DNA of 64,000 bases from Candidatus Poribacteria bacterium (GCA_965197475.1 CBDANF010000002.1:832001-896000); one strand, 5' to 3'; shown: positions 1 through 64,000, counted from the stretch's first letter. Notes: generated by a model not told the origin, from the letters alone. Made by a program: numbers and translations.

Positions 1-97
1 TCAGACATATCTTTTTCCATTCCTTAGAAATCAGATTTGATATCAAGATATGAGATAAGGGTACCGACTAATTATGAAAAGTTCCCAAAAATTACTG

Positions 98-126
98 ATG
101 ACACAGAATTCTTTTTTGGCTATAAT
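98..126 (+). promoter_or_regulatory. putative sigma70 promoter of the archease gene
   Basis: ATGACA (98-103), 17-bp spacer, TATAAT (121-126), just upstream of the ORF. Confidence 0.5.
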
Positions 127-149
127 AGTTTCAAGATTTTATAGTTTAT

Positions 150-590
150 GTGGACCTTAAAAAAATGAATATGAAACCTTACGAATACATAGAACATACT
201 GCGGATGCGGGGATGCGCGTGAGAGGTGACACACTGAAATCACTTTTCACTCATGCAGCACAAGGTTTGTTTGAAATGATAGCTGTTGTGGACACTATTG
301 ACGAAACGACATCAATTGATGTTCACATTACGGCTGAATCCCCTGAAATGTTATTAGTTGCATGGTTAGATGAATTAATTTTTAGACACGAAACGGATGA
401 GATTTTCTTTAAGCATACCGAAATTAGCAACATCAGTGCAACGGAGTTAGTTGCTAAGGTATATGGTGAACCTACAAATTTTGACAAACATGTTGTATAT
501 ACGGAAATTAAGGCAGTCACATATCATCAATTATATGTGATTCAAAATCCAGACGGTGCTTGGGAAGCGCAAGTAATTTTTGATTTGTGA
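150..590 (+). CDS. archease family protein
   Basis: N-terminal 'YEYIEHTADAG' and C-terminal 'EIKAVTYHQL...AQVIFDL' signatures; true start may be the ATG at 165 or 171. Confidence 0.9.
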   Translation: MDLKKMNMKPYEYIEHTADAGMRVRGDTLKSLFTHAAQGLFEMIAVVDTIDETTSIDVHITAESPEMLLVAWLDELIFRHETDEIFFKHTEISNISATELVAKVYGEPTNFDKHVVYTEIKAVTYHQLYVIQNPDGAWEAQVIFDL

Positions 591-618
591 GGTATCGCCC
601 GACTAAGCTAAGTGAATG

Positions 619-2400
619 TCAGATTTTATTTGCTTCTTCAATACGAATTAACTGATTTGACTGGATATTTTTAAGTTTGTTGACTTTACCAGAATGCCAA
701 AAAACCTCAATTGTTTCAATTATGGTGTCGTTTTTTATACCGAAGATAGCAGTTAATTCACTCTGAGAACAGTAACTTGAACCACTTTTAATAGTTCGGG
801 TTTGTGTGCCAATAGCGGAAGTAATTCGGACGCGTGCACCTATGCCGTTACGGTTACTCAAGCGTCCAATTAGTCGGATTTTAAGCCAATGATTGCGGTT
901 TCCACCATCACTGCGATACAGATGCGCGGGCCCGTTTGACGTGGTAACAAGTATATCTATATCTCCATCGTTATCAATGTCACCGTAGGCTGCGCCTCTG
1001 CCAACAATCGGTTTTGCTAAATCTGGTCCTACCTTATTGAGAACATCAGCGAACTTCCCGTCGGAAATGTTGCGAAATAGGTGTGGTTGTTGTGCGAAAG
1101 TGACTTCACTCTGGACAATGTTTATATCATTTTCAACATGCCCGTTTGCTGTGAAGATGTCAAGGTTTCCATCAAGGTCAAAATCGAGAAAGAAACAACC
1201 GAAGGTGAGCGTCAATAGAGAGGCTTTTCCGAGTTGGGCAACAGGCGCATCGTCAATAAAAAAATCGCCTTCGTTGTGGTAAAGATTTAACATTTCATTG
1301 GAAAAATTCCCAATAATAAGGCTTTCTCTACCACTAAGGTCGTAGTCAGCGGCATCAACACCCATTGCGCCTGTTGCCACGCCACTCTCGTTATATGCTA
1401 CGCCTGCGATCATCCCAACTTCAATGAAAGTGCCATCGCCATTGTTTTGATAAAGTTTATTGGGTTGTGTATCGTTTGCCTCAAATATATCAGATAATCC
1501 ATCTTGATTATAATCAAGTATACATACACCTAACGATTTACTTGAGGAATCGTTTATACCTGCAATGCGCGAGACATCTACAAATGTGCCATCGCCGCGA
1601 TTGCGAAAAAGTTTACTCGCTTGACCAGTATACGATTCAGGTGTACAGTAAGATTTGTTTACCCCATCAAGTGTGCAGAAAATGTCTGTTTCTATACTCC
1701 ATTCAACGTAATTTGCTACATATATGTCAAGATGGCCATCCATATTGTAATCAAACCAAGCACAACTTGTGCCGAAACCTTGATTATCAATCCCCGCTGT
1801 TTCAGTCACATCAAGAAAAGACCCATCCCCCCTATTTTGAAATAGTTTGTCAGCATTGAGACAACTCAGATAAATATCATCATCTCCGTCGTTATCGTAG
1901 TCTGCAACAGCAACACCCATGCCGTATAACGGTATATTCAAGCCAGCAGCTTCAGTAATATCAGTGAAAGTCCCGTCCTGATTGTTACGGTATAGTGCTA
2001 AGGTTTGTCGCTTTCCGGTCGGATGTTCCGCCCAATCTTTTCCATTCACGAGGATGATGTCTTGCCATCCATCTGCGTTGTAGTCAAGAAAGGCACACCC
2101 GGATCCCATTGTTTCAGGTAAATATTTTTTTCCGAAAGCACCGTTGTTATGGACAAAATTTATGCCTGCTTTTTCAGTGATTTCGGTAAATTGAGGTAAC
2201 AAATCTCCCGAAACACTCACGGTAGTGAAGACACAAGTGAGCAAAACACAAAATATCAACATTTTGAAAAAAACTGAATGAAAAAAAGAGTGAGGGGTGC
2301 CTATTGAAAAAGTAAGTTCATAAATACCCACTTTCCTATTTCGCGCAGTATTCCCTTTTTTCATTTCTGTTCGGACAACAATGGGCATTTGCGTGTTCAT
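619..2400 (-). CDS. CRTAC1/ASPIC-UnbV family protein with FG-GAP/VCBS repeats, probably secreted
   Basis: Repeated DYDNDGDxD motifs, 'GRGAAYGDIDNDGDIDI', C-terminal 'SNRNGIGARV...GSSYCSQ' ASPIC domain; hydrophobic signal near aa 45-65 suggests a later start. Confidence 0.85.
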   Translation of the reverse strand: MNTQMPIVVRTEMKKGNTARNRKVGIYELTFSIGTPHSFFHSVFFKMLIFCVLLTCVFTTVSVSGDLLPQFTEITEKAGINFVHNNGAFGKKYLPETMGSGCAFLDYNADGWQDIILVNGKDWAEHPTGKRQTLALYRNNQDGTFTDITEAAGLNIPLYGMGVAVADYDNDGDDDIYLSCLNADKLFQNRGDGSFLDVTETAGIDNQGFGTSCAWFDYNMDGHLDIYVANYVEWSIETDIFCTLDGVNKSYCTPESYTGQASKLFRNRGDGTFVDVSRIAGINDSSSKSLGVCILDYNQDGLSDIFEANDTQPNKLYQNNGDGTFIEVGMIAGVAYNESGVATGAMGVDAADYDLSGRESLIIGNFSNEMLNLYHNEGDFFIDDAPVAQLGKASLLTLTFGCFFLDFDLDGNLDIFTANGHVENDINIVQSEVTFAQQPHLFRNISDGKFADVLNKVGPDLAKPIVGRGAAYGDIDNDGDIDILVTTSNGPAHLYRSDGGNRNHWLKIRLIGRLSNRNGIGARVRITSAIGTQTRTIKSGSSYCSQSELTAIFGIKNDTIIETIEVFWHSGKVNKLKNIQSNQLIRIEEANKI

Positions 2401-2403
2401 ACC

Positions 2404-3108
2404 TCACTTCATTTTAAGGTTGCCCCAAGTCGTTGCGAGTTTATCTTGCGGTGCAACAGCATGTGGTCTTCGTCTTCCGGGACCCCCATTTGGAATATTG
2501 TCTCCAGTGATTTCGACATCATCAAACCGTGCGCGACCATTCGTAACGACAAAACCTGCCTGCCCTCCTGGTAATGGGTTAGGATCAAATGTAGTGAGCA
2601 CCGTGTCGTCAATTTGGAATTCAAGCATTCCATCTTCGTGAACGGTGGCAGTTAGCTCATACCAGGTATCTATTTCCGCAGCAAACTGGCGTATCACATT
2701 TCCACCACCTTGAATCGATTTTTCTATTACGGCGGAACCACGTACGTAATCAATATAAAATACATAGCGGCTATCTGCGTGTCCTCTGTCGTGAAGCGTC
2801 AGTCCAATTGCAGGCGGCTCGTTTCTTTTCTGAACCAACTTTGCGCGGCAGGATACACTGTAGCTCTCCCACTTAAGATCTCCTGTTATCCAGAGACTCC
2901 AAAACCCCGCTAAAAAGATTTCGCCAACTGCTTCGTTGTCATTAATCCACCACTTTTCAACCTGTCGGTCAAGGTTAAAGATTTTCCATTCGTGGGTGTC
3001 ATTGTCTTCAAAGTCGTCTCGCCATGTGCCTGCAAAAGTCGGTAATACCAAACACATTGCAAGAGAAACAAAAATAATGCAAATAATTATTACCATCGAA
3101 TTTTTCAT
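2404..3108 (-). CDS. secreted LamG/DUF1080-like beta-sandwich protein with C-terminal KLATTWG motif
   Basis: Signal peptide, 'WRDDFED', 'GQAGFVV...ARFDDVEITG', tail 'AVAPQDKLATTWGNLK'. Confidence 0.6.
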   Translation of the reverse strand: MKNSMVIIICIIFVSLAMCLVLPTFAGTWRDDFEDNDTHEWKIFNLDRQVEKWWINDNEAVGEIFLAGFWSLWITGDLKWESYSVSCRAKLVQKRNEPPAIGLTLHDRGHADSRYVFYIDYVRGSAVIEKSIQGGGNVIRQFAAEIDTWYELTATVHEDGMLEFQIDDTVLTTFDPNPLPGGQAGFVVTNGRARFDDVEITGDNIPNGGPGRRRPHAVAPQDKLATTWGNLKMK

Positions 3109-3118
3109 TGTTTACTCC

Positions 3119-6100
3119 TTACGTTTCAGTAACAACACACTGCCCTTGTGAATCAGCATAAGGACAAGAACAGCAATGGTTAAGGTTTTTTTCATAGTTT
3201 GCGTTTTGCAGCGAAGATATTCTTTGCTGCCACTGTTCCATAATCTTCTGTAAATCGGTAGTGCTAAAGCACATCTTTTCATACGTATTTCGTCCTGTAA
3301 AGAAGAAATAAATTGTCACAGTTGGTTGATCGGGATAGGCTTTGTGGAATAGTAGACTGTATAGTTCCGATTGTGGTTTATAGTCCTCTAAATCTTGTGC
3401 TTCAAACGTTTTGTAATTGATTGCCTGCCATTGTCCTGTTTGATCTTTAAATAGCCGGTCAATTTTACCAGAAATGATATGCCCATTAATATCCGCGTGA
3501 ATTTGGCGGTTGGTATATGTTTTTGACGCTGAAAGTGCGGTTTGTCCCTGTTCAGAATAAAGAAAATTATTGACATGTGTCCGAAGCATTACTTTAAGTT
3601 CACTTGTTATCTCAGAATAATTCTTGGTTGCCCAATTAATTAGGCTTTCAAGATTTCCTAAATGCGCGGGGTGTTTGATTTGAGCAAGAACGCGGAGGAT
3701 AACGGTGTTCATATCGGTTTCATCCCAATCCGATTGCTCTTTTTCAAGTGGTGAAATTTGTAGTAAATTTTCCAAGTAATAACGTAGCGGACAACGCGCG
3801 TAGTTGGTAAGTTCAGGGACAGAAAAGGATGTACCGAAATCGGATCGCTTCAGATCATGAAATGGAAGTTCAGGGAAATCAACTGAAACTGTTTCATCAG
3901 ATACTTTGTCAACATCCTTAGTTTCATAAAACCGTTTGATAATTGGAATATGTAGTTGGAACTTTTGGTTAGTAGTACCGTTATTTGAATAAACCTCCAA
4001 CTTAACATCTAAGGTCTGTGAATCATCTTCTTTACTGATGCCAAGGTGTTCAAAAAGCCATTTTAACATGTTATCCGGTTTATTGTAATCATTGAGTGAC
4101 CCCGATAAGATAAGTCGATCTTCGGCTCGGGTTGCACCGACATAAAACAAGCGTTTCTTTTCTGCTTCATCTTTTGCTGAAGCACTATCTTTCATCAAAC
4201 TAACAATCTCCGGTTCAGTTTTCGCGTAACCTTCGTTCGGCTTAAGTGGACCGAAACCGATACCGAGTTTCTCATCAATAAATGGTTCTGTTACGTACTT
4301 TCCCCTACGATTAAGACATGGAAGTATAACTATAGGAAATTGTTTGCCTTTGGCAGAATGGATAGTCATTATTTGAACTGCACCACTGCTTTCTTCAATT
4401 GGAGCTTGTCCCTCGCGAGGCTCATCAGTAATTAAGATGTCTAAAAAATCGATGAAATCAGCAAGCGTCTGTTCGTTTTCATCTCCGTCAAAATTTCTGG
4501 CAAGGTCTAATAGTTTTTGGTAGTTTGCCCATCTTTGTTGCCCCTGTTTACCCAATTTTAGTGTTCCGATCATCCCTGTTTCATTGACGATGGTTAGTAT
4601 GAGTTGATTTACTGGCATGCGGTGCGCAACTTGTTTGTGATCTTTTAAAGTGTCAATTGCGTTTTTGAGTCTGTCTGTAGGTGCTATGTAGTTTAGCACT
4701 TTTTCCCAAAAACTTTTCTCTTTTTGCAGCGAAATCTCGTACAGTTCGGTGTCAGAAATACTGTAGGCAGGACCGCGTAGAATTCCCACAAGAGATGTAT
4801 CGTTTTCCGATGGTGCGTTAAGAAAGTTGAGGTAGTTCCAAATATCGTAGATTTCTTGTCGTTGATAGAAACCGACACCGCCTGTAGTGAGGTAAGGGAT
4901 GTCTGCAGAAAGTAGAGCATGTTCAATATCAGGCAATTGGCTCCGGGCCCGTATGAGTATGGCAATGTCGCCATACTTAATTGTGTGTGGTGGATTATCC
5001 TTATCTGCACTTTGCTCCGATACTTTTTCACTGTTCCTTAACATCTTTTTGATATGCTGTGCGATGAGTGCACATTCGTTTGCTGTCTCGTTGCTTTTCT
5101 CTCCGAGGATAATTTCTACAGCACCTTCTGCTTCTTCAGCGCGCGCGGCAGTAAGAGGCTCATACGGAACCCCAAATTCGGTTTCTTCTCCATCTTCCAT
5201 CAAGCGTTGAAAAAAATAATTGGCAAACCCTACAGTATTTCGCAGTGAACGGAAATTTTCTTTAAGTGGAATATCATTACCTCCACTCTCACCTATTTTT
5301 TGCTTTGTTTTATCAAACACACGGACATCTGCACCGCGAAACCCGAAAATACTCTGTTTCGGATCACCAACGATAAATAGATTGGCATCTTTGAGGTCAT
5401 TAGTGAGGAGCATCACTAACTCATATTGTAATTCGTTTGTATCCTGATATTCATCTATCATGTAGTAGTTGTACCGCTCCACCAGTTTCTGGCGGATTTC
5501 ACCACTGTTTTTAAGCAGGTCGCGGGTTTTAATTTGTAGGTCGGCATAGTCAAGTTTACTTTGAGTGAGTTTATTTTTTTGGTATTCGTCAAAAATCCGC
5601 CTGTAGAGGATGAGCAAGTCGCGAGTTGTGCTAAGTAGAAATTCGTCATCTGTTTCGCCTTCATCTGTATCAAAGGATGGGGTAGATTTAATTTTTCCCG
5701 CTGCCGATTCCAGAAATTTGATCTCAGCCTCAATTTCTGCTGTGTTGACGCGGCTTCCCAGAAAATTTGTTTTAGCGATAGTACCACTTTTAATTGTAAT
5801 CAACTCCGCAATTTCTTTAAGCAAATTCAGTACGCTGGGCAAACTTGGGTTATGATCGGGTAGCACTTCTAATTTTGAGGTTAAAATATTTACCTCTGCC
5901 ACATTTTTACCCTTGGCAACCTCTAAAACGACTTTCAGACATCGGATAAATTCTACCACCTCGGTTTCCGACAGCAATCCTGCTTGGAGTGCTTTTTTCC
6001 ATACATCAGATATCTGTTCACTGTTTGGATCGGCATAAACATTTTTTATGAGGTGTTCAATTATCTCACGTTTTTCTACCATAGTGGAAAAAAGCTCTAC

Positions 6101-6589
6101 AAGTTTTTGTCCATTTACGTAACGTTGTAAAGAATGAAGGAGTTGATCGTAATGTTTGTCTGTAGGGTCTGTCGCTATCTGCGTGAGGGTATTTTTAATA
6201 GCCTGTTTTAGCAAAAGTTTCTGTTCGATGCCTTGCAGAACATTGAAATTGGCTGGAACACCGGCTTGGAAAGGAAATTCTCTTAGAATACGTGAGCAGA
6301 ACGCGTGAATAGTTGAAATAGGGGCTGTATTCATCTTCTCAACGTGTCTTTCCCGAATATCTGTATTTTGAGGTTCATTCAGTTTTTCTATAATACGTCC
6401 TTTCATTTCAGCAGCAGCTTTATCTGTGAATGTGATAGCGACGATCTGTCCGGGGATCGCATCCCCCTCCTGCAAAATTTTGAGGTAACGTTCAACTAAC
6501 ACCGTCGTTTTTCCAGAACCGGCACCAGCAGTGACGCAGATATGTTGATTAATATTGAGAGCTTTTCGCTGATTTGGTGTTAGATTCAT
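3119..6589 (-). CDS. UvrD/AddA-like SF1 helicase with C-terminal PD-(D/E)XK (RecB/Cas4-like) domain
   Basis: Walker A 'AGAGSGKT', 'STIHAFC', 'IDEYQDTN', 'VGDPKQSIFGFRGA', 'MTIHSAKGKQF', 'RLFYVGATRA'; C-terminal 'CP..Y', 'GKIDRL..INYKT', 'CCSCPY..C'. Confidence 0.9.
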   Translation of the reverse strand: MNLTPNQRKALNINQHICVTAGAGSGKTTVLVERYLKILQEGDAIPGQIVAITFTDKAAAEMKGRIIEKLNEPQNTDIRERHVEKMNTAPISTIHAFCSRILREFPFQAGVPANFNVLQGIEQKLLLKQAIKNTLTQIATDPTDKHYDQLLHSLQRYVNGQKLVELFSTMVEKREIIEHLIKNVYADPNSEQISDVWKKALQAGLLSETEVVEFIRCLKVVLEVAKGKNVAEVNILTSKLEVLPDHNPSLPSVLNLLKEIAELITIKSGTIAKTNFLGSRVNTAEIEAEIKFLESAAGKIKSTPSFDTDEGETDDEFLLSTTRDLLILYRRIFDEYQKNKLTQSKLDYADLQIKTRDLLKNSGEIRQKLVERYNYYMIDEYQDTNELQYELVMLLTNDLKDANLFIVGDPKQSIFGFRGADVRVFDKTKQKIGESGGNDIPLKENFRSLRNTVGFANYFFQRLMEDGEETEFGVPYEPLTAARAEEAEGAVEIILGEKSNETANECALIAQHIKKMLRNSEKVSEQSADKDNPPHTIKYGDIAILIRARSQLPDIEHALLSADIPYLTTGGVGFYQRQEIYDIWNYLNFLNAPSENDTSLVGILRGPAYSISDTELYEISLQKEKSFWEKVLNYIAPTDRLKNAIDTLKDHKQVAHRMPVNQLILTIVNETGMIGTLKLGKQGQQRWANYQKLLDLARNFDGDENEQTLADFIDFLDILITDEPREGQAPIEESSGAVQIMTIHSAKGKQFPIVILPCLNRRGKYVTEPFIDEKLGIGFGPLKPNEGYAKTEPEIVSLMKDSASAKDEAEKKRLFYVGATRAEDRLILSGSLNDYNKPDNMLKWLFEHLGISKEDDSQTLDVKLEVYSNNGTTNQKFQLHIPIIKRFYETKDVDKVSDETVSVDFPELPFHDLKRSDFGTSFSVPELTNYARCPLRYYLENLLQISPLEKEQSDWDETDMNTVILRVLAQIKHPAHLGNLESLINWATKNYSEITSELKVMLRTHVNNFLYSEQGQTALSASKTYTNRQIHADINGHIISGKIDRLFKDQTGQWQAINYKTFEAQDLEDYKPQSELYSLLFHKAYPDQPTVTIYFFFTGRNTYEKMCFSTTDLQKIMEQWQQRISSLQNANYEKNLNHCCSCPYADSQGQCVVTET

Positions 6590-6602
6590 TTATCTATTAT
6601 TT

Positions 6603-7676
6603 CTAATTGTTTATAGGCAATGGCACAATTGCTTTTGGAGATAGTGAAATATTAACGGTTTCTCCCGGCTTCTTTGTTTCAGTGCCAGGATCATGAATGA
6701 TAGCTTTGAGTTTGAGGGTATCTACTATTCTCAATTCGTATTCTTCAACCCTACCAAGATAGGTGACCGCCCCAACTTTGGCGGTTAATTGGTTTTGTGC
6801 AGAATTCCCATGGAGATGAATCGTCTCGGGACGGATGGAACAACTCACCTCTTGTCCGGGCGTGAAATTATGGTATACACATTCAGAGTGAAGCACACCT
6901 ACAGATGTTTCAATCGTAGCTTTGCCGTTAGAAATTTCTTGAATATTACCGGTAATGAAATTCGTTTCACCCACAAAACTGGCAACGAAAGGGTCTACTG
7001 GAGATTGATAGATTTCGCGTGGTGTGCCGACTTGAACGAAAACACCATCTTTCATGATTGCCATGCGGTCTGCCATTGAAATAGCCTCAATTTGGTCATG
7101 AGTTACATATATCGTCGTAATTTGCGTTCGGTTGTGGATGTCTTTGATTTCATCGCGTAAATTCTGGCGAAGTGCAGCGTCTAAATTACTGAGAGGTTCA
7201 TCAAGAAGTAGCACACTCGGTTCAATCACCAATGCACGTGCCAAAGCGATTCGTTGTTGTTGCCCACCGGAAAGCGTGTTAACAGGTCGGTCATGATATT
7301 CGGTCATCTGAACCATCTCAAGAACAGTATCAATTTTTTCTTTGCGGACCGGTTTGTCAAGTTTTCGGAGTCTCAGCCCATATTCAATGTTTTCAGCGAC
7401 AGTCATGTGTGGCCACAAGGCATAGTTTTGGAAAACCATGCCGGTGTTGCGTTGGTGTGGCGAGACGTTATTCATCACCTTATCATCAAACCGTAGCTGC
7501 CCAGCATCTGGACGGTAAAACCCGGCAATCACACGCAGCAACGTTGATTTTCCACAACCTGATGGTCCGAGCAGGAAAAACAGTTCACCGGGCGCAATCG
7601 TCAAGGATATATTATTGACTGCTACTGTGGTATTAAATGCTTTTGTAATTTGATTCAATTGGACACTAACTGACAT
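6603..7676 (-). CDS. ABC transporter ATP-binding subunit (PotA/FbpC-like, TOBE domain)
   Basis: GPSGCGKST, LSGGQQQR, LLLDEPLSNLD, VTHDQ. Confidence 0.92.
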   Translation of the reverse strand: MSVSVQLNQITKAFNTTVAVNNISLTIAPGELFFLLGPSGCGKSTLLRVIAGFYRPDAGQLRFDDKVMNNVSPHQRNTGMVFQNYALWPHMTVAENIEYGLRLRKLDKPVRKEKIDTVLEMVQMTEYHDRPVNTLSGGQQQRIALARALVIEPSVLLLDEPLSNLDAALRQNLRDEIKDIHNRTQITTIYVTHDQIEAISMADRMAIMKDGVFVQVGTPREIYQSPVDPFVASFVGETNFITGNIQEISNGKATIETSVGVLHSECVYHNFTPGQEVSCSIRPETIHLHGNSAQNQLTAKVGAVTYLGRVEEYELRIVDTLKLKAIIHDPGTETKKPGETVNISLSPKAIVPLPINN

Positions 7677-7715
7677 AATGAATATCTTAACCTAATTTGG
7701 AACGAAACTCAATTC

Positions 7716-8085
7716 GTAGGTTGGGTAGAGCACAAGCGAACCCAACTATCTAATCATATTGTTGGGTTTCACGTTGTTCTACCCATAACTGTCAACTTAA
7801 GAAAATTTCTATATTTTTCGAACACTGTTCAATACTTGCTATGATTGAGACTGTCCCATATTTAGTCCCGTAGGAACGATATGTTTATAGATTCGTGTTT
7901 ACTGTCTCTTGAGCTCCGTCCGAGCGACATATAGATTTTATACACATACCGCCTCTACGAGGCTCAAGAACGCGGGGTAACGCCTTTTCTATAAACATAC
8001 CGCCTCTACGAGGCTATATACATGAAAAACAAATTCAGATCCTTAAATTAAGGCTATGGGTTTCACGTTGTTCTACCCAACCTAC
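7716..8085. repeat. GTAG-type REP doublet interrupted by a ~270-bp non-autonomous element with a 23-bp direct duplication
   Basis: GTAGGTTGGGTAGA at 7716 and TCTACCCAACCTAC ending 8085; TGGGTTTCACGTTGTTCTACCCA at both 7763-7785 and 8057-8079; internal CATACCGCCTCTACGAGGCT occurs twice. Confidence 0.7.
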
Positions 8086-8101
8086 TGGTTTGAAAAAACG
8101 C

Positions 8102-8914
8102 TTATTCATCTACATACTTGACACATCGGAAACCGATAGTACTCCCCGAAGTGAGATGATACCAACGGTCAGCAATACGCAGGTCATCAGGACTTTCACC
8201 CCATCCGCCACCGCGCAAAATACGAAAATTTTCATTGTCTGGTGCAGATTGTCTGCCGAAACGCGGGTTGTTTAGTGGTGACATCTCATAGAATTCACCG
8301 TTGTATTCGTCAAAACACCATTCCCAAACATTACCTGCCATATCAAATAAACCGTAACCATTAGGAGGAAAACCACCGACAGGTGATGTCCATTCCCAAA
8401 CATCGTTACCACCAATGCCACCGAAATTTGCATCATCATGTGTTATTATATCACCAAATGGATACTTATTTCCAATGAGATTACCGCGCGCCGCATACTC
8501 CCATTCAGCTTCAGTCGGCAGCCTTTTGTTTGCCCAGTTTGCATAAGCAACAGCATCGCGCCATCTCACATTCACGACCGGATCATTCGGTTTGTTGAAC
8601 TTTGGGTCGTGCCATAGAGATGGTGGTGGATATCCAGTTGCTGATACGAACTGCTGGTATCGGGCATTTGTAACCTCATGTATGTCTATGTAAAACGCAT
8701 CAACAAAAACCTCATGAACTGGGTACTCGTCTTCATTTCCCATGCCTTCATGAGGATTTCCCATCTGAAAGGTGCCGGATGGAATTAGCCGCATTTGTGC
8801 ACCATCAATCAGAGATACCCTTATGTCAGCCAATTCCTTTGATGGCACAGCTTTTTGAGATGTTTCCGTGCATGCACATAGAAAAATTATTGAAAGGAAG
8901 ATAATGCCTTTCAT
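8102..8914 (-). CDS. SUMF1/FGE-sulfatase domain lipoprotein
   Basis: 'HEVTNARY', 'RLPTEAEWEYAARG', 'NGYGLFDMAGNVWEW', 'RGGGW', 'GFRC'; lipobox LCAC; the FGE catalytic Cys pair is not seen. Confidence 0.88.
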   Translation of the reverse strand: MKGIIFLSIIFLCACTETSQKAVPSKELADIRVSLIDGAQMRLIPSGTFQMGNPHEGMGNEDEYPVHEVFVDAFYIDIHEVTNARYQQFVSATGYPPPSLWHDPKFNKPNDPVVNVRWRDAVAYANWANKRLPTEAEWEYAARGNLIGNKYPFGDIITHDDANFGGIGGNDVWEWTSPVGGFPPNGYGLFDMAGNVWEWCFDEYNGEFYEMSPLNNPRFGRQSAPDNENFRILRGGGWGESPDDLRIADRWYHLTSGSTIGFRCVKYVDE

Positions 8915-10341
8915 AGTAATTTAGATGCAACCTCTGCTGCGGTTTCAATCAAGCGTTGCTGCTCTGTTTCATAAAGTGTGCGGACATCAAACCATAATTG
9001 ATCATCTTCAATCCGACCAATGATAGGAGTGCTTCCACGTCTAAAATGCTCGGAGAGTTTTTCGGCAGAAATCGTTTGTGGTGCAAGCACAACAGCAATG
9101 CTTGGCAATGTCTCAACCGGCAGGGACCCACTTCCAATTTGCGACTGCGTTTGGGATACCTCAACCGAAACTATTTTTCCGAAAATCACTTTGAGTCTAT
9201 CAGCAATTTGTTCTGCAGTAATGTGTAATTCATCAATAGACCGAGTGTAGCGGTGAAGCATTGGGAATTGTTCTGTGATTGTGTCTTGAGTGAGGTAAGC
9301 CTGTAAGGTCGCCGACAATGCTGCGATGGTCAGTTTATCAACGCGTAGTGCGCGCATCAACGGATTCCTTCGAATCTGCTGAATCCACTCAGATTTCCCA
9401 ACAATGATGCCCGCCTGCGGTCCTCCTAACAATTTGTCACCGCTAAAAGTGACAATGTCAACCCCACAAGCAATTCTATCGGCAACAACGGGTTCGTGAG
9501 GAAGTCCATATTGTGATAGATCAATTAGTGCGCCACTACCTAAATCTTCCATCGTTGGAATGCTATGTTCAGCACCAAGTTCTGTTAATTCCTGCATATC
9601 AGGTGTTGTGCTAAAACCAACAATCTTATAATTACTTGGATGCACTTTTAATATAAGTGCCGTATTTTCGTTAATTGCTTCAGCATAATCACGGAGATGC
9701 GTCCGATTTGTCGTTCCTACCTCTCTGAGAATAGCCCCACTGGATGCCATCACGTCAGGGATTCGAAAGGCACCGCCGATTTCAATTAGTTCCCCGCGTG
9801 ATACGATGACCTCTCTATCTTTAGCAAGGGTTTGCAATGTAATTAACACCGCGGCAGCATTGTTATTGACAACAGTTGACGCTTCACAGTCTGTTAATTG
9901 TTGAAGGAGCGGCTCGGTAATGCGGTCACGGTGTCCTCGCTTCCCTGTTTCTAAGTCATATTCCAGGTTAACATAATTCTGTGCGGCATTTTGAAGGCTT
10001 TCACATGCAGATGGAGCTAATAAAGATCGACCAAGATTTGTATGCGTTACAGTTCCAGTTACATTAACGACTGCGCGGAGTTTCGGACAGGTTCTCTCAT
10101 CAATGAGTTGGTGGACTAACCTCGCGTATCCTTCTGGTTCGGGTAATTTTAGTTCAGTGTTTCCATTTAGAATTTGGCTTCGGAAATCTGAAACAATTAA
10201 CCGCAGAGCATTTGTTACCAATGTCCGTGAAAAAGATGCTTGCAGTTCCTGCATCTCCGGTAGCGATAAGAGTTTTTCAATCGCGGGGAGCTGTTGTAGT
10301 GCGTTCTTATAGTTGGTTTGTTCACATGTTTTTGTTGTCAA
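8911..10341 (-). CDS. selA: L-seryl-tRNA(Sec) selenium transferase
   Basis: 'NVTGTVTHTNLGRS', 'VVNNNAAAV', 'SRGELIEIGGAFRIPDVM', 'EVGTTNRTH', PLP lysine in 'FSGDKLLGGPQAG'. Confidence 0.95.
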   Translation of the reverse strand: MTTKTCEQTNYKNALQQLPAIEKLLSLPEMQELQASFSRTLVTNALRLIVSDFRSQILNGNTELKLPEPEGYARLVHQLIDERTCPKLRAVVNVTGTVTHTNLGRSLLAPSACESLQNAAQNYVNLEYDLETGKRGHRDRITEPLLQQLTDCEASTVVNNNAAAVLITLQTLAKDREVIVSRGELIEIGGAFRIPDVMASSGAILREVGTTNRTHLRDYAEAINENTALILKVHPSNYKIVGFSTTPDMQELTELGAEHSIPTMEDLGSGALIDLSQYGLPHEPVVADRIACGVDIVTFSGDKLLGGPQAGIIVGKSEWIQQIRRNPLMRALRVDKLTIAALSATLQAYLTQDTITEQFPMLHRYTRSIDELHITAEQIADRLKVIFGKIVSVEVSQTQSQIGSGSLPVETLPSIAVVLAPQTISAEKLSEHFRRGSTPIIGRIEDDQLWFDVRTLYETEQQRLIETAAEVASKLL

Positions 10342-10452
10342 CTTCTTTTCCCAATGTAAAAATAGTGTTCCATATATGTTCGTATGGAGATAAATTCTAT
10401 CAAATTAGTCTTCAAATGTCAATCTAAAGTGTGAAAGATTCAGTATGGCAAT

Positions 10453-10481
10453 TTGACAACGCGGTTTTTGTATGGTATAAT
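10453..10481 (+). promoter_or_regulatory. consensus sigma70 promoter of the higB-TPR operon
   Basis: TTGACA (10453-10458), 17-bp spacer, TATAAT (10476-10481), preceded by TGG (extended -10). Confidence 0.8.
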
Positions 10482-10811
10482 GGTTAGAATTAATTGATCT
10501 GATATAACTACCCAAGGAGCGGACACTCTCTGTAATTACCTGATGCGTATCACCGGACGAAGAAAACTGGAAGAATTTGCAAAAAGACATTCAACTGCCA
10601 GACAACGACTTCAGCGGTGGTATGAGTTGATGGAGGACGGGACTTTTGAGTCTATTGTTGATTTGCGTGATACGTTTCTTCAAGCAGATCCAGTTCGAGT
10701 ACGTCCAGGAAAGTTAAGTCATCCAGGGGAAAGAACAACATTGACAGTTTTCAACATTGGTAGAAATGTACGTCTTATCGCATTTATCAATTATAGAATA
10801 CAAGAAGTTTC

Positions 10812-11797
10812 CGCTCATGTCAAGAGTAAGTGCTTTTGACGAGTTTTGCTATAAAATCAACACTGACAGCTTTTAGATTCATGACGAACTCACAGATTGC
10901 GACGTAACCGGCGAGGAACTTTTTATGAACGCCACGAAAGGGACGAAGGAAGTTTCGCAGCGTCGTCCAGGCACCTTCAATCGTCCTTGTATGGATCTCG
11001 TAAAGACCATCACCGTCTGCGTCTCTTGCCCACTCGCCATCCTTATGGAGAACAATCTCACGGGCGCGCTGAATACGGTTATAGCCACGCCAACCATCCG
11101 TATACACCGTTGAAGTCGGCAACGTCCACTGATGAACGTGTGTTGAAAGCGTCGCAGAATCGGTGTGCCGCACAACACGTAATCTCAGGAGACCGCTTTC
11201 GCGACCTTTCGTCCCAACAATAGGCGGACGATCATTGTCATAAGTCCCATGTCCCCTGCGTTTATTGCCACGCCGACGCGGCGGATCCGAAGCATCAACG
11301 TGCTTATCGCCTTTTTCACCGGCGTTTTGAAACATCTCATCTGTTTCGACTTCAGCATCAGGTAAAGCAGCTTCGGGTTGTATCTGCTCTGCCGAAGTTT
11401 GGAGTTTACGTCTTATAGAAAGAACGGTTTGACGACTTAGACCCAATTCACGCCCGAGTTGTGCACTTGAAACACCTTGACAGACACCGCGCAAAAGCAG
11501 AACGACCTGTGAGGGACGAAACTGCGTGCCAGCAAAGACCGTCCCGGTATAGAGGTTGTAGATGCTCTCACAGTGTTTGCAGCGATACACTTGTAGACCA
11601 CTTGTTTCAGTCGGACGGAACTTGCGTGCCTCCGCCACGCTCGCTTGGCATTTTGGGCAACACAGCCCTTGAAGGTGGAAATGATCCAACACCCACGCTT
11701 GAGTTTTTTCTTCATCCATGAGAGATTGTATTGGAAAGTCCATAGGTAACACTCTAACATAACTTTGAAAAAATAGCACTTACTTTTTACATGAGCC
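10812..11797 (-). mobile_element. IS1595-family insertion sequence (986 bp)
   Basis: Imperfect TIRs CGCTCATGTCAAGAGTAAGTGCT / AGCACTTACTTTTTACATGAGCC; 8-bp TSD GAAGTTTC at 10804-10811 and 11798-11805. Confidence 0.92.
10820..11743 (-). CDS. IS1595-family transposase
   Basis: Zn ribbon CPKC..CKHC, HTH, 'VETDEM', 'VYTDGWRGY', 'TIEGAW...FRGVHKKFL..YV'; likely start MDFPIQ. Confidence 0.9.
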   Translation of the reverse strand: MDFPIQSLMDEEKTQAWVLDHFHLQGLCCPKCQASVAEARKFRPTETSGLQVYRCKHCESIYNLYTGTVFAGTQFRPSQVVLLLRGVCQGVSSAQLGRELGLSRQTVLSIRRKLQTSAEQIQPEAALPDAEVETDEMFQNAGEKGDKHVDASDPPRRRGNKRRGHGTYDNDRPPIVGTKGRESGLLRLRVVRHTDSATLSTHVHQWTLPTSTVYTDGWRGYNRIQRAREIVLHKDGEWARDADGDGLYEIHTRTIEGAWTTLRNFLRPFRGVHKKFLAGYVAICEFVMNLKAVSVDFIAKLVKSTYS

Positions 11798-11863
11798 GAA
11801 GTTTCTATTAGACACGTGATCACGCACGAAGAATATGATAAAGGCAGCTGGAAGAGGTAAACT

Positions 11864-13456
11864 ATGTTGATGGAAACACAATCTACATTCAATGCATCGT
11901 CAATGCTAAGGAATTTGGGATCAGATTTCGCACCCTCCGATGTAATTCGGAGCAGCTCTCAATTGTTCGCGAGTTCTGAACCAATTCAAATTCAGACACA
12001 CATTCACCAACCCTTTTCGGTTGTGACCACAACTTACCCTGAAAGTGCCTATCAATGGTTAGTAGAGGTGTTAGATGGATTAATTGATTTTGGGAATCGA
12101 CACGGACACTTCGGTGTCATCAATTTGACAGAAGACGAATATCAGTGGCTTGATGAGATATTAGAAGAATTAATCTATTCCGTTGGTGAGAATGAAAATC
12201 ACATATTAGCACCATTGATGGAATTTGTTATTCGTCTCATTAGCAGCTATGAGGATGCTTATGTTCCGAAACTGACAAATCAGTTTTCAAAGTTGGCAGA
12301 AGAAGGAACAATTAAAACCGGAACTGAAGATGAACTCGCTGCGCATTCCTTCTTCTCAATTGGTTATCTTCTTTGTCAAGGGAAACAAACAGAAAAAGCA
12401 CTTTCTGCTTATGATAAGGCAATTGCACTGAAACCTAATTTTTGGATAGCTTATAACAATAGAGGTGGCTTACTGCAGGAACTTTGCCAATACGATGAAG
12501 CGATTTCTGACTTGGGAAAAGCAATCAGTTTTGCTCCTGATTTTGCCGAACTTTACGTTAACAGAGGTTGTGCAAAAGGCAAATCTGGTCAAGATAAATC
12601 TGCTAAAAACCGGCTTGGCAAATATCAAGCTGCTATTGCCGATTTTGATAAGGCAATCAAGTTAGGACTTAACTCTGCTAATGCTTACTACAACCGTGCT
12701 CTTGCAAATAACTCGCTAGATAAACATGATGTTGTTATAACCGACTGCAACAAGGCAATTCAGATAAATCCAGCTTTTGTGAAAGCCTATAATCTGCGAG
12801 GATATTCACACGGTGTTCTTGGGCAACCAACTGATGCATTATCGGATTTTAACCATGTGATTCGTTTGGATCCTGAAAATGCAAAAGGTCATTTTTTTCG
12901 AGGAAAAGCAAATAAAGAACTTAGCAAATATATTGATGCTCTTGCGGACTATGATAAAGCAATTAATCTTGATCTAAATAATGCGGACGCATATTATGAT
13001 AGAGGATATGTATATGCTCAGCTTGAAAAATACGAAGATGCTCTTGCGGATTTTGATGAAGCAATCCGTCTCAACTCGAATCATGCTGAAGCATACAATT
13101 TCCGAGGATTGGTGAAAGTTATGCTTGAGCAGTATGAAGATGCTCTTGCGGATTTTGATGAAACAATCTGTCTCAGTCCGGACTATGCAAAAGCATACGA
13201 TAGTCGAGGAATGTTGAAAACTATACTTAAGCAGTATGAAGATGCTCTTGCGGATTATACTGAGGCTATTCGCATAAAACCTGATTTTACAGAAGCCTAT
13301 GCTCATCGTGCTGCTATAATGGCGGATTTAGGAAACGTTGAAGAAGCTAGAAATAATCTCAAAATTGCTTTGGAACTTGCAGAACAGCAAGGACAAGAAG
13401 ATCTCAAAGCCATTATTGAGGAGCAGCTCCAAGAACTCAACAATTCAACACCGTAG
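11864..13456 (+). CDS. TPR-repeat protein with HigA-like N-terminal region
   Basis: About 10 TPRs (e.g. AYYDRG...YEDALADFDEAIRL); aa ~50-135 'EDEYQWLDEILEELIYSVGENENHILAPLMEFVIRLISSYE..YVP' resembles the HigA N-terminus; ATG lies 3 nt after the restored higB stop. Confidence 0.8.
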   Translation: MLMETQSTFNASSMLRNLGSDFAPSDVIRSSSQLFASSEPIQIQTHIHQPFSVVTTTYPESAYQWLVEVLDGLIDFGNRHGHFGVINLTEDEYQWLDEILEELIYSVGENENHILAPLMEFVIRLISSYEDAYVPKLTNQFSKLAEEGTIKTGTEDELAAHSFFSIGYLLCQGKQTEKALSAYDKAIALKPNFWIAYNNRGGLLQELCQYDEAISDLGKAISFAPDFAELYVNRGCAKGKSGQDKSAKNRLGKYQAAIADFDKAIKLGLNSANAYYNRALANNSLDKHDVVITDCNKAIQINPAFVKAYNLRGYSHGVLGQPTDALSDFNHVIRLDPENAKGHFFRGKANKELSKYIDALADYDKAINLDLNNADAYYDRGYVYAQLEKYEDALADFDEAIRLNSNHAEAYNFRGLVKVMLEQYEDALADFDETICLSPDYAKAYDSRGMLKTILKQYEDALADYTEAIRIKPDFTEAYAHRAAIMADLGNVEEARNNLKIALELAEQQGQEDLKAIIEEQLQELNNSTP

Positions 13457-13524
13457 GGTCGTGAAAACTGAACCATAATCTACAAATTAAATAGAGGAAA
13501 GGGGAGGAAAATCCAAAGATAATT

Positions 13525-13980
13525 ATGACATATAAAGTTTTAGCAACCCTTATTGCTTTAATCTGTTTCGGCTGCGGTGCTGATACGGATATTGATACAG
13601 AAATTCCGCGTATTCTTGACACGCGGGTTGTCCAAATCCGTGAAGCCCCAAATCCACGCCAGTTGGATATTGATTTTGAGGTGATTTTCTCATCAGCACC
13701 TGTTAATTTAACAGTTGATTGTGGAAATTCTGCATTTCTTGACTGGGAACAACACAGTAATGTTGTTTCACTATATTTCAGAACTACTAAATTTAGGTGT
13801 GCCAGCACTCCTGCGGAACCGATCCCATGTTCGCCTGAAACTTTACGGACAATTAGGGAAAACCCACAAGGTGTGCTTGAGAGAACCTATAAATGCACAT
13901 TTGTTTGGGATACGGGACGGCAACATGTATCGTTGAAAGCAGTCCTACCCATAGAATTGGCTATCTATACACCTGAGTGA
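13525..13980 (+). CDS. hypothetical lipoprotein
   Basis: Purine-rich RBS region upstream, hydrophobic N-terminus with lipobox CFGC. Confidence 0.6.
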   Translation: MTYKVLATLIALICFGCGADTDIDTEIPRILDTRVVQIREAPNPRQLDIDFEVIFSSAPVNLTVDCGNSAFLDWEQHSNVVSLYFRTTKFRCASTPAEPIPCSPETLRTIRENPQGVLERTYKCTFVWDTGRQHVSLKAVLPIELAIYTPE

Positions 13981-14049
13981 TAAATATTATACATATCTGT
14001 CAGAACATGTATAATTTTCTTGATTTTTTATACATATAGGGAAACACCC

Positions 14050-14273
14050 CCGCTGAATGCGCGTGTGACATTCAGCGGGGGTGTGTAAAGTTTTGGTTAC
14101 TGTCCGTAGGGGCGGGGTCTCCCCGCCCGAACAGAAGTTTTACGTGGGCGAGGAAACCTCGCCCCTACAATGTCCACAGTTCCTAACGTCAGGCAATCTT
14201 TGATAGAAACTTTACATACTTCTTTTTATATCAGGGTTTCTACAAAAACTTTACACACCCATTCAGCGGTTTT
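14050..14273 (+). terminator. rho-independent terminator-like hairpin disrupted by a MITE
   Basis: CCGCTGAATG...CATTCAGCGG stem (14050-14078); the TTTT tract now lies after the duplicated ATTCAGCGG at 14261-14273. Confidence 0.5.
14079..14260. mobile_element. MITE carrying a GTAG REP pair
   Basis: TIR GGGTGTGTAAAGTTTT / AAAACTTTACACACCC; 9-bp TSD ATTCAGCGG (14070-14078, 14261-14269); internal GTAGGGGCGGGGTCTCCCCGCCC...GGGCGAGGAAACCTCGCCCCTAC. Confidence 0.85.
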
Positions 14274-14438
14274 CTGTTGCAAATTTTTGCAAAATTTTAT
14301 ACACTATTTTACTATTAGAGTCGATAGATTAACTGGTGATATTCGACAAATTGTACCTTATGCTCCGTTTGCACAGGAAAAACTTGACCCTTTCACACTT
14401 ATGGCAGAGTCATACACCTCGTCAACAAGAGTATCTCT

Positions 14439-15827
14439 ATGGAATATATGAACAGAAAAACCGATAAACCGAACGTTTTCTTTATCATGTCAGATCAGCA
14501 TCGATACGACTATCTGGAAACAGATGAGAATGCCCCGGATGCCCTCAACACCCCAAACTTACGCAGATTAGCAGAAATGGGTGTAAATTTCCCAAACTGC
14601 ACTGTGAATGCACCTGTCTGTGCACCATCCCGGATTGGTTTAGCATCTGGAATACACCCCTCGCGTTTGGGATCCCTGGGTAATGGTAGTTTTTATCCAA
14701 CATCCGTTCCAACATATTATCAGCAGCTCCGAGACCATGGGTATCGCGTTGGGTGTGTGGGCAAACTTGACCTTGCAAAACCGGATGGATATAATGGACG
14801 ATACGGCGACCGCCCCCGCACTTACAACTGGGGATTCACGCATCCTGAAGAATGCGAAGGCAAGATGCATGCTGGCGGCTCCGCAACGCCTATTGGACCC
14901 TATACACATTATCTACAAGAGAAAGGATTGTTAGAGAAATTTCATCAAGATTACCGGAACCGACGTTCTTCTGGTGGTTGGATAAAAAACGGGTCGTATG
15001 ATTCTGTGCTTCCGACTGAGGATTTTGAGGATTCATATATCGGCAAACGCTCAACCAAATTTATTGAAAATATACCGGATGACTTTCCGTGGCACTTGTT
15101 CGTTAGTTTCGTGGGACCGCACGATCCGTTTGATCCGCCGACTGAATATAGTGATAAATACCGAAATGCAGATATGCCAGGTGCTATTGTGGATAACATG
15201 GAAGGAAAACCGGAATGGGTGAAAAAACGCACTGTCAATATTACACCCAAAGAAATTGCTGTTACGCGACAACAGTACTGTGCTGCAACAGAACTGATTG
15301 ACGACCAGATTGGTAATATGTTGCGTGCGTTGGAAGAACGCGGCATGCTTGAAAATACCTATATTATCTATTCAAGCGACCATGGGGAAATGCTTGGTGA
15401 CCATGGGCTTTACACAAAAAGTTTGGCTTATGAGGCATCACTACGAGTCCCGCTTATCGTAGCAGGACCGGGAATAGAAGGTAATCGTGTCTCAAATGAG
15501 TTGGTAGAACTCATTGATGTCAATCCTACAATTTGCGATTTGGTGGGAGTACCAGTTTTAGAAAATATTGACGGACAATCAATCGGACCAGTGGTACGGG
15601 GAGAAACTGAAACCCATCGTTCAGAAACGGTCAGTCGACTGGGAAACTTCACTTGCATTCGGACACATACACATAAACTAATAGAAAGCAGTGATGGATT
15701 CGTGGAATTGTATAATCTTGAAGAGGATCCGGACGAATTACACAATATCGCTGAATCCGAAAAGAAGCTTGTTGAAGAATTACGTTCACTGATGGAAAGT
15801 CGTTATGGACCAAGTCTTGTTGATTAG
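14439..15827 (+). CDS. sulfatase (choline-sulfatase-like S1 family)
   Basis: 'KPNVFFIMSDQHRYD', CAPSR FGly motif, 'GPHDP', 'SDHGEMLGDHG..K'. Confidence 0.92.
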   Translation: MEYMNRKTDKPNVFFIMSDQHRYDYLETDENAPDALNTPNLRRLAEMGVNFPNCTVNAPVCAPSRIGLASGIHPSRLGSLGNGSFYPTSVPTYYQQLRDHGYRVGCVGKLDLAKPDGYNGRYGDRPRTYNWGFTHPEECEGKMHAGGSATPIGPYTHYLQEKGLLEKFHQDYRNRRSSGGWIKNGSYDSVLPTEDFEDSYIGKRSTKFIENIPDDFPWHLFVSFVGPHDPFDPPTEYSDKYRNADMPGAIVDNMEGKPEWVKKRTVNITPKEIAVTRQQYCAATELIDDQIGNMLRALEERGMLENTYIIYSSDHGEMLGDHGLYTKSLAYEASLRVPLIVAGPGIEGNRVSNELVELIDVNPTICDLVGVPVLENIDGQSIGPVVRGETETHRSETVSRLGNFTCIRTHTHKLIESSDGFVELYNLEEDPDELHNIAESEKKLVEELRSLMESRYGPSLVD

Positions 15828-15843
15828 AATTGAGAAGAAATAG

Positions 15844-16476
15844 ATGGTAACAGGCGTTATCTTGGCAGGTGGAAAGAGTCGGCGGATGGGGCAAAATAAG
15901 GCACTGCTACGACTCGGCAACGAAACGCTCATCGGTCATGTTATCCGCCGTATACAATCCATCACAGATGAACTCCTGCTAATCACAAACAGTCCTGATG
16001 AATATACACATCTTGATGTTGTGATGCACAGTGATATTATCCCGAATGCAGGCGCGTTAGGGGGTATTCACGCAGGTCTAAACTATGCTTCGCAGGAAAC
16101 AGTGATCTGTGTTGGCTGTGATAATCCCTTTTTAGAGCAAAATTTGCTCATCTATCACGTCTCTGTTTTAGGTGAACATGATGCTGTGATGCCCTATACT
16201 TACAAAGAGCTTTCCTCTGACAACAAGGATGTGCAAATTACCCTCCAAACATTGTGTGCCGTGTATTCTAAACGTTGCTTGCCGATTATTGAACAGATGC
16301 TGAATGAACATGACTTGCGCGTCCACGCGCTACAAGAACGCGCAAATGTCCTTACCCTCGCTCCAGAAATTTGGAAAACGTTTGATTCTGAAGGACACTC
16401 GTTTTTTAACGTCAACACGCCAGAAGATTTTGAAAAGGCACAAGTTATCTACGATACTTTGCACAAATTGGTATAA
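15844..16476 (+). CDS. mobA: molybdenum cofactor guanylyltransferase
   Basis: 'GVILAGGKSRRMGQNKALL', 'GALGGIHAGL', 'CDNPF', 'FFNVNTPED'. Confidence 0.88.
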   Translation: MVTGVILAGGKSRRMGQNKALLRLGNETLIGHVIRRIQSITDELLLITNSPDEYTHLDVVMHSDIIPNAGALGGIHAGLNYASQETVICVGCDNPFLEQNLLIYHVSVLGEHDAVMPYTYKELSSDNKDVQITLQTLCAVYSKRCLPIIEQMLNEHDLRVHALQERANVLTLAPEIWKTFDSEGHSFFNVNTPEDFEKAQVIYDTLHKLV

Positions 16477-16529
16477 AGATCGTAATTTTCAACTTTTTTC
16501 GTTTCAAAATTATTCTATTCACCAAAATA

Positions 16530-17685
16530 ATACCATTTCTGAATAATTATATTCCATTTGCGACTTTCGTGAAATATTTAAAATTTGTGATTTGAGCAAT
16601 AGCTGCCTTCGTATACTTTCTCAAGATTTGTGTGATTTTGTCCTGCATTTCCTCTATTGACCCCAATGTGTGCTGAAACAATTTGGCTTTGATGTCTTGC
16701 CAGAGTCTTTCGATCGGGTTCAACTCTGGACTATAAGGGGGTAGAAAAATCAAGGCGATATTGTCAGGAAGTTGTAGCGATTTCGCCTGATGAAAACGAC
16801 CATTATCAAGCACAAGGACATTTAGCGTCTTTGGAAAAGTCTTTGCTAACTCATCAATGCATACTTGGAAACAGACACCATTGAGCCAGGGCATTTCAAG
16901 GAAGAAACTTTCTCCTGTTATCGGTTCCACAGCTCCGTATAGATAAAGGCTCTGGTAAGTGTGATCAACATTGGCAATCGGTTTAACACCCCGTAAAGTG
17001 GGACGCCGAGACGACACAGGCAAAAGACCACACCTTGACTCGTCTTGGCAAAAAAGTCGGACGCTTTGAAAAGAAGATGCCTTCTCCGAAATCACCTCCT
17101 CAACTTTGGTAGCGAAGTTAGCAACGAACGCATCACACGCTACATCGTTTTTTTTATGACTTTTGCGAGGCACTTTGAGTTTCGCATTCCATTTATACCG
17201 AACTAACGCATGAACTGTTTTATAGTGCATTTTGACACCGAAGGTTTCTTCAATATAATCTGTTATCTGTTGATAACTGGAAAAACCTTCTGGTTTTTGA
17301 AGTTCCGCTCGCAGCAGCTCTTGTTGTTCTTTGGATAACCGAGGGGGACGCCCCGGGGAATAATCACGATCCAAAAGCGCATCAAGTCCTTCAGTCTCAT
17401 AAGTCGCTATCCAGTGTCCAATCGTTTTTCGGCTGCCACCTAACCTCTCAGCGACTTGCTTGCGAGTTATTGCTTGACCACTACGAAATAGGTAAAGGGC
17501 TGTCAATCTTTGCTTTTGATAACCTACTGATGTCTTTCTCAACAAGCTTTTCAACTCTGAAACACTTTCTGTAATCTGTGGAGGCTTTATGTGCATTGGT
17601 ATCAATCCTATGATTTGTATAATTGGAAAAAGTGTAGCAGAAATTGAAAACTTTTAAAAGGATAAATATATACAAGAAATGGTAT
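16530..17685 (-). mobile_element. IS630-family insertion sequence
   Basis: TIRs ATACCATTTCT / AGAAATGGTAT flanked by TA at 16528-16529 and 17686-17687. Confidence 0.88.
16547..17605 (-). CDS. IS630-family transposase (single in-frame ORF)
   Basis: HTH N-terminus, 'QDESR', 'LDNGRFH', 'FLPPYSPELNPIERLW'. Confidence 0.92.
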   Translation of the reverse strand: MIPMHIKPPQITESVSELKSLLRKTSVGYQKQRLTALYLFRSGQAITRKQVAERLGGSRKTIGHWIATYETEGLDALLDRDYSPGRPPRLSKEQQELLRAELQKPEGFSSYQQITDYIEETFGVKMHYKTVHALVRYKWNAKLKVPRKSHKKNDVACDAFVANFATKVEEVISEKASSFQSVRLFCQDESRCGLLPVSSRRPTLRGVKPIANVDHTYQSLYLYGAVEPITGESFFLEMPWLNGVCFQVCIDELAKTFPKTLNVLVLDNGRFHQAKSLQLPDNIALIFLPPYSPELNPIERLWQDIKAKLFQHTLGSIEEMQDKITQILRKYTKAAIAQITNFKYFTKVANGI

Positions 17686-17789
17686 TATCTACCGTATAAC
17701 CACATAATTCTTGGTTGACGGTTTATCTGTTATCTGATAAATTGGAGATACGGTATTCTATTTAAATTGCTGAAATAAAAACGCAACAA

Positions 17790-18500
17790 ATGAATTTTGC
17801 AGTGAGTACGTGTCTGATTGTTTTTGCTAAGAACCCGATCCCGAATCAAGTCAAAACACGGCTGCTTCCAGGAGTTTCCCCTGAACAAGCGGCATCGTTA
17901 TACCGTGCTTTTCTCATGGATTGGTGTGAGACCCTTGCCGAACTCTCAAATGTAGATTTAGTCGTCGCGTATACACCCCCAGAGAGTCTACCCGATTTAC
18001 AGGCGTTAATTGGGGACGATGTTAACTACATTCCACAAATAGGCACAGACCTCGGGGCACGTCTCACTTCTGCGACGCAGTGGGCATCCGAAAACGGATA
18101 TGAAAAGATTTTACTCGTCGGTTCCGACAGTCCAACACTACCTCTTTCGTACATCTCCCAGGCGATTTCAGGTCTTGACTCACGCGATATTGTTATCGGT
18201 CCAAGTGTAGATGGTGGTTATTACCTTATCAGTTTTTCATCAAAAAATCTCAATGTAATAGTTCCATTCATTTTTCAGGAAATTGCATGGAGTACCGCAC
18301 ATGTTTTTCGACAAACAATAGAACGTATTCATACCATAAAAGCCACACTCAAACTGCTACCGCCTTGGTACGACGTAGATACACCTGAAGATTTAGCATT
18401 TTTACAGGCACATCTCTCGGCGATGCGACTCGCAGATGGCACGGTGCAAGCAATTAGAACGGAAAGTTTGTTGTTAGAATTGTTAAAGGAGAATAAGTAA
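17790..18500 (+). CDS. DUF2064/TIGR04282 CofC-like nucleotidyl/glycosyltransferase
   Basis: 'VFAKNPIPNQVKTRL', 'GTDLGARL', 'GSDSP', 'GPSVDGGYYLI', 'WST', 'DVDTPEDL'. Confidence 0.85.
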   Translation: MNFAVSTCLIVFAKNPIPNQVKTRLLPGVSPEQAASLYRAFLMDWCETLAELSNVDLVVAYTPPESLPDLQALIGDDVNYIPQIGTDLGARLTSATQWASENGYEKILLVGSDSPTLPLSYISQAISGLDSRDIVIGPSVDGGYYLISFSSKNLNVIVPFIFQEIAWSTAHVFRQTIERIHTIKATLKLLPPWYDVDTPEDLAFLQAHLSAMRLADGTVQAIRTESLLLELLKENK

Positions 18501-19231
18501 TGGGACAATTAGATGGGAAAGTTGCAATTGTAACTGGTGGCAACAGAGGAATTGGGAAGGGAATTGCGAAGGGGCTTGCTGCTGAAGGGACAAGTTTGAC
18601 TATCGCTGCCAGGGATGCCGAGTTACTTACGCAAACAGCTGATGAACTGCGCGCACAAGGCGCGAAAGTGTTAGCTGTGCCAACCGATGTCACCGATGAG
18701 GAACAGATCAAGACACTCTTTGAAAAAGCGATGGCTGAATATGATCGGTTGGATATTCTTGTAAACAACGCAGGTGCGTTTGATGGTGGTCCGATAGCCG
18801 AACTCTCAACAGAGGCGTGGGACAAGGTTATCGGCGTGAACCTGCGTGCGCCGTTTCTCTGCTCGCGGGAAGCGATGCGAATTATGAAGGAGCAAGGTGA
18901 CGGTGGACGCATTATTAATATCGGTAGTATCTCGGCACACCGCGTCCGCCCTCACAGTGCCCCTTATAGTGCAAGTAAATTCGGGATATGGGGATTAACG
19001 CAGGTGACGGCATTGGAAGGTAGACCACATGGAATCACGGCAAGCTGCTTGCAACCCGGCAATACTTATGTTGAACGGATTCAGAACCGTCCACAACCTC
19101 CATCTGAACCGATGATGGATGTTGATGCCCTTGCGCAAGCTGCTGTCCTCATGGCAACACTTCCACCAAATATCAATATGTTGGAGGCAACAGTGTTACC
19201 TGTTGAACAACTCTATATTGGACGTGGGTAA
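18500..19231 (+). CDS. SDR family oxidoreductase
   Basis: TGGNRGIG, NNAG, YSASK. Confidence 0.92.
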   Translation: MGQLDGKVAIVTGGNRGIGKGIAKGLAAEGTSLTIAARDAELLTQTADELRAQGAKVLAVPTDVTDEEQIKTLFEKAMAEYDRLDILVNNAGAFDGGPIAELSTEAWDKVIGVNLRAPFLCSREAMRIMKEQGDGGRIINIGSISAHRVRPHSAPYSASKFGIWGLTQVTALEGRPHGITASCLQPGNTYVERIQNRPQPPSEPMMDVDALAQAAVLMATLPPNINMLEATVLPVEQLYIGRG

Positions 19232-19268
19232 GTTTCTGTTATGCTGCCTCTGCATTCTTCAGACAGCA

Positions 19269-20062
19269 CTAAAGCCGCAAACCTAACATCCCACTGAGGT
19301 AAAAATATGCTTCCTCGGTATAACGTGGCAGATTTTCTGGGTCCTCAACCTCTAATTCCAACGTGAGGTCACCTTGATAGTCCACGTCTTGGAGCGTTCC
19401 TATAATCTCCTGAAGGTTGAGTTCACCGCGCCCGATGCCAACAGATACAGCACCGATGTGGTCTTTGAGATGCACCGCGTAGATACACGAACCAAACTGA
19501 CGAATAGCAGCAAGCGTGTCTACCTCGGATGTGTGGAAATGTCCCGTATCAATACAAACACCAACTCGTTCATCGGGAATAGCGTCTAACACCCGTTGGA
19601 AATCCTCTGGTTGCTCAAGAACATTCCCGTGGTGCGGTTCAAGAGTCAATTTGATACAGCTTTCTGCTGGTATTCGCGCCAACACCTCTTGCACACAACT
19701 AATCACTCTATCCAATGCTCCAGATTCAGTTCTGCGTTGTGCGCCACTGGTCGTCAAATGTGTTGCGTTGAGTTGTTCGGCGATGTCTACACACTTTGCT
19801 ATTGCCTCGGCACGTGTTTCAACATCTGCGATGTCGTTACCTCCCCAACCGGGGGATAGAGTCCAGTACATCTCATGCCGGATTTGTCAATCTTCTCCTT
19901 TATCCCATCTATGTCAAACGCGTGGACAGCGTCAACACTCCAGATGAGAGGTCCGTGAATCTCCATAGAACGGTAGCCGATTTTCGGTGCATATTCTAAG
20001 GTTGCGGCTACCTCGTCTTCGGCATAGCCTCGGTAGCAGATAGAGGCACAAATGATGTCCAT
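19269..20062 (-). pseudogene. sugar phosphate isomerase/epimerase (AP endonuclease 2 TIM barrel), frameshifted
   Basis: ORFs 19799-20062 and 19269-19871 join as 'LYPPGWGGND' if one base is added in the G-run near 19852-19856; motifs 'EPH', 'DTGH', 'HLKD', 'LELE'. May be an assembly indel. Confidence 0.75.
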
Positions 20063-20154
20063 AAAAACGCTTTCCTCTGAAATAGATACAACATTTTGGT
20101 GTAGTAAATATTTATCTCTGCGGATTTTTGCACTATTTTACGTCATCCATAATA

Positions 20155-22059
20155 TTAGTTATGGATGTCCCATAGTAGTATCGTGCTGTCACTACTCACA
20201 CTTACAAGAGTATTGCCATCCGGACTGAATTCCACACTATTGAGATAATTCGCATGCCCTACAAGCGTTTTTATGAGTTTTCCTGTTGCAATATTCCATA
20301 GTCTGACAGTGTTGTCTAAACTTCCACTCGCAAGTGTCTGTCCGTCAGTACTGAACGATAAGCTAACTACACCTTTCTGCACTTTGAGCGTTTTTGTGTG
20401 TGCGCCTGTAAATATATCCCAAAATTGGATAGCACCTTCTTCACCTCCGCCATCGCCAGTTACAAGGGTTTTTCCATCTGGACTGAAAGTTAGACAATGG
20501 ATGTTACCCCTAACGTATTGATTCGTAAGGATTTGTCTATGTGTGCCAGTTGTAACATTCCATAAACGGATGTTCCCATCTTTTGATCCATCCAAACTGG
20601 CAAGGGTGCGTCCATCCGGACTAAACACCACGCTCTTAACATGATCTGTATGTCCTGTGAGGGTTTGCTTATGCTTTCCTGTAACCGCATCCCAGAGGCG
20701 AATGACAGTATCCCCACTTGTGAGGGTTTTACTATCCGGACTGAACGATAGGCTGCTGACTGAGGACTCATGTCCTCTGAGCGTTTTCTTTCGCTTGCCG
20801 GTGGCGACATCCCACAAACGGATAGTTTTGTCCCAGCTTCCAGTTGCGAGTATTTTTCCATCTGGACTGAACACCACACTGGAGACATAATACTTATGTC
20901 CCTTGAGAGTTTTCTTATGTTTAGCTGTAGCCGCGTCCCATAGGAGAACTCTACCGTTTTCACTTCCACTTGCAAGAGTTTTCCCATCCGGACTAAAAGA
21001 CACACTATAGTGATTAATAGTATGCCTTATGATTGTGTCTTTCTGCTTTCCTGTTGCCACATCCCACAAGTGGATAATGTTGCCGTCCAAATAGTTCCAC
21101 CCTACACTTGCGAGTGTTTTTCCATCCGGACTGAACGCCACACCTGAGATATACAACTTATGTCCTTTGATTGTTTTCTTCCGTTTACCTGTGTCTGTAT
21201 TCCACAAGCAGATTGTTTTGTCACTGCTTCCACTTGCGAGCGTTTTTCCGTCCGGGCTGAACACCAGACTATTGATAGATATCTTATGTCCTATAAAGGT
21301 TTTCTTTTGTTTTCCAGTAGCAACGTCCCATAGATGAATATCTACTCCCGCCCCTGCAAGTGTCTTTCCATCCTGACTAAACGCTATGTTCCTGACTCGC
21401 TTCTTATGCGCCGTCAGTATTTGCTTTTCCTCACCAGTGGCAACATCCCATAGGATAACATCTTTGCCGCCACGCCGACTTACAAATGTTTTTCCATCCG
21501 GACTGAATGTGCTGACACCATTAAGAGCATGATATTGTCCCCAGATTGTTTTCTTGTTCATGCCTGTCTTCACATCCCATAGGTTAATCTCCCAATGACC
21601 AGCACTTGCGATTGTTTTCCCATCCGCACTAAACGACACACTGTCGAACCCAAATCTATCTCCTATAAACGTCTGCTTGTGTTCACCAGTAGCAACATCC
21701 CATAAGCGAATGCTCCCGTCCTCACTTGCACTTGCGATTGTTTTCCCATCCGGACTGAAAGCTACATTATGAATAATATCTGTATGTCCGGCGAGTAAGG
21801 CACGCGCTTCACCTGTATGTGCATCATAGAGCCAAACACCGATGGAACTAATACCTGCTAACAATGTCCCATTCGGAGAAAACTTTATTTTATTGATTTT
21901 ACCTTTACCGAGACGTGCCTTTGCACCTTCGGGCAAGTGCCACTGCGGGGAGTCGTAGAAGAAGGTATCTGGCTGATTTCGTATTGAAACGAAGCTAAAA
22001 ATCAATATGATTGAAACAATACTGATGATTAAAAAAATAAAAATTAGTTTGACTTTCAT
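20155..22059 (-). CDS. WD40 repeat protein with N-terminal signal/TM
   Basis: About 14 'GH...V.FSPDGKTLASGS.D.TIRLWD' repeats; cap 'WHLPEGAKARLGKG'. Confidence 0.92.
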   Translation of the reverse strand: MKVKLIFIFLIISIVSIILIFSFVSIRNQPDTFFYDSPQWHLPEGAKARLGKGKINKIKFSPNGTLLAGISSIGVWLYDAHTGEARALLAGHTDIIHNVAFSPDGKTIASASEDGSIRLWDVATGEHKQTFIGDRFGFDSVSFSADGKTIASAGHWEINLWDVKTGMNKKTIWGQYHALNGVSTFSPDGKTFVSRRGGKDVILWDVATGEEKQILTAHKKRVRNIAFSQDGKTLAGAGVDIHLWDVATGKQKKTFIGHKISINSLVFSPDGKTLASGSSDKTICLWNTDTGKRKKTIKGHKLYISGVAFSPDGKTLASVGWNYLDGNIIHLWDVATGKQKDTIIRHTINHYSVSFSPDGKTLASGSENGRVLLWDAATAKHKKTLKGHKYYVSSVVFSPDGKILATGSWDKTIRLWDVATGKRKKTLRGHESSVSSLSFSPDSKTLTSGDTVIRLWDAVTGKHKQTLTGHTDHVKSVVFSPDGRTLASLDGSKDGNIRLWNVTTGTHRQILTNQYVRGNIHCLTFSPDGKTLVTGDGGGEEGAIQFWDIFTGAHTKTLKVQKGVVSLSFSTDGQTLASGSLDNTVRLWNIATGKLIKTLVGHANYLNSVEFSPDGNTLVSVSSDSTILLWDIHN

Positions 22060-22154
22060 TTCGTGAGACTCCTTTTAGGACTTCATAGTAAACCAACAAT
22101 TTACTTGAACACCATTAACAGCGTGCTTACAAAGCGCGCCTGCAGGAAATCGCG

Positions 22155-23285
22155 CTATTTTCTCTGGTTTTTTATGTTTACTATAGGCGCGAGATCCCAT
22201 AGGATTACTTGTCTATCGCTATACCCAGTTGCAAGCGTCAGACCATCTGGACTAAATGCCAAACTATAGATACTGGATCCTGTTTCCATGAAGGTTTGCA
22301 CGCGCTGTCCAGTGTCCACATCCCAGATTCGGATCACAAAATGGTCATAATCACAAGCAAATATTTTTCCACCAGAATTGAAGGATACACCCCAGTTGGT
22401 GGCTTTACGTCCAGTAAATATGTTTTTCTGCTTACCCGTGGCAATGTCCCGCACACGGATAGTACCGTCTATACCTACACTCACAAGCATAGACCCTTCT
22501 GGATTGAATAATAAGGAATAGATTGCCCCTATATGTCCTGTGAACGTTTTTTCTTGCTTACCTGTTGCAACATCCCACAGACGAATGGTACCATCTCCAC
22601 TGCCACTTGCAAGTGTTTTGCCATCCGGACTGAATAATACACTTGAGACATAATCCGTATGCCCCGTTATTGTTTTCTTATGTTTTCCTGTAGCAACATT
22701 CCATAGATGGATAGTTTTATCAACACTGCCGCTCACGAGAGTTTTTCCATCCGGACTGAAGGCTATGCTTGAGACATAATCCGTATGACCTATAAAATGT
22801 TCAGGTATTCCTGTGGTAGTATCCCACACACGGATAGTTTTGCTCTCACCTCCATTGGCGAATTTCTCTCCATTAGGACTGAATGCCAAGTTAGTACCGT
22901 AAGGTTTATTCGGTAAGGATGTTCGCGTACTCCATGTCATGTATCTTTCTCTATGTAAGTTCACAATATCGGCTGTATGTTTTCTGAGGCTTTGCCTGTA
23001 CTCCCCTGTGGTTGCATTCCACAAGTGGATAGGTGAGCGATCACTTGTTGTCGCGAGGGTTTGACCATCTGGACTGAACAACACACCTTCAACAGCATTA
23101 ACAGATTCATAAAAGGGCTTCTCGGTTCTATGTGTGATTACATCGTGACTGAGACTTATACGAACTTTAGCACCTGCGGGCAGATCTCGATTTCGATCTT
23201 CGGAATCTTGGGCAAAGCTGCCTGGTAGATAGAATAGTGAAGCAACAAATAGTGTTAATATAATGGAAAACAGTACTTTTTTCAT
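22155..23285 (-). CDS. WD40 repeat protein, secreted
   Basis: Signal peptide ending SFAQ; about 7 WD40 repeats. Confidence 0.9.
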   Translation of the reverse strand: MKKVLFSIILTLFVASLFYLPGSFAQDSEDRNRDLPAGAKVRISLSHDVITHRTEKPFYESVNAVEGVLFSPDGQTLATTSDRSPIHLWNATTGEYRQSLRKHTADIVNLHRERYMTWSTRTSLPNKPYGTNLAFSPNGEKFANGGESKTIRVWDTTTGIPEHFIGHTDYVSSIAFSPDGKTLVSGSVDKTIHLWNVATGKHKKTITGHTDYVSSVLFSPDGKTLASGSGDGTIRLWDVATGKQEKTFTGHIGAIYSLLFNPEGSMLVSVGIDGTIRVRDIATGKQKNIFTGRKATNWGVSFNSGGKIFACDYDHFVIRIWDVDTGQRVQTFMETGSSIYSLAFSPDGLTLATGYSDRQVILWDLAPIVNIKNQRK

Positions 23286-23314
23286 CTGAGGATCTCCGTT
23301 TGATATGTCTATAT

Positions 23315-23467
23315 TAACGTGAGCTCGGTGTAAGAAATAACGTGAGTTTCGGTATAGATAGAAGGATTTTTTACCTGTTTTTTACCTCCTAAACCCCTAA
23401 AACAGGGGGAATCAGTGGAAAAATACCCACGAACTTGTGAAAGTAGACTTATACCGAGCTCACGTTA
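23315..23467. mobile_element. MITE with 20-bp TIRs
   Basis: TAACGTGAGCTCGGTGTAAG / CTTATACCGAGCTCACGTTA, flanked by TAT on both sides; second left-end copy at 23338; internal CCCCTAAAACAGGGG hairpin. Confidence 0.75.
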
Positions 23468-23469
23468 TA

Positions 23470-25749
23470 TTATTCTGCCACATCTAAAGCTTTAATTGTG
23501 GACGTTAGGTCCCATAGAAGCACTGTATCATCAAAGCTTAGACTTGAGAGGGTCTTTCCATTAGCACTGAACGAAATATTTGTGACCCACGATGCGTGCC
23601 CCGTGAGCGTCTTTTTAAGTTCTCCGGTCCGTAAATCCCATAGGCGGATGTTTTCGTCATCAGCACCTCCGATTTCGCCTTTAATATCACTTGCCAACAC
23701 CAGTCCATTGGGATAGAACTTCACGCGCCAGATAGTCTGCCGATATGCCGCGAGTGACTGTTTTTGTTTTCCTGTGGCAATATCCCACAAACGGACGGTA
23801 GCATCTTTGCTCGTACTCGCTATGGTAAGTCTGTCAGGACTGAAGGATACAGAAGATATAGCATCTGCATGCCCTCTGAACGTCTGCATCAATTTTCCTG
23901 TAGCAACATCCCATAGCTGGATAGACCCGTTCTTATGGCCACTTGTGAGCACGCTCCCATCTGAGTTAAACGATACTGCCGTAACAGCTGCCGATTGACC
24001 AGTTTGATTGTTAGTCAAGCGTTGATCCGAGAAAGTCTGGATTTGTTTGCCTGTAACCGCATCCCACATACGGATTGTGCCATCTACTCCTGCACTGACA
24101 AGTGTTTTTCCATTTGGACTAAAAGAGACACTCGCGACCAAGTCTGTATGCCCTATAAGCGTTCGCTTGTGTTTCCCAGTAGCAACATCCCACAGCCGAA
24201 TAGTTTTGTCTTCGTATGAACTCCAACTTGCCAACGTGTCACCATCTGGACTGAAAACGACACGTTTGAGAAGTGTTTTGTGTCCTCTGAGGATTCGTTT
24301 ATGTTTTCCAGTGGCAACATCCCATAGACGAATAGTTGTATCTTGGCTTAAACTCCAACTCACCAATGTTTTTCCATCTGAACTGAACAAAGAGCGTCTG
24401 ACTGGCAAGTCTTTAGTGTTACGTATCTGCCCTGAAAGGGGTTGTTGTCGTTTCGTTCCTATATCCCATAAGTAGACGGTTCTATCAGAATTTCCAGTTG
24501 CGAACTTCCTCCCATTCGGACTAAGTGATATGTATTCAGGTTCAGACGTTCTATAATGTCTCGCGCTTAAATTTGTGATTGTTTTTTTGTGTTTTCCTGT
24601 AGCAGCAACATCCCATAAACGAATAAATCCTCCGTAAGACCCAGTTGCCAGCGTTTTGCCATCCGGGGTAAAAGATACATTCCTGGCATAACCTGGGTAT
24701 TCAGCCAAGTGTTTGCGTTTTCCTGTAGCAATATCCCATAAACGTATTTTGCCACTTCCAATTAAACTTCCAACAGTCCGATTATCCGGACTGAACAACA
24801 TGTTTTCTACCTTTTTCTTAATCCCTGACTCCTCGCTATCTACATCTTTATCAATAAGGGTTTGCTTAAGGATGCCTGTCGTTGTATCCCATAACCGAAC
24901 CGTATTGTTGAATCTCACAGTAGCAAGCGTGCCACCATCCGGACTAAAAAACACTTTTTCAATTATTTCTTGTTTTTCAAGCTGTTCGGTAATTACGCCT
25001 TGATTGGCAAGTGTCTTTTTACGCCTTCCTGTGGCTATATCCCAAAAGTAGATTGTCTTATCATCGCCTACACTTACAAGCGTGCTACCATCCGGACTAA
25101 ACGATAATTTGGTGACAGCCGCTGGATGCCCTGTTAAGGTTTTCTTGTGATCCCCTGTGGTAACATCCCAAAGACAGATAGTTTGATCCTTACTTCCACT
25201 CGCAAGCATTTGACCATCTGGGCTGAAGGACAAACTCCGAAGAAATTCTGTGTGTCTTTTGAGAATATGTTTGGACTCACCTGTAGCCGCATCCCATAGA
25301 TAAATATCTTTGTGACGCACACTCGCAAATGTCCGTCCATCAGGACTGAATAACATGATACGGTCAAAAGAAGCGTCATTTGAGACAATTTTCTTAATTT
25401 TACCTGAAGTAACGTCCCATAGTGTAATGCCTCTGAACCTTTCAGCACTTGCAAGGACTGTTCCTTCTGGGTTGAACAAGATTTTTTCAACACCTCTATT
25501 ATTGTGCGCGAACAAGGCACGTTCCTGATACGTCTCTGTATCATAAATCCAAATACCGATTGTAGTAGCAACTGCCAGTACAGTACCGTCCGGGGAATAC
25601 CGCATATCATTGATACGACCTTTACCGAGACGCGCTATGACACCTTCAGGCAACTCCCATTGTGTATAGTCTTGGGCAAACGTATACGGCAGATAGAGCA
25701 TTGAAAGAAAAAATAGCATCCCAAAAATCGAAAACAACATTTTTTTCAT
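23470..25749 (-). CDS. WD40 repeat protein, secreted
   Basis: Signal peptide ending TFAQ, 'WELPEGVIARLGKG', about 15 WD40 repeats. Confidence 0.92.
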   Translation of the reverse strand: MKKMLFSIFGMLFFLSMLYLPYTFAQDYTQWELPEGVIARLGKGRINDMRYSPDGTVLAVATTIGIWIYDTETYQERALFAHNNRGVEKILFNPEGTVLASAERFRGITLWDVTSGKIKKIVSNDASFDRIMLFSPDGRTFASVRHKDIYLWDAATGESKHILKRHTEFLRSLSFSPDGQMLASGSKDQTICLWDVTTGDHKKTLTGHPAAVTKLSFSPDGSTLVSVGDDKTIYFWDIATGRRKKTLANQGVITEQLEKQEIIEKVFFSPDGGTLATVRFNNTVRLWDTTTGILKQTLIDKDVDSEESGIKKKVENMLFSPDNRTVGSLIGSGKIRLWDIATGKRKHLAEYPGYARNVSFTPDGKTLATGSYGGFIRLWDVAATGKHKKTITNLSARHYRTSEPEYISLSPNGRKFATGNSDRTVYLWDIGTKRQQPLSGQIRNTKDLPVRRSLFSSDGKTLVSWSLSQDTTIRLWDVATGKHKRILRGHKTLLKRVVFSPDGDTLASWSSYEDKTIRLWDVATGKHKRTLIGHTDLVASVSFSPNGKTLVSAGVDGTIRMWDAVTGKQIQTFSDQRLTNNQTGQSAAVTAVSFNSDGSVLTSGHKNGSIQLWDVATGKLMQTFRGHADAISSVSFSPDRLTIASTSKDATVRLWDIATGKQKQSLAAYRQTIWRVKFYPNGLVLASDIKGEIGGADDENIRLWDLRTGELKKTLTGHASWVTNISFSANGKTLSSLSFDDTVLLWDLTSTIKALDVAE

Positions 25750-25832
25750 TTGAAGAAACTCCTTTTACATCAACTATATAGACGTTGAAATAGGATTTGT
25801 TAACGTCTTTATTATTCACTTCACTATCTACA

Positions 25833-27922
25833 CTATTTTTCGCTGTTTATCGCTTGAGAAATGACGTTCAGGTCCCATAGAAGCGTTGTGCCATCCCAAC
25901 TGCTACTCGCGAGTGTTTTCCCATCCGAACTGAATTTTATCATCGTAACATCACCTAAATGTCCAGTAAGGTTCTTCTTCCGTTTCCCTGTAGCGACATC
26001 CCATAAAAGGAGCGTTCCATCCCCAAGACCACCTACAAGCATTGTACCGTCCGAACTGAAAGAGAGTTGAGTGATTCTTTTTATATAATCTCCAGTTAAG
26101 TATTGATCCGTAAGGGTTTTAATTTGTTTGCCAGTGGTAACATTCCACAAACGGATACTCCCGTCTCTATCTGCACTTGCAAGGGTCTTTCCATCGGAAG
26201 TAAAAGATAAGGAAGCAATGGAATTTGTATGCCCTCTTAGCGTTTCCTTCTGTTTTCCAGTAGCAACGTCCCACAGTTCTACTGCTGTACTATCATAGGC
26301 GAGTGTTTTTCCATCCGGACTGAACAAGACTTTCTCGAAAAACACTTGGTTTTCTGCGTCCTTTGCAGAGATTATCTTATGCACACCGGTGTCAACATCC
26401 CATAGGTGGAGGTATGTGTCAGTACGCCACTTACGATTTCTGATTGCCACGGTATTTGCGTCTGGACTGAAAAACAGTGCAGAAACTCTTTTCGTATTCT
26501 GCGTATTGATTCTGAGTGCTTTCTTCTGTTTTCCCGATTCCGTGTCCCAAAGACGAATCGTTTTGTCTTCACCGTAACTGATGAGTGTTTGACCATCCAG
26601 ATTGAAGGCAACTTTATTTACATCACCCCTATGCCCTCTAAGCTTCTTCTCATGTTCACCTGTGGCAACATTCCATAATCGGATTGTTTTGTCCCTACTA
26701 CCACTCGCGAGGATTTGTCCATCTGGACTAAACGACAAAATAGTGACTTGATTCGTATGTCCAGTAAGTGTATTTAGAAATTCACCTGTGTTTACATCCC
26801 ACAGATAAATTGTTTTACTTCCGAAAGTATTTGCTACGGTCACCTTATCTGCACTAAATGACACGTTTCTTGGAACAAATCCAAATAGATGTCCTAACAA
26901 AGTATTCTTATGCTTTTCCTTCGTAACATCCCATAAATGAATAACACCTTCTGCGCTTCCACTTGCAAGTGCCTTCCCATCTACACTAAACGCCAGTCTA
27001 TAAGCACCTCTTGAATGCCTTTTAAAAGTGTGTTTGCGTTTACCAGTAGCAACATCCCATAAACGAACAGTTTTGTCTGCACTCGTGCTTGCGAGCGTCT
27101 TCCCATTACTACTAAATGATAAATGCCAGATGGGCTCCTTATGCCCTTTTAGCGTTTTCTTAAGCGTTTTTGTAGCAACGTCCCATAAATGGATCGTTTT
27201 GTCGGTTCTCCCAGTCGCAAGTGTTTTCCCGTCTGGACTAAATGATATATTTGTGATTCCCACATTATTTGCATCAGAGATTGTCTGTTCATTTTGAGTT
27301 TCTGTATTCCAGAAAGTGATAGTGCCGCTGTAATTCCCACTTACAAGTGTAATTCCATCTGTGTTGAACGAAATATCAGAAACACGGTATAAATGCCGTT
27401 GGATATGTTGCTTATGTGTACTTTTTACAATATCCCAGAGATTCACACCGCTATCACTCCAACTCGCCAGTATTTTTCCATCCGGACTGAAAGAGACCCC
27501 TATAACATCTCTTCTATGACCCATAAATGTCTGCTGGAGTTTGCGGGTTTCAACATCCCATAGGCGAACAAGTTTATTGCCGCAAGCACTTGCGAGTGTT
27601 TTTCCATTAGGACTAAACGATATGCTATAACACCTTCTCTATTCTTCGCGAGAAGTGCAAATTCTTTGCCACTATGCACATCATAGAACCATATACCGAC
27701 AGAGCTTGCGACAGCGAATATGGTTCCGTCCGGAGAATACGCTAAATCATTTACGGTTCCCTTGCCAACACGCGCCTTTACACCATCAGGTAGGTGCCAT
27801 TGCGGAGAATCAGGAATGAAGGTCTCAGGTTCAAGACGATCTCGTCTTGGAACAATAGTTAGTACCACAGTAATCGCAGCTATTCCGAGGACTAAAAAGA
27901 TAAAAAACAGTGTCTTTTTCAT
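25833..27922 (-). pseudogene. WD40 repeat protein, frameshifted near 27628
   Basis: ORF 27500-27922 (TM plus 'WHLPDGVKARVGKG') continues as 'GV(N)SISFSPNGKTLAS...LWDV...FMGHRR' into ORF 25833-27524 if one base is added. Confidence 0.8.
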
Positions 27923-27953
27923 CTGAAAATTCTCCTTTTGACACTTCTATACT

Positions 27954-27998
27954 GTAGGGGCGTGCTTGGACTCTATGCGGTTAGGAAACCGCACCTAC
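27954..27998. repeat. REP-like GTAG...CTAC element
   Basis: GTAGGGGCG...GCGGTTAGGAAACCGCACCTAC. Confidence 0.5.
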
Positions 27999-28010
27999 CA
28001 AATAATGGTT

Positions 28011-28052
28011 CTATAAACTGTAGGAACGATGTCTCGTTTCTACAGTTTATAG
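28011..28052. terminator. long hairpin immediately downstream of the Gfo/Idh/MocA gene
   Basis: CTATAAACTGTAGGAACGA-TGTC-TCGTTTCTACAGTTTATAG, 19-bp stem with one mismatch. Confidence 0.55.
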
Positions 28053-28059
28053 GAGTCAA

Positions 28060-29031
28060 CTAACCGATAGAAACCTTTGTCTTCTCTTTTGCCGATTCGT
28101 AGGTGGCTAAGACAACAGCGACTGCATGCTTGCCACCCCTACCGTCAATCATTGGGGTTTTGTTGTCATGGATACATTCAACAAAATGGGTGAGTTCGCC
28201 GACAACATGGCTTGGACCGGAACGGTCGGGGATGATCTCCTGCCAGTCGCTATCCCCGCGCTTTTTGAGATACGCGAGGTCCGCTGCCATGTCGAGACGG
28301 AGCGACCCTTCGGATCCGTCAATGATCGTTTCGTTTGTACCGCGAGCACCAAGGAAGCCACCCCAACGGAGAATGCCGACAGTACCTGTATCGTAACGGA
28401 TAAGTGAGACGGTATAGTCCTCCCAATCGTCATGCCCGGAGAAACTGCCGACCTCCGCTGCGACAATGAGTGGGGTGCCACCGAACCAATTAATCAGGTC
28501 GGATTTGTGGATACCGTTTTCTAACAATCCACCCACAGTGCCGTACCAACTCTCTGGTCGGCTACGCGGTGCATTATAGGGTCCGGTGTAATCGGTTTCA
28601 ATATAGACAACATCGCCGATGTCGCCAGCATCTACCATTTTTCTGCCGAGTTCGTGGACAGGATAGAAGCGAAGGACTTGACCAACCATGATATGTGTGC
28701 CGGCTTTGTCTGATGCTTCAATCATTTCGTCCGCTTCTTCGAGTGTCAAAGAGAGCGGTTTTTCACAGAAGGCGTGTACGCCTGCTTCTGCTGCGTCAAC
28801 GACGACTTTAGTATGTGCGACTGGGGGCGTTGCGACAACGACACCATCAACGAGTGGGAAAAGTTCTTGATAGTCTTGGAACGCACGGATGTTGTGACGT
28901 TCGGCGACAGCTTTTGCCGCGTCAAGTCGCAAATCCGCGACACCTACAAATTCACAATTTTCTACGTTGGGGAGTGAGTTGCAATGGCCATTGCCCATGC
29001 CACCTACTCCGATAACACCTATTCGGGTCAT
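28060..29031 (-). CDS. Gfo/Idh/MocA family oxidoreductase
   Basis: 'IGVIGVGGMG', 'CEKP', 'ENGIHKSD'. Confidence 0.92.
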   Translation of the reverse strand: MTRIGVIGVGGMGNGHCNSLPNVENCEFVGVADLRLDAAKAVAERHNIRAFQDYQELFPLVDGVVVATPPVAHTKVVVDAAEAGVHAFCEKPLSLTLEEADEMIEASDKAGTHIMVGQVLRFYPVHELGRKMVDAGDIGDVVYIETDYTGPYNAPRSRPESWYGTVGGLLENGIHKSDLINWFGGTPLIVAAEVGSFSGHDDWEDYTVSLIRYDTGTVGILRWGGFLGARGTNETIIDGSEGSLRLDMAADLAYLKKRGDSDWQEIIPDRSGPSHVVGELTHFVECIHDNKTPMIDGRGGKHAVAVVLATYESAKEKTKVSIG

Positions 29032-29233
29032 GAGTCTATTCCTTTTTATCAGGTTAAGATGTTGTGCAGAGAATATATCTTAAAGTGGGGTTGGTGTCAA
29101 TTGATTTATGGTTAACGACTGTCGGCTATCAGCTTTCTCTATCGCATGGCGGGTTTCTGTGCCTATTCATCGGTTCCGCGTACCTAAAAACATGACGCAG
29201 CGTCAACCCACATTCCAATATACTCTCATCCAA

Positions 29234-30175
29234 TTACGCATCTTGTTGAATAGCATGAATCAATGCTTGATTCATTCGGTCGCGGAGTGCTTGTTGTTGC
29301 TCGTCTGTCCATTGATAAAACCCTTCCCCAGATTTCACACCGAGTTTGCCGGTGTCAACCATTTCTCGAAGGAGTGGATTGATGTCGGGAGAACTGTTTA
29401 AGTCTTTATAGAGTTCTTCAAAGGCAGCAAGCACTAAATCCCATCCTGCAAGTTCAAACACTTCAAATGGTCCTGCAACGCTAAGCCGCCTGCCAAAACT
29501 GTTGTGTACGACGAGGTCAACCGTCTCAGCACTGGCAATTCCTTGCTCCACAATGGCAAACGCTTCTCGGATAAGTGCAGCTTGCAGCCTCGGTCCCACG
29601 AAACCGAGTGCCTCCTTCTCAATAATCGCGGGTGTTTTGCCGATAGCGGTTAGGAGATCAAATGTCACAGACACGGTCTCATCGGATGTATCAGGACTGC
29701 GGATAAGTTCAACAAGCGGAATCAGATAAGGTGGATTAAAGTAGTGTGTGTTGAGTATCTTATCGGTGCGTTTGGCTTTCGCTCCAATCTGACTGGGCAT
29801 TAACGCGGTTGTGTTGCTTGCTAAAATTGTGTGCGGTTGACACAAGGTATCTAATTTCTCAAAAATCTGCTGTTTTAGCGACAGATTCTCGGTGACTGCC
29901 TCAACGACGAAATCTGCGATCTCTGATGCGACGGTGAGATCAGTAGTGGTCTGGATACGCTGCATGATTTCCGGGATGCGCGTATTTTCGATGACAGCAT
30001 GTTCAGCGAGCAGTGTCAGGTTTTTGCCGATCTGGACGCGTGCGTTATTGAGTTGTTCTTCGGTAATATCGTGGAGGTGGACACGGTAACCCGCACATGC
30101 GAATTCTTGTGCGATGCCGTGTCCCATCAGCCCTGCGCCGATTACGGCGATGTTTGTGATCTTGTTATTTGTCAT
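29234..30175 (-). CDS. 3-hydroxyacyl-CoA dehydrogenase family protein
   Basis: 'GAGLMGHGIA', 'EAVTENLSLK', 'SNT', 'HYFNPPYLIPLVE', 'GKLGVKSGEGFY'. Confidence 0.92.
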   Translation of the reverse strand: MTNNKITNIAVIGAGLMGHGIAQEFACAGYRVHLHDITEEQLNNARVQIGKNLTLLAEHAVIENTRIPEIMQRIQTTTDLTVASEIADFVVEAVTENLSLKQQIFEKLDTLCQPHTILASNTTALMPSQIGAKAKRTDKILNTHYFNPPYLIPLVELIRSPDTSDETVSVTFDLLTAIGKTPAIIEKEALGFVGPRLQAALIREAFAIVEQGIASAETVDLVVHNSFGRRLSVAGPFEVFELAGWDLVLAAFEELYKDLNSSPDINPLLREMVDTGKLGVKSGEGFYQWTDEQQQALRDRMNQALIHAIQQDA

Positions 30176-30208
30176 ATTTTTGGTTATGGATTGTTGGTTC
30201 AGACAATT

Positions 30209-30889
30209 TCATGCGCCAATAACAATAGTAAATTCGCCACGTGGTTCGGTAGATCGGAATTTTTCGAGTGCTTGGCTGATGTTGCCGCGGAATATCTCCT
30301 CAAATCGCTTTGTGAGTTCACGTGCGATGACGATGTCGCGTTCCCCCATCACATCAAGCGCGTCCTCAAGAAAGCGGCAGAGCCGATGCGGCGACTCAAA
30401 CAGTATTAGGGTTCGCTCTTCGTTAGCGAGGCGTGCCAATTGACGTTTACGTTTTCCCGATTTCGGAGAGAGGAATCCTTCAAAGGTGAAGTTATGTAGC
30501 GGTAGACCAGAGACAGCTGCCGCCGCAAGGATTGCTGAAGCACCAGGGATCGGCACGATCGGCACGGCTTCAGCGACGCACTCCTGTAGGAGCGGATAAC
30601 CTGGATCTGATATCGTGGGTGTGCCAGCATCCGAGACGAGCGCGATAGATTCTCCTGCCTTCAACCGTGCGACCAATTTTTCCGATTTCGTCTTTTGGTT
30701 TCCTTCAAAATAACTCGTGAGCGGGGTTTTGATTTCGTAATGTGTTAATAATCGGCGTGTCTGGCGGGTATCTTCAGCGGCAATCAGGTCAACCTCTTTG
30801 AGGACACGTAATGAGCGTAAGGTAATGTCCTCTAAATTTCCGATCGGTGTGCTGACGAGGTAAAGTGTGCCGGGGTCAATGTTGTGCAT
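30209..30889 (-). CDS. rsmI: 16S rRNA (cytidine1402-2'-O)-methyltransferase
   Basis: 'LYLVSTPIGNLEDIT', 'AAEDTR', 'SDAGTPTISDPG', 'ESPHR', 'ARELTK'; start taken at MHNIDPG. Confidence 0.95.
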   Translation of the reverse strand: MHNIDPGTLYLVSTPIGNLEDITLRSLRVLKEVDLIAAEDTRQTRRLLTHYEIKTPLTSYFEGNQKTKSEKLVARLKAGESIALVSDAGTPTISDPGYPLLQECVAEAVPIVPIPGASAILAAAAVSGLPLHNFTFEGFLSPKSGKRKRQLARLANEERTLILFESPHRLCRFLEDALDVMGERDIVIARELTKRFEEIFRGNISQALEKFRSTEPRGEFTIVIGA

Positions 30890-31003
30890 GTTTTTATTGA
30901 TTGTTAAAAGAGATTTTGGATGCCACCTGAAACCTTTTAGTGGTATTTTAGCAAAAGTTGCAGATTTCGGCAAGGGTGTAGGAAACAAAGGTTCGTTAGT
31001 TTC

Positions 31004-31033
31004 TTTACATAAAAATTGGAAATATGGTATAAT
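31004..31033 (+). promoter_or_regulatory. putative sigma70 promoter of the rhaI-rpiA operon
   Basis: TTTACA, 18-bp spacer, TATAAT with upstream TGG. Confidence 0.5.
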
Positions 31034-31072
31034 TATTCACAAAATATGAACTGCGATCAGGAGAAAACATAT

Positions 31073-32290
31073 ATGAGCAGCAGTCCAGCTTATAACCTGT
31101 TAGCTGAAACGTTAGAGAGACAGGGAATTCAGGTTGAGGCAATTAAAGCGCACCTCAAACAGCAACATATTGAAACACCGTCATGGGGTTACGGTAATTC
31201 CGGCACTCGATTTGGCGTGTTTGAACAACCCAGCGCAGCAAGGAACGCCGCTGAACGTTTAGAAGATGCAGCCACTGTGCACCGATTCACCGGCGTTGCA
31301 CCCACCGTTGCACTTCACATTCCATGGGATAAAACTGACGACTGGGGAGCATTGAAACAATACGCTGCAGATGTTGGCATCGGTATCGGCGCGATTAACC
31401 CGAACGTTTTTCAAGACCAAGTATACAAACTCGGTAGCGTCTGCAATCCGAACGCAGATATACGCCGTCTCGCGATTGACCACATGTTAGAATGTGTTGA
31501 CATAATAGAAAAAATGGGGTCGGATTTACTTAGTTTGTGGTTCGCTGACGGCACAAACTTTCCCGGTCAAGCCAACTTCAGAAAACGTAAGCAGTGGATG
31601 ACAGAAGCGTTAGGCGAAGTTTACGATGCACTTCCTGATGCCACCCGAATGCTGATTGAATATAAGTTCTTTGAACCGGCATTTTATCACACCGATTTAG
31701 CAGATTGGGGTGCCGCTTACTTGATGGCAACAAAACTGGGACCGAAAGCGCAAGTCCTCGTTGATCTCGGGCACCATCCCCAAGGCACCAATATTGAGTT
31801 CATTGTCGCATACCTAATTGACGAAGGTAAGCTCGGTGGATTCCACTTCAACTGCCGAAAATACGCGGACGATGATCTGACAGTAGGGTCTATTAATCCA
31901 CAAGAACTCTTCTTAATCTATACTGAGCTTGTCGCTGCAGAACTTGATCCAGAAACGGAAACTGATATCGCCTATATGATTGACCAGAGTCACAATTTGA
32001 AACCGAAGGTTGAAGCGAGTATCCAATCGGTATGCAACCTGCAAAAAGCTTACGCAAAGGCATTATTAGTTGATAGAGAAGCGTTGGCAGAAGCACAGGA
32101 TGCAGCAGACTTGGTTGAAGCGGAGAGCATCTTACAACGTGCGTCCGAAACAGATGTGAATCCGCTGCTTGAGCAGGTGCGTTTAGAGATGGGACGAGAC
32201 CCACACCCATTGACAGCATACCGAAAGAGCGGATACTATGAGAAAATTAGTAAAGCGCGCGTCGGTGGCGAAAGCCAAGGCTGGGCATGA
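31073..32290 (+). CDS. rhaI: L-rhamnose isomerase (RhaI type)
   Basis: '[15 protein letters not shown]', 'LHIPWD', 'LWFADGTN', 'EYKFFEP', 'DLGHH', 'YADDDL'; RBS AGGAG before ATG 31073. Confidence 0.88.
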
Positions 32291-32961
32291 ACAAGGAATA
32301 CCTGAAAAAAATCGCTGCAGAAAAAGCCACTGATGAGGTCCGAGAGGGTATGGTTCTCGGATTAGGGACCGGCTCTACCGTCTACTACGCGTTATTGAAA
32401 CTCGGAGCGATGGTCCGAGAAGGTCTCAATATCATTGGAATCCCAACCTCCGATGGCACAGAGAAAATCGCCATAGAACAAGGTATTCCGCTTTCAACAC
32501 TTGCAGTGCATCCCACAATAGAATTAACAATTGATGGTGCCGACGAAGTGGATGCACACCTAAACTTAATTAAGGGCGGCGGTGCAGCACTTGTCAGAGA
32601 AAAGATTATTGCTCATGTCTCCAAACGAATCCTGATTGTTGTTGATGAAAGCAAGGTGTCGCAAGTTCTCGGTACTTCATTTGCACTACCGGTGGAAATT
32701 GTGCGGTTCGGATGGGAAGCAACACAGCGAGAAGTTGATAAGGTGTGCGAACAATCAGAATTACGCGGAGGAATTGAAAACCCGTTGATTACAGATAATG
32801 GAAACTATATTTTGGATTGCCACTTCAATGGAATTCCTGAACCCGAAAAGATTGAGTTGCAACTGAACAACATCCCCGGTGTCGTTGAGAACGGTATTTT
32901 TGTGAATCGCGCGGACAAAGTTATAATCGGCACCCCTTCCGGTGTCAGATACATGGAGTAG
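32287..32961 (+). CDS. rpiA: ribose-5-phosphate isomerase A
   Basis: 'GLGTGST', 'DGADEVD', '[12 protein letters not shown]', 'TDNGNYILD'. Confidence 0.96.
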
Positions 32962-33791
32962 TGTCAATGGGCCGACATCTAATCTTGTACTCTTTACTAC
33001 TCTCTGTATCCCTCATGCTGTCTACTCCTGTTAGCGGCGAAATTTTTACGGAGAGCGGATTGGTAGATATCCCAACAGGTGAGGTGCTAAAACACGGTAT
33101 ATTCGGGGCAGGTGTATCTGCTATATTCCAGAATTCATCAGATTTCCCGCGCGATGCTGTGATGTTTCGTCTCAACTTCGGGATGTTTGATAGAGTTGAA
33201 GTCGGCTTGTCAAACCTATTGCTTCAGGATAACAACATTCCCCGCTACTTTTTGGCACACTTAAAGGCACAACTTTTAGTAGAATCAGGGTTAATCCCCA
33301 ATGTGGCATTAGGTATTGAGAATCTTGGTGATAAAGTTAACCACAAATGGAATACTTATCAACCGCAATCAGTATTCCTTGTAATCAGTAAGACGTTTAA
33401 CCTACCGAGAATTCACCTTATTTCAGGGCATATTGGTGTCGGCAATCACCGCTTTGCGTCCGATGAACGACCCATCGGACTGTTCGCAGGTATTAGCACA
33501 GAACTCCACCCTGCTTTTGCAAGAGGTGATATTGGTATTAATTTAGAATTTGATGGGGCGAGTATAAACGTTGGTGTACGGCATACTGCCGATAGTGGAC
33601 TTCAGGTTGCACTTGGTGCTGAAACATTGAACAAACCCGAAAAGATTCGTTATCTCGTCTCAATTGCGTGGACAAATGCACAGATGATGGAACAGATAGC
33701 AGGCGCGAAGCGACTTGCGCTACAAGCAGCAAAACTCGCAAGGCAAGCAAAACGCCCATCAACGAAAAAAGAAGAAACGTCAGCACAGTAG
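32961..33791 (+). CDS. YjbH-like outer-membrane beta-barrel protein
   Basis: Signal peptide, 'SGLVDIPTGEVL', alternating beta-strand pattern, 'PNVALGIENL'. Confidence 0.55.
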   Translation: MSMGRHLILYSLLLSVSLMLSTPVSGEIFTESGLVDIPTGEVLKHGIFGAGVSAIFQNSSDFPRDAVMFRLNFGMFDRVEVGLSNLLLQDNNIPRYFLAHLKAQLLVESGLIPNVALGIENLGDKVNHKWNTYQPQSVFLVISKTFNLPRIHLISGHIGVGNHRFASDERPIGLFAGISTELHPAFARGDIGINLEFDGASINVGVRHTADSGLQVALGAETLNKPEKIRYLVSIAWTNAQMMEQIAGAKRLALQAAKLARQAKRPSTKKEETSAQ

Positions 33792-33843
33792 CACAATCCT
33801 CTTGTAGAGGGATTTTCAACCACGATTAGAAATTACTGGTTTA

Positions 33844-34761
33844 CTACTTTGCCTCAATAGATTCCATCACATTCTGAAGCGATTTGAGTAACTCAGGCAA
33901 GAAATCTTGCGGCGGCACAAGGATAATTTCAATCCTGCGATTTTTTGCCTTCGCCTCTGCTGTTTCTGCCGTATCTATCGGTTGGTAAAACGCATATCCC
34001 GTTGCCGCTAAACGTTCTGGAGTGACATTAGCATTTTCTTGCAAATACTTCACTGCAGATATTGCCCTTTGTGTTGAGAGGTCCCAGTTCCGCAGTGCCG
34101 AACCCGCGATCGGGTTGTTGTCCGTATGCCCTTCAATGCGAATTGCGTAATCTGAATAATCTGAGTTTAGCAATATCTCTTCTGCAATTGCATCAAGTAG
34201 TTTTTTCCCCTCTGAACTCAGGACATCGCTGCCTGTTTCAAATAGAATTTTCCCCTTGACATCAAGCGTCAGTCGTCCTGCTTCATCCAACACTGCTCCG
34301 ACTGTATCTTTAAACCGTTCTTGGATAGCTGCAATCGACCGTTGTGATTGATCGCGAATCCGTTGTAATTCCGATTCAATCTTGGTCAACTTTGCACGAA
34401 GATTTTCCTTTTCGCTTTCAAGCGCGCTTTTGTCCTGTTGGAGTTTGTTCCGTTCAGCAGCGATCTTTCGCGCGGCCTCACTTGCATTTTCCAAAATCTC
34501 TTTCGTTCGGCTCAGTTCTGTCTGCGTTCCTTTGAAGGTCTTTTCGGTTTCAGCTAACTGTTTTTCTAACTCGGTTTTCGCAGTCTCAGTCGTTTGCAAT
34601 GTTGTTTTGGTAGTAGTCAAGTCTGCTTGCGTCTGCTTGAGTTCATCAGAAGTTGAATAGAGCAAAACTCCCAAAACGATGGCTGCAATAACAGCAACAA
34701 TTATAGATATGATTGCAACAATTCCTTTTTTACCCATCTGATTTTCCACCTGATTCTCCAT
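33844..34761 (-). CDS. membrane-anchored coiled-coil protein with OmpA/MotB C-terminal peptidoglycan-binding domain
   Basis: N-terminal TM, long heptad region, 'LFETGS', 'IEGHTDN', 'NWDLSTQRA', 'KNRRIEI'. Confidence 0.88.
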   Translation of the reverse strand: MENQVENQMGKKGIVAIISIIVAVIAAIVLGVLLYSTSDELKQTQADLTTTKTTLQTTETAKTELEKQLAETEKTFKGTQTELSRTKEILENASEAARKIAAERNKLQQDKSALESEKENLRAKLTKIESELQRIRDQSQRSIAAIQERFKDTVGAVLDEAGRLTLDVKGKILFETGSDVLSSEGKKLLDAIAEEILLNSDYSDYAIRIEGHTDNNPIAGSALRNWDLSTQRAISAVKYLQENANVTPERLAATGYAFYQPIDTAETAEAKAKNRRIEIILVPPQDFLPELLKSLQNVMESIEAK

Positions 34762-34762
34762 C

Positions 34763-35059
34763 TTATTCTCCTTGTAGGTTAAGTATAACATCAAAACTAT
34801 CGTCTTTTGATGTCTTATTCTTTTTGGTTATACTGCACACGGTGCAACGGTGGATAAGGATATAACCACCCTGTTTCATGGTGAACCCTACCGGTTCCAT
34901 TAAGCCGAAACAGGTCCCAGCGCGATCGCCTGGATTCACATCTACGTGTTGACTCCAGAGACATTCTGGACAGTGATTGGTGTAACCGTTTCCCCTCACA
35001 AATATGCCGCAATTTCCGCATGTAAAATCTTCAATGTGACGTTGAAATTTCTTATTCAC
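34763..35059 (-). CDS. RNHCP domain (Zn-binding) protein
   Basis: 'FTCGNCG', 'TNHCPECLWSQHVD.NPGDR...C.GLMEP', 'HRCTVC'. Confidence 0.88.
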   Translation of the reverse strand: MNKKFQRHIEDFTCGNCGIFVRGNGYTNHCPECLWSQHVDVNPGDRAGTCFGLMEPVGFTMKQGGYILIHRCTVCSITKKNKTSKDDSFDVILNLQGE

Positions 35060-35668
35060 TATTCAATGCTATCCTTTTCACCTGAGTGATCCGGTCTAAT
35101 GTTCGTTTTAAACTCGGAGATACGTTGGATGCACGTTCTAAATCCCAATGTTCTCGGACAAACTGCCTTAAACGGGTGTTATAACCATAACCTACTGGAA
35201 TTCTTGCTCCTTGTTGCGGAATCAGTTCATCTCGTATTTTTCTTTTTTTACTCATTCGTGCAAGTGAAACAAGGAATTCTTTGGGATTAAGGATCTCATC
35301 CGTGGTTGTCGGAATACGATGGGTAGGAATTGATAGAAAGGCTGCAAATCCTGCCCGATCAGCCATCACCCAAGATTCGACTTCCATCACAGCCGCACGA
35401 AACAAAAATCTTGGGTTGAGAGGACCTTTAATCCATGAGTAACAAGTCCTGGTGGACAACCTCGGGGCGAGTCTAAATCTGTCAACATAAAAATACCACG
35501 TTCTTCATGTGCTGCTTCGTTGAAACTCTGGGCTTTTTGTTGGAGGTAAGAGTTTCCTTTATACCCAGTTTTTCGCGAGATTTCAACATTAAAATGCTCA
35601 AGAATTTTAGTCGCAACTGTATCACTGAGTCTATCCTCAATCGCAAGAATTACGTTTTTTAATCCCAT
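35052..35668 (-). pseudogene. DUF4276-like TOPRIM-fold protein, frameshifted near 35440
   Basis: 'LAIEDRLS', 'LTDLD...CPP' in ORF 35387-35668; 'FRAAVMEVESWVMAD', 'SPSLKR' in ORF 35052-35459. Confidence 0.7.
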
Positions 35669-36808
35669 TCCAATAAACTCAATTGTTTGGGGTATCTGGT
35701 TAACACGATTTCACCCACTGTAATCCCATTTTTAAGGAGGACACACACTTCCTCAAAATCGGAGGCGGGTTTAACCACTGTCCCTCCTTTGCCAGGTGTG
35801 AGCATTAGTACTTCTCTACCATCAATGCCAGGTTCAATAAGAAGCACATCACTTTGTGTGCTAATTAAAACTTGGCATCCACTGTTCCTCTGCATCCGAG
35901 AAATCACAGGAGCAAGTTGAGAAACAATTCCGAGATTTAATGAGAGTTCAGGTTCTTCTAACAATACTATTGAATTGTTTTCGAGAAGTGACCACAAGAG
36001 TCCAATAAGCCGAAGCATCCCATCCGAAAATTGATCTTCGCGCTGCTTATTTTCACTTGAATACCAATGCGAATAATGTGCTTGTAAATGTGGATGTCCA
36101 GTGGTTTTATCGCGAATAAATTCCAATTTTTCGAACTGTGGGACTGCGATTTTGAGTGCATGTTCAATTTTTTTTGAGGCGGGAACGACGGGTGCTCGGA
36201 TGCGCACTCGCAACTCTTTCAAGAAATCCCTGTCCAAACGGATCATCTTCAATTATTTTGCCCTGAATCGCATCCGAAAATCGGATAAATTGCGGTACCA
36301 GATGAAGATAGGCGACATTTCTGAGGAATTTGCCAATCTCTCGAAACTTTGCATTAGTAGCACTTTGTTCAAGAGCAGTTTGCGTAAGACGGTCTGAGTC
36401 CTCGTTGTCATCTGAATCAGGTCTATCAACGAGCAGTTCACCTTCTCTCCAGACGCGTTCATGCGTGAGATAGGCTTGGCAATCGTCGCGAGTCTCTTGG
36501 CGAAATCCCACACCATATTGCCAAGTAGCAGGTTCATCTGGTGTTTCCGCGATGTGAATTTCTATAGCAACTTCTGGTTCATGTCCTGCGGACAGACACC
36601 GTATTTTGGAGACACCGCCCCGATCCTTGACTGCTTTCTGGAATCCGCCGCCATCTACTTTGACAATATCACGCAGAAAGCGAAAAATGTCCAGTAGATT
36701 AGATTTACCCGAAGCATTTGGACCAACGATAAACTGCCGCTCTCTAAGGGGAACATTAACCTGTTGAAAACTTCGCCAGTTTTTGGCAATAAGTCGATTG
36801 ATAATCAT
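35659..36808 (-). pseudogene. AAA_21/ABC-type ATPase, frameshifted at the T8 run 36168-36175
   Basis: Walker A 'GPNASGKSN'; signature 'SDGMLR' and Walker B 'LLEEPE' in the second frame; removing one base gives 'RLKKIEHAL'. Confidence 0.82.
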
Positions 36809-36958
36809 AATGACAAGTTCCCTCTACAATAGATATGTCTGCAATGTGATATGAAAATGATAACATATCCGAGACACGGACGCCAACCGAAAATGCGTGA
36901 TGAGCATTCCACTTTCGCAGAGAAAAGACTCAATCAGGAAACCTCGCCTAATGAACCT

Positions 36959-39085
36959 TTAAGAACCGATGAAGGGTTTGACATCCCACAGCAGGATTGT
37001 GCAGTCGTGACTCCCACTTGCGAGAAGCGTGTTGTCTGGCGAAAAGGTGAGTGACTGTACATCCGTTGGATGTCCCCAGAAGGTCGTGATCTCCTCACCG
37101 GTAGCAACATCCCACAACCGGATTGCCATCTTCTCCATCCCTTTCTCCCTTTGCCACCACGTCCCGGATGCGAGATACTTACCACACGGTGAAAAAGCAA
37201 GGGCATACGGCTTTTGTGTCTGCGGTTGCGGTATCTCCAAAAGCGTTGTCAGCGTTTCAGCACACCACAAGCGGAGTTCACCGAACATCCCTGTAGCAAT
37301 TACGCTGCCACACGGTGAAAATGCTAACCCCATAAGTGTCCGAGATTCATCCAAGGGAAACGTCGCAATTTGTTCACCCGATGCAACATCCCACAACTTG
37401 GAGGTTTTATCGCTTGAACTATTGACCAGTCGCTTGCCATCTGGTGCGAAGGACACTGACCAGATGAAATCTGTATGCCCTGTGAGTGATCTCAACCTCT
37501 CATTCCGTTTGAGATCGTATAGATAGATTGTGCCTTCTCTACTTCCGACTGCAAGCCGATCACCTGCCGGTGCGAACGCCATACGCCAAACTAAGTGTGC
37601 CTGTTCGGTAAATTCAGCAATTGGTTCATCAGGTTTCTCAGCATCCCAGACCGCGACATTTTCTTCATCCTGTACAGTAGCAGCCAGCATGTTTCCGCAC
37701 GGCAAAACAGTAAAAGAGGTGATACGCTTATCCCCCAGTAATATTTTCTGTGCCTGCTTACGTTCAACATCCCATAACACAACCCCCATGCGATAGCCCT
37801 TTGCGGCAAGGGTCGATCCATCCGCCGAAAACAGTACAGGATCTGGATAACAGGCAAACTCACGAAGCGTTGAGGATGTATGAATATTACCAACCTTAGT
37901 CTTTTTGTCAGCAATAGCCAACTGTGGGAACTTCTTAAACCATTTGGCATCAATACTCTTCGGGTGCAATTCGAGTGTGTGTAATTTTTCACGGCGTTCC
38001 ATATTCCAAATCTCAATTGTATTTTGCCGATCAACAGCAGCAAGTAACACACCCTCTGGCGAGTAGAATGGCTCTTTCCAAGATTTACCTGAGTCTGTAT
38101 AAACCATCTTTTGTACACCCTTTCGGAGCTCCCATACACGCAGTATTTTTTCTTCACCATCTTCACCGCTTGATGCAGATGATGCCAAGCATAGACCGCA
38201 CGGCGAGAAAACAATACGATGACCCCAATTGCTATGTTCTGTGAGGTAAGCGAAGCGTTCACCCGTCGCGATTTCCCATACCGAGATAAAATTGTAACTA
38301 CTGGCGGCATCCTCAGCTTTGCTTAAGGTTTCATCGGGACACGCACACGCTATCAGACGACTATCTGGAGAAAAGACAAAATTTCTACCTGCAAACTTAA
38401 GGATTGCCTCACCCGTTTCTGGATGCCATACGTAAGTTTGTATTCCTTCTGTGTCTGGATTAACGAGTTTGCGTTCACCGTCTCGGAACGTATAAACTTT
38501 AGGATTTCCCACAGTAGCAGCAAGGAATTTGCTGTCCGCCGAAAACTCAAGATGGGCAACATCATTTGATTGCGTATCACGTTCACCTCTGTCCATCCGT
38601 GCGATGCACACACCTTGGTGAATATCCAATACTTCAATAACGCCCTTCTGATTCGCGGTGGCAATCCACTTGCGATCTGGGGAAAAGACAACATGCGCAT
38701 AGATATTCTGCGCTCCCGTCCGCTTCATCTGCGCGATGCACTCACCTGTCTGAACATCCATTACCTTGAGGATACCATCCCAATTGGCGATAGCGATCCA
38801 CTCGCCATCGGGTGAAAAATCAGCACTGGCGATCAATCCCCGCTCTGTTTCCCACAATGCAATAGGAGGCTTTGACGACATTTCATACCACCAGAGTCCT
38901 ATACGGGTTTGAACGGCGAAATACACACCGTCTGGAGAGAGTGCCAGTTTCGGTCCCCCACCAGACAATACAATTCCTTTTCCCAATCGGGCAATCGCGC
39001 CTTCCGGTAATGCCCACGTTGTTCCTTCGGAGTCACTCGGAACAACGTTAAGCGGTGCTGGTCTGCGGCTTTGCATGGTATTCAC
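36959..39085 (-). CDS. WD40 repeat protein, no signal peptide
   Basis: 'TWALPEGAIARLGKG', multiple FSPDG/FSPCG...WD repeats. Confidence 0.9.
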   Translation of the reverse strand: MNTMQSRRPAPLNVVPSDSEGTTWALPEGAIARLGKGIVLSGGGPKLALSPDGVYFAVQTRIGLWWYEMSSKPPIALWETERGLIASADFSPDGEWIAIANWDGILKVMDVQTGECIAQMKRTGAQNIYAHVVFSPDRKWIATANQKGVIEVLDIHQGVCIARMDRGERDTQSNDVAHLEFSADSKFLAATVGNPKVYTFRDGERKLVNPDTEGIQTYVWHPETGEAILKFAGRNFVFSPDSRLIACACPDETLSKAEDAASSYNFISVWEIATGERFAYLTEHSNWGHRIVFSPCGLCLASSASSGEDGEEKILRVWELRKGVQKMVYTDSGKSWKEPFYSPEGVLLAAVDRQNTIEIWNMERREKLHTLELHPKSIDAKWFKKFPQLAIADKKTKVGNIHTSSTLREFACYPDPVLFSADGSTLAAKGYRMGVVLWDVERKQAQKILLGDKRITSFTVLPCGNMLAATVQDEENVAVWDAEKPDEPIAEFTEQAHLVWRMAFAPAGDRLAVGSREGTIYLYDLKRNERLRSLTGHTDFIWSVSFAPDGKRLVNSSSDKTSKLWDVASGEQIATFPLDESRTLMGLAFSPCGSVIATGMFGELRLWCAETLTTLLEIPQPQTQKPYALAFSPCGKYLASGTWWQREKGMEKMAIRLWDVATGEEITTFWGHPTDVQSLTFSPDNTLLASGSHDCTILLWDVKPFIGS

Positions 39086-39119
39086 TCCTTAACAGATTTG
39101 ACATTCAGTGTCCCACGTT

Positions 39120-41029
39120 TTAAGTATCGATGAAGGGCTTCACATCCCACAGCAGAATTGTGCCATCAAAACCACCACTCGCCAAAAGCGTCCCATCAGG
39201 TGAAAAGGCAAGCGACTGCACATCTGTCGTATGTCCCCAGAAGGTATGGATATTCTCGCCAGTTTCAACATTCCATAAACGGATTGCCATCTTCTCCATT
39301 CCCTTTTGCCACCAGGTCCCAGACGCAAGATATTTGCTACACGGCGAAAAAGCAAGTGCATCATACGTCCGTCGGCTGTTCTCAGGTTGCGGTATCGTGC
39401 GTAACGCCGTCAGTTGCTCAGCACACCACAAGCGAACCTCGTCGCCCATTCCGCCAGCAATTAGCTTGCCACATGGTGAGAATGCTATTGCTGCTCTGTA
39501 TGTGAGAGGTTCATCCAAAGGGAGTGTCGCAATCTGTTCACCAGATTCAACGTCCCATAACCGGACTGTTTTATCCTTTGATCCACTCGCAAGTCCTTTA
39601 CCATCTGGAGAAAATGCCAACGAACAGATGAGATCGGTGTGGCCTGTAAGGCGTTCCAATTTTTCCTTTTGTTTGAAATTCCATACATAAATCGCGTTAT
39701 CTATGCCTCTTCCCGCAAACCGATCACCTGTTGGAGTAAATACTATACACTCTATTGATTCCGTTTGTTGAGCGATTTCAAATTCGGCAATCGGTTCATC
39801 AGGTTTGTCAACATCCCACACGTAGACAGTCCGTTGATTATTGGAGCGATCTCTATAAGAGGAAACAGCCAAGATGTTACCATCAGGGCGAAAAGCGAAC
39901 GATTTGATGAACACTTCCTTCATTAAAGTTTTCCGTGCTTCCTTACTCACAACATCCCATAACACGACACCTCTACCTGAACGTATACATGCGAGTGTCT
40001 GTCCATCCGGTGAAAAACGGATCTGTCCCAGAGGGTAAACAGATTCACCCAATATTGAGGATTTGTGTATGTTTCTACATTTATCCTTTTTATGCGAAGG
40101 GATATCTGCATCTGTGTCGGAGAGAGTTAATTGCGGATATCTTTTTATACATGTAGCTTCAATACTTTCTGGATGTAAGTCCAAAACATGTAGCTTTTCA
40201 CGGCGTTCTACATTCCAGACTTCAATTGTGTCTTGTCGATCCTCAATAGCATGTAGTTCACCTTTTAGTGAGAAAAATGGGTTTCTCCTGACTGTCCCAG
40301 ATTCGTTATATATCATCTTTGGCATATTCTTTCCAAATTCCCACACATTTAGTGTTTTATCTCCTTGTGTGACACACGCCAACTGACGATTGTCCGGTGA
40401 AAAAGCAAAATGTCTTCCCTCAAACTTCATAATCGGTGTTCCAGTTTCTGATGGCCATACATAAGTATTCCAATCTGCTGTAGCGGCGAGGAGTTTTCTA
40501 TCAGGCGAAAAATCGAGTCGAGAAATTCCACCCCTGGTTTCATGTCCACCCCAATCCATCTCCGCGATGCGGACACCGTTTTGGAGATCCAATACTTGAA
40601 CTATGCGCTTAGATTGGGAGGCGGAGGCAATCCAATTGCTCTCTGGAGAAAAGGTAATGTATCTATTTTTCATCCACATTATTTCTGTGATACACTCACC
40701 ACTCTGAACATCTCGTATCTTAATTCTACCATCCCAATTGTGCCAATGGCAATCAACTTACCATCAGACGAAAAATTGACAGCAGAAATAAGACCGCGTT
40801 CCGTTTCCCACAAAGCAATGGGTGACCTTGACGACATTTTGTACCACCAGAGTCCCATACGAGTGCCAATGACGAAATATGTGCCATCTGGAGAAATTCC
40901 TACCTCACTCTCTCTTTGTTGATAATACCCCTTCCCTAATCGCGCGAGTGAACCTTCCGGTAATGCCCATGTTGTACCTGTCGTGTCGTCCGGCACAACA
41001 TTAAATGGTGCAGGTTTTGGGTTTTGCAT
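39120..41029 (-). pseudogene. WD40 repeat protein, paralog of 36959-39085, frameshifted near 40740
   Basis: Same N-cap and same C-terminus 'MEKMAIRLW...FWGH.TDVQSL...LLWDVKPFI'; frame changes at 'GGC AC AAT TGG GAT'. Confidence 0.8.
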
Positions 41030-41087
41030 TGTATTTACTCCTTGTTATGGAAAGCACTGAGGCACGGAGATATCGCGCTACAAATGG

Positions 41088-42326
41088 TTATAGTTCTGCA
41101 CGCGTCATAAAGGTTGCGTAGATAGCAGAAGTCCGTACCAGATCGGGAATATGCACGCGTTCATTTATAGCATGTCCGCCTTCACCGCGCGGTCCATATC
41201 CAATTCCCGGCAATCCTGTATTGACAAAATAGTGTAAATCCGTAAACCCAGCAGTACTCTTAAATTTCGGCTGATTGAAACGCACAGTACGCACTGCATC
41301 AGCAAAACCTTGCGCTAAAGGAGAATCGATATCTGTCAAGCACGGTTCAATTCGTAAGATGGCACGCACCTCAGCCTTCAAATCCGGATAGTACTCACAT
41401 GCCCCAGAGATTGCTTCTCGCAATTCAAGTTCTGCAAACTCAAGCTTTTCATTCGGTGTGACGCGCCGGTCAATTGAAAACGTGAGATGTGCAGGAACAG
41501 TGTTGATTTTATCCCCTTCAGTGCCGCAAAACGTTCCACCAATGTTCAATGTCGGATAACGTTCTGCGCTATCAGGTAGTTTAAATGCACGCTCCTCCGA
41601 TTTCAAATCCCGTTTAACCCGTTGCAATGCCGATACAAGTTCAGCTGTTTTCTCAAAGGCATTTATCCCCTTTTCTGGTTGAGACCCGTGTGCTGCTTTT
41701 CCCTGAACTTCAATTTCCAACCAAAGCACACCGTTATGTCCGTTACCGATGTTCATCTCCGAACCACCTTCACAGTTGACAACGTAGTCAGCGTTGACTA
41801 AACCCTTCTCTACAATATATCCTGCTCCCAACTGTCCACCAGTCTCTTCGTCGCAGGTGAACGAGCATTCAATGTTAAATAACGGTTCAACACCATTCTC
41901 TTGGACAACCTGAATTGCAAACAGAAGCGCAGCGATAGCATCCTTCATATCATCAGCACCGCGCCCGTAAAGCCATTCGCCTTCAATCTTTCCGCTGAAC
42001 GGATCGTTGAAACGCCACTCCCCCGCAACTGGCACGACATCGTAGTGGGCATTGAAATGTACCGTCTTTTCTGCACCAACATCCCAGCGTGCAATCAGGT
42101 TCAACCTTGGATGGCTTGATGCGTTTGAGATAACTTGTTCGGCACGTCGTTTTGGAATCTTAACGATTTTTGTCTTCATCCCCAACGCCTTGCACTTCGC
42201 TTCAAGCAGCGCAACAATCTCAGCATAATTTTCCCCCGGTGGATTTACAGTAGGAATTCTGACAAGTTCTTGTAGCAACCCACACAACGAAGCTTGATTA
42301 TCCTTAATATAGGTTTGTATTGACAT
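41088..42326 (-). CDS. M20 family metallopeptidase/deacylase (ArgE/DapE-like)
   Basis: 'NAHYDVVP', 'GRGADDMK', 'DEETGG', 'AHAINE'; RBS AAGGAG before ATG 42326. Confidence 0.9.
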   Translation of the reverse strand: MSIQTYIKDNQASLCGLLQELVRIPTVNPPGENYAEIVALLEAKCKALGMKTKIVKIPKRRAEQVISNASSHPRLNLIARWDVGAEKTVHFNAHYDVVPVAGEWRFNDPFSGKIEGEWLYGRGADDMKDAIAALLFAIQVVQENGVEPLFNIECSFTCDEETGGQLGAGYIVEKGLVNADYVVNCEGGSEMNIGNGHNGVLWLEIEVQGKAAHGSQPEKGINAFEKTAELVSALQRVKRDLKSEERAFKLPDSAERYPTLNIGGTFCGTEGDKINTVPAHLTFSIDRRVTPNEKLEFAELELREAISGACEYYPDLKAEVRAILRIEPCLTDIDSPLAQGFADAVRTVRFNQPKFKSTAGFTDLHYFVNTGLPGIGYGPRGEGGHAINERVHIPDLVRTSAIYATFMTRAEL

Positions 42327-42355
42327 ATTTAATGTCTCCTTTAGCGGTTCCATGT

Positions 42356-42769
42356 TTACGATACAACCGCTTGGTCACCTGCCGACAGGTGACCAACTGT
42401 TTCGCCGGTCTCCGTAAAGGTGCGGGTTACTTCAACAGAAGCATACGTCCACAAAATCTTCATGGGGGCATCGCTTTCATTCCAAAACCGGTGGGGGATA
42501 CCAGCCGGAACAAACGTTGTGTCGTAGGTATTCATTGTGAAGATTTCACCATCAACTTCACAAGCGGCTTTACCTTCAAGAATTGTCACAGATTCATCGC
42601 AGTTATGGTAATGGCGTGCGATCGCTGCGCCGGGTTCAAACATTGTAATGCCATTTGTGAGCGATGTAGAATCAAGCCATTTACCTGCTAACGGCACTGT
42701 TTGGACACCAGTGCCGCGGTCAATAGGATTCTGTTTGTCAAAATCAATTATATGTGCTTTTGTACTCAT
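42356..42769 (-). CDS. cupin domain protein
   Basis: 'HYHNCDESVTILEG...VPAGIPHRFWN'. Confidence 0.88.
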   Translation of the reverse strand: MSTKAHIIDFDKQNPIDRGTGVQTVPLAGKWLDSTSLTNGITMFEPGAAIARHYHNCDESVTILEGKAACEVDGEIFTMNTYDTTFVPAGIPHRFWNESDAPMKILWTYASVEVTRTFTETGETVGHLSAGDQAVVS

Positions 42770-42945
42770 TTTTTGTCAATCTCTCTCAGTTTGAATTTGT
42801 CATAGTTTCACACAAATACACAAAAATTTCAACAAGTAATTGGATGTTCGTGGATTCGTTCAATTGAGTTTGTTTCCAGAACTCTGGAGCGAAACATTCT
42901 TGCCGAAGATTTGTACAACCATGATTTATGAAAAGACTATATTTT

Positions 42946-44118
42946 TCACTCACAAGCCAGACGACACACATTTGCAAACCCGTCTATAGCCTGCTGTATC
43001 TCCCCATCTGTGTGTGTTGCCATCACGGTAACGCGTAGACGACTGGTCCCTGATGGCACTGCAGGTGGACGAATTGCGGGCGCGAACACACCCTCCGCAA
43101 GCAGTGCTTCAGCGACATCCGTTGCACGCTTTGGTTCGCCTAATACTACAGGCAAAATCTGTGTTTGGCTTGGCAAGAGGGTATAACCCAAATCCGTTAA
43201 TGCTGTTTTTAAGGTTTCTGCATGTTTTAGTAGACGTTTCCGCAAGTCTGGTGAAGAACGCATTACATTGAGTGCTGCGTCTGCTGCCGCTAACGTCGCC
43301 GGGGGAAGTCCTGTCGTGAAAATAAAGCCGCGCGCACGGTTGATAAGCAACGCAATCAACGCGCGACTCCCCGCGACATAACCTCCTAATCCGCCAATCG
43401 CTTTGCTGAGCGTGCCCATCTGAATAATATCTTCTCCTGCTAATCCGCAATGTGCCACGGTACCGCTTCCATCTTTACCCAATACACCAAATCCGTGTGC
43501 ATCATCTACCAGCAGCATCGCATCATACTCCGTGGCGACTTCGAAAATATCTCGTAGAGGCGCAATATCACCATCCATACTGAAAACACCGTCTGTCACA
43601 ACGAGTCTCCGTTTATAATTAGAAGACTCCGCTAATAGCGTCTTTAGGTGTTCCACATCGCAGTGTCGGTAGATCTTTTTGTCAGCACGACTGAGACGGC
43701 ATCCATCAATGATGCTTGCGTGATTGAGGGTATCGCTTAAAATAAGGTCACCTTCACCTGCAAGCACTGGAATGATGCTGATATTCGCAGCATAACCCGA
43801 GCTGAAGACAAGTGCAGCTTCGGTGCGTTTAGTTTTCGCGAGGTTAGTTTCTAAAGTCTTATAGAGTACACTATTTCCTGAAATCAGACGGGAACCGCTT
43901 GCACCTGTACCATAAACATAAGTTGCTGAAGCTGCTGCGGCAACAACCCTATGGTGTGTACTTAACCCCAAATAGTTGTTTGAGCCAAGGTTCACAACAT
44001 AGTGTCCATCAAGAATTATTACATCTATCGGTGGACTCATCACGGCGCGGAGGTGGCGTAGCAATCCTTCTTGTTCAAGCTCCTCGTATTCTGATTGCAG
44101 CCAGTCGTATTGATTCAT
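42946..44118 (-). CDS. bioF: 8-amino-7-oxononanoate synthase
   Basis: 'SNNYLGL', 'GSRLISG', 'NHASIIDG', 'DGVFSMDGD', 'DDAHG', 'GTLSKA', 'AIRPPAVP'. Confidence 0.88.
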   Translation of the reverse strand: MNQYDWLQSEYEELEQEGLLRHLRAVMSPPIDVIILDGHYVVNLGSNNYLGLSTHHRVVAAAASATYVYGTGASGSRLISGNSVLYKTLETNLAKTKRTEAALVFSSGYAANISIIPVLAGEGDLILSDTLNHASIIDGCRLSRADKKIYRHCDVEHLKTLLAESSNYKRRLVVTDGVFSMDGDIAPLRDIFEVATEYDAMLLVDDAHGFGVLGKDGSGTVAHCGLAGEDIIQMGTLSKAIGGLGGYVAGSRALIALLINRARGFIFTTGLPPATLAAADAALNVMRSSPDLRKRLLKHAETLKTALTDLGYTLLPSQTQILPVVLGEPKRATDVAEALLAEGVFAPAIRPPAVPSGTSRLRVTVMATHTDGEIQQAIDGFANVCRLACE

Positions 44119-44122
44119 TCTG

Positions 44123-45037
44123 CTACCCGACGAATTGTCTGAGGAAGATATGGCTCTGCCTCAAAGCACGTTGCCGTGTATCCAACGTCTTTTCATAAGC
44201 ACGATCCTCAACTTCAACGCAGACTGCCCCATCATAACCAGTGTCGTTCAGAGCAGAGAAAAAACTGCCCCAATTGACATCACCAAGTCCAGGCAGTTTT
44301 GGCGTGTGATATGCAAGGGGTGTTGCGAGGATTCCCACTTGATCAAGTCGTTCCGTATCTAATCGGACATCTTTTGCATGCACATGAAAAATGCGATCAG
44401 TGAAAGTGACAAGCGGTTTCAGGTAATCCATCTGAAGCCATATAAAATGAGACGGATCAAAGTTAAGTCCAAAATTCGGTGAAGGAATCTCTTCAAACAT
44501 CCGTTCCCAAATCGCAGGGGAATAGGCGAGATTTTGTCCGGCGGGCCATTCGTCTTCAGTGAAGAACATAGGGCAATTCTCAATACCGATACGGATACCG
44601 TTATCTTCAGCAAATTGGATTAGCGGTTTCCACACCTGTTTGAACCGTTGCCAATTGTCGTCTATAGTGCGTGTTTGGTCTCTGCCGATGAATGTGTTTA
44701 CGATGTCTACTGATAAACGTTTCGCTGCCAAAATCAGTTGTTTGAGATGTTCGCTATAGATATTCGCTTCTGTTTCATTAGGTGTCAACGGATTCGGATA
44801 GTAGCCTAAGCCGCTAATTGTTATCCCCGCATCCGACGCACATTTGAGAATTCGGTCTACTTCAGCATCCGAAAGTGACGCAACATCAACGTGTGTCACG
44901 CCTGCATAACGCCGTTCCGCTTTTCCCTTGGGCCAACACATCAATTCAACGCAATCGTATCCTGTGTCAGCAGCAAATTGGACAACTTCATCCAATGTCT
45001 GGTCAGGCAAAATTGCACTCACAAATCCGAGTTTCAT
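44123..45037 (-). CDS. sugar phosphate isomerase/epimerase (xylose-isomerase-like TIM barrel)
   Basis: 'ENCPM', 'FDPSH', 'HVHAKD', 'EVED'. Confidence 0.88.
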
Positions 45038-45120
45038 ATATAACCTCCATATCGCTTTTCAGGCATTATACTACGTATCCTACAATTTTGCAGGTCTTTT
45101 GTACAACCTACCTCAAAATC

Positions 45121-45436
45121 ATTTGTAGGGCGAGGTCTCTGTGCCTCGCCACTTTTTGGGTAATACCCAATTACCGCGATTTGTCCTGTGAGGTCCCCGT
45201 GCCTCACACTGCTGACTTTATCAGAAGACTTCAAATCAAGCTAATTTGATATTATACCCAATTACCCCGATTTGTAGGGCGAGGTCTCTGTGCCTCGCCA
45301 CTTTTTGGGTAATACCCAATTACCGCGATTTGTCCTGTGAGGTCCCCGTGCCTCACACTGCTGACTTTATCAGAAGACTTCAAATCAAGCTAATTTGGTA
45401 TAAGAAGCAACGGTAGGCACAGAGACCTCACCCTAC
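45121..45436. repeat. 149-bp-period tandem duplication of REP plus IS630-type MITE units
   Basis: 45121-45248 repeats at 45270-45397; each unit has GTAGGGCGAGGTCTCTGTGCCTCGCC and an ~90-bp ATACCCAATTA...TAATTTG(G/A)TAT element; inverted REP arm GGCACAGAGACCTCACCCTAC ends 45436. Confidence 0.8.
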
Positions 45437-45579
45437 AATTAGAAGGGATAAGCTTTGGCAAAACCTTTACACTCTATACTTGACAGAGCTATTCAATTTT
45501 TCAAGTTTTCACTATATTTTAACCCAAGTTGCTACCTCCCAAGTTGCTACCTATTGAAATTCCAAAAGTTCTATCCTAA

Positions 45580-46934
45580 CTGATATTTATCAAAATTCTT
45601 CATATGTCAATGTTTATCAATGTTTTCTTGGTATTTGTTCATGAAAATGCTCGCTGAGATCAGACAGCATCTGCCTCTGTCCTGAAAGTTCAAGTTGTCC
45701 TTGATGAAAGGTTTTTCGCACGGAGCGACTGACCTGCTGTATCAAAAGGTAGCTCATCACTTTCACACCTAAGTTCACATACGCGCCATTCCGTCCTTTT
45801 AGGCTATGGATGCGAGGTTTAGGTCTGTTTTTAGATGCCGCCAATACTGTTCTATACCGTGGTGTTGAGACCATATCCGCAGGATTTCACAAGCACGGAG
45901 TGGTTTCCCGAATACGAGCATTGTTCGGACTTTGCCACGGTCTGCAAAGAACAACACCACTACTTTTCCAAAAGTTGGACTTGTGGCTTTAGTCCGATAG
46001 ACCGGTTTATCGCAACCCCATTGATTGGAGAGGAGTTGGATCGACTTTTTATGTTCCGAGAGTTTCGCCCTTTTTTCATCAATCGTCATCACATAGTTGC
46101 TTTTTCCGTGCACAAGGATCGTTTCAAATCCCATTTCTCGCAAGGTGTCAATCAAGTGGCGGCTGCCATACCACGCATCAAAGGTGACCGGATAGTTTCG
46201 GATATCTATTCCGGTCTCTTCAAAGAAGAACACCACTTCCTTGAACATAGTGATGACACAGGAGGGTTTATCCGTATTCCCGCGGCCTTGTTTGCTGATC
46301 AGTCGCATATTCAGGGGAATGATCCGTTTTCCAATCTTTAGGACGATCCCCAATATATTTTGCCCCTTCATCGGCTGTTTTGCTTGAGAAGACCACCAAT
46401 TGGATGTGTAGGCGAGACCCTCTCCATAGCGGAAAACAAAGGTATCATCCACACTGATGACGATACACAGACGCGATAGAGAAGCAGCACTTTTTGATAC
46501 TGCCTCCTGTAGCACCTCTAACGCAATAGAACACCCGATACGCACAAAAAGATGCTGCCAGAGATAAAGACTCATCGTGTTCAGTTCCCGATATAGCCTC
46601 GTTTTCGGAATAGACAACGCATCCGCCACTTGATCCGGGTTAGTGAGCCCAAACAGATGGCAGGTTGACAAAAACACTAAGGTATGAACAAAATGCTGTT
46701 TCAAGGTCCGAAACTGTGAAGATAGAAGTTCTTGAAAAAAAGTGGTAGATTTGATAAGCTGAGTTAGCATGAGATATCCTCCTAATGTTTGTTTATATTC
46801 AAATCTGTAATTAGGATGCTATCTCATGCTATAAAAGTCAAGGAAAATGGACACAGCAAAAACGCATTTTCATGGTGCTATACCTTGTTTCTATTGATTA
46901 TTATTAGGTTCAAGACCATTTTGAAAAATATCAG
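45580..46934 (-). mobile_element. insertion sequence, IS701/ISH3-like (IS4 superfamily DDE); family uncertain
   Basis: TIR CTGATATTTATCAAAAT / ATTTTGAAAAATATCAG; 5-bp TSD CCTAA (45575-45579, 46935-46939). Confidence 0.82.
45617..46770 (-). pseudogene. DDE transposase, frameshifted near 45806
   Basis: 'ISVDDT', 'VTFDAWY', 'W..HHGIEQYWRHLK'; the C-terminus continues in ORF 45617-45874 ('SLKGRNGAY...'). Confidence 0.8.
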
Positions 46935-47292
46935 CCTAATTAGAGTGTTCAATCTTCGCTCCAGCGGAGCGATATGTTTATAGAAAAAAGTTTGTACTTT
47001 CTTCCGCTCCAGCGGAGCGGTATGTCCATAATCTCGAGTCGTTATTATTTGAATGTTATACGTGAATAACGTTTTCCTTGTTTAGGTGGCAACTCGGGTT
47101 ATATTTTAGAGAGGATCGCGATTCGGAGATCGCTCGGACAGATGAGAGACTTGGGCATCAGGTGAGAACTACCAGACAATTGAATGGCTCTGCTATACTT
47201 GATTTTTGTTTCAAAATATAAAAATATATGATACAATTCACAACATAAGCGTAAAAGGAAGAAATTATGACTGACATTTCTCACAATTGTTC

Positions 47293-47383
47293 GGCTCATG
47301 TAAAAAATAAGTGCAAATGAAACTTTTTACCCCTATGACCATTGACTTCGTGAAAACAAACGCACACACATTTTACATGAGTG
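47293..47383. mobile_element. putative IS1595-derived mini-element
   Basis: GGCTCATGTAAAAAATAAGTGC matches an end of the IS at 10812-11797 (1 mismatch); the other end GCACACACATTTTACATGAGTG is degenerate; TSD not clean. Confidence 0.55.
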
Positions 47384-47471
47384 AAGTTTTTCTAATTCCT
47401 CTAAACCTAATAACATCAATACGAAATACCTATAAAAAACCCATTTAATGGACAATTTATTCTATTTTGTA

Positions 47472-47500
47472 TTGAAAATAAAGTGCTTTTTTCACATAAT
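47472..47500 (+). promoter_or_regulatory. putative sigma70 promoter of the PhyH-like operon
   Basis: TTGAAA, 17-bp spacer, CATAAT. Confidence 0.4.
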
Positions 47501-47598
47501 GGAGGTTTATCAATTAGTATTTTTTAGCATTTTCATAACCGCGTATTGAGAGACCATAGATAGATACTGATTTCTGAGTGCTTTTGAGAAATATCAGT

Positions 47599-48414
47599 AT
47601 GACTCCTAAACAACGATACCTATTTGATTTAACAGGATATCTTCACCTTGAAAATGTCCTCAGTGATGAAGAATTGCAAAAAACTCAGGATACTGTTGAA
47701 CGATGCGTCCAAATGTCTCATGATGAACTCCCACCGGGTATAAGTTATGGCGGTGGAGGTTATTCTAATGGATTTTCGTTCGACAAATCGCTTGAAGCAC
47801 TCACGCTTCATCCAAAAACGTGGGGTATTGTAAAGGAGTTGACCAGCAACAGACCCCGATTTAATCGCGGTACGCTGGCTGCAAAAAGTCCTGAGCATGA
47901 TCAGGTTATCGGCAAGCTGCATTGTGCCCGTGAAGATTGCGGATGGCAGACGCGACGCTATGCTGTCAAAAATGGACAAATTCACAACAACGACTTTGCC
48001 ATCTTTTTCTATTTCACCGATGTTTATCCCGGTGATGGCGGATTAGTTGTGTTGCCGGGTTCTCACAAAGCAGGTTTTGATCGACCTGAAGGCATCTTCT
48101 TTCCAGACCCAGAGAATCCTGCCGATGAACTCCATCCTGCACTCGTTAATGTTAATGCACGCGCAGGCGATGCTATTGTCATGTCTGAACTACTGACACA
48201 CGGTGTTCTCATCTGGAAACCGAAGGAACGGTATCGACGATTTCTCATCTTACGTTACAAAACGCAGTTTTTCCAAGATAGTAGGGGACGCAGAGACGCG
48301 TTTCCACCTGAGGTGATGGAGAGGCTTTCTCCTGAAACGCTTGAACTCGCGCAATCCGCATCTTATACGCATATCAAGGATATTGTTAAACAGGAACATG
48401 TCCAGTTAACCTAA
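47599..48414 (+). CDS. PhyH-like Fe(II)/2-oxoglutarate enzyme
   Basis: 'YLFDLTGYLHLENVL', 'FTDVYPGDGGLVVLPGSHK', 'AGDAIVMSELLTHG', 'RR'; first metal motif is HCA. Confidence 0.85.
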   Translation: MTPKQRYLFDLTGYLHLENVLSDEELQKTQDTVERCVQMSHDELPPGISYGGGGYSNGFSFDKSLEALTLHPKTWGIVKELTSNRPRFNRGTLAAKSPEHDQVIGKLHCAREDCGWQTRRYAVKNGQIHNNDFAIFFYFTDVYPGDGGLVVLPGSHKAGFDRPEGIFFPDPENPADELHPALVNVNARAGDAIVMSELLTHGVLIWKPKERYRRFLILRYKTQFFQDSRGRRDAFPPEVMERLSPETLELAQSASYTHIKDIVKQEHVQLT

Positions 48415-48427
48415 AAGGAACGGAGAG

Positions 48428-49273
48428 ATGACACCAGAACAACGCTATCTATTTGACGTTACAGGCTACCTACACATTAAAAATGCAGTTACAGGAGATG
48501 CACTGAAAGAGGCACAGGATGCTGTTGATAAGTATATCCACATGCTGCTTGACGAACGTCCAGAGGGTTTTACGACGCGTCCTCGCGATTTAGAACCCGG
48601 TAAAGGCGGTAGATATGAACACGGATTCGCGTTTGACCGATCGCTTGAGGCGATGACGGTGCATCCCGCTACCTGGTCCCTCATCAAAGAATTTACTTTT
48701 GATATGCCGAGATTTGTTACAGGGACGCTTACACTGGAGCAGCACAACCCTGACAGGCAACCGATGGGCATAAATCCGGCAGGTTTGCATTGCGCACGAG
48801 AAGGACGACACTGGCTCACCCGATATGAGATTAAGAATAATCACATCTACTGCAACGATTTTGTAGCATTCTTCTACTTGACAGACGTGCACCCCGGCGA
48901 TGGCGGACTCATTGTCATACCGGGTTCACATAAGAGCCAATTTGATCGACCTGAAGACCTACTGACACCGGGACCGGATGGTATTGACCCGGTTCCAGAC
49001 GATGTATTCACCAATATCACACCGAAAGCAGGTGATTTTGTCGTTATCTCTGAACTTTTGACACACGGTGTTTTGCAATGGAAACCGAAGGATCGGGATA
49101 GACGATTCCTTATTCTTAGGTATCGTCCGCAATATGAAGGTAAATCCGGACTGCCAGAAGCAATCCTCAATCGGTTGTCACCAGAGGTACAGGAACTGAT
49201 AAAACCCGCATCTTATGGACATATAAAGGAAATTGTCAAACAGGATGTTGTCCAATTAACGGCTTATACCTAA
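48428..49273 (+). CDS. PhyH-like Fe(II)/2-oxoglutarate enzyme (tandem paralog)
   Basis: 'YLFDVTGYLHI', 'LTDVHPGDGGLIVIPGSHK', 'ELLTHG'; first metal motif is HCA. Confidence 0.85.
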   Translation: MTPEQRYLFDVTGYLHIKNAVTGDALKEAQDAVDKYIHMLLDERPEGFTTRPRDLEPGKGGRYEHGFAFDRSLEAMTVHPATWSLIKEFTFDMPRFVTGTLTLEQHNPDRQPMGINPAGLHCAREGRHWLTRYEIKNNHIYCNDFVAFFYLTDVHPGDGGLIVIPGSHKSQFDRPEDLLTPGPDGIDPVPDDVFTNITPKAGDFVVISELLTHGVLQWKPKDRDRRFLILRYRPQYEGKSGLPEAILNRLSPEVQELIKPASYGHIKEIVKQDVVQLTAYT

Positions 49274-49356
49274 TTACCGCGATTTGTCCTGCGAGGTCCC
49301 CGTGCCTCGCAATGCTTGACTTTATCAGAAAACTTTGAATCAAGTTAATGTAGTAT
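49266..49356. mobile_element. third copy of the ~90-bp IS630-type MITE, supplying the stop codon of the second PhyH gene
   Basis: ATACCTAATTACCGCGATTTGTCCTGCGAGGTCCCCGTGCCTCGC...TAATGTAGTAT closely matches 45163-45252. Confidence 0.7.
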
Positions 49357-49403
49357 TAGTGGAAATATTGAGCATCCAAAGCGAAATTTGATGGAGGGAT
49401 CCA

Positions 49404-50447
49404 ATGGAAACAAGGCAATACCGCGCCTGTCTTATTGGCTGTGGACGGATGGGTGGCACAATTGATGAAGAAGTTCAAGGAACACCGCACGGTGCGCTAC
49501 CGTATTCACATGCTGCTGGCTATACCGCATTTGAACGAACAGATCTTGTTGCCGCCGCAGATGTGATCGAAGAAAAGGCACAGTACGTTTGTGACAAATG
49601 GGACATTCCGAAGTATTATCTTGACTATCAAGAGATGATAGCGCAAGAGGAACCGGATATTATCAGCATCGCCACGCGTCCGGGTAACCACGCTGACATT
49701 ACACAATTTGCTGCAGAAAACGGCGTCAAAGGCATCTATTGCGATAAACCGCTTTGTGCCTCTATGGAAGAAGCGGATGCTATGCTTGCGGTTTGCGAGA
49801 AATATAACATCAAATTCAATCTCGGCACGCAGCGGCGGTTTACACCGGGCTACATCAAGATGCGCGAAATCCTTGAGAGTGGAGAATTAGGTGAACGACG
49901 TTCTATCATCGCTTATACGGGTGGTTCCGCTTTATGGGGCTACACACACGCCGCCGACCTAATCCTCTTTTTGGCAAGCGATTCACCGATAGAATACGTC
50001 CAAGGCAACGTCGCTGTTGATGATGCCGACTTTGAGGATAACCGCACCGAATCAGATCCAGGAATTGTAATGGGATACATCCGTTTTCAAAATGGCATCA
50101 ACGGGATAAGCGTTCCCGGCACCGCTTACGAATTTGAAGTGAATTGTAGTGAAGGCACAGTCCGTTCCCTTAACAATGGTCTGGGTTTTCAACTTCGCAA
50201 ACGGCAGGGACAGTTTAATGAAATTTTAGACACACAATTTCCGCCTTTTGAACGGAAAAGCGGCACCGTGGGATGCATTGAAGACATCGTTGAAGCAATT
50301 GACACCGATACTGAGACACAAGGCAACATTCAACTCGCGCATCGTAGCACCGAAATGGTCTTCGCCATAGTAGACTCTCAGCGACAGAAGGGCATGCGGG
50401 TGCCGATGCCGATGGAAAATCGAGGACTCTACCTCGGAAGGTGGTGA
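49404..50447 (+). CDS. Gfo/Idh/MocA family oxidoreductase
   Basis: 'LIGCGRMG', 'PDIISIATRP..H', 'CDKP'. Confidence 0.88.
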   Translation: METRQYRACLIGCGRMGGTIDEEVQGTPHGALPYSHAAGYTAFERTDLVAAADVIEEKAQYVCDKWDIPKYYLDYQEMIAQEEPDIISIATRPGNHADITQFAAENGVKGIYCDKPLCASMEEADAMLAVCEKYNIKFNLGTQRRFTPGYIKMREILESGELGERRSIIAYTGGSALWGYTHAADLILFLASDSPIEYVQGNVAVDDADFEDNRTESDPGIVMGYIRFQNGINGISVPGTAYEFEVNCSEGTVRSLNNGLGFQLRKRQGQFNEILDTQFPPFERKSGTVGCIEDIVEAIDTDTETQGNIQLAHRSTEMVFAIVDSQRQKGMRVPMPMENRGLYLGRW

Positions 50448-51265
50448 AACCGATGATTAGAAAAATCCAAAATATTTGTAGGAGGGGTTTGAAACCCAGA
50501 AAAACCGCGAAAATTTTTGCAGGCATCGTTGTTAGCATGCTGCTTTTGTTGATCTATGCAACAACTTCACCGAAAGGCGAATCGCAAACAGAAACTGATC
50601 CGACACGACCCGCGAGCACACGCTACGAAGAACGTGCCTCCAGTCGAGATGGTATCGGCAAATTTTACATGGGACGCGAAATATCGCAGGTAATGGGACA
50701 TCTCGCTGCGGGATGGTTAGAACGTCCAGAACGTGAACGCGAAGAGATGCCGAATACCCTCATCAAATTGCTAAAACTAAAAGAGGGTGATGTTGTCGCG
50801 GATATTGGGATCGGGACAGGTTATATTGCTCGACGTATCTCACCTGTAATCGGCAAAACAGGCACTATCTACGGCGTTGAAATCCAGCAGGAAATGCTTG
50901 ACATCCTTGCCGAGAAGATGGCGGAAGAAGGTATTACCAATATAAAAGGGGTCCTAGGCACTATTACCGATCCGAAACTGCCACCGAATTCGGTTGACCT
51001 CGCCATTATGGTGGATGTTTACCATGAATTTTCGCATCCGTATGAGATGATGCAGAATATTTGCAGTGCCCTTAAAGTGGGCGGTAGGGTGGCGTTTGTA
51101 GAATACCGTTTGGAAGATGACAATGTGCCAATTAAACGTTTGCACAAGATGAGCGAATTGCAGGTGATTAAGGAGGCGACACCTCACCCGTTGTCTTGGG
51201 TAGAGACGCTTCATGACCTGCCCTGGCAGCATATTATCATTTTTGAGAAGGTTGCAACAGAATAG
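50441..51265 (+). CDS. class I SAM-dependent methyltransferase, membrane-anchored or secreted
   Basis: 'DGIGKFYMGREISQVMGH', 'VADIGIGTG', 'VDVYHEF'; N-terminal hydrophobic segment; start uncertain. Confidence 0.85.
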   Translation: MVKPMIRKIQNICRRGLKPRKTAKIFAGIVVSMLLLLIYATTSPKGESQTETDPTRPASTRYEERASSRDGIGKFYMGREISQVMGHLAAGWLERPEREREEMPNTLIKLLKLKEGDVVADIGIGTGYIARRISPVIGKTGTIYGVEIQQEMLDILAEKMAEEGITNIKGVLGTITDPKLPPNSVDLAIMVDVYHEFSHPYEMMQNICSALKVGGRVAFVEYRLEDDNVPIKRLHKMSELQVIKEATPHPLSWVETLHDLPWQHIIIFEKVATE

Positions 51266-51300
51266 AAAGTTAGGACTTGTTCATAGAAGGGAAGCAACTC

Positions 51301-52398
51301 ATGACTGAAAATCAAGTTAAAACATCGGTGATTGACTACTACAAAAAGGGTAGGGAAAAGTTTGATTTTGGCCAATACGAAGCTGCTATTGTGGATTATA
51401 ATACCGCCATTCGGTTAAAACCTGGTGATGTACTTATTTACTATGATCGAGCGGAAGCAAAATATCATTTAGGTCAATATGAAGCTGCTATTGTGGACTA
51501 TGACACCTTCATTCGGCTAAAACCTGATGATACCCTTAACGCCCTCGCCTACTGGATGCGAGGGATAGCAAAGCATGGTTTAGGTCAATATGAAGCTGCT
51601 ATTGTGGACTATGACACCTTCATTCGGCTAAAACCTGATTACGCAAGTGAACCTGAATACGCGAGTGCTTATCGCTTGCGAGGATTGGCAAAACATGGTC
51701 TCGGTCAATACGAAGATGCTATCGCAGATTATGATAATGCTATACGGTTCAAACCTGATTTTGCTTCTGCCTACTATAATCGCGGATTGGCGAAGGCAAA
51801 ACTCAATCAATACGAAGCTGCTATTACTGACTATGATAACGCCATTCGGCTTGAACCTAACGATGCAGCTGCCTACTACGATAGAGGACTCGCAAAGGAG
51901 AAACTTGGTCAAACTTCGAAGGCGGAACAGGATTGGCGAACTGCATTAAAACTTGCAACGCAAGCAGGCAATGTAAAACTTAAAAACAAAATTGAAAGTG
52001 TCCTACTACAGTTTGAACCTCGAATTAAAGCATCTGAATCCCTCACAGAGAAAAAAGTCAAAGATATTGTTGCTCACTATTTTGAGTCACTTCGCATCTC
52101 TTCGCCAGGCTATAGTGTCAAGCGTGAGTATTTAATCCAAATGGGCAGCTCTCCACGCAGAGCGGACATCGTGTTTTTGAGAAACGGAAAACTTGTAGCA
52201 ATTACGGAATGTAAGAGAACAGGACGTATAGAGAGCGGTCATGAACAGTTAAAGGCTTATCTATGTGCGACTGATACTTTTTTGGGTATATTTGCTAATC
52301 ACAGCGATCCTAATAAGTGGACTTTTTGGGAGAATCATAGACACAACAATTTTGTAGAAATTGATCGCAAAACTTTTGAAAACTATGTTTATTTATAA
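51301..52398 (+). CDS. TPR protein with C-terminal HsdR_N-like PD-(D/E)XK nuclease domain
   Basis: About 6 TPRs, then 'REYLIQMGS..RRADIV...ITECKR...EQLKAYL'. Confidence 0.8.
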   Translation: MTENQVKTSVIDYYKKGREKFDFGQYEAAIVDYNTAIRLKPGDVLIYYDRAEAKYHLGQYEAAIVDYDTFIRLKPDDTLNALAYWMRGIAKHGLGQYEAAIVDYDTFIRLKPDYASEPEYASAYRLRGLAKHGLGQYEDAIADYDNAIRFKPDFASAYYNRGLAKAKLNQYEAAITDYDNAIRLEPNDAAAYYDRGLAKEKLGQTSKAEQDWRTALKLATQAGNVKLKNKIESVLLQFEPRIKASESLTEKKVKDIVAHYFESLRISSPGYSVKREYLIQMGSSPRRADIVFLRNGKLVAITECKRTGRIESGHEQLKAYLCATDTFLGIFANHSDPNKWTFWENHRHNNFVEIDRKTFENYVYL

Positions 52399-52738
52399 TC
52401 ACGATAAGACAATAAAGGATAGAGAAAACAAGATAAAAGAGGAAATCCAAAGAGAAATAGACGCTGAAATTAGAGAACGCGTGCGAAAAAACACTGATGT
52501 TGATGCAGTAAAACGAAACGAAACGGATCGCATAAAACGTGAGATAATAGAAGATATTGACAGAACGGCGGTAATAAATAGCGTGAGATCGCAGATAACA
52601 GAGCAAGCAAAAAGCGGGTTGTTAAACGAAAGGGATAAAGCAAATCGTAAACTTGGACGCGAGCAAGGTTTTCTGTTAACTATCTTTGGTATTATCGGAA
52701 TCGGAATTTTAATTGCACTGCTAATAACGTCAGGGTAA
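52361..52738 (+). CDS. coiled coil plus C-terminal TM segment, probably the frameshifted tail of the upstream gene
   Basis: Charged helix then 'GFLLTIFGIIGIGILIALLI'; joins the upstream frame if one TTAT of the tandem at 52389-52396 is removed. Confidence 0.6.
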   Translation: MIAKLLKTMFIYNHDKTIKDRENKIKEEIQREIDAEIRERVRKNTDVDAVKRNETDRIKREIIEDIDRTAVINSVRSQITEQAKSGLLNERDKANRKLGREQGFLLTIFGIIGIGILIALLITSG

Positions 52739-52795
52739 TTCGGTGCGTATTATTTCTCAGTTTCACAATTGCTGTCAAATCTGTATTAAAAAGGC

Positions 52796-53404
52796 TTACT
52801 GGATGGAGTTTTTTGCCGCTTTGAAAACAGAATCAATAGCACCAAAGAGAATAGGCAAATTATCCACGCTAAAACTCGTTCGATTTTGGGTGAAGGTTTC
52901 ACCGACAAGATGTCCAATTTGCCAGAGTGTTCCGTCGCTGACAATACCGTACACAGGATGTTCCGTATCCTCGTTGATCTTTTGCGCGGCGACTAACTCT
53001 GCTAAACATTGTCCCCAACCTATCTCAAAATCGTTCTTCTTCGCCTCAACTAACATTATCAACGGCGTGCCGACAACGAGTTTACCCAACTCAGATCGTG
53101 TTGAAATAAAATAATCTGGGGTCCCGCTCAGAACATCATCGTAAGCGATTGGCTTTTTTATCCAGAGCGCGTAGTCCTCAGCGTACCCTTTGTAGACTTC
53201 ACGCAAAACAGGAAAGATAATGGCTTCGCACCGCGCACCCTCAGAGGTGAGAATATCAATATATTCGCGGTTAAATTCAAATTCTTGTAGAAATTGTTCC
53301 GAAGGACCCGTACTGTTTTCAGTTTCTATAAAGTCATTTTCCACATGTCGTATCCTAAATCTCTCCTGAACTTCAGGGATTGCTTTGAAATCACTAAATG
53401 CCAT
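52796..53404 (-). CDS. PD-(D/E)XK / HsdR_N-like hypothetical protein
   Basis: 'SEGARCEAII.P', 'GTPDYFI...VEAKKNDF..GWGQCLAEL', 'YGIVSDG..W'; RBS GAGG before MAFSDFK. Confidence 0.7.
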   Translation of the reverse strand: MAFSDFKAIPEVQERFRIRHVENDFIETENSTGPSEQFLQEFEFNREYIDILTSEGARCEAIIFPVLREVYKGYAEDYALWIKKPIAYDDVLSGTPDYFISTRSELGKLVVGTPLIMLVEAKKNDFEIGWGQCLAELVAAQKINEDTEHPVYGIVSDGTLWQIGHLVGETFTQNRTSFSVDNLPILFGAIDSVFKAAKNSIQ

Positions 53405-53409
53405 TCTGA

Positions 53410-53441
53410 TGGACCTCAATAAAATTGGACCTCAATAAAAT
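53410..53441. repeat. 16-bp tandem duplication covering the RBS/stop junction
   Basis: TGGACCTCAATAAAAT twice in tandem. Confidence 0.8.
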
Positions 53442-53652
53442 TTCCTGCTTGCCATTCGGAACGTTCAGTCTCTGTTTGTTCGTAATGGTCTTTCATCTGT
53501 TCAGCCTGTTGTGATAGAAACTGACGGCGTTCATCGGCAGAAAGACGCAGGAATTTCACTTGAGGTGATTCGCCTTCCGCTAACTTCTGCGCTTTGATAT
53601 GTGTGATTGCCCGCATTCTTCTCTCCTGATACAATAATTTTAGAAAAACCAC
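53416..53652 (-). CDS. small hypothetical protein
   Basis: 'FLRLSADERRQFLSQQAEQMKDHY...EWQAG'; start may be the ATG at 53616. Confidence 0.5.
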   Translation of the reverse strand: MVFLKLLYQERRMRAITHIKAQKLAEGESPQVKFLRLSADERRQFLSQQAEQMKDHYEQTETERSEWQAGNFIEVQFY

Positions 53653-53728
53653 AACAAATTGCTATTAAAGATTATACTACCTTTTTACTACATCTTCAAC
53701 AAAATTACATATCCAAATCAAAAAAGTA

Positions 53729-53758
53729 TTGACAATAAAACCTTCTACACCTTAAAAT
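53729..53758 (+). promoter_or_regulatory. putative sigma70 promoter of the PSD1-LRR-DUF1501 operon
   Basis: TTGACA, 18-bp spacer, TAAAAT; palindrome CGTAACGTTACG at 53788-53799 downstream. Confidence 0.55.
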
Positions 53759-53864
53759 GACATAATCATTTTAAACTTTTTGATTGCCGTAACGTTACGT
53801 AACATAATATTTGTTATGACAAACTTCAGTTTGCAAGCCATATTGATAAAGGGAGTGAATTCCA

Positions 53865-56800
53865 GTGAAAAGTGCTAAAAGTACAGTCCCACTAACTGTT
53901 GTGTTGGCATGTTTGTGTATCGCAGTGTTAGGGCTGTCCCTCACATCTGCAGAGCATCATGAAACCACACAAGCAACCGTTAATTATAACCAAGACATCC
54001 GCCCTATTTTAGCGGATAACTGTTACGCCTGCCACGGACCAGATGAAAAGAGTCGACAGGCAGACCTACGACTTGACACAAAAGCTGGTGCCTTTTCTGA
54101 TCCGAGTGGGTATCCAATTATTGCCCCTAAAGATCCAAAAGAGAGTGAACTTTACCTCCGCATCACCTCTAAGGACGACAGTTATCGGATGCCACCAGCA
54201 GATTTTAATAAGACGTTAACACCGGAGCAAATTAAAGCCATTGAGCAATGGATTAACGAAGGTGCGAAATGGGAAGAACATTGGGCATTCACGATACCTA
54301 TTCGCCCAACGCTACCCACTGTCAAAAACAAAGATTGGGCGCGGAATCCGATTGATGCGTTTATCTTGGCACGTCTTGAAAAAGAAGGACTGCAACCCGC
54401 CAAAACAGCGGATAAACGCACCCTCATCCGACGCTTAAGTTTCGACCTCACCGGTTTACCACCGACGCTTGAAGAGATACATAACTTCCTTAATGATGAC
54501 TCACCCGATGCTTACGAGAAACTCATTAATTCCTTCATGGCAAAGCCCGAATACGGTGAACACATGGGTCGCTTCTGGTTAGACGTTGCCCGTTATGGCG
54601 ATACTCACGGACTGCATTTAGATAACTACCGTGAAATGTGGCCCTACAGAGATTGGGTTATCAACGCATTCAACAAAAATATGCCTTTCGATAAGTTCAC
54701 GATTGAGCAGTTGGCAGGGGATCTCTTGCCGGAACCGACTCTTGATCAACGTGTTGCCACTGGTTTCAACCGTTGCCACGTTACAACAAGCGAAGGCGGT
54801 TCAATTGCCGACGAATACTACGTCCGATATGCCGTTGATAGAGCCAATACCACTGCCACCGTTTGGATGGGCTTAACCGCCGGTTGTGCGCAGTGCCACG
54901 ACCACAAATACGACCCGATTTCACAGAAAGAATATTATCAACTTTACGCCTATTTCAACAATATCACTGAAAATGCAATGGATGGCAACCGCAAGGATTC
55001 TCCGCCAGTTGTGAAGTTGCCGACACCTGAGCAGGAGGAACAACTCGCAAAATATGATGATCAGATTAAGGAATTAGATGCACAGAGCAAAGGATCACTG
55101 CCGCATATTGATGCTTCGCAAACGGCTTGGGAAAACAGAATGCCGCGGTGGACATCCATCAAGCCAGATGTTGTCCTTTCACAAGGTGGCGCAACGGTTG
55201 AAATTCGTGATGATAATTCTGTTTTGGCAAGTGGCATAAATCCTGATAAAGAGGTCTATGAGGTTATTGCAAAACTACCTCCCGGTAAATGGAGTGCTTT
55301 GCGATTAGAAGGTATTCCAGACAAATCCTTACCGGGAAGTGGTATCGGACGCAGCGACAACAGCAATGTGGTTTTGACAGGAATTTCTGTTGACATTGTC
55401 CCTGCCGCTATGGCAGAACAAATGCTTACTGATGCTCAGGAAGCAGCACAAAAGGCAGTTGAAGTAGCTAACGCTGCCGCAGAGGCAAAAGCGGTAGCAG
55501 AAGCGAAGGCGGCTGAGGAGGCAAAGGCTGCTGAAGAAGAAAAGGCTGCTGAAGAGAAAACTGAAAATGCAGAAGCAACCGATGAAGAGAAAACTGCTGA
55601 TAAACCGGTTGAAGAAGCACCACCTGAAAATACTGATAAACCAGCTGAGGAAGCGGCACCAGAAACTGATGAAGCACCAGAAAATGCGGATAAACCGGCT
55701 GAAGATGCTGTACCAGAAACTGATGAAGCGAAAGCTGCTGAGGAAACGACTGAAGATGCATCAGAACCCGCCGAAGCGAACGACCCGTGGACACCTATTT
55801 CAGTTGTGAAAGCCTGGGCGGACAAGGAGCAGGCAAACGGTGATTTTGCCATTGCTAATGCAATTGACGATAAGCCTGAAACAGGTTGGGGGTTGGAAAG
55901 TAACGATAATCGTGGGAACAGTCGGCAAGCGATCTTTCTTGTCGCGAACCCATTCGGCACGGAAGGTGGTCTGGTAAGGATTCGCGTTAAGCATGAATCT
56001 AAGCATTTCAGGCATCACCTCGGTCAGTTCAGACTTGCTGTTACAGATGCCCCAACGATCTATCCGATCGGTTCAAAAGTATCGCTTGGAAACTGGCATT
56101 CTGCCGGTCCGTTTACCGCAGAACACGGTAACATCGCCTTCTATAATGTTTATGAACCGGAAACCAAACCTTTTAATACGAAGGATAAATTTACTGTTGG
56201 TTCGCAAGAGTTGACGTGGCAACAGCAAACCCACTGGAAAGATGGCGAGGCACATAACGACATCGTCGGTGAAAATAGTGCCACATACCTATATCGGAAC
56301 ATCGCTTCCGAAACCAAGCAGAAAGCAACGCTTTACCTCAGCAGCAATGATGCCTTGAAGGTTTGGGTAAACCAAACGGAAGTGCTTGCCAGCAATATCC
56401 AGCGAGATGTCGCACCTGATACAGACAGACTCCAGATACAACTTAACCCCGGCAACAACGCGCTGCTGCTAAAGGTTGTGAATTATTCCGGTCCATCTGG
56501 CTTCTTCTTCCGCATGGAATCTGAGGCACCGATGGCAACAGCAAACATCGTTGACACTATAGCAGTTGAAAGAGGGAAGCGCAGCGGAGATCAACAGACG
56601 CAAATTCGTGAATACTACCGTCGCAATGTTTCAACGGATGAGGGGTTGAAAAAACTCTACGCGGACATCTCAAATACGCAAAACAAGAGGAATTCCCTGA
56701 ACAATTCGCTTACCACTACGTTGGTGATGCAGGAACGATCTGAACCGCGGGGTGCGTATATTCTGGAACGCGGCGCGTACGAGCACCGAGGTGAACAGGT

Positions 56801-57806
56801 TTATCCACAGACTCCCGCAATATTCCCGTCGATGGTAAAAGGTTCACCGCCAAATCGACTTTCACTGGCAAAATGGTTGGTTTCCGCAAAACATCCACTT
56901 ACCGCCCGCGTCGCGATTAACCGTTTATGGCAAAGTACCTTCGGAACTGGTATCGTGAGAACGTCAGAGGACTTCGGCACACAAGGCACACCGCCTGTGC
57001 ATCCGGAACTTCTCGATTGGCTCGCAACCGAATTTATAGCCTCTGGATGGGATGTGCAAACCATGCTTAAACTGATGCTCACCTCGGCGACATATCAACA
57101 GAGTGCACAGGTTACGCCCGAAAAATTGGAACGTGATGCCGATAATGTGTTGCTCTCCCGCGCACCAAGGTATCGGTTTGATGCTGAAACCGTGCGCGAT
57201 AACGCGCTTGCACTCAGTGGCTTGTTATATAAACGTATCGGCGGACCGAGTGTTAAACCGCCGCAACCGGGTGGACTCTGGAAAGCCGTCGGGTTTACTG
57301 GATCTAATACTGACACCTTTAGGAAAGATTCCGGTGCTGATAAGGTGTATCGTCGGAGTCTTTATACGTTCTGGAAGCGAACCGCACCGCCACCGCAGAT
57401 GAACATCTTGGATGCACCGTCACGTGAGGCTTGCACAATTCGTCGTGAACGCACCAACACGCCCATGCAGGCGTTAATGTTGATGAATGATCCACAGTTC
57501 GTTGAAGCAGCACGTTCTTTGGCAGAACGCACAATTAGAGAAGGTGGCAAAACACCTGAAGAACGGATTGCTTTCATCTTTGAGGTGGCAACCGCCCGCG
57601 AACCGAAACCGAAGGAAGCTTCACTGCTACTCGAAACGTTGCAAGCGCACTCAGAAGAATTGAAAGCTGATCCCGAAGCAGCCAAAGAGTTAATCGCTGT
57701 CGGTGAATCGAAACCTGATGAAAAGTTAGATGCCGTTGAAGTCGCTACATGGACGATGATTGGAAACCTAATCCTCAATCTGGACGAAGTCCTGAATAAG
57801 GGATGA
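53865..57806 (+). CDS. PSD1/planctomycete cytochrome c protein (PSCyt1, DUF1549, DUF1553)
   Basis: Signal peptide; heme motifs CYACH and CAQCHDHKYDP; 'HWAF', 'NPIDAFI', 'LIRRLSFDLTGLPPT', 'HPELLDWLA', 'RRSLY', 'TPMQAL'. Confidence 0.92.
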   Translation: MKSAKSTVPLTVVLACLCIAVLGLSLTSAEHHETTQATVNYNQDIRPILADNCYACHGPDEKSRQADLRLDTKAGAFSDPSGYPIIAPKDPKESELYLRITSKDDSYRMPPADFNKTLTPEQIKAIEQWINEGAKWEEHWAFTIPIRPTLPTVKNKDWARNPIDAFILARLEKEGLQPAKTADKRTLIRRLSFDLTGLPPTLEEIHNFLNDDSPDAYEKLINSFMAKPEYGEHMGRFWLDVARYGDTHGLHLDNYREMWPYRDWVINAFNKNMPFDKFTIEQLAGDLLPEPTLDQRVATGFNRCHVTTSEGGSIADEYYVRYAVDRANTTATVWMGLTAGCAQCHDHKYDPISQKEYYQLYAYFNNITENAMDGNRKDSPPVVKLPTPEQEEQLAKYDDQIKELDAQSKGSLPHIDASQTAWENRMPRWTSIKPDVVLSQGGATVEIRDDNSVLASGINPDKEVYEVIAKLPPGKWSALRLEGIPDKSLPGSGIGRSDNSNVVLTGISVDIVPAAMAEQMLTDAQEAAQKAVEVANAAAEAKAVAEAKAAEEAKAAEEEKAAEEKTENAEATDEEKTADKPVEEAPPENTDKPAEEAAPETDEAPENADKPAEDAVPETDEAKAAEETTEDASEPAEANDPWTPISVVKAWADKEQANGDFAIANAIDDKPETGWGLESNDNRGNSRQAIFLVANPFGTEGGLVRIRVKHESKHFRHHLGQFRLAVTDAPTIYPIGSKVSLGNWHSAGPFTAEHGNIAFYNVYEPETKPFNTKDKFTVGSQELTWQQQTHWKDGEAHNDIVGENSATYLYRNIASETKQKATLYLSSNDALKVWVNQTEVLASNIQRDVAPDTDRLQIQLNPGNNALLLKVVNYSGPSGFFFRMESEAPMATANIVDTIAVERGKRSGDQQTQIREYYRRNVSTDEGLKKLYADISNTQNKRNSLNNSLTTTLVMQERSEPRGAYILERGAYEHRGEQVYPQTPAIFPSMVKGSPPNRLSLAKWLVSAKHPLTARVAINRLWQSTFGTGIVRTSEDFGTQGTPPVHPELLDWLATEFIASGWDVQTMLKLMLTSATYQQSAQVTPEKLERDADNVLLSRAPRYRFDAETVRDNALALSGLLYKRIGGPSVKPPQPGGLWKAVGFTGSNTDTFRKDSGADKVYRRSLYTFWKRTAPPPQMNILDAPSREACTIRRERTNTPMQALMLMNDPQFVEAARSLAERTIREGGKTPEERIAFIFEVATAREPKPKEASLLLETLQAHSEELKADPEAAKELIAVGESKPDEKLDAVEVATWTMIGNLILNLDEVLNKG

Positions 57807-57855
57807 TAAAAGGGATGGGCGCAGACCTTCCGTTCGCGCCCATTTGATAAAGATT

Positions 57856-58791
57856 ATGAAATATTTTTACATGCTGTTTGCAATACTGATAGTTTTCCTC
57901 AGTTGCTCGGTTGGACCAGAAGTGGCGATACCAGATGCAAACTTAGCCGCTGCTGTGCGCGAAGCACTCGGTTTAGGTCCAACCGATCCTATATCACAAA
58001 AGAAATTTGAAGTATTAGAGAGTCTTAATGCTGACAACAGAGATGTAAAAGACTTAACAGGCCTGGAAAAGGCAATAGGATTAATGACTTTAGAACTTCG
58101 CAAGAATCAAATTGAGGACATGACACCTCTCACGGAACTAACCCAATTGACGCACTTATACCTTGGTGATAATCAGATTAGCGACATAACACCTCTGACT
58201 AGCTTGAAGCAGTTAACATGGTTAGACATCGTGGAGAATCAAATCAGTGACATAAAACCACTCGCTAACTTGACACAGTTGGAAGTGTTATGGCTGGATA
58301 AAAATCAAGTCAGCGACATAAAACCACTCACTAATTTGACACAGTTGACAACGTTATACCTTTCTAATAATCAAGTCAGCGACATAAAACCACTCGCTAA
58401 CTTGACACAGTTGGAAGTGTTATGGCTGGACAAAAATCAAATCAGCGACATAAAACTACTTACTAATTTGACACAGTTGACAAAATTAGGAATTGAGTGG
58501 AATCAAGTCAGCGACATAAAACCACTCGCTAACTTGACACAGTTGACAACGTTATACCTTTCTAATAATCAAGCCAGCGACATAAAACCACTCACTAACT
58601 TGACGCAATTGGAAGTGTTGTCGCTAAACCAGAATCAAATCAGCGACATAAAACCACTCACTAATTTGACACAGTTGAAAGAATTATACCTTGCGGACAA
58701 TCCAATTCAGGATATGGAACCACTCAGCAAACTCATAAAACAACTTCCAGATTTGGAGATGAATATTGAAGTTACACACGTAAATAAGTAA
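57856..58791 (+). CDS. internalin-like LRR lipoprotein
   Basis: Lipobox FLSC, cap 'IPDANLAAAVREAL', about 11 22-aa repeats 'NQISDIKPLxNLTQLxxLxL'. Confidence 0.92.
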   Translation: MKYFYMLFAILIVFLSCSVGPEVAIPDANLAAAVREALGLGPTDPISQKKFEVLESLNADNRDVKDLTGLEKAIGLMTLELRKNQIEDMTPLTELTQLTHLYLGDNQISDITPLTSLKQLTWLDIVENQISDIKPLANLTQLEVLWLDKNQVSDIKPLTNLTQLTTLYLSNNQVSDIKPLANLTQLEVLWLDKNQISDIKLLTNLTQLTKLGIEWNQVSDIKPLANLTQLTTLYLSNNQASDIKPLTNLTQLEVLSLNQNQISDIKPLTNLTQLKELYLADNPIQDMEPLSKLIKQLPDLEMNIEVTHVNK

Positions 58792-58879
58792 ATTGCTTCT
58801 GCGGGTGTGTGACAAAAGCAAGGAAGTATCCCAAAAACGAGATAGCACTTGTTCTTTCATTTTGAAGGAATATCACTTT

Positions 58880-59656
58880 ATGGAGAATTCGACTGTAACA
58901 ATACCAGATTCTAACTTAGCTGCCGCTGTGCAAGAAACACTCGATTTAGGTTCAAGCGATCCTATCCCACAAAAGAAACTGGAAGAATTAGAGAAACTAC
59001 ATGCTGAAGAAAAAGGTATAAAAGACTTAACAGGATTGGAGAAGGCAACAGGTTTAAAAGTTTTAGAACTTCAAAAGAATCAAATCAGTGACATCACACC
59101 TATTAGTGGATTGACACAACTGACTTATGTGGAGTTCTGGGACAATCAAATCAGTGATATTACGCCCCTCACCGGATTAACACAAATAACGAAATTAGGA
59201 CTCGGCAAAAATCAAATTACCAACATAAAACCTCTGGCAGAGTTAACACAACTCACAGAATTAGGGCTTTGGGACAATCAAATTACCAACATTAAACCAC
59301 TTGTTAACTTAAAACAGATGCAGTTTTTAAACATGCGGCGAAACCAACTTAGCGACATCAGACCGCTTGCTGACTTGAAACAGATAACACATTTATGGCT
59401 TAGCGGAAATCGAATTGACAACATAACGTCCCTTGATGGATTGGCACAATTGACACATTTATCGTTGGATAAAAATCAAATCAGCGACGTCTGTCCTATA
59501 GAGAACTTTACGAGTCTAACACGTTTACATATCAAAGATAATCCAATTCAGAACATGGAACCACTCCGAAAATTACTTGAAAAACTGCCGGATTTAGAAC
59601 TGGATATCCCAGCACCAGTGGAACTGAAAATTCAACAACCACCTGCAAATAGGTAA
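58880..59656 (+). CDS. internalin-like LRR protein without signal peptide
   Basis: RBS GAAGGA, cap 'IPDSNLAAAV', 22-aa LRRs. Confidence 0.9.
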   Translation: MENSTVTIPDSNLAAAVQETLDLGSSDPIPQKKLEELEKLHAEEKGIKDLTGLEKATGLKVLELQKNQISDITPISGLTQLTYVEFWDNQISDITPLTGLTQITKLGLGKNQITNIKPLAELTQLTELGLWDNQITNIKPLVNLKQMQFLNMRRNQLSDIRPLADLKQITHLWLSGNRIDNITSLDGLAQLTHLSLDKNQISDVCPIENFTSLTRLHIKDNPIQNMEPLRKLLEKLPDLELDIPAPVELKIQQPPANR

Positions 59657-59707
59657 AGCATCGCGACACCTCAACCACAGAATAGGTATCGCGAAAGGAG
59701 TTAAATA

Positions 59708-61186
59708 ATGGACCCGATTAAAGAATATCTGAAACTTGAAACACGCCGCCAATTCTTCGGCAAATGTGCCACAGGACTCGGCGGTGCAGCCCTCGCCTCA
59801 TTGCTACCGAGCAGTATTGTCCACGCTCTTGAACAGCAAGCAGGAACGCGGGTTGGCGGATTGCCAGAACTACCGCACTTTGCACCGAAGGCGAAACGAG
59901 CAATCTATCTATTTATGTCTGGCGCACCCTCACAAATGGACCTGTTTGACTATAAACCGAAGATGGGCGAATGGTTTGATAAAGAACTACCGGAGACCGT
60001 CCGCATGGGGCAACGTCTCACCACAATGACTTCAGGACAATCTCGTTTTCCCATTGCGCCTTCTATCTTTGAGTTTAAGAAGCATGACAACGGCAGCGAT
60101 GGCGCGTGGCTTAGCGAATTGTTACCCCATACTGCCACAATGGTCCAAGATATTGCGATTATCAAATCGGTACATACCGATGCGATCAACCACGATCCAG
60201 CTATTACCTTTGTCTGCACCGGTGATGAAACACCCGGCAAACCGTGCCTCGGTGCGTGGCTCAGCTATGGACTCGGTAGTGAAAACCAAAATCTTCCTTC
60301 TTTCATTGTGATGAATGCTACTTGGAGCGGTCCAAAGGGTGCACAAGCACTCTACAACCGCCTCTGGGGTTCTGGTTTCCTTCCATCTGAGCACCAAGGC
60401 GTGCTACTTCGCAGTCAAGGCGATCCAGTCTTATTCCTCTCAAACCCGAAAGGCATGAGTGAAAAAGCACGGAAACGGATGCTTGATTCGCTGGTCAAAC
60501 TCAACGAAGAACTCTATGAGGAGGTCGGAGATCCAGAAACGCATGCCCGTATCTCTCAATATGAGATGGCGTACCGGATGCAGTCCTCTGTTCCCGAACT
60601 CACGGACCTGAAGCAGGAGTCTGACAAAGTTTTGGAAATGTATGGTCCTGAGGTAAACACTCCCGGCACATTTTCCAACTGCTGTATCCTTGCACGTCGG
60701 ATGATGGAGCGAGATGTTCGCCTCGTTCAAATCTTCCATCGCGGTTGGGACCAGCACGGTGACTTACCCAAGAACATCCGGAATCAAGCTCGCGATATTG
60801 ACCAACCCGCAACCGCGCTCGTTCAAGACCTGAAACAACGTGGTATGCTTGATGAGACCCTCGTTGTTTGGGGTGGTGAATTCGGACGCACTGTTTACTG
60901 CCAAGGCGCGCTTAAGAAGGATAACTACGGACGAGACCATCATCCGAAGTGTTTCACGCTCTGGATGGCTGGCGGTGGCATAAAAGGTGGGATCGTCCAC
61001 GGCGAAACCGATGATTTCAGTTACAACGTCGTCAAAGACCCCGTTTCTGTTCGAGACTTAAACGCTACTATTCTCAACCAACTCGGTATTGATCATGAAA
61101 GGTTAACCTTTAAGTTCCAAGGACTTGATCACAGGTTAACTGGTGTTGAAGAAAAAGCGCGTGTCGTCAATGAGATATTGGCATAA
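59708..61186 (+). CDS. DUF1501 family protein with Tat signal
   Basis: 'TRRQFF', '[29 protein letters not shown]', 'WDQH', 'GEFGRT', 'GRDHHP'. Confidence 0.92.
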
Positions 61187-61283
61187 CCGTAAATATTTAT
61201 CTATAGACGCGTTTTGTAAGCGCGCCTATAGGCAATATCAATAATGGGCTTTACTATAAATTTGTCCACAGAGACATAACTTG

Positions 61284-62109
61284 ATGAAACATTTTTCTAC
61301 CTTTTTTGTTCTTCTTATAGTTTTCTTTGGTTGTTCATCTAACGAAAATGTAACAATACCGGATCCCAACTTAGCTGCTGGCGTGCGCGAAACACTCGGC
61401 TTAAATACAAGTGATCCTATCCCGCGAAAGAAGTTGGAAAAAATTAAAGCATCTGAATGCTGATGGCAGAGGCATAAGGGACTTAACGGGGTTAGAAAAA
61501 GCAACGGGATTAAAGAATTTAGAACTTCGTAGGAATCAGATCAGCAGTATTAAACCGCTCAAGGATCTAACGCAATTAACCCATTTATATCTTGGAGATA
61601 ATCAGATTAGTGACATCAAACCTCTCACTAAATTGAAGCGATTAGTGGCGTTAAATCTTCAAAGGAATCAGATTAGTGACATCAAACCTCTTTCTAAGTT
61701 AACGGAGATGACAGATTTAGCACTCGGTGGAAATCAGATTAGTGACATCACACCACTTGCTGGAATGAAGCAATTGGCTTGGATATGGATTTGGGGGAAC
61801 CAACTTCGCGACATTACGCCGCTCGCTGAGTTGACACAATTAACAATATTGCATCTCAACAAAAACCAAATCAGTGATATTAAACCGCTTGCTGGATTAA
61901 CACAGTTAAATGAGTTAGTCCTCTCTGAAAATCAAATTAGCGATATAAGCCATATTGCGAATTTTTCAAATCTAAAACGTTTATATGTAAGACAAAATCC
62001 AATTCAGGATATGGAACCACTTCGGAAATTGTATGAACGACTTCCGAGTTTAGAAATGGATATCCCAGCACCAGTGGAGCTAAAAATTTCACCCCCTACC
62101 AATAAGTAA
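61284..62109 (+). pseudogene. internalin-like LRR lipoprotein, frameshifted at the A6 run 61438-61443
   Basis: Lipobox FFGC and cap in ORF 61281-61463; LRRs in ORF 61411-62109; removing one A gives 'LEKLKHLNAD'. Confidence 0.82.
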
Positions 62110-62159
62110 AAAATTGTAATTCCTCAACCAAGGAGTAGATATAGTAAAGGAGATAAACA

Positions 62160-63638
62160 ATGGACCCTATCAAGGAATATTTGAAACTTGAAACACGCCG
62201 TCAATTTTTTGGAAAGTGTGCCATGGGACTCGGCGGTGCAGCCCTCGCTTCATTGCTGCCGAATAGTATTGTCCGTGCCCTTGAACAGCAACCAGTACCA
62301 CAGACAGGCGGGTTGCCCGAACTACTGCACTTTGCACCGAAGGCGAAACGAGCGATCTACCTATTCATGTCCGGTGCGCCTTCGCAGATGGATATGTACG
62401 ACTATAAACCGAAGATGAGCGAATGGTTTGATAAAGAACTACCGGAAACGGTACGGATGGGGCAACGGCTTACTACGATGACTTCCGGACAAAAACGTTT
62501 CCCGGTTGCCCCTTCTATCTTTGAGTTTAAAAAGCATGACAATGGCGGTGATGGTGCTTGGGTTAGCGAGTTGCTCCCGCATACTGCATCTATGGTAAAA
62601 GACATCGTGATCATCAAATCGGTACACACCGATGCGATTAACCACGACCCTGCTATCACCTTTGTTTGTACCGGCGATGAAACTCCGGGCAAACCGAGTC
62701 TCGGCGCATGGCTCAGCTACGGGTTAGGCACTGAAAACAGAAATCTGCCATCATTTATTGTTATGAATGCGACCTGGACAGGCAGAAAGTCTGCACAAGC
62801 ACTTTATAACCGCCTCTGGGGTGCTGGATTCCTACCTTCCGAGCATCAAGGCGTACTCCTTCGCAGCCAAGGCGATCCAGTCTTATTCCTCTCAAACCCG
62901 AAAGGCATGAGTGAAAAAGCACGGAAACGCATGCTTGACTCGCTGGTCAAACTCAACGAAGAACTCTATGAGGAGGTCGGAGATCCAGAAACGCATGCCC
63001 GTATCTCTCAATATGAGATGGCGTACCGCATGCAGTCCTCTGTACCTGAACTCACGGACCTGAAACAGGAGTCGGACAAAGTCAAGGAGATGTACGGTCC
63101 CGATGTCAACACCCCTGGCACATTCGCCAACTGCTGTATCCTTGCACGTCGGATGATGGAACGTGATGTTCGCCTCGTCCAAATCTTCCATCGCGGTTGG
63201 GATCAGCACGGCAATCTACCGAACGACATCCGAAATCAGTGCCGTGACATTGACCAACCCGCAACAGCACTTGTTCAAGACCTGAAACAGCGTGGCATGC
63301 TTGACGATACGCTTGTTGTGTGGGGTGGTGAATTCGGACGGACTGTCTATTGCCAAGGCGCACTCAAGAAGGATAACTACGGGCGAGATCATCACCCGAA
63401 GTGTTTCACTATGTGGATGGCGGGTGCTGGTATTAAAGGCGGAATCGTCCACGGCGAAACCGATGAGTTTAGTTACAATATTGTCAAGGACCCTGTCTCT
63501 GTCCGAGATTTAAATGCCACGATTCTCAACCAACTCGGCATTGACCATGAAAGGTTGACCTTTAAGTTCCAAGGACTTGACCATCGGTTAACTGGGGTAG
63601 AGGAAAAAGCGCGTGTTGTCAACGAGATATTGGTATGA
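62160..63638 (+). CDS. DUF1501 family protein with Tat signal (second copy)
   Basis: Same 492-aa length and near-identical protein to 59708-61186. Confidence 0.92.
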
Positions 63639-63695
63639 TCTGAAACACCTAATGTTCGGCGCGTTTGAAAAGCGCGCCTACTTGTCAAGAAGATA

Positions 63696-64000
63696 ATGAA
63701 AAAATTAAAGGCAGTTGTTGTTGGCGCAGGTTGGTCTGCAGAAGGGCATACAAAGGCGTTTCAACATTATGGCGTTGAAGTGCTTACCATCTGTGCACGT
63801 AAGCCGGATATAGTGCAAAAAGTCGCGTCCGGATTAGGTGTGCCTGATGCGTCAATTGATTGGCGAAAGAGTTTGTTGGAACATAAGCCGGATATCGTTG
63901 CGCTGACAACTCCCGCAATTCTGCGGACAGAGGTCATCGAATTAGCAGTAGAACTCGGCTGCCACATCATCTGCGAAAAACCGTTGGCACTCACAGTGGA
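63696..64000 (+). CDS. Gfo/Idh/MocA family oxidoreductase, truncated by the window end
   Basis: Manual translation 'MKKLKAVVVGAGWSAEGH...PDIVALTTP...HIICEKPLAL'; not in the ORF track because it has no stop. Confidence 0.85.
   Translation, partial: MKKLKAVVVGAGWSAEGHTKAFQHYGVEVLTICARKPDIVQKVASGLGVPDASIDWRKSLLEHKPDIVALTTPAILRTEVIELAVELGCHIICEKPLALTV

Follow-up and report, generated by a model that had tools for sequence, protein, structure and literature searches.

An insertion-inactivated HigB toxin gene and its partner, a HigA-like domain fused to tetratricopeptide repeats, in Candidatus Poribacteria

In the HigB–HigA system of E. coli K-12 (YgjN–YgjM; PDB codes: 5IFG, 6KML, 6KMQ, and 6JQ4; Shigella, 5YCL), a PF09907 toxin is encoded by the first gene and its antitoxin by the second. 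Helices α1–4 of EcHigA reportedly dimerize, helices α3–6 bind the toxin, and the helix-turn-helix (HTH) is C-terminal (PMC7340258). In PD-λ-2, an experimentally validated abortive-infection defence system, a HigB-like protein likewise has a long partner whose first part resembles HigA; this partner, PD-λ-2B, which joins a HigA-like part to a peptidase, was reportedly toxic by itself, and its toxicity was relieved by the HigB-like PD-λ-2A (PMC9519451). TAC systems (HigBAC/CmdTAC; PMC11980606; 10.1101/2024.02.24.581848) and CapRel(SJ46) (PMC9712102) reportedly couple the antitoxin to a further protein-binding module that is perturbed by a phage protein. This module is a separate SecB-like chaperone in TAC, whereas CapRel joins toxin and antitoxin in one chain of a different fold; neither has tetratricopeptide repeats (TPRs). 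TPR-type sensor arrays are found in Avs/STAND NTPases, whose repeat arrays reportedly bind phage proteins directly (PMC13601566, PMC13581612).

Here, we analyzed a 64,000-nt stretch of DNA from Candidatus Poribacteria bacterium (GCA_965197475.1 CBDANF010000002.1:832001-896000), hereafter the window; its source lineage is sponge-symbiont Poribacteria. The feature at 10453-13456 combines a higB gene, split by an insertion sequence (IS), with a gene for a 530-aa TPR protein (Table 1). The toxin gene comes first, as in E. coli K-12, and the toxin family is PF09907 in both. A literature search outside supplementary toxin–antitoxin (TA) and defence tables found no description of a TPR-fused HigA or antitoxin, or of HigB–TPR pairs in Poribacteria.

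Table 1. Coordinates of the features in the window
Feature	Position	Strand	Remarks
Near-consensus sigma-70 promoter, extended -10	10453..10481	+	TTGACA, 17 nt, TG-n-TATAAT
higB 5' part, codons 1-90 of the 107-codon HigB (PF09907)	10543..10811	+	last 8 nt are the left target-duplication copy
986-bp IS1595-family insertion sequence	10812..11797	-	terminal inverted repeats at both ends
IS transposase ORF	10820-11779	-	DDE_Tnp_IS1595, 48 bits; NCBIfam transpos_IS1595, 93.6 bits (cut-off 75)
Right 8-nt target-duplication copy, then higB 3' part (final 17 codons and TAA)	11798..11860	+	
530-aa ORF	11864-13456	+	ATG at 11864
N-terminal leader, aa 1-48	11864..12007	+	little conservation in alignments; first model residues have pLDDT < 50
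HigA-N-like helical domain, putatively toxin-binding, aa 49-140	12008..12283	+	extra helix, then conserved core
Linker, aa 141-158	12284..12337	+	where canonical HigA enters the HTH and standalone mini-HigA proteins end
About 10 TPR repeats, aa 159-509, running into a conserved capping helix at the C-terminus, aa ~499-530	12338..13453	+	

The ORF at 10543-10839 matched Pfam PF09907 (HigB_toxin) with an E-value of 1.6e-10 and 41.5 bits (cut-off, 27), and intact HigB relatives scored 98-112 bits. Over residues 1-92, an intact orthologous HigB shared 26% identity with HigB of E. coli K-12 (E 1e-12). These matches identify the product of the window higB as a RelE-fold toxin of the type found in E. 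coli K-12, and its family membership suggests a ribosome-dependent mRNA endonuclease. The present frame runs into the IS and stops at 10839 after 8 IS-encoded residues. When the IS and one repeat copy were removed in silico, the frame stayed open for 17 more codons to a TAA, giving 107 codons in total, the same length as in intact orthologues, whose 107-aa HigB is uninterrupted and carries the same C-terminal motif in an unbroken frame. The family-invariant residues I91, T96, H97, and Y100, identified from the columns of 17 Poribacteria HigB sequences, all lie in the 17 severed codons, and a complete frame with the C-terminal T-H-x-x-Y region is absent from the window. The window copy is thus dead as a toxin. 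The preliminary description had assigned this locus a sensor-gated RNase role; as the IS interrupts higB after codon 90, this copy cannot act in that way.

The IS is flanked by an 8-nt direct repeat (10804-10811 and 11798-11805), 8 bp being the usual target duplication length for the IS1595 family, and its inverted repeats occupy 10803-10837 and 11772-11806. The stretch 10812-11797 recurred at full length and at least 99% identity in 31 other genome places (32 including the window), so that the features of the family (DDE transposase, inverted repeats, target duplication, and multiple copies) are all present. Contigs from public runs diverged from the window precisely at 10808-12 and 11799-804, and no public-run contig bridged the IS as an IS-free allele would. 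The insertion is recent and takes the last 17 HigB codons out of frame. RNA-library contigs from two runs of one study covered 10578-10793 and 11913-12129 at low depth, which is no proof of transcription, and gaps in this coverage are uninformative. A terminator-like hairpin is located at the left IS end (10818-10841) and may separate the TPR gene from the promoter; the promoter scan revealed no outward promoter from the IS toward the TPR gene.

The promoter hexamers agree with the consensus at 12 of 12 positions, with TTGACA starting at 10453, TATAAT ending at 10481, and a TG preceding the -10 element, so the perfect TTGACA-17-TATAAT promoter first described ahead of a HigB-like gene is borne out. 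A lax scan returned 7 promoter-like sites against 7.3 expected, and this count is therefore uninformative by itself. The promoter block was the sole conserved stretch 5' of higB in 10 orthologous loci and in a paralogue (L002), conservation upstream of higB being confined to the hexamers. At the other end of the gene, the 3-nt spacing originally reported between the IS-free higB stop and the 530-aa ORF was reproduced (TAA at 11858-11860), and a Shine-Dalgarno-like GGAAGAGG lies within the final higB codons. Window-type genes are thus 3 nt apart and in the same frame, whereas the E. coli higBA coding sequences overlap by 4 nt. With the IS discounted, the antitoxin-like ORF lies immediately 3' of higB, the arrangement also found in relatives, where the tight stop-ATG geometry is retained. 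Related genomes keep the gene pair together with its near-consensus promoter and tight junction.

The 530-aa protein was annotated from the outset as carrying about 10 TPRs and no recognizable HTH, and domain searches agreed. Pfam TPR_1 matched nine stretches (E 9.2e-55), and manual segmentation gave 10 repeats in a 34-aa register with the canonical G8, A20, A27, and P32, repeat 3 containing a 10-aa insertion. No HTH family was detected at E ≤ 0.1 in Pfam or NCBIfam, nor among the 25 most frequent of the 57 Pfam families matched in 150 relatives. The C-terminal Xre-type HTH (PF01381) of HigA is absent, and the TPRs begin at the old HigA domain boundary. Compared with E. coli K-12 HigA, the window protein has an extra N-terminal helix, a leader, and TPRs in place of the Xre HTH, so that DNA binding or autorepression is not obvious for it. 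The near-consensus promoter, kept in orthologous loci, agrees with the initial proposal that loss of the HTH goes with constitutive expression.

A HigA-like segment had also been noted in this protein. The N-terminal domain alone and a 60-sequence profile both failed to find HigA in sequence searches of the PDB, so the homology had to be established through a link protein, a 141-aa Poribacteria HigA from locus L079 with HTH_3 at residues 88-139. Window residues 89-136 aligned with its N-terminal half (42% identity, E 2e-11), and its whole length aligned with E. coli HigA (32% identity, E 7e-20); the HTH half of canonical HigA comes after the boundary where the window core ends. Profile A3 detected the link protein at E 4.5e-18, and hhalign, run against an alignment of HigA proteins of the E. 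coli type, placed A3 on HigA residues 25-70 with P 2.6e-4 and a probability of 42%. The domain was modelled as four helices (pLDDT 78), for which the best seven Foldseek matches in the PDB were all E. coli or Shigella HigA, each insignificant individually (E 1-3, TM 0.36-0.40); ESM Atlas gave no usable match. By this transitive chain, aa ~49-140 share ancestry with the N-terminal half of HigA of the E. coli type, which upholds the original assignment.

Complex prediction for an intact orthologous HigB and its partner, rather than the broken HigB of the window, yielded an ipSAE of 0.89, compared with 0.01 for the best of three controls. In the benchmark, 58 of 80 solved complexes attained this mark, as did 2 of 110 mismatched pairs; these figures apply only roughly, since custom alignments were supplied for the present prediction. 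The runs shared at least 92% of contacts, partner pLDDT was at least 72, and the predicted HigB contacts fell on aa 58-66, 93-115, and 123-138 of the orthologous partner. The score may partly mirror known structures, because E. coli and Shigella HigBA complexes have already been solved. The N-terminal helical domain is accordingly predicted by modelling to bind HigB, and the toxin–antitoxin interface looked for was found in this form.

The same conserved core occurs in HTH-less standalone proteins of ~75 aa, here called mini-HigA, which end precisely at the old domain boundary and are encoded directly after HigB (L075, L001); the window protein adds the leader, the extra helix, and the TPR array. 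At E ≤ 1e-3, 3214 mini-HigA clusters were found, with labels including Zixiibacteriota, Desantisbacteria, Planctomycetota, Armatimonadota, and Poribacteria. No Pfam family covers them; NCBI labels them 'hypothetical', whereas JGI uses 'antitoxin HigA'. PHROGs contained nothing for the N-terminal domain and only a weak match for mini-HigA (E 8.4e-4). The mini-HigA core also matched positions 9-54 of the PD-Lambda-2_B profile weakly (E 9.5e-4), while the window protein showed no HTH, no peptidase, and no PD-Lambda-2_B match. PD-λ-2B keeps an HTH and an ImmA/IrrE peptidase, whereas the window protein has TPRs and no HTH, and PD-λ-2 needs a third gene, none being conserved at the Poribacteria loci. 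The architecture had been put forward as new: the TPR fusion is real, but it is not free of precedent, as mini-HigA is widespread and, in PD-λ-2, a HigA fusion is already known as the partner of a HigB-like protein.

These standalone forms bear on a quite unlikely reading, that the TPR array merely replaces the HTH half structurally (oligomerization, toxin contacts, or protease protection or delivery) in an ordinary, non-autoregulated TA module that has no ligand. According to PMC7340258, the toxin-binding helices α3–6 of EcHigA reach past the retained part, so something may need to compensate. Moreover, in the closest pair of relatives the TPR binding face had not diverged faster than the rest of the array: 2 of its 54 concave positions differed, compared with 18 of the 252 remaining ones, a result that also counts against ligand sensing. 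In the next-closest pair the excess was only modest (21 of 54 against 63 of 252). Against a structural role, standalone forms of 75-148 aa with neither TPR nor HTH adjoin HigB in many genomes, and the helical domain therefore seems sufficient alone; repeat number also varies widely, unlike what a fixed structural role would entail.

Linkage of the two genes, which had been anticipated for related genomes, was observed. Of 29 loci from other genomes, 22 had HigB immediately 5' of the partner gene (15 TPR-fused and 7 short forms). Among 37 close relatives, 30 had HigB sequence upstream; it was uninterrupted in 24, broken in 5, and cut off by the end of the contig in 1. Two further HigB–partner pairs are present in the genome of the window. 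Across the phylum, the domain was matched in 140 of 176 genomes, including 106 of 111 in the family of the window, with up to 9 matches per genome; among the matches listed, 114 of 150 lay in open frames of at least 230 aa. A protein search for longer forms returned 6 matches only, owing to word crowding, and has little bearing on spread beyond Poribacteria. No relatives were found on viral contigs, the 4 pattern matches there including none. It is very improbable that the two genes lack functional coupling, that is, that their adjacency is accidental or the whole locus a decayed remnant. The broken higB of the window and the possible cut between TPR gene and promoter at the hairpin would fit such a view, which is contradicted for the family as a whole by the adjacency kept in both sets of loci, with its junction geometry, and by the HigA homology and predicted interface.

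Damage to higB is not confined to the window. A different 1.1-kb insertion occurs in L039 and a ~270-bp insertion in L042; as the window IS gave no Blastn match in the other fetched loci, these are different elements. In addition, L046 and L065 have truncated higB genes, whereas L069, P0001, and P0032 carry in-frame deletion fusions. Such recurrent, independent loss agrees with a harmful gene. It also argues against reversed or more complex roles, in which the HigB-like protein would keep in check a long HigA-derived partner that is itself harmful or serves as an effector adaptor, since higB rather than the TPR gene is repeatedly broken or deleted, as expected of the harmful partner. We regard that arrangement as highly unlikely. 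Its precedent is PD-λ-2, whose toxic component is reportedly B, not A (PMC9519451): there the long HigA fusion is toxic and the HigB-like protein is the antidote, so roles in Poribacteria could also be unexpected, and the intact orthologous HigB of L037 matches PADLOC PD-Lambda-2_A over nearly its full length (E 8.6e-16). By contrast, the TPR protein has no enzymatic domain by Pfam or NCBIfam, and the HigB family retains the invariant T-H-x-x-Y motif.

The antitoxin–TPR ORF has stayed open at loci that have lost the toxin or carry a damaged copy of it (the window, L039, L042, L050, L059, L061, and L069), which could reflect a toxin-independent role, and a class of ~354 aa lacks any upstream HigB. 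Both observations fit an unlikely alternative in which the module is a TA system but the TPR array has an unrelated job, as a eukaryote-like repeat protein of the sponge symbiosis or a cellular scaffold, HigB being an addiction device that stabilizes the TPR gene or locus. The sulfatase gene directly downstream of the window pair is shared with nine loci (L025, L039, L041, L043, L045, L050, L059, L061, and L066), indicating vertical inheritance, and sponge-symbiont genomes are reportedly rich in TPR proteins and TA systems; these points lean the same way. On the other hand, no signal-peptide-like hydrophobic stretch was seen by eye in the translated leader, which gives no indication of export to the host, and matches number up to 9 per genome. 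Even close relatives have reshuffled arrays of different size, an unexpected trait for a protein with a conserved function in housekeeping or symbiosis.

Relative to the window, identity was 68-80% in the N-terminal domain and 43-93% in the TPR part, with protein lengths of 453-837 aa. Among 326 distinct repeats, the most variable positions were 9, 12, and 13 of helix A; variability at these positions is typical of TPR proteins generally. A tentative extension, which we would not presume, is a multi-copy receptor repertoire, in which each HigB is held by an HTH-less HigA domain with a cassette-shuffled TPR array, each array recognizes a different phage or host protein, and the ligand releases the toxin with no NTPase switch. 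Like Avs/STAND sensors, the window protein has a repeat array, but the system has no NTPase and no oligomerization switch, and its effector would be a separate RelE-fold RNase held by the antitoxin domain.

Taken together, the HigB family, the homology to the HigA N-terminus, the binding model, and the linkage point to a type II HigBA variant in which TPRs replace the HTH. We give slight preference to the reading that the locus is an inactivated copy of a Poribacteria-wide HigBA-type TA family with a rebuilt antitoxin, complete with neutralization, constitutive expression, and ligand-gated TPRs. In this module, the helical domain would bind and neutralize HigB; the missing HTH would abolish autorepression, and both proteins would be made constitutively, with translation of higB and the TPR gene probably coupled through GGAAGAGG near the 3' end of higB. 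The TPR array would be a protein-binding extension tying the availability or stability of the antitoxin to a ligand. Ligand sensing by the TPRs is plausible; the ligand would most plausibly be a phage protein, whose binding would free HigB by an abortive-infection logic. A link to defence is also hinted at by the PD-Lambda-2_A match of HigB and by the restriction–modification genes beside some of the loci. The window module itself would be a relic, an orphan antitoxin–TPR gene separated from its promoter by the IS.

If the TPRs do gate HigB, a repeat-array sensor would be coupled to a ribosome-dependent RNase by only two proteins, a third route of phage sensing by antitoxins beside the chaperone-dependent (TAC) and fused (CapRel) ones. 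Even on the most ordinary reading, the family documents domain replacement in an antitoxin, from canonical HigA through the 75-aa mini-HigA and an extended mini-HigA to the TPR fusion. The analysis also defines an unnamed, widespread HTH-less mini-HigA family, with the toxin-binding half of HigA as a portable module. The one source name found for a TPR-fused member was "tetratricopeptide repeat protein", so that surveys of sponge symbionts for TA or defence systems would overlook the TPR-fused family.

The neighbourhoods of the pair are diverse, with ~10 distinct contexts among the loci, mostly metabolic genes. In the window, the neighbouring genes have housekeeping functions, one being SelA-like judging from its translation and another a sulfatase-like ORF; a downstream 151-aa ORF had no Pfam match. 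These surroundings count against the preferred reading. No third gene is conserved, downstream genes varying between loci, and no SecB-like protein was present among the flanking genes scanned. A Type ISP restriction–modification gene lies directly upstream in 16 of 37 loci; these loci are syntenic, so the association amounts to about one event. The paralogue L001 is situated between N6_N4_Mtase and ResIII genes.

The HigB-like gene of the window is preceded by a sigma-70-like promoter with both consensus hexamers, as the preliminary description had claimed, and this promoter is the sole conserved block 5' of higB among the related loci compared. higB opens at ATG 10543, and its product matches Pfam PF09907 (HigB_toxin, E 1.6e-10). 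The gene is split after codon 90 by an insertion sequence. Past this element, the higB frame runs 17 more codons to a TAA at 11858–11860, and the ATG of the partner gene (11864) comes 3 nt after it, which is the spacing that had been deduced for the gene with the element removed. Orthologues elsewhere have the same junction, unbroken, and encode a HigB of 107 aa. Four of the 22 columns invariant among 17 Poribacteria HigB sequences (I91, T96, H97, and Y100) lie in the displaced 17 codons, and the present product comprises 90 native and 8 IS-encoded residues. The window's HigB product is most likely inactive. higB and the partner gene share one reading frame (window 11858–11866; junctions of the related loci L037–L068). 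The gap between them consists of stop, one codon, and ATG in 20 of 30 pairs, and five more have a 12-nt in-frame gap.

Inverted repeats bound the element, as does a direct repeat of 8 nt (10804–10811 and 11798–11805), and its transposase matches DDE_Tnp_IS1595 (Pfam) and transpos_IS1595 (NCBIfam). It occupies 32 full-length places in the genome at 99–100% identity, the window copy included, and four further places at ~72% identity; contigs from public runs switch to other flanks precisely at both IS ends. As the copies are near-identical, the insertion in higB is recent, and the data point to a recent burst of transposition of this element in this genome.

Coordinates and supporting evidence for the main features
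Feature	Position	Strand	Evidence
Sigma-70-like promoter, TTGACA-17-TATAAT	10453–10481	+	12/12 hexamer matches, TG extension
IS1595-family insertion sequence, 986 bp	10812–11797	transposase on minus strand	Repeats, family matches, copies
N-domain + TPR protein, 530 aa	11864–13456	+	Pfam: TPR families only

In the 530-aa protein, TPR_1 was matched over nine stretches (E 9e-55), and our own segmentation gave 10 TPR repeats from aa 159, the third of which carries a 10-aa insertion. No HTH was found with Pfam and NCBIfam at E<=0.1, so the claim that about 10 TPRs stand where a recognisable HTH is lacking held. The first 158 residues matched no family, and direct PDB sequence searches with the HigA-N-like helical domain (N-domain, aa 49–140) found no HigA. 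A profile of 34 N-domain sequences (A3) detected HigA proteins of canonical length in other families of Poribacteria, each encoded directly 3' of a 95-aa HigB, namely those of loci L079 (141 aa, E 4.5e-18) and L081 (132 aa, E 3.1e-11). The L079 protein carries HTH_3 at residues 88–139 and shows 42% identity to window residues 89–136 (E 2e-11) and, along its full length, 32% identity to E. coli K-12 HigA (E 7e-20). Comparison of A3 with 24 E. coli-type HigA sequences by hhalign gave P 2.6e-4 and a probability of 42%, with the core on HigA residues 25–70 (P 7.2e-4 when a second N-domain profile, A2, was used instead). The AlphaFold2 model of aa 49–150 (pLDDT 78) contains four helices, and its seven best Foldseek PDB matches were all E. 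coli or Shigella HigA, each singly insignificant (E 1–3, TM 0.36–0.40). Several 75-aa relatives are labelled "antitoxin HigA" by JGI. As link proteins, profile comparison, structure, and annotation agree, the HigA-like N-terminus proposed for this ORF is correct. In E. coli HigA, the HTH is described as C-terminal (PMC7340258; for K-12 also PMC6987408), with helices α1–4 dimerising and α3–6 touching the toxin (PMC7340258). The 530-aa protein keeps the HigA N-terminal half, with one helix and a leader added in front, and its TPRs start exactly at the expected HTH start of canonical HigA.

Because the window toxin is broken, the complex was modelled using the intact orthologous pair of locus L037 (N-domain identity to the window, 78%), with our own alignment for each chain. 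HigB and its partner gave an ipSAE of 0.89, compared with 0.01 for the best of three controls; 58 of 80 solved complexes attain the ipSAE mark, as do 2 of 110 mismatched pairs, counts that hold only roughly because own alignments were supplied. The runs shared at least 92% of contacts, and partner pLDDT was at least 72. Partner residues 58–66, 93–115, and 123–138 contacted the N-terminal helices and strands of HigB, and the invariant H97 and Y100 were absent from the confident contacts. As E. coli and Shigella HigBA complexes have already been solved, part of the score may reflect likeness to them. The predicted interface supports binding of the N-domain to HigB, which would be neutralised via the N-domain helices.

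The N-domain occurs in 140 of 176 genomes of the phylum and in 106 of 111 genomes of the window's family, with up to nine matches per genome; among the best 150 of 528 matches, 114 lie in open frames of at least 230 aa and 33 in frames of at most 160 aa. In other genomes, 29 loci were compared; the best match has a HigB ORF directly 5' in 22 and none in seven. These 22 comprise 15 TPR fusions and seven short forms, with a degenerate HigB in two. For the window's TPR gene, 37 close relatives were compared (36 labelled Candidatus Poribacteria, one "uncultured bacterium"); HigB sequence lies directly 5' in 30, being uninterrupted in 24, cut by a contig end in one, and broken in five (L039, L042, L046, L065, and L069); the other seven have none. 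The higB–TPR linkage is therefore conserved, and alongside these counts it is very improbable that HigB and the TPR protein are functionally uncoupled. The locus very probably represents a TA module with an HTH-less HigA-N–TPR antitoxin.

The window's own genome, which is from Candidatus Poribacteria, contains two further pairs, one encoding HigB and a 699-aa N-domain–TPR protein and the other (L001, C3:35819–39031) HigB and a 105-aa N-domain-only protein. The latter is flanked by N6_N4_Mtase and ResIII helicase genes, an arrangement resembling an insertion into a type III-like restriction-modification operon. One synteny group (L044–L068), which accounts for 16 of the 37 loci, has directly 5' of higB, and co-oriented with it, a gene for a Type ISP restriction-modification enzyme (Type_ISP_C, ISP_coupler, N6_Mtase; PADLOC REase_MTase_IIG). 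About 100 nt separate the end of this gene from higB, and several of these loci have a second HigB/TPR pair in tandem. An AAA_35 ATPase lies near one related locus, and metabolic neighbours are found in the window and most other contexts; the genomic context is mixed. In the window, a 151-aa ORF whose start resembles that of a lipoprotein (13525–13980) lies between the TPR and sulfatase genes; it has no Pfam match and was not found in related loci, where the sulfatase gene directly follows the TPR gene.

Toxin loss was recurrent. higB is split in L039 by an unrelated 1.1-kb insertion, whose ORF has winged-helix/HTH Pfam matches only, and in L042 by a ~270-bp insertion; it is truncated or frameshifted in L046, L065, L029, and L033, and missing in L050, L059, L061, and L066. 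A few N-terminal HigB residues are fused in frame to the partner in L069 and in the database proteins P0001, P0032, P0079, and P0138; the shared frame at the junction accounts for the origin of such fusions by deletion (L069, P0001, and P0032). Such damage is expected of a gene whose product does harm unless checked, and the partner gene outlives the toxin gene. A TPR function independent of the toxin, with HigB as an addiction device, is considered unlikely. The intact HigB of L071 is followed only ~180 nt later by an open partner frame; this looks like a 5'-proximal frameshift in the antitoxin gene and could stem from faulty assembly.

The nearest precedent for the HigB and HigA-fusion pair is PD-lambda-2. 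By PADLOC, HigB matches PD-Lambda-2_A (E 8.6e-16), and mini-HigA, the HTH-less short form, weakly matches the N-terminus of PD-Lambda-2_B (E 9.5e-4). PD-lambda-2, described as a validated abortive-infection system, has three genes: one for a HigB-like protein, one for a fusion of a HigA-like HTH with a peptidase, and one more; the fusion protein was the toxic part (PMC9519451). This likeness makes a defence role more likely, and the roles of HigB and its partner may be unconventional; an outright reversal of toxin and antitoxin, as the toxic fusion would suggest, is highly unlikely.

Across relatives of 453 to 837 aa, identity to the window was 68–80% in the N-domain and 43–93% in the TPR part. 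The TPR part of L039 is 93% identical to the window's, whereas its N-domain has 18 changes in 91 positions; therefore, the two parts have different histories. Among 326 distinct repeats, variability was highest at helix A positions 9, 12, and 13, the usual TPR ligand face, as is typical of TPR proteins generally. No excess change on this face was found in the closest pair (2/54 vs 18/252 elsewhere), and the changes in the next pair were modest (21/54 vs 63/252). A purely structural role of the TPRs is quite unlikely. Under the TA reading with gating, both genes would be expressed constitutively and coupled, without autorepression, and the TPR array would let a ligand control the antitoxin; this full reading is somewhat more likely than not.

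When the first 160 aa were searched against the whole library, only 156 representatives were returned at E<=1e-3. Among the best 150, TPR_1 occurred in 29, and the 25 Pfam families occurring most often included no HTH family. A short-form profile found 3214 clusters, mostly of 75 aa and without a Pfam domain ("hypothetical" at NCBI), labelled Zixiibacteriota, Desantisbacteria, Planctomycetota, Armatimonadota, and Poribacteria. Only one TPR-fused relative carries a source name, "tetratricopeptide repeat protein" of Poribacteria. The family forms a graded series: canonical HigA (core and HTH), 75-aa mini-HigA (core only; L075), ~105–148-aa proteins with an extra helix, and TPR fusions of 240–846 aa. 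No description of TPR-fused HigA or HigB–TPR pairs in Poribacteria was found in the main texts of the papers searched. Since mini-HigA, PD-lambda-2, toxin-antitoxin-chaperone systems, and CapRel precede it, the novelty is a variant of a known arrangement, not a new kind; its interest lies in how large the family is, in the clean replacement of one domain, and in a TPR-gated RNase toxin as an idea open to testing.

Other architectures were also observed. An abundant class of ~354-aa ORFs (L021, L022, L031, and L070) combines the N-domain, ~4 TPRs, and a C-terminal tail that is weakly DUF2281-like (E 9e-4, below cut-off). These have no HigB upstream and are often preceded immediately by another TPR gene or by a Type ISP R-M gene, their first residues resemble a HigB remnant, and the L021 ORF sits just before a further HigB pair. 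P0025 and P0033 (a cluster of 54 members) carry one or two TPRs after the N-domain and a C-terminal region weakly like HSDR_N_2, the nuclease-like N-terminal domain of type I restriction enzyme R (below cut-off at E 1e-3 to 7e-3). P0061, P0086, P0087, P0097, P0111, P0140, and P0145 carry, after the N-domain, two or three tandem copies of an acidic repeat of ~35 residues without a Pfam match, which is another fusion partner of the same putative toxin-binding module.
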